DNA of 64,000 nt from Bigelowiella natans CCMP2755 (lineage: Eukaryota > Protista > Cercozoa). Shown piece after piece: positions 1-64,000 of this stretch. Each line of letters opens with the position of its first letter. Positions within the stretch are counted from its first letter, which is position 1. The notes under the pieces are model-generated. The model ran no database searches. It saw only the letters and a list, made by a program, of their open reading frames with translations, and was not told where the DNA came from. The position numbers and the translations under genes are program-made. Location: positions 62,001-126,000 of the forward strand of contig ADNK01002664.1 in the NCBI GenBank assembly GCA_000320545.1. Direction: 5' to 3'.

Positions 1-1260
1 TATTTGCTCAGACGGATGCAATGAAGTCATTAAATCTTTTCAATGGCCATCCTAGTGTAGCTATGCAAAGCAGCGGCTATGGCGCTTATGTCGTATCTGT
101 TTGTCTCTGCTGTTATGTGCTTCATGATTTGAAAGCACCCACATCCTCTCGTCTATGTCGCGCAGTTTGTGTTGTAGTTTCGTCTCGTTATTTCGATTCA
201 TGATGGTATTCAATTGGTTTCGCAATCTGAGCTGTTGGTGTTCGTGTGCTACGTGTTACTTGCATAGCGCAACAACAATGTACGTGTGCATGATGGTCAT
301 GTGCTGGCTACGCTACCTGCACTCCTGCACCACACCGCCATGAATCCACCACGCATCGCTGCCTGCTAGCAATGGTGCCGCAAAGTGTCAGCACAATCGT
401 AGCTGAATCCAAACCTTTGTCATGCTGCATGTGGATCTAGGCATGCTAGCTATTATGTATGACATGATCAATCGAGTGCGCACACTAGTTTATAAGCTAG
501 CTAGCACCACCAGAGCACATGCGCTAGCAGCGCATCGCATGTGTACACAACATGCGTCGTCTCATCGCCACTACATCGCGGCCGATCCGCGGGCGGAACT
601 GTAGAACAGCCGCTGCGATGCGACGACAGCATGTGCAACTACGTTCGTGTGTACGTACGGCTAGACGGTGACAGCAAGCTAGCAAGACAAATGCCATTGA
701 TCAATTGAATTTGATCAATGGTCATCCTTGTATGTGTAACCCATGCAATGCAGCGGCTACGCATAGCGCAAATGTTGAACTAGTGTGCGTGCATGTAGCG
801 CATGTTGTAGTGAATAGCGACAGCGTGCCCGTCGTTTGCAAACAAACTGCAGAAAATGAGTGATCGATGCATAAGATCGAGCATGCATGCATACTATGGC
901 TAGCTACTAGCTAGCTAGCTCTTGACAAGAGCTGGCTGCATATATCGCGATCAGTCGATCTTGCTAGCTTGTGGCGCATTGCACATGTAAGCAACAGATA
1001 CGACATGTGCCGCATATGTATACTAGCGACTGTGCATCGCACTGCGCATGCAACCAGCTACCAGCTATACTGCACGCTAGCTAGCTTTCTAGAGCTGTAA
1101 GCAGGCAGGTTCTAGCTGGTAAATGAACTTGCTGTGTGCAGCTCGCGGAGGCGCTAATATTAGAGTGCAATGTAGTGTTTTGTGTCATCACATCTAGTCT
1201 CTTCATATGAGTTTGATGTTGCACGCACGTACAAACATTAGGGGCAATGCAATCATCTAG
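1..1260. repeat. Degenerate repeat-derived intergenic DNA, rich in CA/TG and GCTAGC
   Basis: No credible ORF. Internal direct repeats (caatgg.catcct...atgca..gcagcggcta at ~41-79 and ~716-760; gcatagcgcaa at ~262 and ~762). Inverted repeats (cgcacactagtt 479-490 / aactagtgtgcg 778-789; ccattgatcaa 694-704 / ttgatcaatgg 711-721). Many CTAG/GCTAGC runs. Confidence 0.5.
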
Positions 1261-1545
1261 TAATGGGAGAAAATTATGTGATGTGCATTAGTAGTAGAAG
1301 TAGTAGAACTTGATAAATGTGTAAAACTATCAAATGAATTTTAACAACAGTTTCAAAGCTTCCAGAGTCTTTTTTTCCGCCAAAGATGTTCCAGATTTCT
1401 CAAGCTATAGTCATTACCATGATCATTGAAATCATAGATTTTAGAAGTTGAATCTCTCTCTTCCAATTATACTCACCGTGTATCCACAAGCCGGATTTCC
1501 TTCTCGTCGTTATCACTTTCTCAAAACTATTGTATATCTTCATAA

Positions 1546-2262
1546 TTAACCAATAACGAGCATGGTATCGCTTTGGAAGGTATACTTAGGAACTTCCAAA
1601 TTGAGCGGCGCAGGGCCCTTACGAATTCGGCCCGAGATATCGTAGTGAGATCCATGGCAAGGGCAAAAGTAACCTCCAAATGCTCCTGCATTTGGAATTG
1701 GCACACAACCCAGATGCGTGCAAACTCCAAGGACCACCAACCACTCTGGCTTCTCAACTCTCACAGAATCCTCCTCAGGGTCACGAAGCTCCGAAATGTT
1801 CACTGCATTTGCTTCATCAATCTGTTCCTGCGATCGTCGTAGAACGAAAACAGGCTTTCCACGAAACTTGACGGTAACGTTGCGTCCAACCTCAATGCCC
1901 GACAGATCTACCTCAGTGTTGGAGAGAGCCAAGACATCAGCAGAAGCAGACAAAGAAGAAACGATTTTTATCACTGCAAGTCGTGCAGCAGACGCGTAAA
2001 AAACCCGACCAACTCCAGATACAAAATAGACAAAGTTGCGTTGGGATTTATCAGCAGGTTCTGCAGAAGGAAGCTGGTAGCTCTTGAAGTAGTCGTCTTT
2101 GCTAGTGAAAGTTTCAGCTTCTTCGTGTGAAACTAATTCCTTCCCCTCCCTTGCTGCAACAACAGGAATCTGAGCGAAACTTCTCTTGATGCCTACGGAC
2201 TGGAGAGAAGGCAAGCTAAACTTGCGCCCCACTCTGAGGCTTCTTGCAAGGCGGGGTAGCAT
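1546..2262 (-). CDS. UQCRFS1: Mitochondrial cytochrome bc1 complex Rieske iron-sulfur subunit (intronless)
   Basis: Rieske 2Fe-2S motifs CTHLGC and CPCHGS, plus [15 protein letters not shown] and the SASADVLAL hinge. Arg/Ser-rich presequence [16 protein letters not shown]. The ORF track starts at a GTG (2292); the first in-frame ATG is at 2262. Confidence 0.97.
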
Positions 2263-2606
2263 GGTTAAGGGGGTGGGGAGGATACGATGCACGCAGAAAA
2301 CTAAGAAAATCAGCCGATTTATTAAATTGACCGAAATCTTCTAAATTTCACGCCGTGTGATGTATTAAGAGCATTGTCGTATATAAGTAAACCATGCGAA
2401 ACGAGTCTGTCGCTTGTGAATGTTTGATCGGACATTCTCTGAAAGCGTATACACCATTCCTTAAATATTGCGCAGCTGGCCACCGTTCGATGTTCACCGC
2501 ATAAAAACGTTACCGGCCAATTAATAGTAAACGCCCTGCATTTCAAACGAGTTTGTGAAGATAAAAAATAAAAATTTAGATACGATATTTAGATATTTGT
2601 CGTAAT

Positions 2607-4646
2607 ATGAAAATGGCCTTGAACTTTCCACTCGAACAAATGGAGATGGAGGGCAGCCAACGAGCACCGAGGCGGGTGGCAGATGAAAAGGAGCAATCCA
2701 TTGTAAAGGCAGCAGCCGATCTTCCACCCCACGATGGAAGCATTTACAGCCGTGGGAAGAATCCATACACACCCTCGTCCGACCCGCGCATGGATCCAAG
2801 GCTCCGGAAATTTCTAGATGATCTTAACGAGGTGGAATCAAAACATGCTCATTTCTGCTGATGCTCATTCAATAAATACTTAGAAAAACGAGGAAGAGAA
2901 GGACGATCCAATCTCTAATGTAAGATCGTAACAATCATATTACTCACCAGTCGTACATAAAAACGGATCGATTTTCATGAACGACGACTCCGACAACAAC
3001 AACACAAAGGCTCCGACTGGCTGTTCACGTGAGCAGACGATGCAGCGTTTGAAGTATTTGGAAGAAATATTTAAGGCTGGAAATGCTTCTAAGGCTGGTG
3101 ACTGGAAAAATGATGACGGTATTAGATAAAGCAAGGGTTCGTTAGAGAAAGAGAGTTGACTAGCGACTTCTCCTCCTCCTCCTTCTCCTCCTCCCCCTCC
3201 TCCTCCTGCATAGTTCCATTCTCTTTCTCAGATGAGAATATTTACGTGCCTCCTTCCACCCCCGCCAACCCTCCTTTTTCACGCTCCCCCCCTGCGATAT
3301 GTTCTTTACAATGAAGGGGTTAAGTCCGAGCTTGTGGTAATTCCGGGAATTGATGGAAACAATATCAAGGCCACAGTCTATGAACCGAGCATGGATTGCG
3401 GCGATGAAATCATTGTCGGCAGCACAATTGTTTGGTTTCACGGAGGGGGTATGGCAATTGCATCTAGCTTCGACCCGACACGAGTTCGAATAGGTAGTAG
3501 TTAGATGCTCGGCATCTGGACCAAAAATATCCATTCGATGGTTTCATAGTTAATTGCAGACAATGTATGGAATTGTAGGGAAGGAGTTAGCACGACTAGG
3601 TGTGAGAGTTATCCTGCCAGAATTTCGCAATAGTGTGGATGGCCATGTATTCCCTGCAGCCCTCCACGACTGCTACAGCACGGGTACTGCATATAGTAGC
3701 GACGATGGTGATGATGATGATGACGACGATTATGGTGATGATGATGATGATATGGTGGTGGCAAGAAGGAGAAGGCGGTGGTGGAGATATAACGTAGTGG
3801 CGATATGGTCAGGAGAATCTTATATTCGTCGAATAATTTGATGTTGTTCTAGTGGTATGGGCAAGCACACGATATAATGAATCGGTTCTAGTCTCTGGAG
3901 AATCAGGGGGGGGGAATTTGGCAATCGCAACATGTCTGCTGGCCAAGAAAAAAAAGAATATCAGGATCATCAAAGGGTGCTACGCATTATGCCCCTTCAT
4001 CTGTGGAAGCTATCCGTCCTCTGCCTTCCCTTCTATAGCCTACTATCAGAATTATCTCTGTTCTATTAGCTTTTTATCAGACTGTGCACGTCTTTACACA
4101 GCAGACGATGATGCTGACGCTGCTACGTCCTCTCTGGCATGGCCATCATATGCCACGATAGAGGAGCTCAAAGATCTTCCTCCGACGCTCATTCACATCA
4201 ATGAGCTCGATCTTCTTTACGATGAAGGTGTGCAATTTTACCGTAGCTTGCTAGCAGCAGGAAACAAGGGAGCAAGGATGAATGTGGTTGGAGGCACCTT
4301 TCACGCAGCAGACACATTTAGTGGTCTTATGGAGGACATAGCTCATGCAACACGAGTAAGTGTAGTTCAATTTGCTCTTGAGTGCACTAGCGACGGTGGT
4401 AGTAGTAGTGATGATGGAGAACAAAGCAGCAGTAGTAATAGTAATACGTTATGCATGGGAGTCAAGAAGAGTACCAAACCATCTTCTGGTAATCTGTCCT
4501 GCCCCCTCCCCTTAAACTGGGCACTTGTCACCAGTTTCGGATTTGGGGTCATTATAGGCGGAGTCGGGGGTTTGATGTATGGAGTTTTTCATGGTATGCA
4601 TGTTACATTTGAGGCATTTCTACCGCAACCAACTAAAAAAAACTAA
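2607..4646 (+). CDS. Alpha/beta hydrolase, hormone-sensitive-lipase-like (Abhydrolase_3) esterase, multi-exon, with C-terminal hydrophobic segment
   Basis: Exons give IVWFHGGG (oxyanion motif, ~3430-3450), FPAALHDCYST, SGESGGGNLA (nucleophile Ser), ELDLLYDEG (acid) and GGTFHA (His). A C-terminal stretch WALVTSFGFGVIIGGVGGLMYGVF follows. 5' exon boundaries are approximate. Confidence 0.9.
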
Positions 4647-5148
4647 CAGGATCAAAACGACAATGACATTCCATGCACTTACTATATCACGCATCGTCTC
4701 GCGGCACGGAACACAGAAGTGTTACTAGCGTAGTGCATGCTATTAGCTATAGTCTACGATTGGAGCTAGACGGTAAGCTAGTAAGGCGCCTTTATTGCTG
4801 CTACATTCTATAAATATCTAGAATATGGGATTCCGCTGCAACACTGGACAAAGCTACGTACCGCATACACCCGTACGTAATGTCGTCCGCCTCCGCAGGA
4901 CAAGGATTGCGCAACCAATGAAAATATGCGCTACTTGCTATTGTTGGTATGTGCTCTACGAATAATACGACAGTGGTGCAAAGACAAGTTGACAACAAAC
5001 ACAGCGCACGTGCACCACCACAATGCAATTGCTTTGATGTATACAAATCGCAAACGAATACTTTCGTACGAGAAGAACTTAGGTACATTCGTTAATAACG
5101 CCGTTCTTGCCACAATATGTTTCTGCACACGCTTATATGCAATAACAG

Positions 5149-7357
5149 CTACAATTGTGCCCTTCGTATAGCCTCTGCAACACGCACCTGCTTGCCGAAC
5201 AAGGACAATTCAAAATAGGAAACAATGGGAGCGAAAACAACGATTGTGTGCTGTGCTCATGTGTCAATTTTAAGATAGTTAGGTATTCACCGAATCATCA
5301 TATATTCAATCATAGCATAGAACGGCGGTTTTTTTTTTCCTACAAACTTGGCCATAATCTGATTCTTTACCCCATCAACAGCAGCGCTGACGATACCACC
5401 AGCATAGCCCTGGAAATGGTGTTACAAGATTATTCATAGATGATTCATATATTTAGTCTGCACAGAGTCATCATTATTACCATCGTCGTTGTCATCCACA
5501 CCACTATCATACAATAACAGACACAACATAGGTATACAATATACATTCACTTCACGCATTAATTTCTGCAAGTACCGCGCCCTCTCCAGCAGCAAATAAC
5601 GTGTGTATAAATGGGGAAACAGAGCAGCTCTCTGGAGAGCTGCGGTGTAATCATATCAATTATGAAGCTTCGTTCGCATCCATTCACGATGCATGCAAAA
5701 TCAAACTGTAGAAAGAAAGAAAGACGCGTCTACAATCAACAACGTGCTTCGCTCCACAAATATAAGGTTTACCATACTACTGCCCTAGTTATTGCTTGTG
5801 TTACATTCGTGATATATGTATTGTGCTTGTGTGTGTAATTAGATAGATATGTGCAAAGATTGCTCCATCGTCGTTGCTCTTGCTACTACCGCTTTATCCG
5901 GACGGCAGAGGAAGTGCGTGTTTCAACACCATGAAGAACCTGAGAATGAATAGCATTTACAGAATGGATCATCACCCATGCAACTACTAAATTACTGAAA
6001 GTAATAACGATGCAGTTTATAGTAATTGTGATATTGCTGATGATAATTAACGACATTTCTGATTGTATACAACAAGAAGAAAATCAGCAGCATATACTAA
6101 CTAAAATATCTTTTCAAATATATACATTTTTGTTTGCATTTTCATAATTAATTAAACATCCTAGTCGTCTAACAATTTACATGCTACTAACCGCATTGTC
6201 AGAGATAAATCCTGGCAGTTTTTTCTCAAAAGAAAGAAGGCTTTCGAATCGGGGAAAACAATTAATTAGTAAACATAATGTTGCAGCAGCAGCAGCATGC
6301 ATGCATGTGTGTGTGTGTGTGTGTGTGTTTGTGTGTGTTTGTGTTTGTGTGCTTCAGTGGATTGAGTAATGAGAATAATGGAGGTAACAAATCTCAATGG
6401 CGGGTGGTTGGGAGGATGGTGGCCGTGTACTACTACATTGTCCCACTTCCTCCTCCCATTCCTCCTCCTTGCCGTTGTTTTAACAAGCATAGAAACGTTG
6501 CTTGATGACTACCTTTTCCTAATCCGCTCAATGACTTGAGGAGGGTACAGCGTTTTCACATCGAAGTGTCTAGGAAGAAAAAAGAAGATTATAAACAACC
6601 ACGTATCATATATTCATCATCATCATCATCATCATCATCATCTGTTTTTGTTTATTTGTTATTCCTTATCCCGTTCTCAACTACCTAATGCCCATTCTAT
6701 AGGAAGACTTTGGTAGTTCCTTGACCTGATGTGAAATAGAAGTAAAGTAACCCACATAAACACCACCCAACCGACCAAAGCAGCCACAAAGAAATGACGA
6801 TGATCCTACTGCCAACAAATATTTTTTTCTATACCTTTCGAATCATAGATATATAGGAGAAGTACAAACAATATCTCTCTAACATTCTATACTTTAATAA
6901 ATAATTATATCAATACCATACTTATATTTGACAAATATATAGCCCTCTATCTCCTTTTACTACCTTAGAATCAAACTTATCATCGAGAAAATCGGTTAGA
7001 ACTTGGGCAGGGCTAACCAGTTTACCCCCCCCTGCAATCTGATGGTTACAGCAATAGCGTAAGAAAGACAAGAAGAACATGGTGATGATGAGTGATATAT
7101 AGTACCGCAGCTTTTCTTTCTATATTTCTTTGCCATTCCAATCCAGCCAACACACCATCACCTGTGTGGATATGTTACAACAAGCAGCATATGATTACAC
7201 CTTATCAATGTTCTTCTTCCTCTTCTTTTTGTATCTCATGCCTACTTACTATAACCTACCGTCAAATTCGGTGATGGGAATAGTAGTAACAAGTGCTGCA
7301 TTTGCAAATTGTGATTGACGACTGATTGAATATATGAGAAGGAGGAGGAAGCAATAT

Positions 7358-7390
<33 letters not shown>

Positions 7391-7888
7391 CTCCTTTCTC
7401 TCTCTACATCTATCATAAATACATTGATTCATAAATAATTTCTGGCTACTGGTACTGGTACTACTTTTACTACTTCTACAACTACTAGCACTTGTACTAC
7501 CGACTAAAGCTCATGCCGTTGATACACAACTCATCCTCTACAATAGACGTTGGGACAATCTAATAATAGCATGGTGGTAAATGATTATGATGATGATGAC
7601 GATGGTGGTGATGGTGACAGTATTCTTTGGAGAAGAAGAGGAGGAGAAGAAGAGGAGGAGAAGAAGAGGAGGAGAAGAAGAGGAGGAGGAGGAGGAGGGG
7701 GAGGAGGAGCACTTTAGAAAATATAAGGAGGATAACTGTATACAACACAATAATTCACCCACAACAGCACCAAACGACAATGTCAGCATCGTTGGCCAAC
7801 ACCAACATACTACTACTAGTAGTAGTCTGCAGAATTATGTTCTTTCCGCCATCTCTCTTTCTCTCTCTCCCTCTTTCTCAATAGTAGA

Positions 7889-7920
<32 letters not shown>

Positions 7921-8007
7921 TAACTACTACTACCTGTCCTCCTGGGCACATGCAAAACGAATACACTGGAGGGTCTTTTGATGCCAGCTACCAATACAAA
8001 CAATTAA

Positions 8008-8053
<46 letters not shown>

Positions 8054-9382
8054 ACACACACAAACACACACACACACACACTATAATGTAAAAACCTTGT
8101 AATCAGAGACTGGTATCTTATCTGTCCGCTTCGGGCCTTATTGTTGTTATTATTTGACAACGATGATGATGATGGGGATGATGATGAGAGGAGGAGGAGG
8201 ATGATGATGATCATGACCATAAGAAAAGGAAAAACAATAAGAGATCCACAATATTTGTAATAATTGCCACGCATGCACGCACAAATATGTTATGCATTAC
8301 CTGCCATGGAAGCAAAGGCCTTATATTGTACCTAACATGACCAAACGATGGATTTAGCAGATATAACAATGGAAGAAGAAGAAGAAGATCTCCTAAAGTT
8401 CCAATGACGTTTCTTTGAGGAGTCTCTTCTTACATTGTTTCTATCTTTAATTAACCATCTTCATCATCATCACCATCACAATCATCATCATGGATAGAGT
8501 GTACTGGCAGTTTATGGTTATGGACCTCATTTATGAGCGACTGTGGATGTTCTACTCGAAATCCCTTGATTATATCATCAAAGGAAAGCAACCAACACAT
8601 GATGATCATCATGATGATCACGATGATGCTACTACCTCAAATACATAACCCTTGACATGTTCAATGCTCTTACCGCAGCAAATTCCTTCTGCTCCAGCTC
8701 TGCCCCTTTGTTGTTGTTGGGTATACATATGGTTATTATTACTATTATCTTATCCTAATATGTATACTTATATTGTTAGTATATTTGAAAGAAGTTAGTC
8801 TGTGAGCCTCTCCTCCCACCACCACCACCACCACCAGCACCACGTATGAACGACGTAGAGAACAAACAAACATCAGGCTATATGTAGCAATATCATACTC
8901 TCCGGCAGTTGTCATATGCAGTAGTGCACACAGCACTATTCTGGCTTACAATTAAGAGGATAGAACTGCCTTTACCTGCTGCTACTAACTAGTACCTATT
9001 TTTTCCATCTGCTCATATATCTCCCTTGAGCTATGTCCTGCAGCTACTATTACCTAATGTATCATCATAACAATTCTCAGCTCCTCCTCCTCCCGTTCCT
9101 TAAAACCACTATTTTGCTTTAAATAACTTCCATTGTGCTGCAACGTATGTTTTAGTATTAATAACGATCAAGTCAAGGAGAAACCTTATCGGAATGCAGT
9201 TTTCCCTTAATTCCAGAGTCCTTTTGTGATAACATTTGTTTGAAATGATGACATAATGGTGATTACGACTACTGCGACAGAAATAACCAGCGAAGCGGAG
9301 GTAAATAATAAATAATACGGAAAATATCATGATTAGGACAATGGCGAGGAGTCTAATGAGGCTGCTATTGATACGCACACAC

Positions 9383-9418
<36 letters not shown>

Positions 9419-10525
9419 CCTCTCACACACACAAATAGGCGAGTGATATCATGTAGTCAGGGCAAGAGTGAAACAGCTCTTACGATGAAAGTTAATACTG
9501 CAATACCTATTGTTTCTACGTTATGTATAACATTAGCAGCATATTATATGGTGGAAATCTATCGGAAATAAAGAGCATGGTGCACAATGAGATATGACCA
9601 CATCCTCTATCACTACGCCTGTGATCGCAGTGTCTTCAACCTATAAGAAGGAAGGAAGCAAGGAAGAACAAGTGAAGATTTAAGAGACAAACAGAAGTGT
9701 GAATGATGTTAATTGTACTGTTTAAGGGTGTAGCTGTAGTGTAACTCGTTGTGCTGTAAGTATGGTTACTATGCATCCTCATCAATATCATCAATCATCA
9801 CCAAGAATTCCTCCACTCGTTTTCCAAAATAAAAACGGACATTTCCACTCTCCTGCAGCAACAAACAGCATTGCTTTAAGAGTCAAGATGATGATGATGA
9901 TGACGATGACAATGTGTAGAATATAGTAGTGAATATCCAATGCCATTAGAACGGTGACGATACTGCAGGTACTACCAAGCAGCCGTATGCTCTATTTACT
10001 ACAACTACAACTACTACTAAGACTACCACTACAACTGTTACTGCTACGAAAACTAACTACTACCACTAATACTACCTCAAGTCTCTGCCTAAAATTGGCC
10101 AAAATCCTTACTAATCTGTCGGTGCCAAGGTGTGGCTTCCCATCAACCAAGATACGAGATGGAGCTCCAGCCTCCACCAGCTTATCATCATAATAAGTAA
10201 CAAAACATATGCAATGCATTGTCTTAGTTATTAATTCACAACACAACATATGGGGTATACCAATAATCAACAACAAATGCACGAATTTCTAACCCTTGAC
10301 TACCCACTCAATGAATTCTAATAAAAAACAAAAGGACATAAGATTAGAGTACATGTCCTCCTCCTCCTCCTCTATCTCCCTACTACTTACTCTCTCGAAG
10401 ACGAATCGAACGTAGTCCGTATTCCGTCCAATGTTAGTTGCCAGCTGATTTTATGTTAGGCGCAATTGTGTGTGTGTGTGTGAAAGACGACCTACATTGT
10501 TGATGAATGAAAGGATGACAAGAAA

Positions 10526-10560
<35 letters not shown>

Positions 10561-11552
10561 ATACCTTCCCATCTGACCAGGTTCCTGCCCCTCCCTCTCC
10601 ATAACAACTATTATTTGAAGTATTGATCGTTTGTAAGGGCAATGGAGATATTAGATGGCCACGATCTCAAAGTAAACGGCATGATCATCGTTGTCATTTT
10701 ATTCATATTTAAGTAGTAATCGTACAGATTCGAGTCTTTCGAGAGAATTCGTCGGTTTATGAGAGCACCAATGTCTTTGCCTCTGGAAACAGAGAACAAA
10801 GAGAGGAGGAGGACGACGATAGGGCAGGGAAAAATACATCGATAATCTTAGATAGCAAATAATGTTACAATGATGACGTTGATACTACTTTATGTGTAAT
10901 TTTTTTGTGCAAAAATGAGTGCTTTAATAATACATCAATATCTCACTATTGACATTTAATGACAGCACTTCGTCATGTGCAGTGTAAAGGGGGGGGGGGG
11001 GGCAATCTAGAATAGAGATGAGAGTAGAAATACGATGCAAATGTGCTATAATTGCAGTAGCAGCAGCAACAGCATTAGTAGATGAGTAATCACACCGATC
11101 TCCAACAGCCTTTCCCCTCTCTACAATGTTGATCTTGTAGTTTCTCAATAATTTGTGTGATGGAGAGGAGGTGCGTGAAACAAGCCACTTTTCGGCCAAA
11201 GTTAGAGCTGCAAACAAGCTAGTAACATTGAAAATATAGTGGTAGCAGTATAAATATAATATCACACAACACAACAATATCTCCTGTGGTAAAATATAAT
11301 AATCGCTCATTATAAGTTGGGAAACAACTGCTGGGAATGTGTCTGTCCCAAAACAGTGCATCGAAGGGCATGATAAAGCTGTTTCTGTTATCGTCGTCGT
11401 CGTCGTTGTTGCTGATGTTGTTATCGTAGTATTTGTGAGATAAACATAATTTATGATGTATAATAATCTCAAAAGTTATCCTCGAGTAATAGTGCCAATG
11501 TATGAATAAATGACTAAATAAGCTGAGGCGTATGGTGGTAAAACTACTCATT

Positions 11553-11589
<37 letters not shown>

Positions 11590-11797
11590 AATTATCTTTT
11601 ATTCCTTCAACTCACCCACTAGGCCCAGAACCAACAATAGTAACAACAGTAGTGCTTGACGATGACGACGACGACGATGATGATGATGATGATAATCCGA
11701 GAGGAGGAGGAGAAGAGGAGGAGGAGGAGGAGGCGGTGGACAAGTTCTTCTGCTCAAGCTTACTACTGCGACTACTACTACTTCTACCACCGACGAG

Positions 11798-11831
<34 letters not shown>

Positions 11832-13544
11832 TCACTGGTTGCCAAATCCTCATGATTATTGTCACTAATACTGCTGCTGCTGCTACTACTACTGCTGCTA
11901 CTACTAGCGGTTAGTTGTAGTTCCCTCATTATCATTTCTGTGCTAAGTCTCTCTGCCTTTTGCCGGGCTTTGGGAGCCAAAATACGTCCGGAGAGAACCA
12001 AATCCAAGATTTTTTTCTTCGCTTTCAGATCGAGTCCCTGGTGGTAGCAGTAGTAGTAGTAGTAGAAGTAGTAATAGCAGCAGTAGTAGCAGTAGTGAAA
12101 TTAATAATAAGAATAGTAGTGATACATATTATACCAATATCAATGTGTGTGGGTACGAACATCGAGAAACTTACTTGTAGGTTATCAATATACTGTTACT
12201 AACAGGTAGTATTAATTTATAATTAACGAATTATTACCTGCAGGACGTTGTCTGTAAGAAACAAATCCACGATGTAGCTGAAACAAGGATCCTTCTTGGC
12301 TGTTATGGATGACCAAGCACATTAAGTATTATATCATTTATGAGTGCAGGAGAGACTAGAAAGTCTATAAGAATTTCCACTCAACTCTGTCTAGCGTCAA
12401 ATGATTTCCGTACTATCTCTAGGCTTTTCGCCTAAATATGATGTATTTGTGGCAGTAGCACTTTCTTTTAGAATAAAGACAAACGAAGCGAGGCAAAATC
12501 CAAAACAATTACAAGACAAAATGTTGAAAAACAGATTGGGCCTTATCATGCCCCCAACAATATGATAAAACTATGATGAGAAGGAGAGGTCACTGCTACT
12601 GTAGTACTACTTCTAACATAGCTACCGGGAATTCGTATGATCTTGGCAAGCTGAGCTTGCGACGTATCTCTTTCTCTAAAGAGCTTGATAACTAAAGCAT
12701 TGTAGTACCAACACAGTCGATGATGATGAAGATGATGATGAAGATGCAAATATCATGAAGCAGGCATTGCTATTTCTGCTGCTGCTGCTGAGCAGCGATT
12801 CCTCTTCTTCCTTAATGTACTAATTAACTGAATTAATGAGTAGTACCCCTACATCCTCCTTCCCGGGATCCTTTCCAACAGGAATATTCACGTTCGCAAT
12901 TCTAAAATTGTTGCAATATTATGATTCAACACATTGTGGACGTGGGCGTGACTTGCACATTTACGCATATAACCATATATATTTTATATAATTAGATTTC
13001 TTCTTATTACTACCGTATGACATGTGGCAGATGGTCTATGCCGTATCTATCTTCATTTCCCTTCGTTTGAGCCTTAGAAGGAAAGATTCTCCCAAAATGC
13101 TGGCTCCTTCTTCTTATTGGATCACTTTGAATAGCACCACCACCAAGTGATCTACAATGGACACCAGCGGCTGTTTCGATACGCCATACTTAGAACAAAA
13201 ATAACCCACACAACAATTTCTGTATCCTAAGAAGGATAACTTCAACTCTAAATTACCTGTTGAGAAACATTTTGTTGGTTTCATTATTCTTTTGTAGATC
13301 TTGCGCGAGGGAGGAGGAGGTGGTGATAAAGAAGGAGAAGATGGCATGAAGTTGTAGGGGTTGTAGTAGTTTGCCACTGATGATTGAAGATGATTCTCTC
13401 CTGCCGCTGACAGTATAGTTCGATCGAATATTCCTGACTCTTTCAGAAGGAATATAGAGAGCAGCGGAAGCAACACGGTAATCTTGAAAACCTGATCAAA
13501 CAGTCGTACATATTTCCGACACGAACGTAAGTAAGCAACCCCAT
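5149..13544 (-). CDS. FAD-dependent oxidoreductase (uncharacterised NAD/FAD dehydrogenase family, plant PDE327/At4g30720-like), many exons, probable plastid leader
   Basis: Minus-strand exons in order encode RIANVNIPVGKDPGKE, TIVGSGPSG-LFAALTLAE (Rossmann fold), IVERGKAVGDR, GKDIGALINRR, CYGEGGAGTWSDGK, GAPSRILVDGKPHLGTDRLVRIL, GFRVEHPQSLIN, SFCMCPGGQ, NGMSFSR, GVETRTSSAVRI, GYAGGIVSAAVDG|VRVAEAIRRAQL* (stop 5149-5151). Start is inferred as MGLLTY|VFKITVLLPLLSIFLL. Confidence 0.9.
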
Positions 13545-14484
13545 GTCGAGATGCCTCGATAAATGAAAGATAAGATTACCTCATGCATGGAACATGTATT
13601 GCCTGCATGTTCCATCGCGCGGCAATGCAGCCGCTAAGCTTTTATGGGGTAGTATAGAGGGCGGTGGGGGCGGCGGAGGGGCAGGAGAGGTTAAATTGAC
13701 GAATGATTTTATGATTTGAGTATTTATAATAAATATAGATATTTCATCGATGTATCATGTGGAAAACTACGAGGTGCTGCCTTGATTCCACGAAAACTTT
13801 CGATATCAAAGTTGGGAAAATTTTTAGATATATTTTGTGCAAATCATTGACAAATCGATTAACCTCAAACGATTTGAAGCCACTGTGTAAGGTGTGGTAC
13901 CTCCACTACCGGCTAATAATTCCGCATTGCATTCTCCCCCTCCGACATGAATTTGTAGTTGACGTACAATATAAAAACCCTCTTGAATCGGAAATATTGC
14001 GAGTGTTACAGGCTGTAGCAATACACAGGCACGTGTCTAAAAGAAACCGAAATGTGGGAATGTGGGAAAATTAATAAATCCCATGAACAGAAAAATTATG
14101 CCAAACTGGAGAACGACAAAGAATGTAACTGAATATCCCCAGAAAATCCACGGGTGGATGTGTCACAACACAGAAACGAGGAAATCTACGAGCACGTATT
14201 TTCTTGAAATCAGGAGATCCAGGAAGTCAGGAAGTCAGGAAGTCTCCTAAAACAATGACATTGGGAAATATATTTTAAGAAATATCTAGTGTTTTATGTT
14301 AGAAGTCTTTAAAAGGCCATAAGTTGGCGCCACCATTATTTTGTCATTCTCCTTCATCCATGATATAAATTGAGAGACCTTATACTGACAACATCCTAAT
14401 ATTTATTCCTCACCAATCGTTACACCCAAACCTGCCTCGGGTAATGGAAGAGAGGGTTCTTTTTGAGAGGAGATGGTCCCAAAG

Positions 14485-14595
14485 AGATATGCGAGGAGGC
14501 ATCAAAATCCATGGAAATCTACCAATCGATATGAATCACAACTTGAGATATGCGAGGAGGCATCAAAATCGACCAATCGATATGAATCACAACTT
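14485..14595. repeat. Imperfect tandem duplication (~50-60 nt) upstream of the formin ATG
   Basis: gagatatgcgaggaggcatcaaaatc...accaatcgatatgaatcacaactt occurs twice head-to-tail; the second copy has a ~10 nt internal deletion. Confidence 0.85.
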
Positions 14596-14750
14596 AAATA
14601 TGCAAACTATTGAATAGAGATTGGGTATTAGTGTACTGAGTATCCTCCTCCTCCTCCTCCTCCTCCTCCTCCTCCTCCTCCTCCTCCTCTTTCAACAACA
14701 ACATTCACAGGGATTATTTACTCCAACCATGATGGTTGATACAGACCCTA

Positions 14751-14886
14751 ATGGGCTGCTGTGCCTCTAAAGAAGAAGGTATTAGATACTACTACATTGG
14801 TGGAGAAAAAATAGATATTTCTATCTAATATGCGTATTTACCCTGCAGTTGTATGAATATGATGTCCACAGAAAGTTGATGTGTAG

Positions 14887-14940
<54 letters not shown>

Positions 14941-15177
14941 TCCAGATGGATATATTAAATACACCCTCCTTCCTTTACTACTCCATTGCTTCCTCACACC
15001 GTTACAGGTGACCAGAGCGCTGTAAATCATAATAAAGAAAAGGAGGGAGGAATAGGAAACAAGTATAGAGTTCGGAAGGAGGGGGCAGCAGAAAAGGTTG
15101 CAGCAGCCACAATAAACAGTATGCGATTTGTAATGACTAGAACAAATCAATGAACAGATTCTACTACCTGAAGAAAG

Positions 15178-15216
<39 letters not shown>

Positions 15217-17197
15217 CTGTGTGGATGGCATAGTGATGATTCGTGGTGTGCGGGTTGGGTTTAAGTTGTTGTGTGGTGGTGGCGGTGACGGAATAACCAT
15301 TTATATTACATTAATACACCCAAAACACCATGATACTCTTTATCAATGCTACTTCCTTAATTTCTGCCTCATACGCAAACCCAGGACACACGGAAAGGGG
15401 GGGTTACCCCCCCCCCTCCTCCGGGGGAAATCCCCCTTGGGTGTGGGAAAGACAAGAAGGCTACTACTACTTCCAAAAAGACAGGAGAAGGAGGAGACAG
15501 GATCGAGAGTAGTTCGACTAGAATATTCGTCACATCCCCCTCCTCAAGGTAATCACTATCACTACGACCACACCGTGCTTTTCGGGCGTGGATGGCGGCG
15601 TGTCGCATGAAATGATGCTATGCTGTTTCTAGATGTGGGGTGACGAACTTGTTTTTACGAATTGTTATTCATGATTCTTTTGTTGTGTTTTTATTGCTGA
15701 ATTCAGCAACATGTTGAATCTTCCAGTTCAAAGGTGATAATCATAGTGTGTGTCTCGTTAAGAATGCTGTTTCATGCCATCTTTGTTGTCGTTTCTGGTC
15801 AGCTATTCACAAAATAGTTATATCAAAGGCACTCCTCCAAGGAATCTGTGTTATCTCTCATTCTAATAAACACCACTTCTTCTTTACCCTTCTTCTTCTT
15901 CAATTCATCGTCATCTCAGCAACGTTGGTTGTGTTTGCAGGAAAGGCACTGTGACAGTCATGAGTTTGGAGAGAATCAAGCAGATTTCCAGGGAAAACTC
16001 ACGTAATAACAGGGTTTCTGACAACGTAAGTAGTAGTTATTGTGGGTTGTAGTATTTGTTGTAGTAGTGGTAGTCGTAGCAGTAGTAGTATATCAGTCAA
16101 GCAGTAGGGGAGACGAAGAGGACGATGTTTCTTGAATGATATCCACACTACCTTCCTGCTTCAAGATTATCGTGGAAACGCTAGTTGATTGCAATATCAT
16201 CATCATCATCATCATCATCATCATTATCACCATATATAATGTTTATCGTTATTTGTCCAGGAACATCTGCCAGATGAAGAGCTCCTTGAAAGGCAGTTTC
16301 ACGATCTAATGGTATTTCTTGTTTGTGGCAGTTTATAACCAAAGCGAATAATATCGATAATGGGGTGTTTCTGCTGTTTTTCCTCTTTGTGGAATTATCC
16401 ATACTACCACAGGAGGAAAGGCTGGTTCCTGAGGAAAAAATCAAAGCTCTATCAAGCACTCTCTCACCCGAGCAGGTATTCTTCTTATTAAGATATGATA
16501 TAAACAGTCGATATATATAAATATTTGTTGGTGATTGTTGATGTTGTTAAGAAATGGGGAATGGTAAGTGAAGCCAAGAAGCTAAAGAAGAAAACACCAG
16601 TAGAATGGGTTGCCATCATGTTTTCTCCCAACTTAGAGGCTAAGCAGGTACTTGTACTCGTAGTAGTAATAGTAGTAGTAGTAGTAGTGTAATAGCAGTA
16701 GCAGAAGCACTAGCAATTGTAAATGTAGATATGGCCATGGGGATAGTAACCTAACGTTCATCACCATCCTCGCAACATATATACGCAGCACAAACATATA
16801 GCCATATCCATAAATATGTACTCCATTAGCTTCATGGACTTAAATTAGAGATTTCAGGAGCCGGAAAGCACTTCCTTGAGGTAAAGTATAGATTGTCAAC
16901 CGCAATAATACTGCCACACACATGATCATTGTCATTATTATTAATATTATTATTTTACTAGCATTGTAATTATTATTATTATTATTATTATGACTCTTCT
17001 TTTTCGTCATTGTTGTTGTTTAGGAGTGGGTTGCTAATCAAGGATTACGTGCATTACTACATAAGCTGGATAATTTTCGGTAGATTAGTCATACTGCCTA
17101 TACGTCAATCAATAATAGCCAACACATTCATACGCTTTCGTATTTGCAGCCAATAATTACATCATAAGATGACGTTCATTGTCAACAGTTTTCTTAA

Positions 17198-17228
<31 letters not shown>

Positions 17229-17229
17229 G

Positions 17230-17273
<44 letters not shown>

Positions 17274-18900
17274 TTAATTTATATGTTGCAGACACAGAGT
17301 GTGTTGCTACAACTTCCTTTAAATGTTACTCACGAAACTGCTAATAATAAATAATAATAATAATAATCATCATCATGATTATGATCATCAGAGTAAGGAT
17401 GGAACTACGGCATGGTCTCGTTGAAGTTCTAAGCGCATTTGCTAACAATGGCTATGGCTTACACACGTTAATAGAGGTAGGTAGTAGCAATAGTAGAGTA
17501 TCAATCAAGTAGTAATCTTACCACTAAAACCATCACTCTACTGCCGCAGCTTTCTGTTGTGTCTAACTCTGTTGCTTTCCCGTGATCGTTGTTTTTTCTA
17601 TTTATTATGATTAGTTTCCAGAAGCAGTAAACTCTATTGCATCGGTGCTCTTGAATGGTGATTCTTTACTTAAGAAGAAGGTCATACAGACAACTATCCT
17701 ACTACCATCTGTACCTCTCCATCTCTCACAGTTGCAAGTGACAACGACAACAATGAATATATGCATTTTTTAAAAATCAGATTATGCAATTGCTTATCGC
17801 TTTGAGTTATGAGTCCGAAGAGGGCCGGGAAAGCGTCATGGAGGCGTTAGCACAGCCTAAGTTCCAACGGTACTACATTTAGTAGTAGTAGTACTGATAG
17901 CGAATGAGAAACATATATATGATGATGATGATGATGATGATGATTGATGATGATGATTGATGATGATGATCATGCTCACACCGACGATGGTAATTGTACG
18001 AGTGGTGATGTTGGTGATTGAATGTATGAATTGATGTATGTATGTGCTGTATTGCTTTCTGGACACCCCCCCCCCGATTCCCCCCTCCCTCTTCGTAGGC
18101 GGTTCCAAGTATTGGTGCAAATGGTGGAGGAGGAAAAGGTATTAATAGCAGTATAGTAGCAGTAATAGCAGTATAGTAGCAGTAGTAATAGACGTAAAGA
18201 GCACTCAAAGAAGTCCCTCTCCTCCTCCTCCTCCTCCTCCTCCTGCACCTGCTGCTGCTGCTGCTGGGAATGGTTATGTGATCACTACCTACCGCACTTA
18301 CCATTACGTGATACATAATCTAATCAGCATTGTCTTCTATGCAACACAAACACTAATCATTCATACCCAAAGGATTTGAATTTACGTGTGGATGTTGCAA
18401 CCCTGCTCAATACGCTTGTTAGCTCTCCTCAAGAGGTACTACTAGAATAGTCAGTTATAAGTCCGAAAACAATCCATCACCTATATTCTATTCCCATATG
18501 CATTCTCATTTACTACTTAAATGATGATGATGATGAGTAGGTGGAGAGACGCGTTAAGATAAGGTATGAGCTCCTCGATCTCAACTACAAAAACGTGCTG
18601 CACAAGGTGATATTTTTGCATGAGGCGTCGTAATAAAGAGCTTCTTCTATCTACCAAAACTATTGGCAACAGCACTCTAGTCGAATAATGATGATCGGCC
18701 ACCTATTGTGTGTCATATGCATGATGATGATGATGATGATGATGATGATGTGTTTATACAACTTGCCTTTCTTCTTCGTCTTCCTCTCCACCTTTATTCC
18801 TTGATAATGTTCATTCTTTTATTGTCATTAGGCTGAAGCTCACTTTGGCCAAGTTAAAGGGGATGGATCCAAAGTATGCTGCTCAACGCTACTACTACTG

Positions 18901-18936
<36 letters not shown>

Positions 18937-19881
18937 ATTTTGATAGTAATAATATTACAACAACCCAATAACTGTGCAGATCTAGCACTATCCATTAGTG
19001 GTAATATCCATCCATTTAGACCCTATTATTGTTTGGAGGATGATCCATTTTGGTGGAATAGTGTGCTGCCGATGAATGGCGTCTTTTGTGCTTGATGATT
19101 GTCGTTTATTTTTGGTAGTGTGAAGTAGGAGTCGTAGGTTGATATGCCATCATCATGATCATCATTTTTTTCCAGGTGTATGGGCTATTTAGAACTCAAA
19201 TGAATGTATTCGGTAAGTAGTGACTAGAAGAGGAAGAGGAAGAGGAGGAGGATACGATGACGGAAGTGATGACAACCACCAATGAATCATAATCTTTGAC
19301 AACATATTCTTTGTATGACAGAGGAGGAGATGAAGTCAGATGTCCTCGAGACTTTGTATGATAGAGTGGATCTCTCTGATTTGGATGAGGTAGGCGCAGT
19401 AGTAGTAGTAGTTCTAGTGTATAATACACGTATATAGTACCAGTTAGTTGCCTATTAATTTATCACCAACGATCAATTCACATCCATCATCGTCGCTTCT
19501 AGGTTCTCCACTATATGCGCGAATTTAGCGGACAAGTTGGTAATAATGGAAGCAGGGGGGGGGGAGGAGAAAGAGCATAACACGAAGGAGAGGGTGAATA
19601 ACGACACCAAAGAAGAAGAAGAACGAAAACATAACACATAACAATACATAACAATAATAGCAATTCTTCTTTTTATTCATCTTTGTTTGCTGCCATAATG
19701 TAATGCTCTTTGATTGGCACTACTACAGGTCATTCCCACGATTTACTTCAAATGATGCACCCTATGATGAAAATCCCTTCTGATAAGTAAGTAGCAATCA
19801 TCCAAAGGGACAATCAGGAAGAGAAAGAGCGAGTGTGAGTGAGTGGGAAAATGATGGAGAGAATACAGAGAAAACGATAAC

Positions 19882-19914
<33 letters not shown>

Positions 19915-20952
19915 AAGACGAATAATGAAGATACATATCTTCTCTCTGCACAACTCTCTGTTGTACGGGTGGATGAGGAGGGGCGTAAACTATGTACACC
20001 AGCCATTTAATGTGTTGCATCATCATCATTTTTCATCATGTTCATCGGTATTGTTGTTGTTGTTGTTGTCCCCGTTGTGTTGATCATCTCATCAAGTTAT
20101 TATTAACAGTATGGTGTGTTATGGTGTATGGTAATGATCAGATCTGGTGATAAAACATGGAAGTCTTTGGTGCATATAGTGAACAAAGCATGCTCTTGGT
20201 TCAATGAGGAGGAGGAGGAGGAGGAGGAGGAGGAGGAGGAGGAGGGAGGAGAAGCAAACTATCCCAACGACAATGAAGGCAACAGTAAACAGGTGGTATA
20301 TAGAAGATGCATAATACTACTAAGGCATCGTGACGACGAGGATGATAATAACAACTGCATCTACTATTACTACAGCTACTGCTGCTACTACTAATACTGA
20401 ATCTAATACACTTTAAAAAGGAAGAAAAGGAGAAGAAGAGAGCAGATGACCACGAGGAAGAAGAGGAGGACGAGCTTTCAGGTAGTACGTACTACAAGGG
20501 ATATGATAATAGTAACAATAATACTACCAATGAAAAGAGGAGGAAAGAACACTTCATAATGTGTGGCGGGATATACACAAATTGCTACATGTCTAGACGA
20601 ATTGTTTTAGCACCAAAACAGGATAGAATATACTATTACTACACATGTTATTATAGTTATTATAATTATTATTATTTTAATTATGATATCACACACTATC
20701 TCAACACTCACGAGAAAGAGGCAATAATTACACTCTTCGTCGTAACAACGATAATTTCTCAAGTGTGTGTGATCTCTACGATCAGATATCGATGAAAGCA
20801 CAGATTCAAGGCCATTCACTTACCATGAGCTTATAGAAGAACTTAAGGTACCGCTGCTGCTGTTTAAAACCATACAACAATAACAACAGCAACAACAACA
20901 CTCGTGTAGCTTCAAACTCAACAAATGAATTCCTTAATTAAAAAATATTTTA

Positions 20953-20989
<37 letters not shown>

Positions 20990-21045
20990 ATTTTTCCAAC
21001 ACCCTTTATTTACGGCGTAAGTATCATCTATTTCTGTGATTGTCC

Positions 21046-21077
<32 letters not shown>

Positions 21078-21975
21078 GCATATGCTGCGTACGTAGAACT
21101 ACAAAGTTCATTCACGGGAAGAAGAGAAAAAGTGATCGATTATTCTCTTGTCGTTGCACGATATTACATCATTCATACACATTTGAGAAATAAATACTTC
21201 TTCTCACCGTAATTAGCAAAAGCATTGGGTTGCCCCTCCGGTTGTTGTTGTTACATCATATGAATACCTACTACAATAATATCATCACCATCATAATTTT
21301 TATCTCCAGGGCAGAAATGGAGGTGAAGAATAAGTTAGATGGCCTTGAAAAAGGTAGGTAGGCATGTCATGTTGGCGTAGCATTGAGCTGCTCTACTACT
21401 GCATACGATAATGATGATGATGATGATGATGATGATGATGTTGTTGTGCATACACTAACTACTCTGTGGCCCCAAGTACCTTCTAACATTAGTGTCGTCA
21501 ATAAATGTTACTATACACACTGCTGCTACTACTGCTGCAGCTCTGATTCTTCCTAACTATATCTGCATTATTCTTCAACACATTACTACCATTTCATGAC
21601 GACAACAGAGAGACATCAACTGAAGCTGCGAGAAAGCAGGTTATTATATCGTTAGAAAGATAACGTAATTATCGTTCAACTGAATGCATGATGAGACCTA
21701 TCAGCATATCAGCCTCGCCATTATTATTGTCACCGGCCACCAACTGCTAAGCAGTCTCGCGCAAGTCATTAGTAGTAGTGGTGGTAGTAGTAGTAGCAGT
21801 AAATGCTGATAATAACCACTGTCCTACGATGATTCTTAGTCTCATGGATGATCTCAAGAAATCCAACAAATCAGCAAGAAATCAGGAACTCGAAACTATA
21901 AAAGCAAAGGTCATAATTTAAACATACACACACGCTACACTAAGTATGACTTTTAAGGAATAATACGTAAGACAG

Positions 21976-22009
<34 letters not shown>

Positions 22010-22129
22010 AACCATCTCCCATCATTGAATTTTGTTGGTGATGATACTACAATTTAGGACGAAAACGCTAAGTTGAGAGCCGAATTTGAAGCTATGAAAG
22101 AAAAATTCAATAAAGTCATAATTGTAGTC

Positions 22130-22162
<33 letters not shown>

Positions 22163-22257
22163 TATTCTTGTAGTATTTGTCAGTTGTGCACGTAGTAGTA
22201 GTAGTAGTAGTAGTAGTAGTATATTTGCCTTCTCATACTTTATAACAAAATTTGTTT

Positions 22258-22294
<37 letters not shown>

Positions 22295-23458
22295 TTCCGC
22301 CTCTACCCCCCCACTCTTTAATCTTGTTCGGTTCTTGTCTCATCTTACTGTTTTGGGTTTTATGGTGGCAGATGCAGCAGGAGACTGAAGAGGCTAAGAA
22401 AACAGTAGTAGCACTAGTAGTAGCAGTTGTAGTTGTTGTGTGTTGTAATTTATGGATGTGTGTTTTGTGTAAAGGTTGAAAGACAAATGAAGGAAATTGA
22501 GTCGTTAAAAAAAGAGCAAGATTCCAAGAACACTGTAATGACGAAGAATGATGCTGATGCATATGTTGTAGAAGGAGGAGGAGGAGGCCTCCTATCGTCA
22601 TTATAATCAGATTTATTTATTATCCTTCTCACTTGTTTTTTGTTATCCTTTAGGAGCAATCAGGTGCTGCTGAGGCGGAGATAAAACAGCTCAAAGACGA
22701 GATTACGAGACTGAAACAAGATGTTGCTGCAGGTCCTTTCGTGTAACTACAATTGCTACAACTACTACTTTTTACTCCTCGATTGTGCATCATCATCATC
22801 ATCATTAGCATCACATCCCCAGACTGTTGACAACTCTATTATTAAATAATTTCAACCATCATTCTTGTATAGGAACAACAACTGCTGCGAAGATCCCCCT
22901 TCCCCCATCTACGGGAACCATTCCTCTTCCGCCTTCGATGGGAGGAGTTATTCCCCCACCCCCCTCAATGGGAGGTATTCCCCCACCACCTTCAACGGAG
23001 GCATTCCCCCACCACCTTCAATGGGAGGCATTCCCCACCCCCCTCAATGGGAGGCATTCCCCCACCACCATCAATGGGAGGCATTCCCCCACCACCTTCA
23101 ATGGGAGGCATTCCCCCTCCCCCCTCAATGGGAGGTATTCCCCCACCACCTTCAATGGGAGGCATTCCAGCTCCTCCTGGAGGAATTGGCTTACCCCCTC
23201 CCCCAGGTATACATAATGTGTAAAGAGAGCGTGAGTGGTCACGACTACTTTTTAGAATATACTCATTGGGTACTGAGTATCATTCGTGTTCTTTGATAAG
23301 AAGACAAGGATAATACATTGTTATATATAGCAGCAATGTACTATTCCTGTTAGACAATTATGGCACTATCACTACTACTACTACTACTACTACTATTATC
23401 CCAAGATAGAGATACCAATACCTTCGCCCCCCTACCAATGTAATAATATACCATATAC

Positions 23459-23514
<56 letters not shown>

Positions 23515-24054
23515 GATGTAGGTGGTATAGGCCCCCCTCCTATGATGATGGGCCTTCCTCCCTCTATCCAGCAGCAAACGGTGCTACTACTATGTACCAG
23601 GAGTAGTAGTAATAGTAGTAGTTATAGTAGTAGTAGTCGTACTAGTAGTTAACGGCAAGACTACTACGCAATAATGCCTACATTGATCCTAAGTTTGATA
23701 ATGATGATGATGATAGTATTAGGTTGATGCTACTACTCGTACTGGTAGCATTATTAATCGGCATCCATTGCTGTTACAGGTAAAAGTTCCTTACGAAAAG
23801 AAAAAGCTAGACTATATTAAGACCAAGACCAAAGTGCTGCATTGGGCGCCTATAAAGCTGATTGACATCACCAAGACATGCTGGAATAAGCTTTCAGATC
23901 AAGAAGTGCAATTTGATGCAAAGATCTTAGAGCAGTCGTTTGCTGTCGTGAAACGGGTTGGTAGTCGTCGTAGTAATAGTAGTAGACTGCTTATTATTCT
24001 ACACAACCCTAAACTTAATAAAGGACACGATCAATGACGATGATGACCACACAT

Positions 24055-24097
<43 letters not shown>

Positions 24098-24529
24098 ATT
24101 GTGTAAAATACAAACACCTGCTGTGTGTCATCGGTCGGTGCCTGTTAGGTAGCAAAATACATTTAGAAGCAGTAATAGTAGTAGTAGTAGTAATAACACA
24201 CAGTCTTCTCTGTTGTCAGAAAAAGGGAGGAGGAGGAGGAGGAGGAGGAGGAAGAGGAAGTAATCGTAGCCCAGGAGGCGGAGGAGCTAAAAAGAAAAAG
24301 AAGGAGGTGCTTTCCAAACATCGTCTTAAGGAGGAACAAACTATTAACATTTAACATGCTCAAAAAATCAGATATGGATTAGTTGTTGTTCATTGTACTA
24401 AGATATGTAGAAATGCCCTCAGGTATAAGAGTTGTTGTTGTTGTTGTTTTGTTGTTGTAAGCAGATTGTGACGTTGCTAGACAGTAAACGATCCTACAAC
24501 ATCAAGTAGTTATTGTTGCTTCTTCTTCT

Positions 24530-24565
<36 letters not shown>

Positions 24566-25974
24566 CTGTTTCTGATGATAGTCTTCCTCTCACTCTCATA
24601 CTATATAACGAAGTGATACTTTGTTGATAACCTCCTCATCCTCCTCTTCCCCCCATTCGTTAGTATTGCTCTAGCACGGTTTAAGATGAGCCACGATGTT
24701 ATTCGTGGTGCTTTGCTAAGGATGGACTCAGAAACATTGGTAGTAATATTATTATAACCCATTAATTAACAACAACTTGAAAATAGTGTTTGTGCATCTT
24801 ATTATGCTAACTAATGCGGCAAATAAAGATAAGAATAGGAACAACAACTAAAATTATGATCATTGCTCCTACTATTACTACTACCACTACTACTACTACT
24901 ACTACATTCGATGGATCACACACACACAGTGAATGTTGTTGTTGTTGTTGATGTTGTTCATCTTCTTCCTTAGGATGAAGACAAACTGGTAGCTTTAGCG
25001 AAGTGTAAGCCAGAAGCTGGGGAACTCGATACAGTAATAATATTGTTGCTTGCAGTGCTCATCAGCAGCCTGGAGTCATATTAGTCTGTCCCACAACAAC
25101 AAACTACCTACTACACCATAAGTAGCTAGCATTTTTATCATCATCATTATCATCATCATCATCATCATTATACGGTGCTCAGGTAACATCATACGATGGT
25201 GATGTTTCATCTTTGGGGTCAGTAGAGCAGTTTTTCCTCAAGGTTGATGATGATGATAATGATGATGATGATGATGATGATAACGACGATGATAATTATG
25301 ATGGTAATGATGAAAATGATGATGATGATAATGATGATGATGATGATAATGTGGTTATAGGAGTGGTAGTGGTAGTGGCAGTGGTGGCACTACTGCTGCT
25401 GCTACCTACGAATAGTGTTTAGCAATTTATGTAAGTTGATATGTTCTGTACGTTTTTGGGAGCATGGTCTGATTGTATTGGTGTATTACTACTACTTTGT
25501 GTGTCTGCTGCTTTTAGCTAAGTGAGATTCCTCAAGTTCAGTTCAGAATCGACGCTTTTCTCTTTAAAGTAAGTATAATGAAAGATTAGATAGAATAGAT
25601 GGAGGACGGCGAGAACAATAAGGAGGAGGAGGAGGAGGAGGACAACATGAAATTGCCTTATCTTGAATGACAAAATGAAGAAGAAGAAGAAGAAGAAGAA
25701 GAAGAAGATACCTTCACCACAGGATATTGTGACTAAAAATAAGGGAAAACGCTTTTGTATGACCATCCACTGTTAGAAAGCATAATCATTATCATCATCA
25801 TCATCATCATCGAGAATGTTCTCCTTCTTCATTATTCAGATTCGTTTTGAGAAGAATGTGGCAGAGTTACAAGAAATGGTATTTTTATCATTATTATTCA
25901 TACCCCAACATTATGCCAATTTACACCACCTTGTTGCTGCTATCATCTACTTTGTGTGGAGATGGTGGTAGTAT

Positions 25975-26010
<36 letters not shown>

Positions 26011-27955
26011 GGACATAAGAAGTAGGATGAGGAATAAATACCAGTGTGAGTACAGCTTGAAAAGAAGAAGAAGAAGAAGAAGAAGAAGAAGAAGATGATG
26101 ATGATGAGATTCCCATGGTTGACACCCTTTATAGAGTATGATCATCATCTTCTTCTTCTTCGTCGTCGTCTTCTTCTTGAGCATCATCATCATCAGTAGC
26201 ATCATCATCATCATCATCATCATTTTCATTTTTATTTTCATTAGGTTGATGTTCTTAAACTAGCAACAAGTTGTGTGAGTGAATCGAAGCACTTCAAGAC
26301 GGTGTTAGAGTACATTCTAGCACTTGGAAACTATTTAAATCATGCCAATAAAAAGAAGGTAATGCGTAGCTAGCAGCACTAGTAGAATTAGTGCATGGTG
26401 GGGAGAAGAGACATTAACACACTACAACGCATATACACGTAAGAATGAGTCTATACATGCTTCGAATGACTTTATCATCATCATCATCATCATCATCATT
26501 GTTCCTGTTGGTATTAGGGTTGTGCGTATGGAGTACGTTTGAGCTCTTTGGACAAGTTCAAAGGAATGAAATCGTCAGATCAGAAAACGAATCTACTTGA
26601 GTTCCTCGGTATTATTATTAGTAGTAGTATCATTATTATTATTACTATGATAATTATTATGATAGTTATTACGAGATTAGGATAGAAGTGAAGAGGTTCG
26701 GTTGAATAAATTGTGGTGATTTGATCGATCATCAGGTGGTGTAGGATTAATTCATTGATAAGAACCTCTCTTCACCACTTGTTAATACTATGTGAGCTTA
26801 TCCCATGATCGTAATTATGTTTATAATGTACATCTCACCAGTTGTCACCTTGCGCAAATTCAAGCCAGAAGCCGCCGAGTTCGTGGAGGAATTTAAGGCA
26901 TTATCACTTACATGCATTGCATTGCATTGTATCTATTTCCAGCTCTGCCAAGAGTATCGTAATGATGATGATAATCATCACTTTCTTCTCTTGTCATTGT
27001 AAATAGCAGTGACTCATAGTATGGCATGAGCATTTGTTGTCGTATTGTTGTTGATTTATTGGTCAATTGATCAGGTACTTCCTGCAGCAGCTAAATTAGA
27101 TATTACTTTCCTAGAATCCTCGGTGATATTCACTCACACATCATACAGTTGCTAGCTACTACGTTACTACTTCTGCTACTACATCACTGACATGCAACAA
27201 TGGCTAGATCATGGTGATGATGATGATAATTACATGGATGTGCTACTGCAACCAACCAATGATGAGAAGAAGAAGAAGAAGAAGAAGAAGAGATGACGAT
27301 GATGAGGATGATGATGTTGGACTTCAAAGCACTAATTGTAGCCTCTTCTTCTTCTTCTTCTTTTGATATTATTTGCTGCTGCTGTAAAAGGTTGGGAAGA
27401 CTCTCGGAATGGTAAATCGAATCGGAAAAGCGGCGAAATCGGTGATAGTGTATTCCATAGTTATAGTTGTGTTGTAGAAGGAAGTAATCACTTTGGCTAT
27501 TTGCTGCTGTATATTAATATCACTATTATTACTAATTATTATTCTCACACGGCAGTATGAATCTACCAATGCCACATATTGATTGATTCATTCATCGGTT
27601 TATTGCATTGATCTTTGTTTAGGCAAAGACTGATGGCACTGATCGATTTGGGCCTGTTATGCAAGCTTTCTACGATGAGGTTAGTAGTAGTAGTAGTAGT
27701 AGTAGTAGTGGATATCAGAAGCAGTATCCTTCATTCATTGTCTATCAGGCAAAGCAGAAAATGGACGATTTGGGCAGTGATTTAAAAAGTGGCAATAAAG
27801 GTAACAAACAATACAAGAAGTAGTACGATGTCTATGTGTGTGTGTGTATGTGTGTGTGTGTTTGGTGCAGTAAGAATTTCCCCAATTATGTTGATAGACA
27901 TATTCTTTATGATACCTACCTCAGGAGATGAAGCAAACTGTTACATTCTATGGTA

Positions 27956-27994
<39 letters not shown>

Positions 27995-28410
27995 CAGCAG
28001 CGACATATTATGTCACCACACACGTGCTAGTAGTAGAAATTCAGAATCTAATAACATATTATATGTAGTTTGTTGCCTTGTTGTTGTTGGTTGTCCATGA
28101 ATAGTAACATGTGCCGTAAGAAGGGAGTAGAGATGAATCTGAGTTTTTTATTTTACTTTACGACAGTAATAACAAAAATGATGCATGACGACAACGAGAA
28201 CAATTAATGGACAAATAATGGACAATTAATGACGATACGACTTTACAAATACCAAACAGTGTGTTGACAGTAGTAGTAGTAATCGTAATATATTTGCCTC
28301 CTCAATTTTTTTCTCTTACGCCTCCCTTCCTCCTTGTAGGAGAAGATGCGAAGAAAGTTGCTAGTTCTGAATTTCTCCAATATTTCATTGGCTTTGCTGA
28401 TAGCTTCAAG

Positions 28411-28441
<31 letters not shown>

Positions 28442-29545
28442 TGTGTCCCACCTTTGAATAGTACCTACTCACACTATCACCTTTGAAAATAGTACAAGTA
28501 GCTACTACGCACAGAAAGAACCACAAGAGGATGATAATGTTATCTTTGTCAATAGTCATGCCAATATAATTTGTATTCAAATTGCACATGATCACCATCA
28601 CCACCATCAACATCATCAACATCATCATTAACACCATCATCATCATCATAATAGCGAACTGGAGATATGCTTGATAAGAAGAAGGAGCTTGAGGACCGCC
28701 AAAAAGCAAGAGAGGAGGTGGGTGAATAGACACATTATTCTCTTCTTATTATTAATGGTATTGATAACAAACTGGTAAAATCATCACAGTAAATGAAGAA
28801 ACTTGGCAACATTCATACTACTGCCGTGTATATATAACAAATAATAATAATTACTATCACCGTCCTTGTCGATAATATTATCATTTTGATCAGGGCAAGA
28901 AATCTCGTTCTCCGAAGAGCAAGAAGAGGCATCTGGTATTTATGTGTTTGAGCTAGGTTAATGAAAAGGGGGGGGTAAAGATCTTTACAATTGATTTATA
29001 GACAATGCTCGTGATGCTGTTGACATCATCACCAGTATCATCTTCATCTTCATCATCACTCTCTCATCATTTCCATCATCTATCTCTTCGTAAACAACAC
29101 TCGTGTTGCTGTTGCTTCTCGTTGAAAAGGGGCCTGGAGCTGCAATTGCAAAGGTGTTGGTCATTTTTATTATCATCGTCATTATCATATTGTTACATAC
29201 AAGTATATTTGTACATGTTAATTGTGTTCTCTATTCAAATGATATGTATAAACACTGCTACTACTACTTAATTGGCTCTCCATCTTCATCATTACCTTCT
29301 CCTCCTCCCTCCTTCACCTCTTCCTTCATCTTATTCCCCTGTGATGTTATGAAAAGGCTGGGGGGCTAGATGTGAAAGCACTTCTAGGCAAGAATAAGAA
29401 CAAAAAGGTATGTTTATCAGCACCATCACCACCATCATCATTATAATTTAAGCGACACTACTACTAGCTTCTACATACACAAGCACTTGTTGTTCCATCC
29501 CTCTCTCTATTTTTTAAGCTTCGTTCTTAGAATATGGTGGTGGGG

Positions 29546-29579
<34 letters not shown>

Positions 29580-30216
29580 AAACATATAGATGCCTCTCCA
29601 CCTCCCCCCTTTCCCCCTCCTCCTCCTCGGTCTCTCCTCCTCTTCATTGATTACTAGGACAAAAACAAGATTGGTTTTGCAATGAAATCACTACGATCTG
29701 GGGACTCTAGCAAGGTTGTAATGATGATAATGATGATGATGGTGGTGGTGGTGGTGGTGGTGGTGATAACACAGACAATAATAACAACATAGTCATGAAT
29801 GATACTGTTTTTATTATGTGGATTATACATAACTCTGCTACAACTACATAGCTGTTAGTGAATAAGCCGTCAACTAGACAGTAGGGATAACGACAATTAA
29901 ATCATAATAATATCACATTGCTTCACACTTGCACGAGTGTTTGTGTGTGCGTGTGTGAGAGAGAGAGAGGGGGGGAGAGAGAGAGAGAGAGAGAGAGTGT
30001 CTACGTGTAAAGTATAAGTATCAGAAATATTATACTCTAATGAAATTCTATTTTCTTTAGATCCGTGCGGCATTACGTCGGCGACAGAAATTCGGGACAA
30101 TAAAGTTCAAAAATCGCCGAGCAAGCGGAAAGGTGTGATTATCGCGATCATCGTTATTTTAGTGTAGTAGTAGTAGTTTCTACCAAATATTTTTGTTGAC
30201 TATTTCATATCCTTTG

Positions 30217-30266
<50 letters not shown>

Positions 30267-30444
30267 GACAATGTAATACAACTGCATGAACGAACATCTG
30301 TTATGCATTTGGAAATGATTTTTTACATTTGGAACAACGGGATACTTCGAAAGGATGCGAGTGATTTTCATCACCATAAATCTACAATTATCGACGATGT
30401 ATAAATATGTATGAGAGATGATTTAGAGGCAGATATTGATGTCT

Positions 30445-30486
<42 letters not shown>

Positions 30487-30613
30487 TGTGTGTGCGCTGA
30501 GGGGGGAAGTAAATAGAAGATGATAGTTTGTAATGATGATGTGTTGTCAGAAGCTAACACGGGCTAAGTTCGAGCAAGCTCTTCTATCCAGAATTCAGAA
30601 AAACAATCAATGA
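14751..30613 (+). CDS. Diaphanous-related formin (GBD/FH3 - coiled coil - FH1 - FH2 - DAD-like tail), >40 exons
   Basis: Exon chain from MGCCASKEE (ATG 14751) through GBD/FH3-like exons (EHLPDEELLERQFHDLM, LSAFANNGYGL, VATLLNTLVSSPQE, RRVKIRYELLDL). Poly-Pro FH1 at ~22.9-23.6 kb. FH2 motifs KTKVLHWAPI, LLDSKRSYNIN-IALARFK, LEYILALGNYLN, GCAYGVRLSSLDK, KTNLLEFL, FLQYFIGFADSFK. DAD-like FAMKSLRSG-IRAALRRRQK. Stop TGA 30611-30613. Confidence 0.93.
22895..23206 (+). repeat. 27-nt tandem repeat encoding FH1 (GGIPPPPSM)n
   Basis: About 9-10 copies of ggaggcattcccccaccaccttcaatg. Two copies are 1 nt short. Confidence 0.95.
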
Positions 30614-30654
30614 ACAACATCTTAGATGCGCTATTTGTTAGTTGTCAAAGAGTA

Positions 30655-31960
30655 GCAGCAGTTGCACATCACAATGCAAAAACTGATTCTAGTCATCATC
30701 ATTGTTTTCGTTGGAAAAAAAAACGGACATTTTGGGTGCCGATGTTTTGGGTTTCGTGAAGTGTTGCAATGCAACACTGTCTAGCTGTGGCATTGCAGGC
30801 AATCTAGCAATGCTAGAATGGTGTCCTGGAAATTTTCAACTTTGGAACTGCACTGCACAGTCTGCAGTGTTGCGCAGCATTGTCAAACGCTAGCGCGCGG
30901 TGCTGAATGCACAACAAGTCCAGAAGTGTTGCTGAGCAATGTTGCCGCATCACGACATCATCGCTGCAGCATCGTGCTAGCGTGTTGCTGGGCTGGCAAT
31001 CTGAGGTTCTGACAGGCTAGCTAGCTAGCAGGACTCTGGCAAGTGCTTCCCGCAAGCTTGTCTGGTTGTTGAAGACGATGTGACTTCAGGAGGTCTAGAG
31101 GTTCACCTGGGAACAATGACGCGCGTCCCCCCTCTAGCTAGCTAGCCCTCTAGCTAGCTAGCCCTGCTGGCATGACTTGAACAATGAACAGAATAGACAC
31201 GTAATGTGAACGCGTTCGCATCACAAACATTCGGCGGTGCAACGTTTGAACCCAGACGTTGAACATCATGATTGGTGCAAAACAGCGCCAGACTAGCAGA
31301 GCGTGTGAGAACCACCAGCTGGCCAGCTAGCCAGACCACGCTGGCTAGCTGGCACATCCAGACGTGCTAGCTGTCTAGCGTGGGAGACGTGCAAGACGTG
31401 CACTTGCAAAGATCAGAGCCTGCAGGCAAAAAACATTGCGAAGACTGTTTGGCTGTGTGGCGCGCCAGGCCACAAGCAGTCTGGAAGGCTGGAAGGTCCA
31501 GAGCCAGAGGGGTGCCACTGGCGAACGTTCTGGCATTGAACATTGAACTTTGCAGCTTGTCATTTGACAAACAAATAAACCCAATGAAGAACTGCACTTC
31601 CAAAATGTTGCGTGACACTTGCAAAGTGCAAAACGCAGTGCCTCGAACCAGCTTTGGTGAAGGCTGACTCGATTGCCAAATCGATCCAAAATCTGCATCC
31701 GCAAGAACTACATGCATGAGAGACAAGCGTTTGTCACCTGCGACAATGCGAGGGATGTCGCATCCTCGAAATGCTGCATGTTGCAATGTGAAATAGCCGC
31801 CTGCCAGACCGTCCCAAATGAACGACATGCGACAATGACATGTTGGTGTGGACAGGCAAACAATGCCTACATTTGCGACCAGTGATGTCGCTGATGAAAG
31901 ATGATGTACGACAATGACATATTGGTGTTGTTGGGCAAATAACGCCTACATTTTCAAAAG
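30655..31960. other. TpA-depleted, CTAG-retaining intergenic island (degenerate repeat DNA)
   Basis: From ~30655 to ~31190 every TA read by eye lies within CTAG. Only a handful of other TAs occur up to 31900, about half of them in TAG/CTA. Contains a 53-nt direct repeat pair (31822-31874 / 31901-31953). Confidence 0.85.
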
Positions 31961-32221
31961 CAACGTGACCTTTTTCCAAATTGTGCTGCCTACCACTACC
32001 TCAAAACCCTTGTTCAAAATCTTCTTTGTGGCTGGAATCTTCGATTTCTGCCAGAAAAGCAAGCCGTCCCACTGTCTTTACCTGCGATCATCATCAACCA
32101 AAAAACTAATTGTGCTGCCATGTGCTGTCTCCTACACACACTCAACAAAAAACTGACTCGGATTCCTCACAAACCATTCGCCGCCGCGATCACTCCCCAC
32201 TAGAAACGCTACTTTGCAATA

Positions 32222-33681
32222 ATGAGAGAAATCCTTTCAGTTCACCTCGGCCAAGCAGGCATTCAGGTGAATGTTATATTTACTCATCTCGATTTTCTGT
32301 TCTTCATCGAAATTTTTGAGTGGAAATCTTTATACGAACAATTTCTACTTTCACTACTTAGGTTGGAAACAGTTGCTGGGAACTCTACTGTGTAGAGCAT
32401 GGTATCCAACCTGATGGAAAAATGCCAAGCGATAATTCGAAGGGGTCAGAGGATGATGCATTCAACACTTTCTTCTCTGAGACTAGTGCTGGAAGACATG
32501 TTCCTCGTGCAATCTTCCTTGATCTCGAGCCCAATGCCATAGATGAAATTCGTACTGGCGCCTACCGTCAACTATTCCACCCTGAGCAACTCATCAATGG
32601 TAAAGAAGATGCAGCTAATAACTATGCTCGTGGTCATTACACAATTGGAAAGGAGATTGTAGATTTGGCTCTTGACAGAATCCGCAAGTTAGCTGACAAC
32701 TGCACCGGACTTCAAGGGTTCCTTGTGTTTAATGCTGTTGGTGGAGGAACTGGGTCTGGGCTAGGATCTCTTCTTCTGGAGAGATTGTCTGTTGACTATG
32801 GAAAGAAATCTAAACTTGGTTTCAATATTTATCCATCCCCGCAAGTGTCTACAGCTGTAGTGGAGCCATATAACTGTGTTCTCTCTACCCATTCGCTTTT
32901 GGAGCATACCGACGTTGCTGTTATTCTGGATAATGAAGCCATTTATGATATCTGCCGTCGCTCTCTGGATGTAAATAGGCCAACTTACAACAATCTTAAC
33001 CGTCTAATTGCACAGGTCGTGTCATCACTGACAGCATCTCTACGATTTGATGGAGCTTTGAATGTCGATGTTACCGAGTTCCAAACTAATCTTGTTCCTT
33101 ACCCACGAATTCACTTCATGCTCAGTTCTTATGCTCCAATCATCACCAAAGCTAAATCCTCTCACGAGCAGCTTACTGTGGCTGAGATCACAAACAGTGC
33201 TTTTGAGCCAGCATCTATGATGGTAAAGTGCGACCCTCGTCATGGAAAATACATGGCGTGCTGTCTGATGTACAGAGGTGATGTCATTCCAAAGGACGTT
33301 AATGCAGCTGTTGCGCTTATTAAGACGAAGCGTACTATTCAATTTGTTGATTGGTCTCCAACCGGTTTCAAATGTGGGATTAACTACCAACCCCCCGCTG
33401 GAATTCCAGGTGCTGATCTTGCAGCGACCAAGAGAGCAGTTTGCATGATCTCAAACTCCACTGCCATTCAAGAGGTGTTCCACCGAATTGACTCAAAGTT
33501 TGATATGATGTATGCAAAACGTGCATTTGTACACTGGTACGTTGGAGAGGGCATGGAAGAAGGAGAATTCTCTGAAGCACGTGAGGATTTGGCAGCTCTG
33601 GAGAAGGATTACGAGGAGGTTGGAGTCGAGAGCCAGGATGGCGCTGAAGGGGAGGGCGAGGCTGAATATGATGAAGCTTGA
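32222..33681 (+). CDS. TUBA: Alpha-tubulin (divergent; 2 exons: 32222-32266, 32362-33681)
   Basis: [15 protein letters not shown]|[67 protein letters not shown] intron 32267-32361. Confidence 0.98.
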
Positions 33682-33712
33682 AGATAACACTATGAAGCTT
33701 GAAGATAACACT
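33671..33712 (+). repeat. Perfect 21-nt tandem duplication spanning the alpha-tubulin stop codon
   Basis: atgaagcttgaagataacact x2 (33671-33691, 33692-33712). Confidence 0.95.
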
Positions 33713-33929
33713 CACTCATGCGTATTGAGCTTGGAAGCAGAAACCGAGAATTAGTTTGCTAAGATTACGGCGGATCGCAAAAATTCACATCAAGAGTTTT
33801 TCCGAATGAGAATTAGTTGACTTTTTCAAAGTTTTTGAGCAGAATTAAGTTCTTTAACATGATCGTTGAGTCAACAGTGCCAATTGTTATTTTTTTCCAT
33901 GTAGACACATTTCATCCATCATTGTATTG

Positions 33930-35400
33930 CTAGATTGCTTTGTCGCCGCCTCCCTTGATCTGCATGTTCGGACATCACTTGGCATGTGCACAGATGCATG
34001 AGCCCATCACTGAGTGGGAGAATTAGTTTTAGAAATGTGGGCGAAGGATGATCGAATGAACATGGACAGGTTCTCAACATCAAAATGTTCGCTAGATGTG
34101 CGATGACGCCACCATCTAGCCATGTAGCGTGCTCGGAAGCCCAGATCTGTTCAGATCATGCCAGCATTCTGTCAACACATTCAGCTACCTCTAGAGCTCC
34201 AGAGCTAGCTAGCTAGCTAGAGTCTAGTGGTCACTGAAGTCGCAGCTGGCTAGCTCCAGAGCTAGCCTTGAGCACTGGAGCACATTCAACATTCGATGTG
34301 TCTAGCTAGCTAGCTAGCTCACCAAAACTAGCTAGAACACTCGCTAGACTCGATGTGTCCACTTCTAGACTTGCTAGCTTGCTTGTAGCTAAAAACATGC
34401 TAGCATGGATGACAAGATCCAGAGATGCAGCAGACTCTCTAGCTCTCCAGCTAGCCAGCTAGTGGCTAGCTCTAGAGCTAGCAGCTAGTCTTCTAGTCTG
34501 ATCACCATGCTGGCATGGCAGAGCGAGATGCTGCTGAAACAGTCTAGCAAGCTAGCTAGCAGTCAGTCTAGCTAGCTAGCTAGCTAGCAGCAGTCAGACA
34601 AACATGGAAATGCACAGTAGCTAGAGCTAGCCAGTCTAGCAGTAGTGCTATGGTGGAGCTAGCTAGCTAGGGAGCTAGATCTAGAGACGGGCAATTTCAT
34701 TCCTCCACCTCTAGCTAGCTAGACCTGACACTTTTGAAGGCTAGCTAGCTAGGCTGCTGCATTTGCTAGTTTGCTAGTTTGCGGATGTGCACAAGTCTAG
34801 AAGTCTAGAACTCTAGAAACAGCTGCTAGCAAATTCTGAACTAGCTCTAGCTAGTAGCTAGCTAGAGCAAGCGAGATGATGGTGACGATGATGACATCTC
34901 CAGATCTAGACATGACGATGATTTTTGTCATCAACTTTGGAACTCCTTCTTAATTTCAGGTGCACTACCAGACCATTGCAGTCAAGACAGTCTAGCTAGC
35001 TAGTCTAGATCAACAGTGTTATTTCTAGATCTCTAAATCTAGCTATGCTAGCATTTTAGAGCTCTTAGCTGTACATTTACTAGTTTAGCTCTAAACTAGT
35101 AAAGAGTGTCTAGAGCACCTACAGATCTAGAACGTATAAAGAGCGCTAGAGCTAGAGAGCATGAAACATGTATGGGTATCTCTCTACTAGCTAGCTCTAA
35201 CTAACTAATCCTGCTAGCCTGCTGCCTCAAGATTCTAAAATTACTCACCTCCATCACCACATCTAGATCTAGAGATGTCTGTAGATGTACAGATGTCTTA
35301 ATGTATTCTGCTGTTACTAGGTTACACTGTCAAGACTGTTACTTCTCTTATCACCATGCTATTCTGCTCAACACTGTAGCAAGTGTCTAGAGCGTTGTAG
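33930..35400. other. CTAG/GCTAGC-saturated, TpA-depleted intergenic island
   Basis: Dozens of CTAG, including (CTAG)n runs. Between ~33930 and ~34950 all other TAs seen are half-sites (TAG or CTA). The signal fades toward the RdRP stop. Confidence 0.85.
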
Positions 35401-35406
35401 CGCTAA

Positions 35407-38400
35407 CTAGCTTGTGTTGTGAACTTTGGCATGTTTACCTTGTTTCTTAATGTCCAATAGTACAACTTCTGCCATGTAAAATGGTATAATACCAAGAAGT
35501 TTTAGAATTCTAGCGGATAATATAGATAAACTAAAAGATTCTGATGAGGATATTGATTTTAGCTTGTTTTTGGACTTTTTCTCTTTTTCAAGAATCTCCG
35601 CCACCTTTTCCCTTAGTTCATTTGATTTTGCTAAATTTGTGATAATATCGAAGTCTGCCGTATACCAAATTTTGGCCTCCAACTCAAGTGCTTTGCGAAA
35701 TTCAATATTGAGTCCAGAGTATATATGTGAATGAATAAGATAGCAGTAGCATCCACAGGAGCTCTCGTGTATTACACAACAGCAAGTAGCAGCAGCAGCA
35801 GGGTCGTTGCTACTTTTATCTTCAAGGCTGCTACCCTCAAGAGGAAAACGATAACACTGTTTGTCAGTTGATTTACTATCTGTTCTGATATATTTTTTCT
35901 TACTTTTATTACCATTGCTGCTGTAACTTGCACTGCTACTTCGACTAGCACTACTGTTACTAATTCCAAGACCAACAGCAGATGATACGAAGTATCTTCT
36001 TAATTTGTTTATGTTTCCAATCCAGGATGGTGTCGTAGTAGCAGTTGAAGTTGAAGGAGTAGAAGCATTAGTTGTGTCCTTTTTCCTTCCAGTGATGGTA
36101 TTGGTAGAAGGTCCATTGTAATCATAATCATAGTCATCATCACCATCATCGTAACAATCATCATCTTTATCATGATGACGCTGAAGCCACGACTCCACAA
36201 GCTCCCTGATCTTAGCACATGCATGTTTATATCGATGCCTTATTTCTTCTGTTGCCGTCTTCAAGTCGATACTGAGGTCTTTGTCCTTTGGTTAAGTTTA
36301 TTTGGTTTTAAATATTCATTACTTTGCACCAGAAATAAATGAATATAGGAGTGACCAATAAGAGTAATAGTTGTCATATTTATCTCGTTTAGGAAAGATA
36401 AAGATAATGACGGTTGGCATATAACTATCCAAGATAAAGATGATGCCATCTATCCAAGATGATGATGGTGATGATGACGGTTGGCATATATCTATCCAAG
36501 ATGATGAAAGGTTAAAGATGATGATGATAGGCATACATCTATCGCAATTCCTCCCTTCCTCCCCTACCCCCGAACACTGTAGCAATGCCAATGCATCAGG
36601 CAATTCAGCCATAAACTATGAGTGCGACTATCACTACTACTGTTACCTTCGTGAAAGTGAAAGGGGGAGGGCTTCTTCGTAGTTCTTCAGCCTTTTCAAA
36701 TAAACGTCCTAAAATCCCCTGGATAATATTGATCGCATTTGTATAATACGCATTTTTGTGACTTCCCACGGCCCTGGTATTGGCTAGTGCTGCTATTATT
36801 GTTGCTATTCCTACTACTATTGCTACTGCTACTACTACCACTACTACGTCGTGTCATGATGTTATCCAATTAAACAACATACTTTGTCTTGGTAATAGGA
36901 GAAGTTTGAGGAATAACATATATTATTCGTCCCCCTCCTCCTCCTCCTCCTCCTCCTCCTCCTCCTCCTCTGTAGCATGAAATGTGGACGTTCTGGATAC
37001 GAATGGAAGACATCTTGCCTGAATGATGAGGTGATTCATTCAAATGATGATGATGATGATAATGATGATGGTGGTGGTGGTGGTGGGTGATGATTGATAC
37101 ACCGGTTGTTGTAGCAGTACAGTAGCAGTAGTAGTAGTAATGGGAGTTGTAGTAGTAGTAGTAGTAGGCTCTTACTCCTCCTCAATAAATCCTAGCCAGT
37201 AATTATTAGTTTTAGTGGAATGGTAATGAACAACCATGTGTCCGGAAGTCTAACATCATTCCCCGTTTTCTCTGCATCTAATGCTTGCTCAAATAACATG
37301 GCAGCCTGCAATGTGATTTCATGTCTTGGGCCTAATGAGCTGGCGAGTCTATGACAATGTACGGAGGAGGAGGAGGAAGAGGAAAAGAAGAAAGAGAGGG
37401 GAATCTAGTTTTAGTAAGACACTTTGCTTCTGCGTGGTAGTTTTGTTCTTGTTAGATGGAAGATAGCAACATCAAAAAGTAGGTTAATATGATGACATAA
37501 AATGATGATGTATAGCGCATTAATACACAATACTAATCAATCAGAGACAACTACTTTCCACCAACTAATGATATCAACACACACAACGCATCACTAAATC
37601 CAGAGGGAGGCGACATAAACGAGCAAAATCTGTGATCATTTATTCCTAGTAGTATCATTATCATAATCTAGAACTGCTTCTTCCAATCCTCCTCCTCCTC
37701 CTCCTCCTCCTCTACTTACTCGGTATGAAGATTTCCCAGTCGCCCCTTCCTCTCTTTCATTGTAGTCAGAGTATGAAGGAATGTGCATTTATTTGCATAC
37801 TCAATACAATCACGTTCCCTCTTCCATTTCTGATATTCTTTTCTTCTTCGCTTCCTCTTTATTACTTTGCTGCTTCCTTCTAATACCTCAACATCTTCCT
37901 CCTTGTTATCTATGATAATTCCCTTAGAATGCTGTACTACTGCTGCTATTTTTGGATCAATTAAGGTATGATCTCCTGTTTCTCTTTCTTCTTCTTCTTC
38001 TTCTTCTTCTTCTTCTGATTCTATTGTTGCTGTTACTTTCATAAGAGGTTGGGTTTGGTGTCTGTTCAGTTCGTAATCATGATCACTGGGAGGGGGGGGA
38101 GAACAACGATAGCGACAATCAGCAGAAGGGAAAGCAGCATGATTTTTGGCAGCAGTAAAATCAGCAACTGACCCTCCTTCTTCTTTGTCACGAGCTTTTT
38201 CCTTCTCCTCCTCTTTCTCCTCCCCTTCTTCTTCTTCTTCTTGACTACACTGATGATGATGCTTCTGCTGCTGGTGCTGGTGCTGCTCTTGTTCTCGTTT
38301 TAGCACCTGCTGCACGATTGTAGTGTTCCAGATGCAAAAAACCATATCACCATCGTAGTCGCCACCTGTTTCATCATACTAAGAGTAAGGATTCATATTT

Positions 38401-38898
38401 GGTTGCCGTCTATTTTGTTTATTCTAATTCCAATTAATTTCTCGAATAAGGGGCAATTTGAAGTTCGGGATTCTCTCTTCTCCCCCTTCTGGTCGTCATC
38501 TTCATTTAGGTTCCTCCTCCTTTATCCTCTCCTCCTTATCGATTCTCTCGCACTACACTTCTTCTTATGCATACTCTTCTCTCTACTACGATGTTCACTA
38601 CGACATCATCTACTACATCGTATGCATAATCAAATGTGAATAATGCTTTTGACGACGACTACTACCTGACATAACATCCAATGGAGCACGACAACCTCTC
38701 GTCTAGATATTGATCATCATGTGTAATATTCATCATAATGACAGCCCTACTACGTCTAGATATTGATTATCATGTGCAATATTTATCATAATTTCATTTA
38801 ACAGTACTAGTAAAAGAACAAATAAGAAGCAGTATCAGCAGAAATGTGTTTCGTAGCAGTAGAATATCATTATTATCATTATCACGACTAGAAACACA

Positions 38899-38934
<36 letters not shown>

Positions 38935-39603
38935 CGAGAAGATGGCGACATTGTCGTATCCACAACGGATAAATGTATTGGTAGTTTCGCTTGGAGGTAC
39001 AGAAAGTATTACTATATTTTCAGGCCTAACACACGGAGATCGAGTCACTAGCACTTTTCGTCGTCGTAGTCGTCTCTTCTTTTGCTTCTTGTTCTTCTTC
39101 TTTTTCTTCTGTCTTTGTTGTTCTTGACGACGGTATTGTCCTCCATCACAACCATCATTATATTCATCATAATCATCATTATCATAAGATAACAACACAC
39201 GTCCTGAAACCATAATACATACTTCGCCCTCCTCTAATATACCAAGTGGATCAGGTACTGCATACAAATAGCAAGATGATGGCAACGAAATATTGGCTTT
39301 GAACGTTGGTTGTCGTTGATGGAGTCTATATTTCAGCTGTCGAAGCAAGTAGTACAAACGTGGTTCGCTTGTACGAATCCCTCCATCAAGAAGCCTCTGT
39401 GCAGAGACGGCAGCTCTGTTATTATTACAGTAGTAGTAGTAGTAGTAGTGGTGGTGGTGGGTAGTAGAATTTAGTATCGAGTAGCAGCAGCCTCCTAATT
39501 ACACGGCGGATAGTAGTAGTAGTATCACCTAGCTCTCACATAGTCAGTACTAGTGGTTCAAGTTCCTTTGATTTATTGCATTTTCTGGTTATACACGTTC
39601 TTT

Positions 39604-39639
<36 letters not shown>

Positions 39640-40187
39640 CACTTACTACCATAGCTGCTAATTAGAACTACTTTAATTATTACTTCCGGGTATTCGTTTG
39701 AATCTCGGTAATACGTCGGTATTTCGGTTCATGCTTTGACCACGTATCAATCGTTGGCATATCCACATTTCTTAGCATTTCAAAAGCCTAAAGTGGGTTG
39801 GTGGTGGTGTTGTTCGTTGTACTAATATCGAGGAGTAGTAGTAGTAGTTGTTGTTGTTGTTGTACCATCTTTCTAGAAAGGATTTCATAGTCGGACAGGA
39901 GATAGTCAAGGTGGAGTAGATCAAAGAACACTGAATCTGATCATGATGATCATGATCAAAACGAATAATAACAATAAATCATTAGAATAAGCTATGATTT
40001 CAATAATGACAAATAGTATTATACAGGTTGACAGGCAGAAATATCAAAGAATTTTGTGTTTGTCTTCTTCTTCTTCTGGTATGGTCTTCGTCATTGTAGT
40101 TTCCAGCTAGAACGAAACACACATAGACATATTGTTTATATGTTTACTCAAATGAAGATAATGTTAATAATTATACACATAGTAGAG

Positions 40188-40219
<32 letters not shown>

Positions 40220-40439
40220 AAAAGAAACAAAGGAATGAAGTAAGCCAACAAGTACCAGAAACTCCTCTATTCGTGAGCATCAAGATGACTTGGCAATTCA
40301 AGTAATGCCGAATCCAATTAAGAGGCTCAAATTGGCGATGACGACGACTATGATGACTTCGATGACAACATTTACGAAAATCGTTCTGCTTCTTGTCCAT
40401 TTCATACCAATTAGTATTGATGCTGTTACCAGCATCATT

Positions 40440-40476
<37 letters not shown>

Positions 40477-40750
40477 CAATGCTGTCTTTGTTCCACATAT
40501 TTGCCAAATAGCTGTATTAAGCGCTTTTTGGCTTTGTGATGCATCCGTTTTAGCTCCGAATGATGATAATGATGATGATTATGAGAGTCAACTGCAGCTG
40601 GAAATAATGATATCCTCAATGCTGATGTCATTAGTAGTAGGGAGGACGAAAACAGCGACGAGGAAATATCGCCAGTACAGCCTATAATCTACACACACAC
40701 ACACACACACGCACGCACGCATGCACACGATCACATAAGAAAAATTAATA

Positions 40751-40791
<41 letters not shown>

Positions 40792-43700
40792 AGAGAGAGG
40801 GGGGGCGGGGGAGAGAGGCAGAGATGTATGCAACATAGATAGACACAAAGAAGCATTAGATATTCTCCAGGGTGAGAACAACTGTAGGATACATAGTTAG
40901 AAGTACTGCGTGGGAGGGCGGAGGTTTCGACCAATTGCACACATCCAGGCCAAAGCGTAACTCAAATAATCTTGATGATACTGGAGGAGAAGACAATGAT
41001 GAGGATGATTGTGGCTATGATGAAGAGGGTAGTGGTGAAGTAGTTAATAACCCACGTTCTCTTCTCTGCTCTCCTGATTTTTTTCCTCCTTCTTCTCCAT
41101 TTCCTGATAATTCCCCCGCCGCTTTTTCACCGAAAAGATTGCTATTTCTTGGGGGGCCAAACTTAAGCATCGATTTACGGAAAACAATTGTATTGGGAGG
41201 AAGATCAGGGTGTTGAACGAGCATTCCTTTGAATCCACCCAGATAGCAGATGCATCGTATCTGGAAAGCACACGGCCAAGAACGAAGAAGAGGAAAAGAG
41301 GAAGAAGAAGAAGAAGAAGAAAAGGAGGGGAGAGCTAGGAGAAAGGGAGATCAATAAGGAGGAGGAGGAGATGGAGATTCGTTATCGTAGGATTCATTTT
41401 ATTTGTTAGGTTAGTATCCTAGATGATGTATGTCCTCCTCCTCCTCCTCCTCCTCCTCCTCCTCCCCCTTCTCTCTCTAAACTCTTCCATCTTTCAACAT
41501 CCATTTGCATGGAAAATCAATGAATCAATCAACCAATCAATCAATCATCATCTCTTCCTACAGTCCTTCTTAACACAATTAATGGATATTATTGTATTTT
41601 CTTCACCTTCTTCATATTCTTCTCGCAGTTGCTGCTGTTGTTGCTACTGCTGCTGCTGATGTTGCCGTATCTGCAGCGCCATTTTTCCAGCAAGATCAGT
41701 TGAAATAAGGCCGCACCCATCAGTCATCAAATTCCTCGTATTAGTATTCGTAGTAGTCGTCATAGAAACCCTGCTACTCTTCCTACCTTTACTATTACTA
41801 TCATCTAGTTTGATATCATTCAGGTTATCTCCGCTCTCTTGCTCATTCTCCTCTTTTTTTCCTACAATAAGATCTTCCACAACAAATACATCTGGATGCT
41901 CTTCTATCTCGCCATAGTTACTACGATTATCATTCTCCTCATCCTCATCATCATTTCCTTTTGTCGTTTCTGCGCTGTATTTTCTGCCATTAATCCCGGC
42001 CGTCGTCGTCATCGAGCCGTTCTTTGCACCATCTCGTCTCGTGTTTCTACTGCTGCTGTCCCCCCCCCCCCACTTATTAATTTCCATCGTACGAATGGTT
42101 TTGCTGAGACAGGATAAGGCTAGACGACTAGCAAGCTTATACCTATTGAATAATAATAGGTATTAATAATATTATGATGATGATGGTGATGATGATACAT
42201 GTTTAGCAACACACTACTAACGGCAAATAGTAGAAATTTTTAGTACGGTGAGTGTGGTAACATATTAGGAATATAATAGGTGTGTGTGTGTGTGTATTTT
42301 AATCACTACGTGATACTTATAGTAGTAGTAGTAGTAGTAGTAGTAGTTCATGCTTGTGGTGGTAATGGTAGCACCAAATCATAACCCTAGTTGTATCAAC
42401 CGAATAATATATACCTTTTTAACGCTACTCTTCCTTCACTCCTCCTCCTCCTTCCCACCTCTCTCTCTATATTTCTCTCTTTCTCTCCCTCTCCGTATAA
42501 TTATTATTATTATTATTTTATTAATATTATTTGATCTCTTCTACTTCGTTGATCGATGATGTCATGTCATACGGGTTAGTAAGAAGATTCTTCGGTTTAC
42601 TGAAACATCCCATCCATCGATAAAGTTCATCTTTGCTAATAGTGCGTATTCCTGGGCCAGATAATGCAAACCACACATCCGTGCTCTCCTATTTACAATT
42701 GGAACAAAGCTAATAATAAACACACTCATTAATAAGGCATGGAGACGGAAGAGGAAGCTCTAGCTGCTCTGACGTATTATTCTTATTTCATTTATCATAC
42801 TTATATTTCTTTGGATATAGTACTACTTCTCATAGAACATCACTATTATTATCATAACATCGTAGTTTGCAGCTGAAAAGCACCCATCCAAGTATCATTA
42901 CTACTACTACTACTACTACTACTACCTTATACAGTAATGATTCGAATCTGCACCCTCCAATTTGAATCCATCCGTTACGTAGAGCCGTGAAAGCCTCTCT
43001 TTTCTTGGATAAATGGTCCATACCGCCCAAATCGTAGGATATCCGCAAAATTCGAGAGCTACCGAAAGCACGCATTAATCTATTTTCTCCATCCAAAGTT
43101 TGAACCGGTTCTAGTGAGAGCAATTCATTATTCTCATCATCATCATCATCATCATCATCATAAAGAGGAAGATCACGCTGATGAGTGTAATGATAAATGG
43201 TTTTGTTGCTGGAACTGCTATAATTTTTCCTCCTCCCTCTCCTCCTGTCACTCCTCTTATGATTAAAGCATTCCAAAGCTCTTGCCCGGTACTCTGCATA
43301 CTAACACGGTGGACAACAGCAGCAAGTGGACAATACAAATAATTCATCCTGATTAAGCAAGTGAACAATACAAATAACTTATCCTGATTAGCATTGATGT
43401 AGTATAAGTTTAAGCTGCGGTAGTAATGTTGGTTATCTTTTATCATTGAAAAGTTAGTCCTTAGCAGCAGCAGCAGCATACATTCGAGGGATCTTGAAGC
43501 TTCTTCGCTTTCCTTTCATCTATATCTTCAAGAGCATCAACAAAAGAAGATATTTCTCCTCCTCCTCCCCTGTGTTGACATAACAACGAAAACCTATAGA
43601 AAAATGGCAAGCTAAGGAACTTTTTTTTTAGTTGTTGCCTCAATAGCACTTGATCATCGTCGTCGTCATGATCATCGTCATATTTCTTTTTTGCATAATT

Positions 43701-44734
43701 TTCGTCTTCTTCCTGCTCATCATCTCCTCCCTCTCCTTTTATGCAAGTTGTTCACAAAAGCCATTGCTCGCATTTATGTGTCCAGTGTGTGATATAAGAG
43801 GAGCTATTTTTTCTCATTCCAACTGCAGAATTGTCGCAATTATCATCAGTATCAGTAGTAGTAGTAGTAGTAGCAGTAGTAGTAGCAGTAATAGAAGTAG
43901 AAGGATCAATCGAATGTCGCTCATTTCCTTCTCCAATTCTTCGTGTATTGTGGCGTCTTCTGGTTGTCGTCGTCATTGTCGTCTCATTTTTAAAAATGTC
44001 GTCACTGAGATTATGTGTTCTACAATTTTTTGGTTTGACAGGGTAAGAATAGTATTCTTTTTTAGATGATGATGATAATAATGAAGACGACGCATATCTG
44101 CTGCCCCCCTTCCCCCTTCTCCTCCTAAGCATTCTTTCTCTACTGTATATTCGTCGTTTAGCTAATTGATAGGAGAAATCACAAGAAGAGCTGTACAACA
44201 AACGGTCGTTGTCTCTTCCTCCTCCTCCTCCTCCTCCTCCTCCTTCTGCTCGTGTTCCTCTTCTCTCCGGTGATGACGACGGTTTATGAAGAGATGATGA
44301 TATATTTATCGTTTCCTCTTCATTTAGCTGCTTTAACCCCACGCTTCGTCTATATTGTCCCCCCCGTTTCTTCTCATGCAGGTTCTGTTGTGAAGGGGAG
44401 GAATAGAGACCACCAGTCCCGATATTATCATATACATTAAAGAGAATATTATGAGCAAATTCATTTTATGTTGACGTATATCTGGATGACAATGACGATC
44501 ACAATGACAAAGTGATGATGATGGTGGTGATGGGGATAGGTTGAATGATGGCTGTGGTACTATAATGAAATACCTCATTATCATCATATTCTTTGCTGTA
44601 TATGATGTTAACTGCTGGTTTCTTTCCCCCCTCCTTCCTGTCAATTCTACTATCTGGATTTCGTCTTCGATGCTCATCATTATCAGCAGTGGCATCGTCA
44701 TCGTCAAGGAGATATTCAACGCTACCCTCGAAAG

Positions 44735-44778
<44 letters not shown>

Positions 44779-44896
44779 ATTGGAAGACGATGAAAGCAAC
44801 TGTAACTACGATGCAAACTCAGAAAGACAGCTTCCTATGTTCATCTTTAAATTCATCTTTTACCTGTATGTTCTAATATTCCTTCCTTACATCCAT
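35407..44896 (-). CDS. RDR: Eukaryotic RNAi RNA-dependent RNA polymerase (QDE-1/RDR-like), multi-exon, with low-complexity insertions
   Basis: Exons give ENRLMRAFGSSRILRISY...IQIGGCRFESLLYK, SKLASRLAL, LMTDGCGLISTDLA, FQIRCICYLGGFKGML...IVFRKSMLKF, LNCQVILML, LYAVPDPLGILEEGEV, KVLVTRSPCVRPENI, DNVAIFS|TRGCRAPLDVMS|GGDYDGDMVFCIWN (catalytic DxDGD at ~38345-38365) and EQALDAEKTG. The C-terminal exon ends at 35407. Start is tentative (MD|EAVFLSL, ATG 44896). Confidence 0.93.
38700..38792. repeat. 40-nt direct repeat pair duplicating an RdRP 3' splice acceptor
   Basis: cgtctagatattgat[c/t]atcatgtg[t/c]aatatt[c/t]atcataat at 38700-38739 and 38753-38792. Confidence 0.92.
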
Positions 44897-45282
44897 TGCT
44901 TGTTATGTGGTATTTTTCTTGTTCCCGGTTCGCCATAGTTGTCTCTCCTGTTCTTTCCTGCCGCTGCTCCTCCTCCTCCTCTTCCTCTACCCTCATCCAA
45001 CAACAGGTGCTCGAATGATGGATGATAGGAGAATAAACAACAAAACGTAGGTCGTTCCTCCTCTGCGTCAAGCAATATGCATGCTGTCAAAACATTTCTA
45101 CTAAATAGCATGTCGCATGATAAAAGTCCCATGCATATTTTCTATTTTTATAGCTCCGAATTAAAAAAACGAGAAAATGAATAGATCTAATATCTAGATC
45201 CACCATTGAGCATGCTGGGACCTTCAAAGAGAACCGACACGGGGAGGAGGGTGAGGACGAGGAGGCCTCGACGAATTAATTG

Positions 45283-48200
45283 ATGACTGGCTCTCAGATA
45301 GCATCTACGCCCGCTCCCGAGTCTCCGTCAAATGGTCGTGTGGTTACTGAGGTGCTTCAGGTTAATGAAGGCGGCTACATCGTCCAAGCTAAAGTCATCT
45401 ACAAAGGTACTGGGATTTCTGGTTACATGAGAGAAATAGAGACTTCGGAAAATATATCATGTGAGTAAATAAACCAGGTATATATTATCGTGTATCTCTG
45501 TCCAAATGGCTAAAATAGAGAGATATCTTTGTAGACAAACATAAAGTAGTATGAAGTAGAAACCCGAACTCATTACAAAGATGAAATAATTGGATGTGGC
45601 CGTGGACAAGCTAAATCAATTTTGAAGGCCGAGCTAGAGGTTAGTACAATTATTCGATTTTATGTACCGAAGTGAGGCTTATCAGAATTAACAGCAGTGC
45701 CAAAGTTCCCATCCAATCAACCGAATATAATTAATAGGCTTTGGAAGTGGCCACAAAGTCTTCTCTCCCCCCCCACGCTGTCGATGATACTTCCAAATCT
45801 CTTTCAAAAACTATGATGAAGTCGAGGGTGGATAAAATGCACATCAATGACAAAAATAGCACATCTTCCAACAAAAATAATTGGATTGATAGCATCGAAG
45901 ACGAAATATCAAATGCACATGTTGACCTGGAGAATCAAAAACAGAAACAAGAAAATAAAGGGAATGACTTAGTTATGGTAGCACGGCAGCGACTTGCAGA
46001 ATATCTACGGAAAAGAGACCAGCACCAATGGCAGGAAAAAAGTGCAGCATACAACCTAATTCGAATTCTTATCGATAATGTTTTGAATGTGCTTTTGTGC
46101 GTGTGAGTGGAAGTCAGTACGCACGTACGTACGTCTTTACTTTTACCTCTATGAAATAATATTTCTTGCAAATTCGTCGAATCGCTTCACCGCGTAGACC
46201 TCTAGGTGACTAGGTGTATGTTGCATGTGTTTGTGCATCGTTTGTCTTCTAAACTTAAGTTGCTGTACATTATTTCCATGTTACTGATCATGATCTTTAC
46301 AATATTTACATTCTTTGTAGAACGGAAAGAAAGAGAAGATAATCATGATTCTCAAGGGAATGATGCGGGAACTTTGGTCTCATCAGATAACAATGGCGAG
46401 GGGAAGCTAAAGGACAATAATATGACCAGAGGATATTCTATAAATATTGAAGAAGATGAGAGACATTGTGACAAAACCAATGACAGTTTTCGTGAACATT
46501 CTATGTCAGCAGTAACGACGAAATCCGAAGAAGTAAATAGTAGTGCAGCAGCAACAGCAGTAGCAGCAGCAGGAGGAATCAACAGCCAGCAGCAATCCGC
46601 ACTACAACTACCAGCAACACCACAACCGATGAAACACAGGGCGATGAAGGACACGATATCAGCATCGCGGCCTCTTACTGCCCCTTTGAGAAGAAGAAGA
46701 GAAAAAGCTACTACTAAGATAAATGATCTGATAGTTCCAAATGCTGAAACAAGCTACGAAAACGAACATACCCCTACTACTGCTGCTGCTGCTGCTCCTG
46801 CTGTTTCTCATGATCCTAAAAATCAAGATCATCGTAATCATGGAAGTCATCATCATCATCATCATCATCATCTTCGCACACATGCTGACGACTACAAACA
46901 ATTGCACAACTACCAAAAGAGGGGGGATGTCCACGATAACAATGACACGCACAACTACCAAAAGAGGGGGGATGTCCACGATAACGATGACACTAAATTG
47001 AAGGAGGAAGAAGAAGATAACATCGACTACATGCAGCAAGTAATGGCTATCTTTGCTCGGCCCTCTTCTTCCTCCCCAAACCCAGCTGCCCTTTCGAAAT
47101 CTCCACAACAATTACAAAGACAGTATCGTCGTCGTTATCAACCCAAACCCCATCCTTCTGGCTCACATCCTCACCATCCAAATCCTTCTCATCATACAAC
47201 AAACCCGCCGTCATCACCATCTCCCCTTACCGAAGCAGCAGAAAACGGTGTAATAAGTAATGGAGAAAGTAACAACAGTGGTAAAGAAAGAATTCAAACA
47301 AGTATTCACAGCTTCGCTGATCGTCGTTCTCCGATGGGTAGTATGTTGTAATTACTTCATTTTTTGTCAAAATCCTGTTTTTGTACTTACAATTAGTACT
47401 TTTGTGCAATAAAATTATTTCAATCGGTCATGTTAAAGATAGATGCTATGAAGGCGCATGTATTGCAGTATACTCACATAGATTGTTGTTGCTGCTAGTC
47501 CATCAACTCTACTATCATATTAGGTATCATATTATTATCTTATATCATTAATACTTATTGTTTGGTACATAATTAACACAGGCATGGTGAAAAAAGATAA
47601 GTATTATACTCAAAACTACGACGATGAGAACCTTGTTGGAGCTGTTGCTACTACTACTACTACTACTGCTACTGATGGTGATCGTGCACTAGTCGAAAGT
47701 AGTACAAGTTGTTTTAGTGCCGATGAGCATCATCATCAATACCGCAATCCTGTGCCACTAATACCCGCAGCAGTATGGGATGGTAGGATGACAGCTCGAG
47801 GAGGACAGCGTGTAGCAGCAAGAAACGACAATATCACTGAAGAATGCTTTCATAATTTCCAGCAGCACAACACAGAAAGGAAAGAGGAGGGCCATACAGA
47901 AGCAGCTATATCTAACAATGATAAAACGAATGTTGATTTTAAGAATGCAGTAGTCACTAGAAATGTTACTTCTACTGTAAGAAACAATGATATAGGCTTC
48001 ACACTGCCAATATATTCTCCTCCTGCGTATGTTCCTCCAAGGAATCAATCAACGAAGCAAAAAAGAGGAGGAGGAGGAGGAGGAGGAGGAGGAGGAGGAG
48101 GAGGGATTACTCCTACAAATGCTGCATTGGTTTCATTAACACCAAATCCATATCTTTCACTTCTGCGTGGTCATTACAGCAGCAACGATGCAGATGAAGA

Positions 48201-49225
48201 AGAATTATTTGATGATAATAATGGTGATAAAGTAGCAGTATCATCATCATCGTCATCATCATTATCATCATCATCATCACGTAAGAGGGAACAACGACAA
48301 CGACGACGACCTAAGAATGGCCTCAATACTCTTGGCGTTGAAGTAGCAGCCTTACACCATGAGCAGCAGCTTGATACAGACAGAAGGAGGGTATGTTGTT
48401 AACAAGTAGTACTGACGTCTACTCACATTCACTATTTCTTCTTCTTGTGTTATTATAAAGTGCGCTGCTCAGTCTATGTAGTAGGATCATCATCATCATC
48501 ATCATCACCATCATCATCCTTATCCACAATCTCATCGAAAGCACCTGTTGGTGAAAAACAACATGATTCCTTCATTATTTTATGTTGTTCTGCTACTTAG
48601 GAAAACGAGCGAGAAAACAGAGTCGCAATCCAACAGGTGGTGTTTCTTCTTTTTCTTCATCCTTATATTTTGCTTGTCTGCCCCACCTTTTAAAATCTCA
48701 CGCTCTCCGAAGATATGATAGGTTTGTCGTTGTGTCTTTTTTTGTTTCTTACAACTGGTGATTCTATTCATTATTATACAATTATTTGAATAATGCTAGT
48801 TGTTTTCCTAATCATTCCATTGTTCAAACTACTACTGCTACTGCTACTACTACTACTACTCACAATGCACTGCATCATGTACTCGTATCCCAGAAGTACG
48901 CACTGGAAAAGTTGAGGCTGTTAGAGGAGCTCCATTCTTTGAGAAATATACTAGAGAAAGAAAGGGCAGAAAACGCTCAGTCGATGGGCAGATTACGAGT
49001 AGAAATGGAGAAAGCACACAAAATAGAGTTGACTAGGCTAATCTCTGACCATAAGCGAGAGAAAAAGGAAATATTGGAAAGACTACAGGAAGGAATGAGC
49101 GGCTATAACGATGAGGTTAAGAGAAAGGAAACTCAAAATGAGAGGAAGCTCTTCCAAATCGAAGCAATGTATTACAGGTCATAATGATAGATACCAATTT
49201 TTCCATCCTTAAACTAAAAACAAGA

Positions 49226-49263
<38 letters not shown>

Positions 49264-49688
49264 CTATTACACGCGCACACACACATGCACACTCTACATA
49301 TTTTATTTATCAATCAAAATCAAAAATCAGTCATCAACACCCATGTCATCATCATCATCATCAATAGGGAGAAGAATGCATTATCGAAGAAAATGGAAGA
49401 ATTAAAAGCTTCTCACAAACATAGTATGGAGAGGCTAGCTTCAAAGCACACGTAATTAATTAATAATTACAGAAGTAACAACTATAATAAGTCGTAACAT
49501 AGTTGTATTAAGTAGTATTTCAGGTAGCAGGATCATAATGAAGAAGACGCTTGCAGCAGTTTATTGATGCTAGAATTTTATTGCTGTTTATGTATTTTTC
49601 TTTCTTCTACTTTCCTACTGCTGCTGCTGCTTCTCAATCAAAGTTGGAGGAACTTAAAATCAAATCTTCATTCCTTACTCCTCTTTTC

Positions 49689-49738
<50 letters not shown>

Positions 49739-52064
49739 GTAGAATGTCTTTAGCTCGGCAGCGGCGTGAGTTGACAGCAGCCGCAACGAAGAGTATGGTA
49801 CAGATGAGGGCAGCATTACTCAAACACAACCAACGAAATAGAGACGATTTGCTCCATAATCAAGAAGATGCCTTGAAAGCAGCACAAAAATCGGAAAAAC
49901 TAGCAAGACAACACTATCAAGCTATAGCTAAGGAGGTAGTAGCGGGGACCAATAAACTTCGTAGTAGTGTAGTAGAACACCATGTCTACCATTAGGAATT
50001 AAGAGTGATGATTATCATTAATTATTATCACTTATTATGCGACTACTAACTTCTATTTCCTACGTATAATGAAAAAAGGCCGAGGCTAGATCTGTTAAAG
50101 CTGAGGATGCGCTGAAAGAGCGATGTTTAGAGGTGAAAAGAAAGAATGAGCTGATAGAGAGGCTTCGCCAAGATATATTGGCTTTAAAGGAAGGCAAAGA
50201 TAGGGTAGATGAGTTGTTACTGCATTCGATGAACTATTCTTCATCATCAAGACCATCACCATCAACGCTCTCTAAGAAGGAAGAGGAGGACACGGCGGCA
50301 CATTGTATCTCTCCATTTACTGATATCTATCAATATGATGCTGCTGCTGCTGCTGCTTTCGGAAACAACCATGTTACTACTACGAGTAGTAGTCCTACTA
50401 CTACACATATGAATAGACACCGTAGTACGTTTCAAAAGCAATCAGGAGAAACAAGAAGAAACAGGAGGAGGCCAAAATCTGGAACAAATGCTACTGGTCA
50501 GTCAATGAATGAAAAAACAAAATAGTAGTGCCAAAGTACTGCTGCTGAAATTCCAAAAAAAAGAAATGCGATTTATATAACAAGGAAAATAGATAATACT
50601 CACGTGTATATGGGATTGGGAGAGGGGGATGCACCACATATAGGCATATATTTACCCTTTTCCTTCATGTTACGAAGAGTGTTTATGTTTGCAGTTTTTG
50701 TCCTTATGGGAGATAATTGCGTTCACCCACTTAAGAACATAATTTGGATTATTTTAACAGGTGAAGCAACAGCGGAATTACGAGCATCATCCTCATCAGT
50801 CCTGAGCTCTCCATTAGTGCAACCATCCCAACATTCCCAAACATACTTAACAGCAGCAGCAGCAGTAGTGCCGACATCGCCCATAAACAACAATAAGAGA
50901 TCAAACGTGGCAGCGACCCATTCAAATTTCCAACAGCAAGCGGAGTTTCAGCAGCAGCAACAACAACAACAGAATAATAATCGCAACAACAACAACAACA
51001 ACAACCTATCTATGCTAATTAACAGTTCCACTAGTAGTCCCATATTTTTCAGTCCTGGTGACGATGCCCCTCCCCCATTGGCCACCACCACCATTGATTT
51101 CGAATCATCTTATTATTCTCAAGACAATCCATTTATCTACGCTCCCAAACTGCCCACTCCAAAAACAATAAATACACACCTCGAAGAAGAAGAAGAAAAA
51201 GAAGAAGCATTAGTCTCTGGGTCAATAAGGCGCGATGATGTTCGTGCAAATGATGCACGAAATAGGTTTAATGACGATGAAGATAGGAATGGCGAGGAGG
51301 CTGAAGAAGATGAAGACTGCCGTGTAGCAAGCAAAATGAGCAAGATTAGCCGATTTAGTAGTAAGGCTGTCATAGTCCCTCGTCATTCACCCTCATTTTT
51401 GAGTTACGATGATGAAAATAAGGAGGAGGAGGAGGAGGAGGAGGAGGAGGAGGAGGAAAAACATAGAGTAGTATCTGTGCTCGAAGGATGCTCGCAGCAG
51501 CAGCAGCAGCAACAGGAGGAACATCAGAGTCAAATTGAAACGAAAGAGGAGGAGGGGGGAAATGGTGAATTTAGTGGTAATAAGACCCTCTCCAAGATGA
51601 ATAACACTACTGTGGAACATCCTCTCTCCTCTCCTCTCTCTGTAGGCTCCTCTCCCTCGGAGAAAAGGATGAGGAGGAGGAGGGGGGTTGGTGTTAAGTA
51701 CATCTCTAAAACAGTAAAAACGACGATGAATACAGCGGAGATGGCAGCTGTGGCAAACACAGAAGATACTAACAGAGAACTGTTATTTACCCCCATTGTG
51801 CTAGCTTCTAAAGTTGCTGATTCTGATGCTAAGATTGGTACTACTACTACCCATGGTGTTGGTACTGCTACAACTACGACTACCACTACTTCTACAGCAA
51901 GGAGAAGGGAAGCAGTAACAGGAAGAAAGGGTGATGATGCTAACAATGCTGTCGCTCGTTACCCTGCTGCTACTACCACTAGTCGTCATTGTGTGCACCA
52001 GCAGCAGCATCGCCTCCGTCATCACTACAAGAACAACACAAGAAACAATGCAGGTAGTGGTTAA
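45283..52064 (+). CDS. Large uncharacterised multi-exon protein: short dsRBD-like N-terminal segment, central coiled coil, extensive low-complexity regions
   Basis: Long same-strand ORF pieces (45741-46106, 46206-47351, 47584-48402, 48786-49184, 49564-49995, 50133-50525, 50604-52064) are linked by GT-AG introns. Heptad-rich exons (LEKLRLLEELHSLRNILEKER, KRKNELIERLRQDILALKE). The 3' end is uncertain and this could be two genes. Confidence 0.6.
46904..46993 (+). repeat. 45-nt in-frame tandem duplication (HNYQKRGDVHDNxDT x2)
   Basis: gcacaactaccaaaagaggggggatgtccacgataac[a/g]atgacac twice, with one mismatch. Confidence 0.95.
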
Positions 52065-52831
52065 TTGCAATGCGGATCAAGAAAATGGCATTGGTTTGTA
52101 TCAAATTCCTTTCCCTGTCTGTATTTTCAACGATGTTTCTCTATACTCCAGACAACAACACTGCCATTGTTGTATGATATAATGCTAATGTATCAGAGCG
52201 GGACAATGCTACAAAGGAGACCACTCCAAAAGGCGAACTGCGGATGGAGGAAGAAGGAGGGACAGAAGAGAGAGGGCGGGGAGAGAAGGAGAGACAGAGT
52301 GGCCAGCAGCAGAGCCAGAACTGGAAAATGGACAAGACTCAGGAGAAAAAAAGTTATAAGAGGTAGTAATACTACTACTACTACTACTACTACTACAAAT
52401 GCCACTACCACCACCACCAGCAGCAGTAAATAAACAACCAAAATTGATTATTGCCTCGCTTCTTATCGGTGCTTTTATGATGCACTCAGTTCTTTTCTTC
52501 CTCTTCTTTATTTCGTGCAACATACATCTTATTATCGATTGATGATAATGCCTTGATAGTTAATTGATCAAAGCTTCTTCGATGTGTGCTGTCAAACAAT
52601 ATATTTTCAGTATAGAAGATCTAGAACCAGCAGCAGCCGACGACAACTTCTCCAATTCCTATCCAGATATCTCACCACCTCTAGTTGCTAAAAGTGTTGT
52701 CTCTGAAGGCGTTTTAGATAGAGGAGGAAGGGGAGGAGGAAGAGAAGACGGTATTTTAAATAAAGACCATGCAACAATGGTTTACTAAAAATGCCCTTTA
52801 ATCAAAGTCAATTTTTATTGAAAATGGACGC

Positions 52832-52920
<89 letters not shown>

Positions 52921-53759
52921 ATGCTACTGTAGGAGAACGGTCTAGGAATAGAAGGTCATCTTCATTGAAATCGTCATCATCTTTCTCAAGGATAAGAAAG
53001 GCGACTATATTTCCGGATTCTCTAACGTTTCCTATTGTGCTGAATAAGCTGACACGAGTACAAAAATCTTTTGATATAATCAACAACGCCAGAACTCGAT
53101 ACTTAGCTTTTAAGGTGATATTTTATTAACAGATATGTGGTGCTGTGTGACAATACAGCCATTGATATTCAGCATTACTACACCAGCCGACAATTATGAT
53201 AATGATTTAGGTCAAAACTAACGCATTAAATTCGCATCTTATTGATCCAAAAGTGGGTATTATATCGGCTGGCTCCAGCGTGAAAGTCAACGTTGTAGTG
53301 CAGGTATAGTTTATGATATCTGGTTCAGTTATGATAACTGTAATCACAGCACACATATACTGTACGTACACATCAACGAATGCCCGTATAAAGCAATATT
53401 GATAGTATAGTAGCAATATATTGTGTTTTCATTGTTATTTTAAGTTTCACCTTATATCATGTGTATTGTCGTTACTACCTCCAGGGATCATTCACAAATC
53501 CAGTCTGCAACCACATAGTCCTTATAAGACTTGTTCACGCAAAAGAGGCAGATGTCAGACAATATACAATCCCAGAATTATTTCGGCATAAAAGTGCCCA
53601 CGTTTCAGACAAGAAGATGAAGTGCTTTTGGTCTTTATCTCCCGCAGCAACACCGTCTACTGTTGCATCATCACCGTCACATGATGTAGACAAAGATGAC
53701 ATCAAGCACTAATGTGTTGCAGCCAACTGTGTAATGTGTTTTAACTTGCCACAGAGCAA

Positions 53760-54857
53760 AATGATGGATGCCATGCTAGCATGTTGCAACATGCACAATG
53801 CTAGAATGTGGGTTCAACATTTCATGCACTTGTTGCTTCCGCTGAAATGTGAATAAAACATAGGCATGTTTCAGTCATTGACCGTTAGTTTTGCTAGATT
53901 GCCACAATGGCATGATCATGTTTGTGTGCATCTAGATGTCGTCGTAGCAAGTGACAAATGCAGTGAACGTGATGAAACACACATGCATGTCTAGATGTGG
54001 CCAGATGGCGCTAGATGCTGATCACAGACGACACAGCAACATGATCATGATGTTTGTGTCCTTTGCCTCAATGTTTGCCTTCACATCATTTTGGAAATGC
54101 AGTCTAGCAGTTTGTCATCATCATTCTAGCATTGTTCATTGTTCATTGTTCATTGTCAACCAACAAGGCACTTCGCGATTTCCGCAGTGACCATTTGCAT
54201 TTGTGCAACCTGGCAACCCAGCTAGCCAGCATCAACGTGACGGGGTGTCACCTGATTGCAAAACAACCACACACTTTGCTTCAAAAATTCGATGCATTGA
54301 CAATCATGAATGTCACTTTTCAAACAGCAACGAAGTGATCTCTGGGTGTTCCAGTGTTGCTGGTGTTGCGTGGTCATGACTCACCATCACAACCACGTCC
54401 TCTGGTCCTCAGTCGTGGAAAGCGACTCCACTTCGTTTCGTTGAACAAAAGTGCTGCGCACTCAATGCAAATGCACATGGCAATTGCACGTTGTCAATGA
54501 ACACGTTTGAAACAACTCTGACTGGCTGCTTCCATTCACTTGTTTCCGATGACAAAGTCGTGACCCACCCCACAGCACCACACAAACTGCTGCTGTTCTT
54601 GCTGAACGTTGACCCAACACAACCATGAATCAATGATCAATCGCCAACCAGAGGTGACTTTTGCCTCAACATTTGCTTTTTCCTCAATCAAACGCTTCAG
54701 ACGGGGAATGTCGTTGTGTGAGTTGCCATGCACTGCTTCGAAGATGTTGGACATCGTTGTTTCAGCGATGGTGGTGGACGGCACCACAATGCGACAATTG
54801 GAACAGTTTCCATCATTTGAAACACAGAAATGCATTTCCTTGTCGCAGAACCAAATT
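53760..54857. other. TpA-free island containing the ankyrin pseudogene
   Basis: 53947-54857 has five TAs by eye, all in CTAG, and 54225-54857 has none. CpG is still common. Confidence 0.9.
54040..54754 (-). pseudogene. Ankyrin-repeat gene remnant
   Basis: Minus-strand fragments MSNIFEAVHGNSHNDIPRLKRLIEEKANVEAK (ATG 54754), GDTP..LMLASW, AEIAKCLV and NDVKANIEAKDTN match the ankyrin consensus (G-TPL--A---GH-EIV--LL--GA-V-AKD). Frames are broken and no TA-containing codon remains outside CTAG. Confidence 0.75.
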
Positions 54858-55400
54858 TATCGACGATTTTTCTAAACGTTTTTTTCCTGATACACCTGCC
54901 CCGAGCGCCCACAAGCATTCGTGGTTCATTGCGAAATTTCCATTGGATTCAAATTCGGCCGAATGAATGCTCGGCTCAATGGGAGGCAGAAGAATTTGTA
55001 CGAACTCGTGAGATTCTCAGAAGCACCAAAATTGTCCCACAAAAAAAAAGCCAAACAGAGTCTGCAAAACACATGAGACGCACCATTTTCCTTGACGCAC
55101 CTGATGAGACGGAGATAGCGACATTCGGCATAGCGGCCGTCGTGCTCTCCTGGTTGCATTGAAGTGACTGGAAGCACACAGAGAAGATAGAACAAAAGAA
55201 GGCACTGACAGACGCTACAACAAAAGAAGCCTCGACTGTGCCAAAAGTTGTGCAGGTCAAGCTCTTCCTCGTAAAGAACTCGTAAAAAGGCGTGTACACA
55301 TCAGTATCTGCTGCACACCGGTCCTGCTGTTTGAGCTTCTCACAACTACCAAATCGAATGAGTAGACAAGGGAGGAGCAGATCTCTGATATATACTATCA

Positions 55401-57641
55401 ATGCCTAACAAAACATGGTCACATCATTTTGTGATTACCTTCTTGACGGTAGCTGCTTTGATGTCGCAATACCATAATTTGGAGGAACAACCTGCTGCTA
55501 GGAATGTGACGACGTATTCATCCCATCTCTCCTCTTCGGTTGAATGCAAACACCAGCGAAGTAGACACAGTCTAGGAAATCTTCACGAAAGGGTTTCTAC
55601 TGCACATACTGCAGCGACATCATCACCCGAAGCATCATTTAGACAACAACACCACATGTTGAAGAAAGATAGAAAAAGGGGGAAAAAGAAAAAGAGGAAG
55701 AAAAAGAAACGTGTATCACAGAAGAGGAAGGCATACAGATCAGACAAACTTCATTCTCAACAGGAACAGGAACAGCAACAGCATCAACGAATGAGACTGC
55801 ACCGGATTGAACAGGGCAAAGTATGTAACAATGAAGATGATTCTTGCAAAGATTACTCCTTCGGAGAGGCAAATGAGTTGCTGTTACCCAAACTAGATCA
55901 TGATGATGATGATGATGATGAGAGGTTAATTGAGACTGAAGCAGAAGAAAATGCTTTTGGCGGTGGTGACAAGTTCCGAGGATTACCTCCTCCTCCTCCT
56001 ACATTAGGAAGACTGAAGCAGATGCTGGATATAGAGGAGGCCGTTAACTTCTCCCAAATAGATGACGATGACGACGACGATGACGACGACAATGACGATG
56101 ACCACGACTCATCCAATTACTCAAAGCATTATAAAACAGATGCCACAAAAATATTTGGCAGTGAGAAACAGATGGCTACAAAAGCGATGAAGAGTGGTAT
56201 GCCTACTCCTACGACAAATCTACTACTATCTGATATCGGTGTGCAAGGAAGGCCACCCGTTGCTCATCCTCCTCCTCCTTTTCGTTTTGCTCCTCAATTT
56301 CTTGAAAGCAGTACTACTGCTTTCCAAGAGGATGATATGGTGATTAACGTAAAAGATCTCGAGGGGCTATTGTTTCCCGAACATGACAATATGACGCTGA
56401 ATGATAGACAAATATTAGCACGGCAGCTGATGGGAGGATTAGGAGGAGGAGGAGGAGATATTGATAAGGCCCACCTTAACAAGCTTCAAATGGTAAGAAA
56501 TAAGATGCACTTCTACTCACTACCCTCACTAATTCGTATTGTGTGTTATTATTATTATCGACGTATCCGTGGAAGATATTTGTGACAACCAAATTGAAGT
56601 GAATCCCTTCATGCAGTGATGAGAGTACTAAGGATATTAAACATGTTCTTTCTCCTTATTTTTTACTGCTACGAGTGCACCAAGGTTATGATTAAAGAGT
56701 ATTATACGAATGATTCTGTCGTATTATGCGGTATTAAATGTGAATGTAGGAAAGTATGCAAAGTCTCATGAAACTTTCCAAAACCATCATTAATGCAACA
56801 TTTCAAGGTAGAAGAACTTCGCTAATTTGAGAATTATTTGCCACCATAATCTTCATCATCGTCGTTGTTGTCATCATAATCATTGTTATGACGATTATTA
56901 AAAACCTGCAGGCTGGCATCAATGGCACAACACATCAAAAAAGGTAGTAGAAGATGGAACTTATTTTGTAGAAGAACAAACCACCATCTTTTATGCATAT
57001 ACATTTACATATGCAACTTATATTTTAATCCTTCACGCAATACATTCTGAAATTGCTTTTTTTCATACGATTAATATTATCATTCTTAGTTTGAAAAGAA
57101 TTTAATCCGGAAAATGATGGCAAATTGGGGCGACGTTGGTTGTAACGGTTTGTTGACTCTTCTTCTTCTTCAGTGTTATCATCTATCATACTTCCAATCG
57201 ATTCATTTTGACTTATTCAGTGTTATCTATCATCATATCTCCAATTGATTTATTTTGTCTTAATACTCTCCCAAAGCACTCAGCCTTTCAAATTCTACTG
57301 CATCATCATCATCATCATCATCGTTACCATTTCCAACGAGAAACCAAACGTTGCATACTCTCAAAGTACTGCTGCATCATCAAGTGTAGTAGAACATTAT
57401 TAGAAGAAATAGCTATAGCCAAGGCACTAATAGCAAAAGTAGTAATTTGGAGGCCTAGATTAAATGATATTATATTTTTAAAATATATTAGAAATGAGGA
57501 TGTGTACATAATTTAAATACGAAAACCATCTTCGTGATGAGATTAGACTTGGTTGTTGTTACATACACACCTGCATTGATAGCACAAGTATAATACACCA
57601 TTAGAGTACAGTTAGAAATGTAGCTTGTGGATTGGTAATAA

Positions 57642-57675
<34 letters not shown>

Positions 57676-58534
57676 GTCACACCTATTTATAATTAATTAT
57701 CTTTGTCGTACTACAACTTCTACGTGTAGGAGTTATTGCAACAGCAAAAACACAATCAAGTAGCATTTGAGGAATTCAGCGAGTTGTTCACTAACTTCTA
57801 GTAGAAGTAGTAGAGAAGTAGAACCAACAACGTTGTAGTTGCCTAATTTCTCTCTCTTTCTTCATTTGTGTTGATTCTGAAATTTAGAAACAACGCACAT
57901 AACATATACGAATTTGTACACAATATGGCTGCTACACATATAGAAATATCCCTAAATGCCTTACTTTACGGTAACTTCTATCTACTTTTACTACAGAACA
58001 TTTAAAATGTATTGTGCCGATATTGAAAGCTTTCTCGAAATGGAGGTGATTTATTTATATCATGACTGTGACACAATGTATGCGCTCATTCATCATAACG
58101 ATGCTAGCTTATAATGCTGCCGATAAAAATTATAAAATGATGTTATTAAGATTTGAGACATATATGGTGTAAGATAAATCATATGTAAAAGCCTTAATAG
58201 CCCTTACATAGTGCGTGGGTAGATATAGTAATCACAATGCATTATGATGAATCATTATTCATGGAGAATGCCAACATGACAACAAGTTCTCCAAGTAACT
58301 ATGAATTTGAATTTCTAATAATAAACAGGATGGCGTTGGATCTCTCAATGCATCATCTTATTCATCATCTGCACTAGAATTACATAGCAGAGAAAGACGA
58401 CCGATGATGGCCATATCCACCAAGAATAACGACAAAGTTAGGGACAAGACAGCAGCAGCAGCAGCAGCAGGATCCTCATTAGAAGAGTGGTGGAACCAGA
58501 ATATCGAAGATGAGGTAGTAGTAGCAGTAGTAGT

Positions 58535-58569
<35 letters not shown>

Positions 58570-58691
58570 CGTGCGAAGATTCTATTTAATTGGTTCATTT
58601 CCTCTTCAATTTCTGATTTAACATGAGATATTGATCTTATTCCTTCCTCTCCCTCCTTGTCTCCTACTGCCTTTTTTTGCCTCTTTTTCTT

Positions 58692-58724
<33 letters not shown>

Positions 58725-58925
58725 TTCGTTTTGTTCCAGATTCATCAGCCAGAAATGCATATAATCAAGCCAAAAGAAATTAGGGTATACTGCTGCTACT
58801 GCTACTAGTAGTATTACTACATCTAATTCTAGTGCTACCACTACTACTATATCTAACAGATTATACTATCTTCATTCTCTGCATCTTCCATCATATGTTA
58901 GGAATTGGCTCGGTTGAAACGGTAG
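55401..58925 (+). CDS. Uncharacterised multi-exon protein with N-terminal signal-peptide-like segment
   Basis: Long first exon (MPNKTWSHHFVITFLTVAALMSQY...). Small GT-AG exons follow (KYAKSHETFQTIINATFQ, FEKNLIRKMMANWGDVG, EHLKCIVPILKAFLEME, SLEEWWNQNIEDE, IHQPEMHIIKPKEIR, ELARLKR*). No family recognised. Confidence 0.6.
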
Positions 58926-59010
58926 CAATAAATGACTAATCAATGATTCGCAGAACATACGATAAGTGACAATAATATATAGATATTGTTCCGTAGTATC
59001 CTACTACTAT

Positions 59011-59042
<32 letters not shown>

Positions 59043-59620
59043 TCTTCACAGAAGATAATAGCTTATCAATATCTATCTAACCATCTAATCTGTTTAATAA
59101 ATTTATGTTTAATTTTGACAAATATGCTTTGCACTTTGTTTTTTTCTCTTTAAGATATATATTTATTAATGAAGGCTGATATTCTACTTCGACTACAGAT
59201 CGTTGCCTTTAGGCCCTCAATCTGATGACACACGGTGCTAATGCTGTAATGGCTATTTATAATATGATGACAACAAAAATGAGGACCATAGTCAGTCAGC
59301 CATGATAATAATAATGATGATAATAATAATAACAATAATGCCTATACGATAGTAGTAGTAGTAGTAGTTGTTGTTGTTGTTGTTGCTGTAGTAGTAATAG
59401 TAGTAGTAGGATATCTGACGATGCTTAATATCATGATGATGATGATGATGACAATGATGATATTGTTGGTGAGGGGGGTTTATAGAGATACGGATATGAT
59501 ACGGCACATTGGACCATATATAACAACAACTAATATATATCAGAAATGCTATAAGGACCTTGACTGATGACCTTTATAATCAAGTGAAAAGCAACAACAG
59601 TGTCACAGAGAAAATAATAT

Positions 59621-59653
<33 letters not shown>

Positions 59654-60338
59654 GAATGATGATGAGGATGTTCAAGTTTATAATAAGATATTTTTGTTCC
59701 AAACATTACTTCAATTAGTACGATAATCTTTTGTCTTCTCTTTCAATTTTTCCTCCTCTTCCTTATCATCCTCCTCCTCTTTCTCTTGGTTCTTCTCCGA
59801 AGAACTACAATGTATTATTAGAGCTTCTCCTTGCTGTCTTAACCAATATTATTCTTTTTCTCCTTCTTTCTTCTTGAAGGTGAAGCATATAGAGCAGAGG
59901 AATCTTTCTGTAAATCCGGAGATCCTGATGTCCCTGAACATGTATGTTGTTGCTGTTGTTGTTATTGTTCTGATACAACAGTAAATGGTGTTCCCATTGT
60001 AATGGATATTAACCATACAAATTGGGAGATGATGATACCACCCTACACATTATAAGTCTTACTGCCAAAAGTTACCTCCACAAAATACTTAGTTTAGTCG
60101 AATGGTTTGCCTGTAATATGATAAGAACACTTCCTGATCTCTAAAAGCAAACAATAAATCTGCCGGATTTCTTCTTCTTCTTGGTCTTCTCCCAGGTTAG
60201 ATAAACGATTGCCTCTTAACTATTCTGGAATCCAAGGAATGGAGAACATCGATGATAAAATGGTATTATTGCTACACTGCTATATTGCTCGGTTCGATCG
60301 TGTATTCTTGCCTTCAACGATACTGTATAATATCTAAT

Positions 60339-60380
<42 letters not shown>

Positions 60381-60829
60381 ACCAAGAAGTTTCAAAGTAG
60401 CATGTTGACACATGGTTTTTATAAGATCAATGCTTGGGAAAAAGAGGAGGCTTTATTGAAAAGAATGGACGAAGAAGAGCTGGTATTTATATTAACTAAC
60501 TTGAGATAATAAATTGATCGACTAATTTGCTCTTTATTACTCCGGGCAATCGGCGGTTTAGGTTAATGCTTACGGTGGTGGAGGTGAGCAAGAAGGCTCA
60601 CTGGACAACGACGTGATCACATATTTTAAATGATACTGAGTATTGTTTAATTGGTGGGCTGCACATTAAAGTCAAAAGGGTGCAATGTGTAGTAGTAGTA
60701 TCACGAGATTCAACTCACCACTGTGCAGTACTATTGCGATTTCGCTGTTAGCAACGATCCCAGCCATATGCTTGTTTATAATCGATGCAAACAGCCGGTA
60801 CATTTTGCATGCCTGGACCCATGACTAGC

Positions 60830-61470
60830 GTGATGAGCAGGTAGAGCGAAATCTGCCGTGCGAGAACATTCAGATGCATGATGTTCCTCCTCCTTCTCAT
60901 CTAATTGTGTGACGCAATTGAGCGTGTGAGCTGCATTTGCATGCCGCTATGCCATCATCTTGCACATGCTAGCATGTTGCATGTGTTTTCCAACTGACTT
61001 CGATGTGTCGCAAGTCAACATTTTTGATTTTTTCGATTCCACCTTCAAATCGAGCAACAAACAGCGCAGCGTCAAAACAGGCATTTTTGGCAATTGCTTC
61101 ATCGTGGGTTTTCGAATTTTGACACCCTTACAACGGTTGTGTTCAGGTTGCATGCTAGCATGCTGCCTTTGTTCGTTGCCTTGTCACAAGTTTGTATGCA
61201 ATGCTTGGCAATTTTGATTTGACACCAGTGACACGAGAGAATGGAAGGAAACCAAGATGTTTCAGCTGCACGCAACTCTTGTCAAGTCCTTGGACCATTT
61301 TTCTTCAAAATCAGACAAGGCAGCAGTTTCAATTCTTTCATGGTGATTTTCGAGATCTTTCTCATGTTGTTGTGTCCACAGTGAAATCCAATCTTTGGCC
61401 AATGAATTGGGCCACCATGCTAGCTAGCTAGCATGCCTTCCAAAAGGTTCAAAAAACGATTTTTCGTCGG
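60830..61470. other. TpA-depleted intergenic island
   Basis: ~61200-61420 has no TA. The remaining TAs are mostly CTAG or CTA/TAG half-sites. CA/TG-rich. Confidence 0.75.
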
Positions 61471-62187
61471 TGACATACACACAAAAAGGTGTAGAAGTCT
61501 TTCGTAGAACTCAATTCACATTTGGCGCCACGGCTTAGCATGAGCTACGATACAAGCTGCAAGATGCTGCTGGACACCCAGACCCAGTCTGATATACTGA
61601 CCAATTTTTATATTTTGACTATGTGACCAGCAGGTGTGCGTGCTGTTTTTGCAGTGTTCTAGCATTGTTGTCTGTCATCATTATTACCGCTGCACAGCAT
61701 GTGACAGGCTTAGCAGACTTAGCGTATATGCACGTGCAAACAATGCGCTGTGGGATGACCATTGAAAAAATTTAAACATTTCATTACACCCGTCTTGCAA
61801 TCCGCTGTGTAGGCATGTGATGTATCATACACAATATAATAACGCTAGCGCGTATTAATTGTACCCCATGTGATAATACGTGATAATAACCCTACAATAC
61901 TCAAATCGGCACATCATCACATAATCAACAAATCTATGGCGTTCTAAATCAACATTGCATGCACACATTTGGATGGGGTGTGCTTCTGTATGCTATTTTC
62001 CCACATCATTTCGCCATATCAGTTGCCGCAACTGGCTTTCATCAATACTCCTTCTCATTCGGTTTTTGACATTATGTGATGACTATTCTACAAGGCTCTA
62101 CTGCTGCTGCTGCTGCTGCTGCTGCTAATGGTAGACGCCTGTTTGTCATTACGTCCACATTCTTCCTCTTGCTATTTCCTGATCCAA

Positions 62188-62241
62188 TCATCGATCACTT
62201 GCTCGCTTTGTTCGGCTACGGGTCTTACCCATACCTAAAGA

Positions 62242-62280
<39 letters not shown>

Positions 62281-63558
62281 CACAATCTCCCATTCATCAT
62301 CATCATCAATATCCATCTCCCCTATCATCATCCCGTCATACGATTATCCCGTCATACTACGATTACATTTTTCCAAATGCGGAGCAAACTTTACTGATGT
62401 CACGGGACGCTAACCGACAATAAGGAGGAGGACATTAAGCACAAAGAAAGATGAATATGCAGATACGACGACGGAGAGAGAGTCATCATTATCATCAACA
62501 TCAGCATCATCATCATCATCATCATCCGCAACACTGAATCATATCATCATCTCCCCTTTCTTTTTTGTCTAAATTACCACCTGGCAATGATGACATTTAA
62601 AATGTTCTGATATGTTTTTTGGGTAGTTCCCGTAGATATCGGTGCGGGGTCGGTCTTTTAGTGATTATGTATACTTAAGAATAAACTTGACATAATGGAA
62701 ATGGTAATGATGATAAAATTGCAAGAGCACAAGCTTGAGGAACTAATGATAAAAATTATAATAATAGTAATAATAATAATAATGGCGGTGATGAGGGGTC
62801 TGGCTTAAAAGGGCCATCATCGATTTTTCCAAATTATATATTACACTTGATGAATTTGTTGAGATAATGCCGCTTATGTGCATCAAAGCACACGTCCAAA
62901 CACACCACCTCCACCAAAGAGTCAAAAACCTACGCAACAAAATGCTTCTAAAAACGAGGTCCGAAATTAAGACGACGCCTTCCTTCCCTCCCCTCCACCA
63001 ATAATTCCTTGATGAAGTAGTAGTAGTTGTTGTAGTAGTAGTAGTTGTAGTAGTAGTAGTAGAAGCCAAACCAAGAGAAGAAGGAAGGGTTTGCATAGCG
63101 CAAAACAACGACGACAAGCAAAATGCAGACAATAACATCGGCTTATGATGACAATGATAAAATCGTAGTAGTAGTAGTAGTAGTAGTAGTAGTACCAAAT
63201 CCAACATGCGGTTGGTTGAAATTCTTTTGTCCCTTTGATCCTCATCAGCAGTAGTAGTAGTAGTAGTAGTAGTAGTAGCATTTGCGCTCTCATCCATAGC
63301 TACTACTACTACTTCTTCGTCATTATCATCACCCTTTTTACTATCATCCTTGTTATCACTAGCACCATTATTATTCACTTCGCATTTCATGTCTTCCTCC
63401 GACGATTTAACTATCACATCTACCCGGTTGGTACTGTTATTTTCCTTGCTGTTGGCGTCTCTATTCACCAACTCCTTTTTCACTAAGTTTCCTGACAAAT
63501 TAATTTCTTTCTTTTTCTCATCGTGATTTTTGTTAGGTACAATCGTCTCAACGTCCAT
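62188..63558 (-). CDS. SGF11: SAGA deubiquitination-module subunit Sgf11 / ATXN7L3-like (5 exons)
   Basis: Spliced reading gives ...RMLDL|VFDSLVEVVCLDVCFDAHKRHYLNKFIK|YRPRTDIYGNYPKNISEHFKCHHCQ|RPVTSVKFAPHLEK|CMGKTRSRTKRASDR*. This contains the Sgf11 N-helix, a DI(Y/F)G motif and the C-x2-C...FAPHLEKCMG zinc finger. Confidence 0.9.
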
Positions 63559-64000
63559 TTATATAGCTTATTCTATTCCCAACGCTGTCCTTTTTACTTC
63601 GTTTATATATTTCTCAGTTTCTCCGTGTTTCCTTAAATGTGTTCTCCCTTCGAATTTTTAATAAGTAGATTCCTCTTAAAGACTTCTACTCAAAATGGGA
63701 TCAATTGAGGTGCAGTCAGTCCCTACTACACGTTGTTGTTTTCACAATCTTCTCGGCGGCTCGGCGGCTATTTGATTCCAGTATATAGAAGGTACTATTC
63801 CTTATTCCTCTTTTCTTTATTTCAAAGGAGGAAGTGGTAATGCGTAAAAGTCCTTAGTATTGTGTTGCCTAAACGTATTAATTCTTGCCAAATGTCGGTT
63901 GTTTTTCCTAAGTTCCCCTCTCGTCCATGTCGTGTACTGTTTATTTTCGCTGCTATGGGGGCTGCTTTCTTGCCAGTCTTGGGTTTGAGTCTTTCTGTTG

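Follow-up and report, generated by a model that had tools for sequence, protein, structure and literature searches.

In the 64,000-nucleotide stretch of Bigelowiella natans DNA analyzed here (the window), a patch at positions 53947–54857 is probably the saturated footprint of the TpA hypermutation of this organism on dead, repeat-derived DNA, in which the tetranucleotide CTAG lingers, probably because an A standing before G is hit far more slowly. The basic TA signature is already known; what is added here is a small, apparently non-viral target and the CTAG exception. The patch could not be aligned to any unmutated copy, and the direction of change rests on its composition, on the preprint of Mettrop et al. 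(2026), and on one site in a paralog.

Results

TA Depletion in the Patch

The original prediction described about 910 nt devoid of TpA except within CTAG. A recount of positions 53947–54857 (911 nt; A 243, C 230, G 190, T 248) bears this out: there are five TA, all within CTAG, and the five CTAG coordinates given by the prediction are exactly those of the C, with TA at 53992, 54012, 54105, 54127, and 54223. With a GC content of 46%, the patch is indeed not GC-rich and tens of TA were rightly expected, namely 66 from local composition or 72 at the window rate. The Poisson probability of finding zero non-CTAG TA across 911 nt is about 1e−31, and the chance that all five TA would fall in CTAG at its background share is 2e−8. 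No TA follows the last CTAG until 54858, which leaves positions 54225–54857 (633 nt) without any TpA, as had also been claimed. The second-longest TA-free gap within the window is 224 nt. If TA within CTAG is disregarded, the longest TA-free run in the window measures 913 nt (from 53945 to 54858), and the next longest (541, 374, and 281 nt) all lie inside similar patches. Of the four non-CTAG TA that survive closest upstream (53945, 53886, 53861, and 53854), three are TAG half-sites, again as predicted, and the fourth is a full site. Elsewhere in the window, a proline-rich coding unit of 27 nt is repeated in tandem 8.2 times at 22950–23168, which accounts for one of the lesser TA-free gaps.

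The observed/expected ratios of dinucleotides in the patch are 0.08 for TA, 1.90 for TG, 1.86 for CA, and 0.67 for CG. Compared with two background stretches, TA falls to 5.5 per kb (80–89 in the background), CA+TG rises to 233 per kb (134–144), and GC rises from 39–40% to 46%. The loss of 74–83 TA per kb is therefore matched by a gain of 89–99 CA+TG per kb and of 6–7 points of GC, the expected outcome of converting each TA to TG or CA. CpG decay, which the prediction had discounted, can be ruled out as the cause, since the CG ratio in the patch is close to that of the whole window (0.67 vs 0.66) and CpG shows no extra depletion.

Neither AA (1.13) nor TT (1.20) is depleted, which indicates that the target is TpA and not every A that follows A or T. 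This bears on the nature of the mutator. Polymerase eta makes A-to-G errors at WA, and the same footprint would be left by error-prone synthesis of this type or by lesions at the T of TpA, because an A-to-G change on one strand is indistinguishable in sequence from T-to-C on the other. Undepleted AA and TT speak against such a source. So does the published observation that all hypermutations fall on TpA, which is stricter than WA (Mettrop et al., 2026), although in that work a deaminase is itself a candidate only. Our literature search, in the text accessible to it, yielded nothing usable on the sequence context of polymerase eta, and we regard a polymerase or damage origin as very improbable.

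The patch is, as far as this is testable, not an assembly slip. Sampled words from the locus were all present in 14 of the 24 listed sequencing runs, and a single contig from run X7, a run of the kind that may be the source of this DNA and not independent of it, covers positions 53300–55500 with zero differences. Comparison of the same positions with runs X3 and X7 gave no letter differences, in a region where almost no TA target is left.

Edges and Neighboring Genes

The window is chlorarachniophyte nuclear DNA: the best non-self matches of a Rieske protein encoded at 1549–2292 are an MMETSP transcript (78%), Partenskyella (82%), and Amorphochlora (67%), all from chlorarachniophytes. Upstream of the patch lies an expressed host gene (53130–53963, plus strand) with a GT..AG intron at about 53304–53484, whose last exon and 3′ UTR occupy positions 53485–53963. 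A contig of run X15, which we only guess to be RNA, matches 53482–53963 with zero differences and its loose end matches the upstream exon; RNA reads of run X21 lie on the plus strand over the last exon and 3′ UTR. The exon before the last gives a weak match to the MSP (Motile_Sperm) domain (E 1e−4), under the curated cut-off of Pfam.

The upstream edge of the patch is graded. Between 53600 and 53946, non-CTAG TA drops from 7–14 to 1–3 per 100 nt while CA+TG rises, and this edge takes in the 3′ UTR, where CA+TG reaches 2.06 times expectation, along with the end of the last exon. Since the drop in TA starts at about 53600, within the last exon and 3′ UTR, the footprint fades into a working gene. 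On the downstream side (54858–55132), TA is still low and CA+TG is back to normal, and the next transcript piece begins at about 55133. Within the patch, positions 54188–54631 have zero depth in X21, a single raw RNA run sampled at about 6 in 100.

Origin of the DNA in the Patch

Two remnants of an ankyrin-repeat gene lie in the patch on the minus strand. The first, at 54754–54623, represents the start of the dead gene: it is closest in sequence to the N-terminus of P0125 (60% identity over 45 columns, tblastn), five of its six phmmer matches among 1.84 billion proteins are Pfam ankyrin proteins (E 8e−5), and an atlas comparison gave 0.93 to ankyrin clusters. The second, downstream at 54090–54055, was found by tblastn; with an ankyrin profile, the score of each of the two segments was matched by none of 300 shuffles. 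A candidate second ankyrin exon at 54577–54548 was dropped, because 126 of 300 shuffles reach its score. The two pieces are short and in different frames with stops between them; the remnant is dead, and an intact, expressed ankyrin gene is not present here. A Pfam search of six frames of the TA-free core gave sub-threshold matches only, none of them to ankyrin, and a word-indexed homolog search with a 106-aa frame confirmed none of 36 candidates.

The ankyrin family is multi-copy in the host, as indicated by the five to six paralogous contigs listed per DNA run that match 54664–54716 with six to eight differences. Where the loose ends of X15 diverge from those of the DNA runs there is a GT, a point that would fit a spliced, expressed ankyrin paralog. 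At just one site, a TA in the loose end of the paralog stands opposite a CA of the window. A metagenome scan for ankyrin paralog DNA gave 594 pattern matches and no confirmed one, and the P0125/ankyrin family had no viral relative in the IMG/VR viral contigs.

The second component is a fragment of a high-copy dispersed repeat at 54086–54156 (plus strand), consisting of a 19-nt core and, after it, a 7-nt unit repeated about four times. The core, a motif first noticed by eye, is identical at 16 of 19 positions to a copy at 31589, a match reached by none of 500 shuffles, and was found in two of the five patches of the window but not in the other three. At 31567–31668 the repeat is about 100 nt long and forms hairpins, its RNA in X21 is confined to the minus strand, and related copies have a 7-nt tandem unit adjoining. 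Up to 69–70 contigs stack on the 31589 region, over 100 times the single-contig depth, a summed depth that is not a copy number. Our guess, from this layout, is that the repeat, with its hairpin and tandem tail, could have come from the end of a short retro-element. Rfam gave no matches anywhere in the 64-kb window, this repeat included, and the core had none in viral contigs. Two metagenome matches to the core pattern (L001 and L002) lack the TA signature and were taken as chance. At 80% identity, most of the patch has a single copy.

Sister Patches

Four weaker sister patches were delimited in the window, at about 1–1250, 30653–31800, 33900–35000, and 60880–61480. The first is only partly converted. 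The second lies upstream of an alpha-tubulin copy and contains both the repeat at 31567–31668 and a five-unit run of CCAG, CTGG, and CTAG at 31315; the third lies downstream of the same tubulin copy and is very rich in CTAG arrays. A Pfam search of 24 frames of the four patches found no matches.

These data weigh on the view that no targeted mutation took place, that is, that foreign or low-complexity DNA was TA-poor from the outset or that the patch is a product of CpG decay or assembly. The patch has no alignable unmutated ancestor, and local coding DNA is mildly TA-poor (rho 0.56–0.69), as such a view would have it. It would nevertheless have to accommodate zero non-CTAG TA in 911 nt of 54% AT DNA (p about 1e−31), four sister patches of different content, graded edges that reach into a host 3′ UTR, normal CpG, identical contigs in the sequencing runs, and a process experimentally shown in the same algal class (Mettrop et al., 2026). 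We consider it hardly credible.

The alpha-tubulin copy (32222–33681, plus strand) is intact by Pfam and stands between two hypermutated patches with a TA rho of 0.62, the ordinary coding level. It is nearly silent in RNA run X21, and the X21 reads at 33389–33720 carry many differences and seem to derive from a paralog; it is possibly a stage-specific gene spared through selection amid silenced DNA. At 34000–35300, CTAG reaches up to 64 per kb as short tandem arrays, and similar arrays occur in many other contigs. A 45-nt direct repeat (84% alike, 79 nt apart) occupies 31830–31953 at the edge of the second patch, and a common 43-nt segment is found in inverted orientation (84%) at 10–52 and 61753–61795 in two partly converted patches, perhaps another small repeat family.

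Survival of CTAG and Half-Sites

We compared the survival of full sites, TAG/CTA half-sites, and CTAG with microsatellites masked; the zones were drawn by eye after the counts had been seen, survivor numbers are small, and the ancestral composition is unknown. Relative to background, survival in the three other cores was 0.052 for full sites (7 survivors) and 0.24 for half-sites (18; Fisher p 2.6e−4 between the two), and CTAG stood at 8.8-fold (55). In six partial zones the values were 0.56, 0.76, and 5.8 (p 0.063), and across all zones CTAG was 6.5-fold over background. In both sets the square of half-site survival is close to full-site survival, which fits separate hits on each strand with A before G being slow.

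A per-strand fit over nine zones, leaving out 53947–54857 itself, which has no survivors, gave a relative rate before G of 0.0 (CI 0–0.3, p 1e−5). Without the CTAG-rich patch the rate was 0.16 (0–0.7, p 0.006), and without the CTAG-rich and the first patches it was 0.23 (0–0.85, p 0.02). Masking the surroundings of CTAG left the fitted rates similar.

CTAG is slow but not immune. Among 206 non-CTAG neighbors in phase with CTAG, 11 are CCAG or CTGG vs 1.9 expected and one corresponds to the C-to-T route, while off-phase offsets give 0–4 of 286 vs 12. Converted units make up 13 of 75 array units, and an example from the patch under study is the in-phase run CCAG-CTAG-CCAG at 54218–54229, which would be a CTAG array with two units converted. 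Strict immunity of CTAG is thus ruled out. It should be noted that CATG (11 vs 2.4 expected) and CAAG/CTTG (8 vs 1.9) are also enriched in phase beside CTAG (30653–35500 and 1–1250), so that the array ancestry of CCAG/CTGG is not proven; this excess could reflect A-to-T changes via repair of deaminated bases, or converted TA-rich microsatellites.

The product spectrum gives a different picture. In the four cores, the share of CA with a preceding C is 0.189, against 0.120 ± 0.018 simulated under the strand rule and 0.188 ± 0.017 if only the palindrome is protected. DCAG/CTGH occur at 30 per kb, with 49 expected under the strand rule and 34 under palindrome-only protection. CCAH/DTGG alone side with the strand rule (24.6, vs 22 and 36). 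Palindrome-only protection is therefore favored on two of the three measures, a real disagreement with the survival data. As the ancestral composition is unknown, the test is soft, yet it keeps both competing accounts of CTAG alive.

One of these accounts retains the same hypermutation and supposes that CTAG is shielded as a whole palindrome, by a methyl mark or a bound protein, with half-sites being ordinary targets. The 6.5-fold excess of CTAG and the two concordant product measures are what it calls for; in each of the six fits, nevertheless, survival is higher for half-sites than for full sites (p 1e−5 to 0.02), CTAG arrays still become CCAG and CTGG, and the literature search found no CTAG-specific modification for B. 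natans. In its accessible part, a study of chlorarachniophyte viruses (10.1101/2025.11.19.688996) does not have CTAG among the methylation motifs. We think shielding of the palindrome unlikely.

The other account holds that all TpA are hit alike and that TAG and CTAG are constantly remade by C-to-T decay of methylated CAG and CCAG within the same silenced DNA, together with slippage of CTAG arrays, so that the survivors are young. It would jointly explain why half-sites and CCA are in excess and why DCAG is deficient, and is in line with the abundance of CCAG/CTGG (13.6 vs 3.8 per kb in the background) and, in small numbers, with the absence of CCGG from all four cores (1.0 per kb in the background). 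This account, however, needs a C-to-T rate near that of the hypermutation, whereas A-to-G/T-to-C made up 210 of 211 and 20 of 20 of the reported changes (Mettrop et al., 2026). CpG is also not further depleted, and the mixed CCAG and CTGG units of the in-phase run at 31315 derive most simply from a CTAG ancestor. Regeneration of the sites is, in our judgment, improbable, slightly more so than shielding.

The original prediction implied a signature that is directed at TA and spares the TAG context. Its focus on TA is borne out by the mass balance, and the sparing is upheld by the half-site trend in the other patches; what does not hold is absolute protection, as CTAG is slowed only and a strict block at TAG is at odds with the product spectrum. 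On balance, we lean toward the rule that a 3′ G slows the reaction and so preserves CTAG.

Discussion

Hypermutation of TpA to TpG or CpA in B. natans was described by Mettrop et al. in a 2026 preprint (bioRxiv 10.64898/2026.01.13.699255). In mutation-accumulation lines, two integrated viral regions mutated about 1000 times faster, de novo changes in the hypermutable regions were A-to-G/T-to-C in the proportions given above, and all hypermutations were on TpA. The authors also reported 324 CDS with almost no TpA, as well as depleted 1-kb windows that form 124 clusters and are enriched in transposon domains, and proposed the deaminase ADAT2 as the candidate mutator, a proposal only.

Our patch appears to share with this process the dinucleotide and the products on both strands, and it comes from the same algal class. 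The active regions of the preprint are viral inserts of 186 kb and 25 kb that are far from saturated, whereas here a saturated 1-kb intergenic patch contains pieces of an ankyrin pseudogene and a repeat fragment, and no viral genes were found in it. By the cut-offs of the preprint for 1-kb windows (rho TpA ≤ 0.43, rho CpA+TpG ≥ 1.52), positions 54001–55000 qualify on both counts, with values of 0.11 and 1.73. They are the only one of 64 fixed windows to do so, and as a cluster is defined there by at least three consecutive windows, the patch is not a cluster under that rule, which is not itself a requirement of the process. The main text of the preprint contains nothing on CTAG, TAG, trinucleotides, or 3′ context, and our literature search found no paper linking B. 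natans with CTAG and no other case of TpA loss with CTAG survival.

The patch resembles the product of fungal RIP in its local, near-saturating transitions, its repeated and dead DNA, its dinucleotide motif, and its spread into flanks. The chemistry is opposite: RIP changes C to T, creating TpA and lowering GC, whereas here TpA is removed (TA 0.08, CA 1.86) and GC goes up. Because the patch is mostly single-copy at 80% identity, present-day pairing between homologs as in RIP is not evident.

The A-to-I chemistry of the adenine deaminases ADAR, TadA, and ADAT2 also results in A-to-G. According to the accessible text of one source (PMC10661471), ADAR prefers U before A, which is comparable to the T here, and its best site is UAG, while TadA and ADAT2 are listed with ACG. 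These enzymes act on RNA, whereas the change in the patch is fixed in genomic DNA, and the site that ADAR favors corresponds to the slowest context in the patches; with TAG contexts surviving best, an ADAR-like preference does not fit.

We propose that, on either strand, the A of TpA would become G, with adenine deamination as the most likely route, at a rate that appears to be set by the base 3′ of the A and to be lowest for G, at about 0–0.25 of the rate before A. CTAG presents this slow context on both strands and would survive longest, accumulate, and change slowly to CCAG or CTGG; a CTAG array would be the sole TA-bearing microsatellite expected to last under such a rule. Targeting seems to track silenced repeat DNA and may spread over a few hundred bases, halting where selection or active chromatin resists.

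As a more tentative extension, which we put forward as possible but doubtful, chlorarachniophytes may possess a genome defense that is the inverse of RIP. It would employ a DNA adenine deaminase with a TA-not-G motif, opposite to that of ADAR, which would nucleate on dispersed repeats and host pseudogenes besides viruses, saturate kilobase patches, and leak into the 3′ ends of active genes; CTAG arrays would then mark past silencing across the genome and serve as its clock.

As a fingerprint, a 3′-base rule would have to be reproduced in vitro with any candidate enzyme, and it speaks against a preference like that of ADAR. Such patches mask the origin of old insertions and push GC up, and the CTAG-only rule offers a way to map them. 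The target of hypermutation in B. natans would be widened, from integrated viruses to silenced repeat DNA generally, by small saturated patches that lie on a host pseudogene and a repeat fragment and extend into the 3′ UTR of an expressed gene.
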